Under the pieces are notes generated by a model. It saw only the letters and a list, made by a program, of their open reading frames with translations, was not told the origin of the DNA and ran no database searches. A DNA stretch of 19,487 nucleotides, taken from Octopus sinensis (lineage: Eukaryota). Positions 1 through 19,487 of the stretch are shown piece by piece. Location: the NCBI RefSeq assembly GCF_006345805.1, contig NW_021824214.1, forward strand, positions 1 to 19,487, in the 5' to 3' direction. The translations under genes and the position numbers were made by a program. Position 1 is the stretch's first letter; each line of letters opens with the position of its first letter.

Positions 1-211
1 GGCATCTCTGCGAGTGTGCGTGTGCGCGCATGAGTGTGTGTTTGTATTTGGGTATTGTATGCATGTGTAGTTTGAAGTTTGAAGTTTCAGCTTAAAATGC
101 TGCTTTGAGTCATCACACAAGCCACTGTTGACTTAACACACACTCTGTGTGTGTGTGGTGTGTGTGTGTGTGGTGTGGTTCTGAGCGAGATATATACTGT
201 AACTGTATCGA

Positions 212-498
212 ATAGCAATGTCTATATGCCAACAGAATGTGGCAGTCCTATAAAGGACGATGTTATTGTTGTTAGCTTGTGGTTGTCTTACACTGAGGAT
301 GGACAACATCCAGAAACCTAGTTCGGTAAGCATCACTTAAGGCTAGAGATTGGAGCGATGACCTCCCTTGCAAACGCTATACGGACACAAACTGTGTGTC
401 GATAGCCAGCTGGAAAAGAGGCTTTCCTGAGATTAAAACAACAGTAACATCGTCTTTTATAGGACGGTCACATTCTGTTGGCATATAAACATTACTAT
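212..498 (+). mobile_element. Small inverted-repeat element with a central hammerhead motif (Penelope-like remnant or MITE)
   Basis: 62-bp inverted arms at 212-273 and 437-498 (ATAGCAATGTCTATATGCCAACAGAATGT... matches the reverse complement ATAGTAATGTTTATATGCCAACAGAATGT...). The right end runs into (TA)n. An HHR motif lies in the spacer. Confidence 0.7.
287..330 (+). ncRNA. Minimal type I hammerhead ribozyme motif (degenerate)
   Basis: CTTACA-CTGAGGA-TGGA(CAACA)TCCA-GAAA-CCTAGT-T-C-GGTAAG. Core intact, 4-bp stem II, stem III one substitution from the palindrome ACCTAGGT, stem I 5 bp with an A.G closing mismatch. Confidence 0.65.
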
Positions 499-591
499 AT
501 ATATATATATATATATATATAGAATATTGAATTTCTAAATCTCTCGTAGAGACCTGTACGATGGTGGGGCGATAGAATGGTTGTTGATCTG

Positions 592-819
592 TCAATCTAA
601 CAAGAACGTGACAGTAGGGGGTTACACCACCGTTGTATAGCCCTAGGAGGCAGTCGACGCCTCTTGGACAGCTTCGACACAATTTTTTCCCTGTGGTCCT
701 TATATACATATACGAAGGACACAGGGAAAAATGTGTCGAAGCTGTCAGGAGGCGTTCGATGCCTCCTAGGGCTATACAACGGTGGTGTACCCCCTACTGT
801 CACGTTCTTGTTAGATTGA
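592..819. repeat. Long near-perfect palindrome (fold-back element or MITE)
   Basis: Arms 592-701 and 715-819 are reverse complements differing almost only by single-base indels; 13-nt loop at 702-714; no TSD found. Confidence 0.9.
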
Positions 820-1115
820 TATTGTAAATACAATGAGGAAAGACAACGTAGAAAGGACGAGTTTTAACAAATATCGTAATAGTTTAACGCATGAAAATGA
901 GTGTATTGATGTTTCGGAGGTTAATCCTTCATCAAAAGAGTATGCAGCAGGAAAAGTGTTTGAAAAAAGAAGAACGAGGGGTTAGGGGCCAGATGCGGAT
1001 ACGGTTCTATAGGAGTCATAAAGGGATGAGAGGCCGATGCTTGTGCACGTATGTAAGTATAACCATGTTGTGAGACGGACATAAAGGGATGTGGTGTGGT
1101 GTGGTGTAGTATGCG

Positions 1116-1133
1116 TAGATAGATAGATAAAAT

Positions 1134-1192
<59 letters not shown>

Positions 1193-1213
1193 GGAGAGAG
1201 AGAGAGAGAGAGA
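1116..1213. repeat. (GATA)n-(GA)n microsatellite
   Basis: Direct reading. Confidence 0.95.
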
Positions 1214-1346
1214 AAATGTAGTGCAAGTGTGGAAGTACAGTGGTGTGAGTTACTGTTCAATATGTTAAATATATTCGTCCATAAATATCTACATACATAT
1301 ACGTATGTACATACACACATGAACGTTTACACGCATGCAAACAGAA

Positions 1347-1425
1347 ATACACACACACACACACACACACAAACACAAAATCATACATACACACACACAC
1401 AAACAGTAAGCCGTTTCTGTTCTGA

Positions 1426-1474
<49 letters not shown>

Positions 1475-1510
1475 GTGTGTGGTTGTGCTTGTGCGTGTGT
1501 GTGTGTATAC
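1347..1510. repeat. (CA)n and (TG)n microsatellites
   Basis: Direct reading. Confidence 0.9.
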
Positions 1511-1825
1511 GTAGAGTCACGCATCACTGCTGTGTATTTGTCTCCATTACAATAGTTTCGCAGCAACTGAACAAACACCAGCTTCGTATATAAAACTGAC
1601 ATTAAACTGTGGAATATATTACTTATATAGAAACACTCACCTGAACTCATCAAAAAATATTTAAATAAACAAAACACAAACAGAATAAATAAACCATAAT
1701 AAAATAGGAATTGACAATAAAAGTAATATATATTCAATTCACTCGTTTATTCTTTTATTCTTATATACGTGTGTCATTTATATTATGTATATGTGTGTGT
1801 ATGTGTATATATATGTATGTATATC

Positions 1826-1860
<35 letters not shown>

Positions 1861-1897
1861 ATACGTATATACATACATACATATATACATATACATA

Positions 1898-2076
1898 GGT
1901 GTAGGAGTGGCTGTGTGATAAGTAGCTTGCTTACGAACCACATGGTTCCGGGTTCAGTCCCACTGCGTCGCACCTTGGCCAAGTGTCTTCTACTATAACC
2001 TCGGGCCGACCAAAGCCTTGTGAGTGGTAGACGGAAACTGAAAGAAGCCCGTCGTATATATGTATATATATATATG

Positions 2077-2110
<34 letters not shown>

Positions 2111-2355
2111 TGTATGTATGTATGTATGTATGTGTGCGTATGTTTGTGTGTCTGTGTTTGTCCACCCAACATTGCTTGACAACCGATGCTGGTGTGTTTA
2201 CATCCCCTTAATCTAGCGGTTCAGCAAAAGAATCCGATAGAATAAGTACTAGGCTTACAAAGAATAAGTCCTGGGGTCGATTTGGTCGACTACAGGTGGT
2301 GCTCCAGCATGGCCGCAGTCAAATTTCTGAAACAAGTAAAAGAGTAAAAGAGTAT
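1898..2355 (+). mobile_element. tRNA-derived SINE, family 1 (bipartite, internal TATG microsatellite)
   Basis: A-box-like TGGCTGTGTGAT and B-box GGTTCAGTCCC head; CORE-like CACCTTGGCCAAGTG; body to GAAGCCCGTCG; (TATG)n; second module ending AAGTAAAAGAGTAAAAGAG. A reverse-complement copy lies at 14295-14682. Confidence 0.88.
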
Positions 2356-2562
2356 ATTATATATATAGATATATACTAAGCAATAAGGTGTTCAGCAACG
2401 AGTTGCCTTACCACATACCGAATTTAGAAATAGCAGTCAAAGGGTAAGCTATTTCTTCACTAAAAAGGGAGATCTCATAAAAACAGAATTGGAGGATGCT
2501 GACACAAACAGGTAAGAGAGAATAATGAATTAACCGCAATCTATCAAACATTTTTAAAGTTA

Positions 2563-2671
2563 TCCACGGACGTACGTTTCGAAATCAAGTTTTAGGAAAG
2601 CATAAGAATTAAAATATTAAATATTAAATAATTCTATCCTTACCGAAACTTCTTTTCTCTTCAGCGTGGAA
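2563..2671 (-). ncRNA. Type I hammerhead ribozyme, array copy (intact)
   Basis: Reverse complement of TCCACG-CTGAAGA-GAAA...TTTC-GAAA-CGTACG-T-C-CGTGGA. Confidence 0.85.
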
Positions 2672-3166
2672 TACTATAATCATAAATGATTATATATTGA
2701 ATTTTGAGATACTAGGAGGTACCACTCAACTCAGTATCAGAGCGAGCTAGAATCCTCAACTAGTATCACCGAATTCAAATTTGTGAATGAAACGATTGTG
2801 TCAACCCCTTCCCACCCGCGTGTAGCCAAAACAAGATGCTGTATCATCTACTGAGATAAAATATGGTTATCCGTAATAATGAAAGGGGTGAAATTAATTA
2901 ATTTGGAATAATTATCAATTACACCAAGTAGTCTTCGGCATGTAAAATCCTCATTTGAGGAAAATTTAAGTAATACTCCAATAAGGGTTCAGCAACGCGA
3001 GTTGCCTTACCACATAACCGAATTTAGAAATAGCAGTCAAAGGGTTATAGCTATTTCTTCTACTAAAAAGGGAGATCTCAGTAAAAACAGCAATTGGAAG
3101 GCTGACACAAACAGGTAAGAGAGAATGAATTAACCAACCGCAATCTATCAAACATTTTTAAAGTTA

Positions 3167-3271
3167 TCCACGGACGTACGTTTCGAAATCAAGTTTTAGG
3201 AAGCATAAGAATTAAAATATTAAATATTAATAATTCTATCTTACCGAAACTTCTTTTCTCTTCAGCGTGGA
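3167..3271 (-). ncRNA. Type I hammerhead ribozyme, array copy (intact)
   Basis: Same motif, all core nucleotides present. Confidence 0.85.
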
Positions 3272-3767
3272 ATACTATAATCATAAATGATTATATATTG
3301 AATTTTGAGATACTAGGAGTTACCAAACTCAACTCAGTATCAGAGCGAGCTAGAATCCTCAACTAGTATCACCGAATTCAATTTTGTGAATGAAACGATT
3401 GTGTCACAGCCCCTTCCCACCCGCGTGTAGCCAAAACAAGATGCTGTAGTCATCTACTGAGATAAAATATGGTTATCCGTAATAATGAAGGGTGAATTAT
3501 TAATTTGGAATAATATCAATTACACCAAGTAGTCTTCGGCATGTAAAAGCCTCATTTGAGAGGAAAATTTAAGTAATACTAAGCAATAAGGGTTCAGCAA
3601 AACGAGTTGCCTTACCACTACCGAATTTAGAAATAGCAGTCAAAGGGTTATAGCTATTTCTTCTACTAAAAAGGGAGATCTCAGTAAAAACAGCAATTGG
3701 AAGGCTGACACAAACAGGTTAAGAGAGAATGAATTAACCGCAATCTATCAAAACATTTTTAAAGTTA

Positions 3768-3872
3768 TCCACGGACTACGTTTCGAAATCAAGTTTTAGG
3801 AAAGCATAAGAATTAAAATATTAAATATTAAATAATTCTATCTTACCGAAACTTCTTTTCTCTTCAGCGTGA
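3768..3872 (-). ncRNA. Type I hammerhead ribozyme, array copy (two 1-nt deletions)
   Basis: GGACTACG instead of GGACGTACG (stem III) and CGTGAAT instead of CGTGGAAT (stem I); may be sequencing errors. Confidence 0.7.
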
Positions 3873-3974
3873 ATACTATAATCATAAATGATTATATATT
3901 TAATTTTGAGATACTAGGAGGTACCAACTCAACACTCAGTAAGAGCGAGCTAGAATCCTCAACTAGTATCACCG

Positions 3975-4076
3975 GCTGAAGAGAAAAGAAGTTTCGGTAA
4001 GATAGAATTATTTAATATTTAATATTTTAATTCTTATGCTTTCCTAAAACTTGATTTCGAAACGTACGTCCGTGGA
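3975..4076 (+). ncRNA. Type I hammerhead ribozyme, junction copy (5' strand of stem I lost)
   Basis: Core CTGAAGA at 3976-3982, GAAA at 4059-4062, GTC site ending 4070. The inversion junction replaces TCCAC of stem I. Confidence 0.7.
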
Positions 4077-4566
4077 TAACTTTAAAAATGTTTGATAGAT
4101 TGCGGTTAATTCATTCTCTCTTACCTGTTTGTGTCAGCCTTCCAATTGCTGTTTTTACTGAGATCTCCCTTTTTAGTAGAAGAATAGCTATAACCCTTTG
4201 ACTGCTATTTCTAAATTCGGTATGTGGTAAGGCAACTCGTTGCTGAACCCTATTGCTTAGTATTACTTAAATTTTCCTCAAATGAGGCTTTTACATGCCG
4301 AAGACTACTTGGTGTAATTGATAATTATTCCAATTAATTAATTTCACCCTTCATTATTACGGATAACCATATTTTATCTCAGTAGATGACTACAGCATCT
4401 TTTTTTGGCTACACGCGGGTGGGAAGGGGCTGTTGACACAATCGTTTCATTCACAAATTTGAATTCGGTGATACTAGTTGAGGATTCTAGCTCGCTCTGA
4501 TACTGAGTTAGTTGGTACCTCCTAGTATCTCAAAATTCAATATATAATCATTTATGATTATAGTAT

Positions 4567-4672
4567 TCCACGCTGAAGAAAAAGAAGTTTCGGTAAGATA
4601 GAATTATTTAATATTTAATATTTTAATTCTTATGCTTCCCTAAAACTTGATTTCGAAACGTACGTCCGTGGA
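4567..4672 (+). ncRNA. Type I hammerhead ribozyme, array copy (G10.1 deleted)
   Basis: CTGAAGAAAAAG instead of CTGAAGAGAAAAG; rest intact; GTC site ends 4666. Confidence 0.75.
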
Positions 4673-5160
4673 TAACTTTAAAAATGTTTGATAGATTGCG
4701 GTTATTCATTCTCTCTTACCTGTTTGTGTCAGCCTTCCAATTGCTGTTTTTACTGAGATCTCCCTTTTTAGTAGAAGAATAGCTATAACCCTTTGACTGC
4801 TATTTCTAAATTCGGTATGTGGTAAGGCAACTCGTTGCTGAACCCTTATTGCTTAGTATTACTTAAATTTTCCTCAATGAGGCTTTTACATGCCGAAGAC
4901 TACTGGTGTAATTGATAATTATTCCAAATTAATTAATTTCACCCTTCATTATTACGGATAACCATATTTATCTCAGTAGATGACTACAGCATCTTGTTTT
5001 GGCTACACGCGGGTGGGAAGGGGCTGTTGACACAATCGTTTCATTCACAATTTGAATTCGGTGATACTAGTTGAGGATTCTAGCTCGCTCTGATACTGAG
5101 TTGAGTTTGTACCTCCTAGTATCTCAAAATTCAATATATAATCATTTATGATTATAGTAT

Positions 5161-5267
5161 TCCACGCTGAAGAGAAAAGAAGTTTCGGTAAGATAGAATT
5201 ATTTAATATTTAATATTTTAATTCTTATGCTTTCCTAAAACTTGATTTCGAAACGTACGTCCGTGGA
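5161..5267 (+). ncRNA. Type I hammerhead ribozyme, array copy (intact)
   Basis: Stem I TCCACG 5161-5166 / CGTGGA 5262-5267; CTGAAGA 5167-5173; stem II GAAA 5174-5177 / TTTC 5246-5249 (G10.1-C11.1); GAAA 5250-5253; palindromic stem III ACGTACGT 5253-5260; C17 at 5261 (GUC). Confidence 0.9.
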
Positions 5268-5761
5268 TAACTTTAAAAATGTTTGATAGATTGCGGTTAA
5301 TTCATTCTCTCTTACCTGTTTTGTTCAGCCTTCCAATTGCTGTTTTTACTGAGATCTCCCTTTTAGTAGAAGAAATAGCTATAACCCTTTGACTGCTATT
5401 TCTAAATTCGGTATGTGGTAAGGCAACTCGTGCTGAACCCTTATTGCTTAGTATTACTTAAATTTTCCTCAAATGAGGCTTTTACATGCCGAAGACTACT
5501 TGGTGTAATTGAATTATTCCAAATTAATTAATTTCACACCCTTCATTATTACGGATAACCATATTTTATCTCAGTAGATGACTACACAGCATCTTGTTTT
5601 GGCTACACGCGGGTGGGAAGGGGCTGTTGACACAATCGTTTCATTCACAAATTTGAATTCGGTGATACTAGTTGAGGATTCTAGCTCGCTCTGATACTGA
5701 GTTGAGTTGGTACCTCCTAGTATCTCAAAATTCAATATATAATCATTTATGATTATAGTAT

Positions 5762-5868
5762 TCCACGCTGAAGAGAAAAGAAGTTTCGGTAATGTAGAAT
5801 TATTTAATATTTAATATTTTAATTCTTATGCTTTCCTAAAACTTGATTTCGAAACGTACGTCCGTGGA
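5762..5868 (+). ncRNA. Type I hammerhead ribozyme, array copy (intact)
   Basis: Same motif; GTC site ends 5862. Confidence 0.88.
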
Positions 5869-6362
5869 TAACTTTAAAAATGTTTGATAGATTGCGGTTA
5901 ATTCATTCTCTCTTACCTGTTTGTGTCAGCCTTCCATTGCTGTTTTTACTGAGATCTCCCTTTTTAGTAGAAGAATAGCTATAACCCTTTGACTGCTATT
6001 TCTAAATTCGGTATGTGGTAAGGCAACTCGTTGCTGAACCCTTATTGCTTAGTATTACTTAAATTTTCCTCAAATGAGGCTTTTACATGCCGAAGACTAC
6101 TTGGTGTAATTGATAATTATTCCAAATAATTAATTAATTCACACCCTTCATTATTACGGATAACCATATTTTATCTCGTAGATGACTACAGCATCTTGTT
6201 TTGGCTACACGCGGTGGGAAGGGGCTGTTGACACAATCGTTTCATTCACAAATTTGAATTCGGTGATACTAGTTGAGGATTCTAGCTCGCTCTGATACTG
6301 AGTTGAGTTGGTACCATCCTAGTATCTCAAAATCAATATATAATCATTTATGATTATAGTAT

Positions 6363-6471
6363 TCCACGCTGAAGAGAAAAGAATTTCGGTAAGATAGAAT
6401 TATTTAATATTTAATATTTTAATTCTTATGCTTCCTTCCTAAAACTTGATTTCGAAACGTACGTCCGTGGA
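6363..6471 (+). ncRNA. Type I hammerhead ribozyme, array copy (core intact)
   Basis: Same motif; GTC site ends 6465; small indels only in the distal stem II extension. Confidence 0.85.
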
Positions 6472-6965
6472 TACTTTAAAAATGTTTGATAGATTGCGGT
6501 TAATTCATTCTCTCTTACCTGTTTGTGTCAGCCTTCCAATTGCTGTTTTTACTGAGATCTCCCTTTTTAGTAGAAGAAATAGCTAAACCCTTTGACTGCT
6601 ATTTCTAAATTCGGTATGTGGTAAGGCAACTCGTTGCTGAACCCTTATTGCTTAGTATTACTTAAATTTTCCTCAAATGAGGCTTTTACATGCCGAAGAC
6701 TACTTGGTGTAATTGATAATTATTCCAAATTAATTAATTTCACCCTTCATTATTACGGATAACCATATTTTATCTCAGTAGATGACTACAGCATCTTGTT
6801 TTGGCTACACGCGGGTGGGAAGGGGCTGTTGACACACAATCGTTTCATTCACAAATTTGAATTCGGTGATACTAGTTGAGGATTCTAGCTCGCTCTGATA
6901 CTGAGTTGAGTTGGTACCTCCTAGTATCTCAAAATTCAATATATAATCATTTATGATTATAGTAT

Positions 6966-7071
6966 TCCACGCTGAAGAGAAAAGAAGTTTCGGTAAGATA
7001 GAATTATTTAATATTTAATATTTTAATTCTTTGCTTTCCTAAAACTTGATTTCGAAACGTACGTCCGTGGA
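6966..7071 (+). ncRNA. Type I hammerhead ribozyme, array copy (intact)
   Basis: Same motif; GTC site ends 7065. Confidence 0.88.
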
Positions 7072-7434
7072 TAACTTTAAAAATGTTTGATAGATTGCGG
7101 TTAATTCATTCTCTCTTACCTGTTTGTGTCAGCCTTCCAATTGCTGTTTTTACTGAGATCTCCCTTTTTAGTAGAAAAAATAGCTATAACCCTTTGACTG
7201 CTATTTCTAAATTCGGTATGTGGTAAGGCAACTCGTTGCCTGAACCCTTATTGCTTAGTATTACTTAAATTTTCCTCAATGAGGCTTTTACATGCCGAAG
7301 ACTACTTGGTGTAATTGATAATTATTCCAAATTAATTAATTTCACCCTTCATTATTACGGATATATATATATATTATATATATGTATGTGTGTATACGTA
7401 TACATACACACACATACACACATGCACAAACACA

Positions 7435-7468
<34 letters not shown>

Positions 7469-7541
7469 TTTCTTCTTTTCAGTTACACTTTTATGTGAAA
7501 AATGAACATAAATTGAAGTCTGAGTATCACATTTATTTTTA

Positions 7542-7653
7542 CAGGGGATAAGTTAAACAGTGACTTCGAAGTTTCACCGGTTGTGACTTTGTCAGACGCT
7601 GTGACACAGCTTCAACCGGTGAATGCTCTATATCACTATCAACCTTTCCCTTG
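7542..7653. mobile_element. Short palindromic Tc1/mariner-like MITE
   Basis: TA|CAGGGGATAAGTT ... AACCTTTCCCTTG|TA with flanking TA at 7540-41 and 7654-55; internal perfect inverted 11-mer TTCACCGGTTG/CAACCGGTGAA. Confidence 0.65.
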
Positions 7654-7999
7654 TAAAATTACACACACACACACATACACGTACGTACTCTAAGTCACAC
7701 ACATACACATGCGTGCAAGCACACAAACACATTAATTAATGAAACTTTAAACCCTGCAAATGCGCAGATTAGTCTATCCACTTCGGTGCTAGTCTAAGTT
7801 ATGACTGCTTTTTATTAGAAACAAGACAGTACAGAAACAGCACATCAAACAGGATTGAAATGAAGGCATGATTCTATGATGGTTAGTTAAAAGGTATCTA
7901 GCTAAATGGATGAAGAATATATCTGATGGCTATGGAAAAGGAATATTTATTCGGCTGAAAGTCGAGAGTTTTGGAGGGGACAAATGAAAAAGAGGCTTG

Positions 8000-8228
8000 C
8001 TGTATTTTACCGGCGTACAAGTCGACGTTGTCCATAGTGTAAACATGTAGTGTTAGAATTTAAACATCGTCACTATCTTTCCAAGTACAGCTACATTTTG
8101 CACTGAATATTTTGTCCTCCAAAGTTCTCTTGGTGTCGACCAACGTACTTCTGGGGGATGAAGATAGACAGAGAGGGGCGCTGTAAATTTTGGGCTTAAA
8201 ACTCGACTTGTATGCCAGAAAATAGCGG
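8000..8228. mobile_element. pogo/Tc2-like MITE
   Basis: Imperfect TIRs CTGTATTTTACCGGCGTACAAGTCGA / TCGACTTGTATGCCAGAAAATAGCGG, resembling the CCGTATTT-type termini of Tc2/pogo-group elements; TA TSD not preserved. Confidence 0.6.
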
Positions 8229-8278
8229 AAGTGACAACCTCTTACATACGTTCGCTGAATATGCGTGCGTATATGTTT

Positions 8279-8299
8279 CTCTCTCTGTCTCTCTGTCTG

Positions 8300-8365
<66 letters not shown>
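8279..8365. repeat. (CT)n microsatellite
   Basis: Direct reading. Confidence 0.95.
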
Positions 8366-8368
<3 letters not shown>

Positions 8369-8574
8369 CGTATAGCTCTGCATGTATGTTTGTGTGTGTG
8401 TGTGGTTGATAGTGATAGGTGGGTGTTGGGAATGCAATAAAAGTATATTAGTTATTTTAATAGCCAATAATTGATCAGAAAAATTGAAACACTAGTTTTT
8501 CAGAGTCATAAAATAACCGTGTTAATAAAGTACTGTCTAATTAATTTCATGCGTACGTGCGAGCGCGCGCGCGT

Positions 8575-8614
<40 letters not shown>

Positions 8615-9192
8615 TGAGGAAAATATTGATTTTTCATATATTTTCAAAACTTATTTTTCTAACTTAGCTATCAGTGAGGTTTACTTTATATATTTATATA
8701 CTTATATATTTACATAAGACAATTTTTTTTCCTTCTTCATCATATAAACCGTTAAAAAATATGGCTGATAACGTTTTTATAAGCTTTTTATAAAGGGGCC
8801 TTTATAGTTAATCCTATAATTTCGTTTTAATTACCAACGAATAATAAACTAAAGCCAGCTCAGCGTACGTGAAGGGTTAGTTACAGAGAAACGGCAGGGG
8901 GTGGAAAAAAAAAAAAAAAAACTAAGTTAATTCTTGGAATAACATTTACAGTTCGATGAATATAAACAAGCGACTATAGTTTTAAATCGTTTACTGAAAG
9001 AAAAATGGGTTAAAAAAATTCAGTCAAGATATATTTTATTTTTGCTGTAGATGTACTTTCATTCGTTTTGACAATATTGCAGAGGGTAGGGTAGAATACA
9101 TATAAATTCCAGTACAAATATATATTAGTGTAGCTTATAATTTTGTACCACGTATTTGTATTGGTCCTTACCACCTCAACTGTCATTCTCTC

Positions 9193-9760
9193 GGCGAGCT
9201 TGGCAGAAATGTTAGCACGCCCTCACGAAATGCTTAGCGGTACTTCGTCTGCCGTTACGTTCTGAGTTCAAATTTCGCCGAGGTCGACTTTGCCTTTCAT
9301 CCTTTCGGGGTCGATTGAATAAGTACCTGTTACGCACTGGGGTCGATATAATCGCCTTAATCCGTTTGTTCTTGTTTGTCCTCTGTGTGTTTAGCCCCTT
9401 GTGGGTAGTAAAGAAATAGGTATTTCGTCTGTTGTTACGTTCTGAGTTCAAATTCCGCCGAGGTCGACTTTGCCTTTCATCTTTTTGGGGCCGATTAAAT
9501 AAGTACCAGTTGCGCACTGGGGTCGATATAATCAACTTAATCTGTTTGTCTGTCCTTGTTTGTCCTCTCTGTGTTTAGCCTCCTGTGGGTAGAGAAGAAA
9601 TAGGTATCTGTTTTTATGCTCTGAGCTCAAATTCAGCCGAGGTCGACTTTACCTTTCGGGATCGATAAATTATGTAGCAGTTGCGTACTGGGGTCGATCT
9701 AATCGACTGGCCGCCTCTTCAAAATTTTCGGGCCTTGTGACTAGTGTAGAGAAGATTATT
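9193..9760 (+). mobile_element. tRNA-derived SINE, family 2, head-to-tail trimer
   Basis: Head GGCGAGCTTGGCAGAAATGTTAG, B-box GAGTTCAAAT, central GTCGACTTTGCCTTTCATCCTTTCGGGGTCGA domain. The body repeats at a ~180-184 bp period (9239, 9419, 9603); the third unit has a different tail. A monomer lies at 19169-19403. Confidence 0.88.
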
Positions 9761-9846
9761 TTGGTCCCTTTTGGTAATTTCTTTCATACCTATACCTCCC
9801 CATCCTCTTCAAAGCAACCTGTATTAGCCTCCTTTTTGATACAGGC

Positions 9847-9847
<1 letters not shown>

Positions 9848-9889
<42 letters not shown>

Positions 9890-10270
9890 GTATGTACATA
9901 TGTACGTATGCATGTTTGTATGTTTGTATGTATGTGTGTGTACATATATATATTTATAGAGAGAGAGAGAGAGGGAGAGGGAGAGAGAGAGAAGATAATC
10001 TATATATGTATACGTACATATAAAACGCATATATGTATATATGTGTGTTTGCGTGTGTATATCTATATATATGTGTGTGAGTGTAGATGTCCTTATGTGT
10101 GTATGTGTGCGTGTGGGTGCATGTGTGAGAGTGAAATAGACGGAGATAAACTATATATGTGCGTATGTATACGTATATATAAAACGTATGAGTGTGTTTG
10201 CGTGTGTGTGTATGTGTATATGTGTATATACATTTATTCATGTGGGTGTGAGTGTGTGCGTGTGTGTATG

Positions 10271-10303
<33 letters not shown>

Positions 10304-10830
10304 ACGTAATGAATGTTCCGGCTTGCCAAAGTTAAAGCAACAAGTGAGATAAATTGAGTGAAATTCGAGAAAGTTTTCAGCTGAAATTGCGCACGTGTTG
10401 TTTGTTTGTGTGTATTTGCGTGTGTGTGTGTCTGTGTGTGTGTGTGTGTGTGCGTGCGCAGGCGCGTGACTGAAAAAGAGGCAATCCACTAAATGTAAAC
10501 ATTTACACAAGCAAACACACACACACACACACACATTCACACATATTCACATACATAGACGGACACAAAGACAGCCATCCGCACACATACACACACACAT
10601 TTATGTATGCGTGGAACTATTTTGCGATTGTGTGTGTATGTGTGTTTTGTGTGTCTATGTGTGTGTGTGTGCGTGCATGTGTGTGTGTGTATGTGTACGT
10701 GTGTGCGTACGTGTGTGTGCGCGGGTGTATGTGCATGTGTGTGTGTGCATGTGTGTGCGAATACGTGTGTGTGTGTGTGTGCGTGCGTGTGTGTGCGTGT
10801 GTGTGCTACCTGTAAATAGTGTATGTGTTG
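9848..10830. repeat. Compound CA/TA/GA/TG microsatellite field
   Basis: Direct reading; short unique interruptions. Confidence 0.9.
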
Positions 10831-10907
10831 AAAGATGAATGGTTGACCTTGTTTGCCGACTAACTTTTATTTACGTGTTTGTGAGAGAGAGTGAGTGTGT
10901 GTGTACG

Positions 10908-10954
10908 TGGATAGATAGATAGATAGATAGATAGAGAGAGAGATAAATAGATAG

Positions 10955-11015
<61 letters not shown>

Positions 11016-11016
11016 T

Positions 11017-11072
<56 letters not shown>

Positions 11073-11190
11073 CAGATCGATAGATAGATAGACAAATAGA
11101 TAGACGGACGGACGGACAGACAGACAGACAGACAGGCAGGCAGATAGATAAATAAGTAAATCGATAGATAGATAGAAAGATCGATACATA
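10908..11190. repeat. (GATA)n/(TA)n/(GACA)n compound microsatellite
   Basis: Direct reading. Confidence 0.95.
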
Positions 11191-11374
11191 CATACATTTT
11201 TATGTATGTATATGTATATTATATATGTATATATTATATAACTATGGATCATGTATACATATAAAATATATGTGTGTGTTTGAGAGTGTATGTGAATAAG
11301 AGAGAGAGAGAGTAGAGATATATAGATGTATATATTACACCTGTTTAGCTGAGCACTATACACAATAATTTTAT

Positions 11375-11386
11375 TTATTATTATTA

Positions 11387-11426
<40 letters not shown>

Positions 11427-11517
11427 TATTGTTGTTGTTGTTGTTATTATTATTATTATTGTTGTTGTTGTTGTTGTTGTTATTATTATTGTTGTTGTTG
11501 TTGTTGTTGTCGTTGTT

Positions 11518-11557
<40 letters not shown>

Positions 11558-11564
11558 CCATCAC

Positions 11565-11618
<54 letters not shown>

Positions 11619-11630
11619 TATTATTATTAT
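11375..11630. repeat. Compound trinucleotide repeat (ATT)n-(GTT)n-(CAT)n-(ATT)n
   Basis: Direct reading. Confidence 0.95.
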
Positions 11631-12182
11631 CAAGTATATGTATATTATAGGTATATATTATACATGTGCAATGTACTCATATAGAATATATGAGTGTGTG
11701 TGCCTGTGTGTGTGCCTCTGTGTGTGTGTGTGCCTGTGTGTGTGTGCCTGTGTGTGTGTGCCTGTGTGTGTGTGAGAGAGAGAGAGAGAATAGATGTATA
11801 TAGCTATGCATATGCATACACACACACACACATATATATATATATACATACATATATATATATATGTGTGTGTGTGTGTGTATGTGTGTGTATGCATTTA
11901 TGTATTTATGTATAAATTCTGTTTAGCTGTTTCTGTTGTGTATGCATACTTATATGTATACGTGCACTGTATTCTTATAGAATATGTATGTGTGTGTATG
12001 TGTGTGTAAGTGTGTGTGTGTGCGTGTGAGTGTGTGTGTATTATATCTGATTAGTAATTTCTATTTGGAAGGCAGTATTGTTTGTTTTGGCAGAGATGCT
12101 GGACTAGGTAGGAATCTCTCTCCTTGGCTCGGGTATGGTTCCTCGCTTGAAATATTCACTTCACAACATCGCAGCTGGATAA

Positions 12183-12266
12183 GACCCTGAAGAAGCTGCA
12201 CCGATAATAATGCCAGGCTGCATGTGCAACTGCCAGTAGTCTGTGCGGCAGAAACACGTGTTGGTC
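12183..12266 (+). ncRNA. Type I hammerhead ribozyme motif (Penelope-like)
   Basis: GACC-CTGAAGA-A-GCTGCAC...GTGCGGC-A-GAAA-CACGTG-T-T-GGTC: 4-bp stem I, 7-bp stem II, palindromic stem III ACACGTGT, GUU site; A.A at 10.1/11.1. Confidence 0.7.
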
Positions 12267-12572
12267 ATAATAATATACTGTATAAAATTGTTAAATAAGA
12301 GAAAATAAATTTTGAGGATGAACAAATTTTCCATATTTTATATAATTATTACTAATATATTGCTCCAAATAATATTACTGTCCAGTGAAGCGAACCCGGG
12401 ATTACTTATCGGAAGAATCCACAGAGAGACTGACAGCTAATAGCAGTCACAGACCTTGAATACTGATCGATGTGGTTAGCCGTAAACTGGAACCGAACTG
12501 AGAGCCATCACGGTATCTGGCCGGATAATGTATCCCTGAAAACTCTCTCTCTCTCTCTTTTACACTCACACA

Positions 12573-12622
<50 letters not shown>

Positions 12623-12720
12623 GTATGTGTGTATGTATGTATATGTATGTGTATGTATGTGTATGTTTGTGTATGTGTATGTTGGTATAAGTCCATGTGC
12701 ATGTACATATATATGTATAT

Positions 12721-13222
12721 ATACAAAATAAGAAAATGGAGAAATACATCTAAATCAAATATCAATTACCAGATAATACTCAATCACATACTTTATTATA
12801 CCAACACATAAGAAACTATAGGGTTAAACATAAAAAAGTAGAGCAAAACAGTGTACATAAAGGAGTATACATAAAAAAGTGTACATAAAAGAGTAAAGTT
12901 ATACAATAAGTAGAATATATATAAGAGAATATAAATGTAAGTAAATATAAATATAAATATAGATTACATCTTACAGCTGTTTCGGCCATGTAGATAAGTA
13001 TGTCTCATTCATCTTATATTAGCCTTTTATGGTAGGTCAGTATAACATTACTCTTTTATGTACACTTTTTATGCATACTCCTTTATGTACACTGTTTTGC
13101 TCTACTTTTTTATGTTTAACCCTATAGTTTCTTATGTGGTGGTATAATAAAGTATGTGATTGAGTATTATCTGGTAATTGATATTTGATTTAGATGTATT
13201 TTTCCATTTTCTTATTTTGTAT
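12721..13222 (-). mobile_element. Inverted-repeat element (~184-bp arms) with a hammerhead 3'-half in the spacer
   Basis: Arms 12721-12904 and 13040-13222 differ at about 5 positions. The spacer reads GGCC-GAAA-CAGCTG-T-A on the minus strand (12972-12987). The left end abuts (TA)n. Confidence 0.8.
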
Positions 13223-13393
13223 TATGAATTTGTGGTAAAACATTTTACCTTTCCCTTTTTAATACAGTAAATGAATTGATTGCATCGCAATCCTTAACAT
13301 TTATGTATTAACTTTGTTAGGTACTTCACTAGCAGTATATTGGATATATGTTATCCCATGGAGGGTTGCATTTACAACCCCTATCTCATTTTG

Positions 13394-13396
<3 letters not shown>

Positions 13397-13438
<42 letters not shown>

Positions 13439-13567
13439 TATGTGTATCTATCTATCTATCTCTCTATATATATATATGTATATATATGTATATATATCTA
13501 AATATATATATATATATATACATATATACGTATATATATATGTATATACGTATATATATATATATAC

Positions 13568-13607
<40 letters not shown>

Positions 13608-13629
13608 ATACACACACCACACACACACA

Positions 13630-13675
<46 letters not shown>
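13397..13675. repeat. (TA)n-dominated microsatellite
   Basis: Direct reading. Confidence 0.95.
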
Positions 13676-13677
<2 letters not shown>

Positions 13678-14176
13678 GGTAAGTCAATGAATAGTAATAC
13701 TTTGCTGCGTTAATTGTAAACATACAAAACGAATTAGCGAAAATGTTCACTATGAATACAAAAAAAGAAAAAGAAAGAAAGAAAGAAAAAAAGAAAGGAA
13801 GGAAGGAAGGAAGGAAGAAAGAAAGGAAGAAAAGCTATCAAGTCTGGTTACTATTAATTAGCTAAAATGAAGGAAAAGTCACTCGATAGAGACATCAAGA
13901 AACACTTAAATTCATAACCAGTCTCTGGAAAACAAGTTGATTTTTAACCTCTAAAGTTACACATCGCCATGAACCGTAGCGAGTCACTGTCTTCGAATGT
14001 CCTTCTTAGTTAACTAATTAATCGTTCTAATCATGATTCTTTTTTGTTTTCTTTCACTCTTTTGCCTGAACTGATCAATGTCGTTAATTCGTTTGGTGTG
14101 ACAGAATGGACCATTCTTGAACCACTTGTCATTCTTGGGGATGACTGATAATTTGTGTAATGATTTTTGTTCAAAG

Positions 14177-14270
14177 CACTGGTTCTCGACCGGGGTTTAT
14201 ATGGCCCCCAATGGTCCATATAGGATTTTTAGGGGTCCACAATAGTATTTTAAGGGCCCCTAAAAAAAGT
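14177..14270 (+). mobile_element. Possible hAT-type MITE end
   Basis: CACTGGTTCTCGACCGGGG resembles the CAGTGGTTCTCAACC hAT terminus; no matching opposite end found; followed by a SINE. Confidence 0.4.
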
Positions 14271-14294
14271 TTGCTTTAAATGTATATATTGGTA

Positions 14295-14682
14295 TACTCT
14301 TTTACTCTTTTACTTGTTTCAGTCATTTGACTGCGGCCATGCTGGAGCACCGCCTTTAATCGAGCAACTTATTCTTTGTAAGGACTTATTCTTTGTAAGC
14401 CCAGTACTTATTCTATCGGTCTCTTTTGCCGAACCGCTAAGTGACGGGGACATAAACACACCAGCATCGGTTGTCAAGCAATGCTTGGGGGTCAAACACA
14501 GACACACATACATACACGCACATATATATATATACATATATACGACGGGCTTCTTTCAGTTTCCATCTACCAAATTCACTCACAAGGGTTTGGTCGGCCC
14601 GAGGCTATAGTAGAAAGACACTTGTGGGACTGAACCCGGAACTATGTGGCTGGTAAACAAGCTACTTACCACACAGCCACTC
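14295..14682 (-). mobile_element. tRNA-derived SINE, family 1
   Basis: Reverse complement of the 1898-2355 element, with a shorter internal microsatellite, an ~18-bp deletion in the CORE-like segment and a duplicated CTTATTCTTTGTAAG. Confidence 0.88.
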
Positions 14683-14754
14683 ACGGGTTTTTTTTTTCTC
14701 TAACATTTTCACTTCTTTATTGTCCACTTGCCACCGCAATTGCCATCGCCGAAT

Positions 14755-14800
14755 CTACCAGATCACGTGGTTTCGGCATTCCATTGTCTCGTCAATGTAA
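14755..14800 (-). ncRNA. Degenerate type I hammerhead motif
   Basis: Minus strand reads TTGACGA-GAC...GCC-GAAA-CCACGTGA-T-C-TGGTAG; C3 is changed to T; homologous to 15038-15084. Confidence 0.55.
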
Positions 14801-15227
14801 ACAAGATAGCTTATATGCCCTGAAAGCAAATATGAGAGCTTCTCTGATGGTAACCAATGCTCTATTCTATGTTCTGACACAACGTCCGCTTTTGCATTTT
14901 GGCATTTATAATGCTTCTGTCGCCGATTGTTATTTTTTAATGAGCCTACTGGTTATTCACATCAGGGCCTGTTTGTGAATAGTGATTCAGTGTGTACCGC
15001 TAACAGAGATACCGCTTCTGTCTCTAACCCTGAGCGTCTACCCCTGACAAGACCAGGGAAGGCCGAAATGACGTGATCTGGTAGTCTCAGCGGTGACAGT
15101 GGCGTGTGATTTATCTCCCCCCGCTATCGATATAAACAAATGTGCTTATATGCACCGGAATCCAATATGAGAGTTTCTCTCGTGGTGACTATCGCAGGAT
15201 TTTCTGTTCTAACACAACATCCACTTC
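14799..15227. repeat. Diverged direct repeat pair (~90 bp) in a Penelope-like remnant cluster
   Basis: 14799-14892 and 15135-15227 align (GCTTATATGC...AATATGAGAG.TTCTCT..TGGT.AC...TGTTCT.ACACAAC.TCC.CTT). Confidence 0.7.
15038..15084 (+). ncRNA. Degenerate type I hammerhead motif
   Basis: CTACCC-CTGACAA-GACC(AGGGAA)GGCC-GAAA-TGACGTGA-T-C-TGGTAG; G8 is changed to A; stem III is one change from the palindrome ATCACGTGAT. Confidence 0.6.
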
Positions 15228-15523
15228 GAAGTGGAGATAAATATTACTCTTTGGTGTTAGTACTGCTTCTGTCGCTAATAATTATTTTGTGTGTGTGTGT
15301 GTGTGTGTGTATATCCCTGTCTGTGTGCATATATATACACGCATGCACATATATATAGTGTATGTATGTATGTATGTATGTATGTATGTATGTATGTGTG
15401 TGTGTGTGTGCATGCGTGTGTGCATGTACGTATGTATGTCTGTGTATGTGTGTGTGTGACCATCATTATCATCATCGTTTTAATGTCTACAATCCATTCA
15501 CACAACTTTCAGCGGCTCGAGAA

Positions 15524-15611
15524 TATAGAAGACACTTGGCCAAGGTGCCGCGCAGTGGCACTGAACCCGAAACCACATGGAAGGGAGGCGAATTTCTCAT
15601 CCAGCCACCTA
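15524..15611 (-). mobile_element. SINE family 1-related 5' fragment
   Basis: TAGAAGACACTTGGCCAAGGTGCCGCGCAGTGGCACTGAACCCGAAACCACATGG is the reverse complement of the family 1 head and CORE-like segment. Confidence 0.75.
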
Positions 15612-15715
15612 CATATATGAAACATATGTGTATACACGGACGCGCGCGCGTACATACACACACATTTTTTTATCTTTTGCATATTTCAGTCACTGGACCC
15701 TAGCCATGCCGGGGC

Positions 15716-16239
15716 GCGAAATTTTCTTCCCATGAGAGTTCCAGACCCCAGTAATGAACTCATTTGCATACAGCCAATCAGAGCTCACCTTGACCTTGTT
15801 GTCAACAAACACACTTTACCAAGTAAAGTCAAGATGAAGAACGGTGCTATAAGTCGACCGATCACCAAGTTATGCCTGATTTTAGGAGACAAGTAATTAG
15901 ATAGATTTGCATCTATACCTATTATCAGATTTTGTTAGGGCCCCATATGGTAAAGATGTGGATGGGGAAAATGTGGGAAGAGGGTGATGTGCTAGCAGCC
16001 CTCTCCCCTTACTGTTTTACAAAGTAACTACGCAGAGGCAGCCATGATTGAAACAAGAACAAGAGCAACAAGCATTCTTAAAAGAGAAAAGAAGCGTGGT
16101 TATTCCTTAGCCAAGTGACATTATCTTATCGCCCATCACTTGTTATGCGCTCATGAATTAGTTTGATAGTAGAGCTCTGATTGGCTGTATGCAAATGAGT
16201 TCATAACTGGTCCGGAACTCTCGTGGGAAAAAAATTCGC
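15716..16239. mobile_element. Non-autonomous inverted-repeat DNA element (Kolobok-like, family uncertain)
   Basis: ~70-bp inverted arms at 15716-15786 and 16172-16239, including a perfect 33-bp match (15754-15786 / 16172-16204). Outer ends and TSD are unresolved. Confidence 0.7.
15762..15781. promoter_or_regulatory. Octamer (ATTTGCAT) plus CCAAT box pair
   Basis: ATTTGCAT 15762-15769 and AGCCAATCAG 15772-15781, mirrored at 16177-16196; third octamer at 15905-15912. Motif presence only; function not shown. Confidence 0.35.
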
Positions 16240-16511
16240 TGCCGGGGCTCCTCTTTGAAGGGTTTAGTCCTGTGATGCCCAACGTGGGACATATGCCCCA
16301 CCGGTGGAGCCTGGGAAAATTGTGGTAGAGCATTGTGCCGTAGTTAGCAAGCACAAGGTTCTCGTTAAACTCATTAAAATAAGATGCTTTTTTTCTCTCT
16401 TGGTCAATATTGTACCTTATTCCTGACTCAGTATTTAATAAAAGAGTAGAATCTTCTCTTTCAAAGAATTCTGATAAAATATATATAACGAACTAACTTT
16501 TACTTTCTCAG

Positions 16512-16528
16512 ATGCAGCACGGATTTTT
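16512..16528 (+). other. Candidate 17-nt microexon (or 5' part of a longer exon)
   Basis: ACTAAC branch-point motif 16492-16497, TTTTACTTTCTCAG acceptor ending 16511, GTAAGT donor at 16529. One frame also stays open from 16511 to 16864. Confidence 0.3.
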
Positions 16529-17117
16529 GTAAGTGAACAGGTCGCGGTCTTAAAGCGACGAAAATATTTTGACAAATTAAACTTAAATGTTGAAGTGAAT
16601 CGAACGGCTTTTGTGTGTTTCTTAAATGGCTTACAAACACCTTCCACGCTGCAATTGATTAAAAATAAAGTTGGGGTTTTTTTTTCAGTCACTGGTGGAG
16701 CATATATTTTTCTGGAAAGTTATAGTGGCGCTTGTGGGGAAGATAAGTTGAGAAAAACTGCTTTATTCGAACAAACCGACCATAATACTTTCTTTCTAAG
16801 TTTGGTGTCGTATTTCATCGGGCATTTCGGTTCAGAGATAGTTTTACCCTTAGCGTCACAGTGAAGTTCTGGTGATCTGATGAGCAAGATTTCTTTATTT
16901 GCATTCATGTGTGAATATCCAGTTGAATTGTCTAATTTTCTAAGCACATCGTCTTACCATATACAATATTGTATAGGGTTCGACGATCTAAACTATTTTT
17001 CAGCATATTGGCACAGAAATCTTTTTTTCTTTTTGCCCTTATTTATAATTGTATACATATATATGTTCGCCGAACAGAGAAGATGGCTTTGAAGTCGAAG
17101 ATTTTAAACTAGCGTAT

Positions 17118-17223
17118 ATCGCCTGAGGAAACACAACTGGATCTTATTATGCAAACAAACAATTGCATAATCAAGTATATGTGTTCTTGGAGAACTACGT
17201 TGTGTCGAAACAATTGCCGTGAT
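17118..17223 (+). ncRNA. Degenerate type I hammerhead motif
   Basis: ATCGC-CTGAGGA-A-ACACAAC...GTTGTGT-C-GAAA-CAATTG-C-C-GTGAT followed by AATAAA. U16.1 is changed to C; stem II has an apical TTATGCAA/TTGCATAA stem. Confidence 0.65.
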
Positions 17224-17322
17224 TAATAAATACATATCCAACTGTACTTCTTGACTCCAATTTCTTCAATTTTATATTCACATAAGACGACCGCCCAAGT
17301 TAAAATTTGGAAGTATATGATA

Positions 17323-17463
17323 TTAGGTTGTCCCAAAAGTTCGTAAACACTTGCGAAATTTGAATTTTTACTCGCCAAGTACTAACAAAAACAACAAAAA
17401 TTATTCCTCAAAATAAAGACCATTATTTTCCAAGACTTTCTACGAACTTTTGGGACAACCTTA
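17323..17463. mobile_element. Mariner-like MITE (141 bp)
   Basis: 23-bp TIRs TTAGGTTGTCCCAAAAGTTCGTA / TACGAACTTTTGGGACAACCTTA (1 mismatch), flanked by TA on both sides. Confidence 0.85.
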
Positions 17464-17468
17464 TAATA

Positions 17469-17728
17469 CAGGGTGTCCCAAAAGTCTCTCCGCAGTAAGT
17501 TTTCACTGGAAAATGAATATATATAAGATGGTATAAAACTAGAAAAGAATATATTAGACTTTACAAGACTTTAAAAAACTTTACAAGAGGTGTTCAAACT
17601 GTCGTTCTTCGTTTTTAAGACATAAGTTGACTCTTCTACAGATGTTTTGAAATACCTCTTGGAGAAACTGACTCTTGGAGAGTCAGGATATAAAAAAATC
17701 ACTACGGAGAGACTTTTTGAACACCCTA
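17469..17728. mobile_element. Tc1/mariner-like MITE (260 bp)
   Basis: 28-bp TIRs CAGGGTGTCCCAAAAGTCTCTCCGCAGT / ACTACGGAGAGACTTTTTGAACACCCTA (24/28 match), TA at 17467-68 and 17729-30. Confidence 0.82.
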
Positions 17729-18118
17729 TACCAACTATAGCATTGGGTAATCTCGAAGGTGGACAAATTTTCTATTGTACTCTTCCACGTTTCTAACGAA
17801 ATATAACATAACTATGTGTGTGTGTATACACACACACACCACACACACACTTGATTGTGATGTTGAACTTAAAAATGGTCTATGACTATTTAATTTTTTC
17901 CCACTAGGCCGCTGGTGGCAAAAAAATTCTACAAAATTTTTTTTGCCACCCTATATTGATTATTATGATTTTCTGGTTAATTCCGTAATGGAATCGGCGG
18001 CTTATATTATTTGCTGCCGATAAATTGGCGCGAGTGCGATGATTTGAAAATTTTAGGTCAGATATTGCCGAGGCAGGGACGGGAATGCCTCGTGAAAAAT
18101 ATCTGTTCCGACTTGGCT

Positions 18119-18225
18119 ATTTCTTACTGATGAATCTAAGGGCCTATGGTAGATTGGCTTGATTTAATTTAATCAGGTTAGTTTACCATTAAACAGTAGA
18201 CGAAACGGTGCATCGTATAAGAAAT
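18119..18225 (+). ncRNA. Type I hammerhead ribozyme motif (near-intact)
   Basis: ATTTCTTA-CTGATGA-A-TCTA...TAGA-C-GAAA-CGGTGCATCG-T-A-TAAGAAAT: 8-bp stem I, intact core, near-palindromic stem III, GUA site; A.C at 10.1/11.1. Confidence 0.78.
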
Positions 18226-18347
18226 TACAGGGTAAATGTTTTTTAATTTTCTCCTGGTTTTTACGGAATTGATGTTATTTTGCGGTTAAAGCTTTTGGCT
18301 GTTATTTCTAGTGGGTGAATGGCCTATTATGGCCGTTCCTTGATTGT

Positions 18348-18527
18348 GATATATATACATATATATATATATATGTATGTGTAAACATATATACATATCT
18401 ATCTATCTGTATGTATGTATGTATGTATGTATGTATGTATGTATGCATGCATGTATGTATGTAATGTATGTATGTTATGTATGTAAGTATGTATTTATAT
18501 ATACATGCATATATATATATATATATA

Positions 18528-18560
<33 letters not shown>

Positions 18561-18606
18561 TTAATCAATATATTATATATATATATATATCTATATATAG
18601 ATATAT

Positions 18607-18650
<44 letters not shown>

Positions 18651-18672
18651 TGATGTGTATGTGTGTATGTGT
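18348..18672. repeat. (TA)n/(TATG)n compound microsatellite
   Basis: Direct reading. Confidence 0.95.
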
Positions 18673-19054
18673 ACAGCAGAAAGATAACACAATGGACGTT
18701 GTCACTATTCTGCCAATCGTATCTGCGTATCTATCAGAGACTAACATGAACAGTCTCAAATTTCAAATTGTGCGGGCTGCAATGCTCGTATACGGGGAAA
18801 CGACTTGAACGGAAATTAATGAAATGGTTATATAGAATTCTAGCACAGTATGGTTTTTCCATTAGAACTCATATCTCTGGCGTTCTGCATGGCCAAAATG
18901 GAAAACAAAATAGTGTGAATGTGCAAAGATAATTCATACTACGATAAGCTACACGATATGCAAGATGTAATGGGTATAACGAAATATGTCCAGAGATTAA
19001 ATGCTGATTGAAAAAACAACCTGGTTTTAAGTCAATATCTAGATGAAACCAAGG

Positions 19055-19117
19055 CAGCGGTCATCGACCTTCTTTGGCCACGGACCGGCTTTATGTAAGG
19101 CAATTTGTCCACAGACC
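19055..19117 (+). mobile_element. hAT (Charlie/MER1-like) terminal fragment
   Basis: CAGCGGTCATCGACCTTCTTTGGCCACGGACCGGCTTTATGTAAGGCAATTTGTCCACAGACC resembles, from memory, the Charlie3/MER1 terminus CAGCGGTCCCCAACCTTTTTGGCACCAGGGACCGGTTTCGTGGAAGACAATTTTTCCACGGACC; no second end seen. Confidence 0.55.
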
Positions 19118-19168
19118 AGAGAACACGTGCTGAACAAGACACAGTATACATGGTATATAATTTAATCA

Positions 19169-19403
19169 GGCGGCGAGCTGGCAGAAACGTTAGCACGCCG
19201 GGCGAAATGCTTAGCGGTATTTCGTCTGCGTTACGTTGTGAGTTCAAATTCCGCCGAGGTCGACTTTTCCTTTCATCCTTTCGGGGTCGATAAATTAAGT
19301 ACCAGTTACGCACTGGGGTCGATGTAATCGACTTAATACCTATGTCTGTCCTTGTTTGTCCCCTCTGTGTTTAGCCCCTTGTGGGTAATAAAGAAATAGG
19401 TAT
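19169..19403 (+). mobile_element. tRNA-derived SINE, family 2, full-length monomer with TSD
   Basis: A/B-box head and same body as the 9193 trimer; exact 17-bp direct repeat GGTATATAATTTAATCA at 19152-19168 and 19399-19415. Confidence 0.92.
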
Positions 19404-19439
19404 ATAATTTAATCATTACATCTACAATAGACAAATAGA

Positions 19440-19487
19440 GGCGCAGACGGTGCTGTATGGTAAGAAGCTAGCTTCCTAACTGCATGT
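19440..19487 (+). mobile_element. SINE family 1-like head, cut by the window end
   Basis: GGCGCAGACGGTGCTGTATGGTAAGAAGCTAGCTTCCTAACTGCATGT is similar to the 1898 head. Confidence 0.55.

What the first reader, a model, noticed from the sequence alone, without database searches (positions are those of the whole stretch)
2374..7362. Retrozyme-like array: a hammerhead ribozyme in every ~600-bp unit
Seen: each unit has TCCACG-CTGAAGA-GAAA...TTTC-GAAA-CGTACG-TC-CGTGGA with all conserved core nucleotides, G10.1-C11.1 and a GUC site. There are 9 copies, 6 intact. Plus-strand cleavage sites at 4070, 4666, 5261, 5862, 6465 and 7065 are 595-603 nt apart, and the unit has no substantial ORF. Known: tandem type I HHR repeats (newt satellite 2, schistosome Sm-alpha, cave-cricket pDo500, metazoan non-LTR retrozymes) are transcribed and self-processed to monomers, which in retrozymes circularise; loopless palindromic stem III motifs of Penelope-like elements cleave as dimers, which a tandem array favours. 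Inference: a non-autonomous ribozyme retroelement producing ~600-nt linear or circular RNA, larger than the roughly 170-500-nt metazoan units I know of. I cannot tell whether this family is already described.
Basis: partly seen in the sequence, partly recalled or inferred. Interest (0 to 1): 0.92.

Follow-up and report, generated by a model that had tools for sequence, protein, structure and literature searches.

The report
Hammerhead-ribozyme tandem repeat (animal retrozyme type)
A 5-kb block of nearly identical 600-bp non-coding repeats, each carrying a complete type I hammerhead self-cleaving RNA motif, fits the known class of animal "non-LTR retrozymes" (ribozyme satellites thought to be copied by Penelope-like retrotransposons), so it is a real but fairly ordinary new member of a known kind.

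Summary
Window 2373-7363 is an array of about 600-bp units.

The motif has every conserved core base, a 6-bp helix I, a G10.1-C11.1 pair opening a long helix II, and a 2-bp helix III with a palindromic tetraloop. Two copies can pair through that palindrome into an 8-bp helix. A strict descriptor found nothing in 300 shuffles. Rfam Hammerhead_1 aligns full length but below threshold (21.6 against 34 bits), because of a 72-nt insert in helix II.

The unit has no ORF, 34% GC, and folds far better than shuffles (z -5.8), with helix I closing the monomer.

It sits in a short (TA)n tract just after a SINE. That is the published insertion signature of Penelope-like elements.

The 600-nt size is not exceptional; a 2026 preprint reports families of 51-972 bp.

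I found no relatives, no expression data and no autonomous partner, so cleavage, circularisation and mobility remain inferred.

Verdict: new member of a known kind, moderate-to-low interest.

The parts
2373..3974 (-). Left arm: about 2.7 units in inverted orientation. In element sense it runs from unit position 398 at the junction to position 194 at the left flank.
   Evidence: Inverted-repeat pairs between 2524-3974 and the plus arm are 92-100% complementary. Sequence read.
3975..7363 (+). Right arm: about 5.7 units in direct orientation. It runs from unit position 505 (last base of the helix I 5' strand) to position 297.
   Evidence: Direct-repeat families with 594-604-nt spacing, alignment A1, boundary mapping.
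5161..5267 (+). Intact type I hammerhead; C17 at 5261, cleavage predicted after 5261. This copy is aligned full length by Rfam Hammerhead_1.
   Evidence: (RF00163, model positions 1-45 of 45, 21.6 bits, E 0.0032 in a 151-nt search); fold.
5762..5868 (+). Intact hammerhead, C17 at 5862.
6363..6471 (+). Intact hammerhead, C17 at 6465.
6966..7071 (+). Intact hammerhead, C17 at 7065.
4567..4672 (+). Hammerhead with G10.1 lost through a 1-nt deletion (CTGAAGA-AAAAG); C17 at 4666.
3975..4076 (+). 5'-truncated hammerhead at the inversion junction. It lacks all of the 5' strand of helix I except its last base (G3975); C17 at 4070.
2563..2670 (-). Intact hammerhead on the minus strand, C17 at 2569.
3167..3271 (-). 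Intact hammerhead on the minus strand, C17 at 3173.
3768..3873 (-). Damaged hammerhead on the minus strand (TTCACG in helix I, CGTAG in helix III; two 1-nt deletions), C17 at 3774.
2353..2372 (.). Left flank: a short (TA)-rich tract directly after the 3' end of a tRNA-derived SINE (which ends at 2352). It contains TATATTATATATAT, a possible target-site duplication.
   Evidence: the second SINE copy ends with the same ...GTAAAAGAGTAAAAGAG.
7364..7383 (.). Right flank: a (TA)-rich tract containing the same 14-mer TATATTATATATAT, followed by a (TG/TA) microsatellite.

Best explanation
The block is a genomic copy of a non-autonomous, hammerhead-bearing tandem repeat of the metazoan 'non-LTR retrozyme' or ribozyme-satellite class.

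Proposed mechanism, with each step marked as shown or inferred:

(a) Shown: each 600-nt unit encodes, on one polarity only, a complete type I hammerhead.

(b) Shown by prediction: in a unit-length RNA, helix I pairs the two ends (CGUGGA at 1-6 with UCCACG at 500-505). [quoted passage not shown]

(c) Inferred from the family: read-through transcription of the array gives multimers, which the ribozyme cuts after GUC into 600-nt monomers. It could act as a single motif (2-bp helix III with a GUAC loop, as in invertebrate retrozymes). More efficiently, it could act as a double hammerhead in which two neighbouring motifs share an 8-bp ACGUACGU helix III.

(d) Inferred: a host RtcB-type ligase circularises the monomers.

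(e) Inferred from the locus anatomy: a Penelope-like element's reverse transcriptase and GIY-YIG endonuclease copied a circular or multimeric RNA round and round into a (TA)n target. Priming from both nicked strands would give two head-to-head arms whose 3' ends face outward and whose 5'-truncated ends meet in the middle.
For: - Motif anatomy: all core bases present (C3-A9 = CUGAAGA, G12A13A14, A15.1-U16.1, C17), G10.1-C11.1, and a 6/6 helix I.
- Strict descriptor: 0 hits in 300 shuffles.
- Rfam Hammerhead_1 is the best family over the motif. It aligns full length, and its consensus GAAACGcgCGUC matches GAAACGUACGUC here.
- Helix lengths are 6 bp (I) and 4 bp (II) before internal loops. That is the geometry stated for canonical metazoan type I hammerheads in PMC4209133.
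- The double-hammerhead cofold is -52.2 kcal/mol against 2 x -19.9, with an 8-bp intermolecular helix III.
- The 600-nt monomer folds at -163.8 kcal/mol, z -5.76. Pair probabilities within it are 0.86-1.0 for helix I and 0.93-0.97 for the base of helix II.
- The ribozyme polarity folds 34 kcal/mol better than its complement (z -5.76 against -3.45).
- No ORF; 34% GC; ribozyme on one polarity only.
- It meets the 'active retrozyme' criteria of the 2026 preprint: at least 2 consecutive units with complete hammerheads and a motif MFE below -5 kcal/mol.
- A head-to-head inverted 5'-truncated copy plus a (TA)n target is the published insertion hallmark of Penelope-like elements (PMC8557442).
- No arm-specific fixed differences, consistent with one event.
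Against: - The Rfam score is below the gathering cut-off (21.6 against 34 bits). The hit is invisible in window-scale searches; scaled to the whole window its E-value would be about 0.4.
- All nine motifs are copies of one sequence, so there is no covariation or cross-species conservation.
- No relatives were found in any searchable collection.
- There are no transcript data.
- The base of helix II is weak: one G-C pair followed by three A-U pairs. The usual loop 2 is replaced by a long extension, so the tertiary contact that makes natural hammerheads fast cannot be checked.
- In the 2026 preprint, 8 of 9 predicted Xenopus retrozyme dimers did not cleave in vitro.
- No RT or GIY-YIG remnant was found among the ten longer, non-repetitive ORFs of the window scanned against Pfam.
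- Only one locus of the family is visible, so mobility is not shown.
Confidence: 0.7

Rival explanations
1. It is an ordinary satellite or segmental duplication that grew and was partly inverted at the DNA level (unequal crossing-over, replication template switching). It carries a relic or fortuitous hammerhead-like motif with no present RNA-level activity.
For: The copies are almost identical with no shared substitutions, which local DNA amplification also explains. Rfam is below threshold. There is no expression evidence and no second locus. Most predicted Xenopus retrozymes were inactive in vitro.
Against: The core and all three helices are complete, with 0 hits in 300 shuffles. The unit ends defined by the cleavage site are paired by helix I inside an unusually stable fold that is stronger on the ribozyme strand. 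The arm ends are at arbitrary unit positions, abut (TA)n, and have 3' ends facing outward, as expected for target-primed reverse transcription and not for unequal crossing-over.
Confidence: 0.15
2. It is not an independent non-autonomous family. It is a run of the terminal (pseudo-LTR) part of an autonomous Penelope-like element, that is, extremely 5'-truncated tandem and inverted copies of a full-length element located elsewhere in the genome.
For: Penelope-like elements carry type I hammerheads in their pseudo-LTRs, and they insert as partial tandems with an inverted 5'-truncated copy and a (TA)n bias. Xenopus retrozymes are sequence relatives of pseudo-LTRs.
Against: A strict 600-nt period over 5.7 plus 2.7 laps needs a 600-nt circular or multimeric template, not a 3-4-kb element RNA. 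The window has no RT or GIY-YIG remnant among the ORFs scanned and no other sequence similar to the unit.
Confidence: 0.1
3. The copy number, the inversion and the damaged motifs are partly assembly or read artefacts of a noisy long-read assembly.
For: Differences between copies are overwhelmingly private 1-4-nt indels, often in homopolymers. Published work notes that tandem/inverted Penelope-like insertions are prone to misassembly.
Against: The two arms are not mirror images. They are phase-shifted by about 105 nt, so a missed-adapter or fold-back palindromic read does not explain the inversion. The flanks are unique and differ from each other.
Confidence: 0.1

Closest known systems
Metazoan non-LTR retrozymes (Cervera and de la Pena 2020, PMC7229834; Li, Clavereau and Pollet 2026, bioRxiv 10.64898/2026.07.22.740005)
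   Same: Tandem repeats with one type I hammerhead per unit, no ORF, GC below 45%, a highly self-paired monomer whose ends are joined by helix I, and a short palindromic helix III that allows dimeric cleavage. The unit length lies inside the reported 51-972 bp range.
   Different: Helix II is a roughly 76-nt three-segment hairpin instead of a 4-bp stem with a small loop. The locus is two head-to-head arms, an arrangement not mentioned in the parts of the retrozyme papers I read or searched. Expression and circles are not shown here. Host taxon unknown.
Hammerhead satellites: newt satellite 2 / axolotl HHR_Amex1 and HHR_Amex2, Schistosoma Sm-alpha, Dolichopoda pDo500
   Same: A transcribed-satellite type of organisation. 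The hammerhead is type I with a 1-2-bp helix III and a palindromic loop. Double-hammerhead processing of multimers has been described.
   Different: Those units are about 330-500 bp with compact 49-68-nt hammerheads.
Penelope-like elements and their pseudo-LTR min-hammerheads (Cervera and de la Pena 2014, PMC4209133; Craig et al. 2021, PMC8557442)
   Same: Type I hammerhead. Insertion architecture of partial tandems plus an inverted 5'-truncated copy upstream. Preference for (TA)n targets.
   Different: No RT/GIY-YIG ORF and a 600-bp rather than 3-4-kb period. The hammerhead has a real, if short, helix III and a 6-bp helix I, so it is the 'canonical metazoan' form and not the loopless min-HHR.
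Plant LTR retrozymes and viroid-like or HDV-like circular RNAs
   Same: A 600-nt-scale, highly structured, ribozyme-delimited RNA unit.
   Different: Plant retrozymes have type III hammerheads inside LTRs with PBS and PPT. Avsunviroid-type RNAs carry ribozymes on both polarities and are not encoded in DNA. Here there is one polarity only, encoded in DNA, with no LTR.

Membership tests
Hammerhead ribozyme, type I (Rfam RF00163) | Conserved catalytic core: C3 U4 G5 A6 N7 G8 A9, G12 A13 A14, A15.1-U16.1, H17 | tested here: met
   CUGAAGA ... GAAA ... U C present in all six intact copies. The Rfam alignment matches every core column.
Hammerhead ribozyme, type I (Rfam RF00163) | Three helices around the core with helix I open (type I topology) and a G10.1-C11.1 pair | tested here: met
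   Helix I is 6 bp UCCACG/CGUGGA. Helix II is G-C plus three A-U pairs, then an extended hairpin. Helix III is A-U, C-G with a GUAC loop.
Hammerhead ribozyme, type I (Rfam RF00163) | Covariance-model score at or above the curated gathering score (34 bits) | tested here: not met
   No hit at gathering or at E<=10 over 5 kb. 21.6 bits, E 0.0032, only when 151 nt are searched. The shortfall coincides with a 72-nt insertion in helix II.
Hammerhead ribozyme, type I (Rfam RF00163) | Site-specific self-cleavage after H17 | not testable with these tools
   Needs in vitro transcription or mapping of 5' ends.
Metazoan non-LTR retrozyme | Tandem repeats with a complete type I hammerhead in at least two consecutive units, and a motif MFE below -5 kcal/mol (criteria of bioRxiv 10.64898/2026.07.22.740005) | tested here: met
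   Four consecutive intact motifs on the + strand (5261-7065) and two on the - strand. Motif MFE -19.9 kcal/mol.
Metazoan non-LTR retrozyme | No protein-coding capacity; no LTR, PBS or PPT; low GC | tested here: met
   Longest stop-free stretch 80 codons. 34% GC. The unit is a simple tandem repeat. PBS and PPT were not specifically searched.
Metazoan non-LTR retrozyme | Highly self-paired unit-length RNA with ends brought together by the ribozyme | tested here: met
   z -5.76, 64% of bases paired as a circle, helix I probability 0.86-1.0.
Metazoan non-LTR retrozyme | Expression as linear and circular unit-length RNAs | not testable with these tools
   No transcriptome is available. A protein-database search with a stop-free reading-frame translation of the unit found nothing.
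Metazoan non-LTR retrozyme | Dispersed multi-locus family (evidence of mobility) | tested here: inconclusive
   Only this locus occurs in the window. There are no matches in the metagenome, viral or prokaryote collections, which do not cover animal genomes.
Penelope-like element (autonomous) | ORF with a telomerase-like RT and a GIY-YIG endonuclease | tested here: not met
   No ORF in the unit. No Pfam domain in the ten window ORFs scanned.
Penelope-like-element-type insertion (works like, not membership) | Partial tandem plus an adjacent inverted 5'-truncated copy; microsatellite (TA)n target | tested here: met
   A minus arm of 2.7 units lies head-to-head with a plus arm of 5.7 units. Both inner ends are at internal unit positions, and both outer ends abut TA tracts. 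Hallmark as described in PMC8557442.
Penelope-like min-HHR (loopless helix III) | No helix III or loop 3 nucleotides beyond the core; helix I 4-5 bp; active only as a dimer | tested here: not met
   Helix III has six extra nucleotides (CGUACG) and helix I is 6 bp. It matches the 'canonical metazoan' description in PMC4209133.

The most novel reading that the evidence does not exclude
The locus may be a fossil of twin-primed, rolling-circle reverse transcription of one circular retrozyme RNA by Penelope-like machinery. Both arms have their 3' ends outward, at UA-rich template sites abutting a (TA)n target. They have the same fractional length (about 397 and 393 nt beyond whole laps) and are phase-shifted by 103-107 nt at both ends. 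This would arise if two polymerases started about 105 nt apart on one circle and elongated equally, with later whole-unit expansion of one arm. If this pattern were general across loci, it would be the first structural read-out of how animal retrozymes are integrated and by which enzyme.
Probability: 0.15. Interest if true: 0.6.

Novelty: new member of a known kind. Interest (0 to 1): 0.3.

Why it matters
Hammerhead tandem repeats are already known to be abundant in animal genomes, so one more family changes little.

Two things are of modest value. The first is a hammerhead with a very long helix II that curated models miss. This shows that Rfam-threshold scans under-count such elements. The second is a clean single-insertion architecture: head-to-head arms, a (TA)n target, and arbitrary unit phases at the ends. 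It ties a retrozyme array to the insertion style of Penelope-like elements. Retrozyme reviews say no such clue exists in the repeats themselves (PMC7761336).

A genome-wide census of this family's junctions could test the rolling-circle, twin-priming model directly.

Tried and rejected
- Rfam at gathering threshold on the whole window and at E<=10 on 2300-7450 gave no hammerhead hit. The only hits there were sub-threshold miRNA models on the (TG/TA)n microsatellite at 7360-7450, which are low-complexity false positives.
- Tandem Repeats Finder cannot see the array because its longest period is 500.
- Exact and gapped hammerhead patterns were searched in metagenome, viral and prokaryote collections. 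The only hits, L001-L003, are one GC-rich sequence with no helix I complementarity and no similarity to the unit. I rejected them as chance.
- A protein-database search with the 80-codon stop-free translation of the unit, and another with a SINE-derived ORF, aimed to find spurious ORFs in animal assemblies. Both were empty.
- An exact-protein contig look-up for a window ORF was not on record.
- A SINE core searched in prokaryote and viral collections to identify the host found nothing. The host organism remains unidentified. My impression of an invertebrate, possibly a cephalopod, comes from memory only.
- A Pfam scan of ten window ORFs for RT or GIY-YIG remnants found nothing credible.
- pDo500 was considered as the family and rejected: its hammerhead is 49-68 nt and its unit 463-505 bp.
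- A missed-adapter palindrome artefact was considered and rejected because the arms are phase-shifted.
- Hammerhead-like matches at 287-330, 12181-12268, 16871 and 17117 were set aside as weak or chance. Their folds have z above -1 (for the two folded), and the one checked against Rfam gave no hit.

Full report
**1. What is there**

Reading 1800-8000 and the repeat finder show a block from about 2373 to 7363 built from a 600-bp unit. Direct-repeat families are spaced 593-605 nt apart on the right side. A set of long inverted-repeat pairs, 92-100% complementary, links 2524-3974 to that right side. So the block is not one uniform tandem array.

It has two arms:
- a minus-orientation arm, 2373-3974, about 2.7 units;
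- a plus-orientation arm, 3975-7363, about 5.7 units, joined head-to-head to the first.

Tandem Repeats Finder misses the array because its period limit is 500.

Seven cleavage-to-cleavage units align at 95% mean column identity and give a 600-nt consensus. Nearly all differences are private 1-4-nt indels with almost no shared variants. That fits either a very young array or noise from a long-read assembly. In the second case the three 'damaged' ribozymes may in fact be intact.

**2. The ribozyme motif**

An exhaustive scan of both strands finds UCCACG-CUGAAGA-G...(74-78 nt)...C-GAAA-CGUACG-UC-CGUGGA. On the plus strand C17 lies at 4666, 5261, 5862, 6465 and 7065. On the minus strand it lies at 2569, 3173 and 3774. 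A ninth copy at 3975-4076 (C17 at 4070) lacks the 5' strand of helix I because it starts at the inversion junction.

All core positions are present, and so is G10.1-C11.1. Helix I is a perfect 6 bp. Helix III is A15.1-U16.1 plus C-G, closed by the palindromic loop GUAC.

A strict descriptor gave 0 hits in 300 dinucleotide-preserving shuffles of the window with the array cut down to an 801-nt stretch holding two adjacent hammerhead motifs.

Rfam does not report the motif at its gathering threshold, nor at E<=10 over 5 kb. When only 151 nt are searched, so that the filters are lax, Hammerhead_1 (RF00163) aligns over its whole length (positions 1-45 of 45). It scores 21.6 bits against a cut-off of 34, with E 0.0032. 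The family consensus GAAACGcgCGUC lies opposite GAAACGUACGUC, and a 72-nt insertion sits where the model expects about 10 nt in helix II. The curated membership test is therefore formally not met. The reason is an insertion in a peripheral helix, not a defect in the core.

**3. Structure predictions**

The isolated motif folds with helix I and a three-segment helix II. That helix II consists of GAAA/UUUC, then AAGUUU/AAACUU, then a distal AU-rich hairpin. Helix I of 6 bp and helix II of 4 bp before an internal loop are the lengths given for canonical metazoan type I hammerheads (PMC4209133).

Two motifs cofold into the classical double hammerhead with an 8-bp ACGUACGU helix III. The energy is -52.2 kcal/mol against 2 x -19.9.

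The full 600-nt monomer folds at -163.8 kcal/mol, z -5.76. Positions 1-6 pair with 500-505 at probability 0.86-1.0, and the base of helix II pairs at 0.93-0.97. The cleavage products' ends are therefore held together, as ligation to a circle requires.

The complementary polarity folds 34 kcal/mol worse (z -3.45). This hints that the structure is selected on the ribozyme strand.

**4. Coding capacity and neighbours**

The consensus has no stop-free stretch above 80 codons. None of the ten window ORFs scanned against Pfam has a credible domain. No tRNA is found. Nothing else in the window resembles the unit.

The window is AT-rich, full of microsatellites, and carries SINE-like repeats. The array begins 20 nt after the 3' end of a tRNA-derived SINE, whose second copy at 14300-14690 ends with the same sequence.

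**5. Insertion anatomy**

Both outer edges abut short TA tracts. Both flanks contain the 14-mer TATATTATATATAT about 6 nt from the array. This may be a target-site duplication, but it is weak evidence in low-complexity DNA.

In element sense, both arms have their 3' ends outward, at unit positions 194 and 297, both UA-rich. Their 5' ends meet in the middle at positions 398 and 505.

An inverted 5'-truncated copy next to a partial tandem, and a (TA)n target bias, are the published hallmarks of insertions by Penelope-like elements (PMC8557442). A 600-nt period sustained over several laps needs a circular or multimeric 600-nt template. That is the retrozyme model (PMC7229834; PMC7761336).

One oddity is unexplained. 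The two arms have the same fractional length (397 and 393 nt beyond whole laps), so they are shifted by 103-107 nt at both ends. The chance of this is about 1.5% if the ends were independent. It argues against a mirror-image read artefact. It would fit twin priming on one circle followed by whole-unit expansion of one arm. This is inference only.

**6. Comparison with the literature**

Type I hammerheads in tandem repeats define metazoan non-LTR retrozymes. [quoted passage not shown]

A 2026 preprint reports family consensus lengths of 51-972 bp, with a mean of 650 bp in ray-finned fishes. It finds that the distributions of retrozymes and Penelope-like elements coincide in 32 of 35 species sampled, and that Xenopus retrozymes are sequence relatives of pseudo-LTRs. 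It also found that only 1 of 9 predicted dimers cleaved in vitro. The 600-nt size is therefore not exceptional, and a good motif does not guarantee activity.

The element is not an autonomous Penelope-like element, since it has no ORF. It is not the loopless min-HHR type, not a plant LTR retrozyme and not a viroid-like RNA. pDo500 has a compact 49-68-nt hammerhead and a 463-505-bp unit.

**7. Searches for relatives**

Exact and gapped hammerhead patterns found nothing relevant in the metagenome, viral or prokaryote collections. A translated-unit query and a SINE-ORF query found nothing in the protein collection. These resources do not cover animal genomes. The absence therefore says little, and I could not determine whether the family is already catalogued, nor the host species.

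**8. Verdict**

It is untested as a function, and its claim of unusual size does not hold.

It is a new member of a known kind. Two minor variant features are the very long helix II, which hides it from Rfam thresholds, and the clean head-to-head architecture. Interest is about 0.3.

Noticed in passing
window 18115-18225 (+): A solitary second hammerhead-like motif unrelated in sequence to the array. It has an 8-bp helix I (AUUUCUUA/UAAGAAAU), a CUGAUGA core, a helix II with a 19-bp stem, and GAAA followed by a near-palindromic CGGUGCAUCG, then UA. Its flaw is an A10.1-C11.1 mismatch. Fold z is -4.7. Rfam gives no hit at E<=10. It may be a decayed solo copy of another hammerhead-bearing element.
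   Followed up: partly
window 287-330 (+) and 12181-12268 (+): Two looser hammerhead-like matches with palindromic centres in helix III (CUAG, CACGUG). They have imperfect helix I and no G10.1-C11.1. Their folds are not better than shuffles, and 287-330 has no Rfam hit. Loose matches outside the array number 5, against 0.25 expected from shuffles, so some may be relics.
   Followed up: partly
window about 1895-2352 (+) and 14300-14690 (-); partial copy near 15560-15650: A composite tRNA-derived SINE with a B-box-like GGTTCCGGGTTCAGTCCC, an internal (TATG)n microsatellite and a 3' end ...GAAACAAGTAAAAGAGTAAAAGAG. The hammerhead array lies 20 nt downstream of one copy.
   Followed up: partly
window 9240-9625 (+, two tandem copies) and 19216-19420 (+): A second SINE-like family of about 180 bp (…GAGTTCAAATTCCGCCGAGGTCGACTTTGCCTTTCATCC…), with three copies about 90% alike.
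   Followed up: partly
window 12721-12877 / 13066-13222; 590-830; 17320-17470 and 17470-17730: There is a 157-nt inverted repeat, 98% complementary, with a 188-nt spacer (MITE- or foldback-like). There is a long palindrome at 590-830. Two short elements have mariner-like terminal inverted repeats (…GGTTGTCCCAAAAGT… and …GGGTGTCCCAAAAGTCTCTCCG…).
   Followed up: no
window 7360-7450: Sub-threshold Rfam matches to mir-297, mir-466 and other miRNA models fall on a (TG/TA)n microsatellite. These are low-complexity false positives.
   Followed up: yes
window 2373-7363: The two arms of the array have equal fractional lengths and a constant phase shift of about 105 nt at both the inner and outer ends. 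This is unexplained; see the notebook entry under 'unexplained'.
   Followed up: partly
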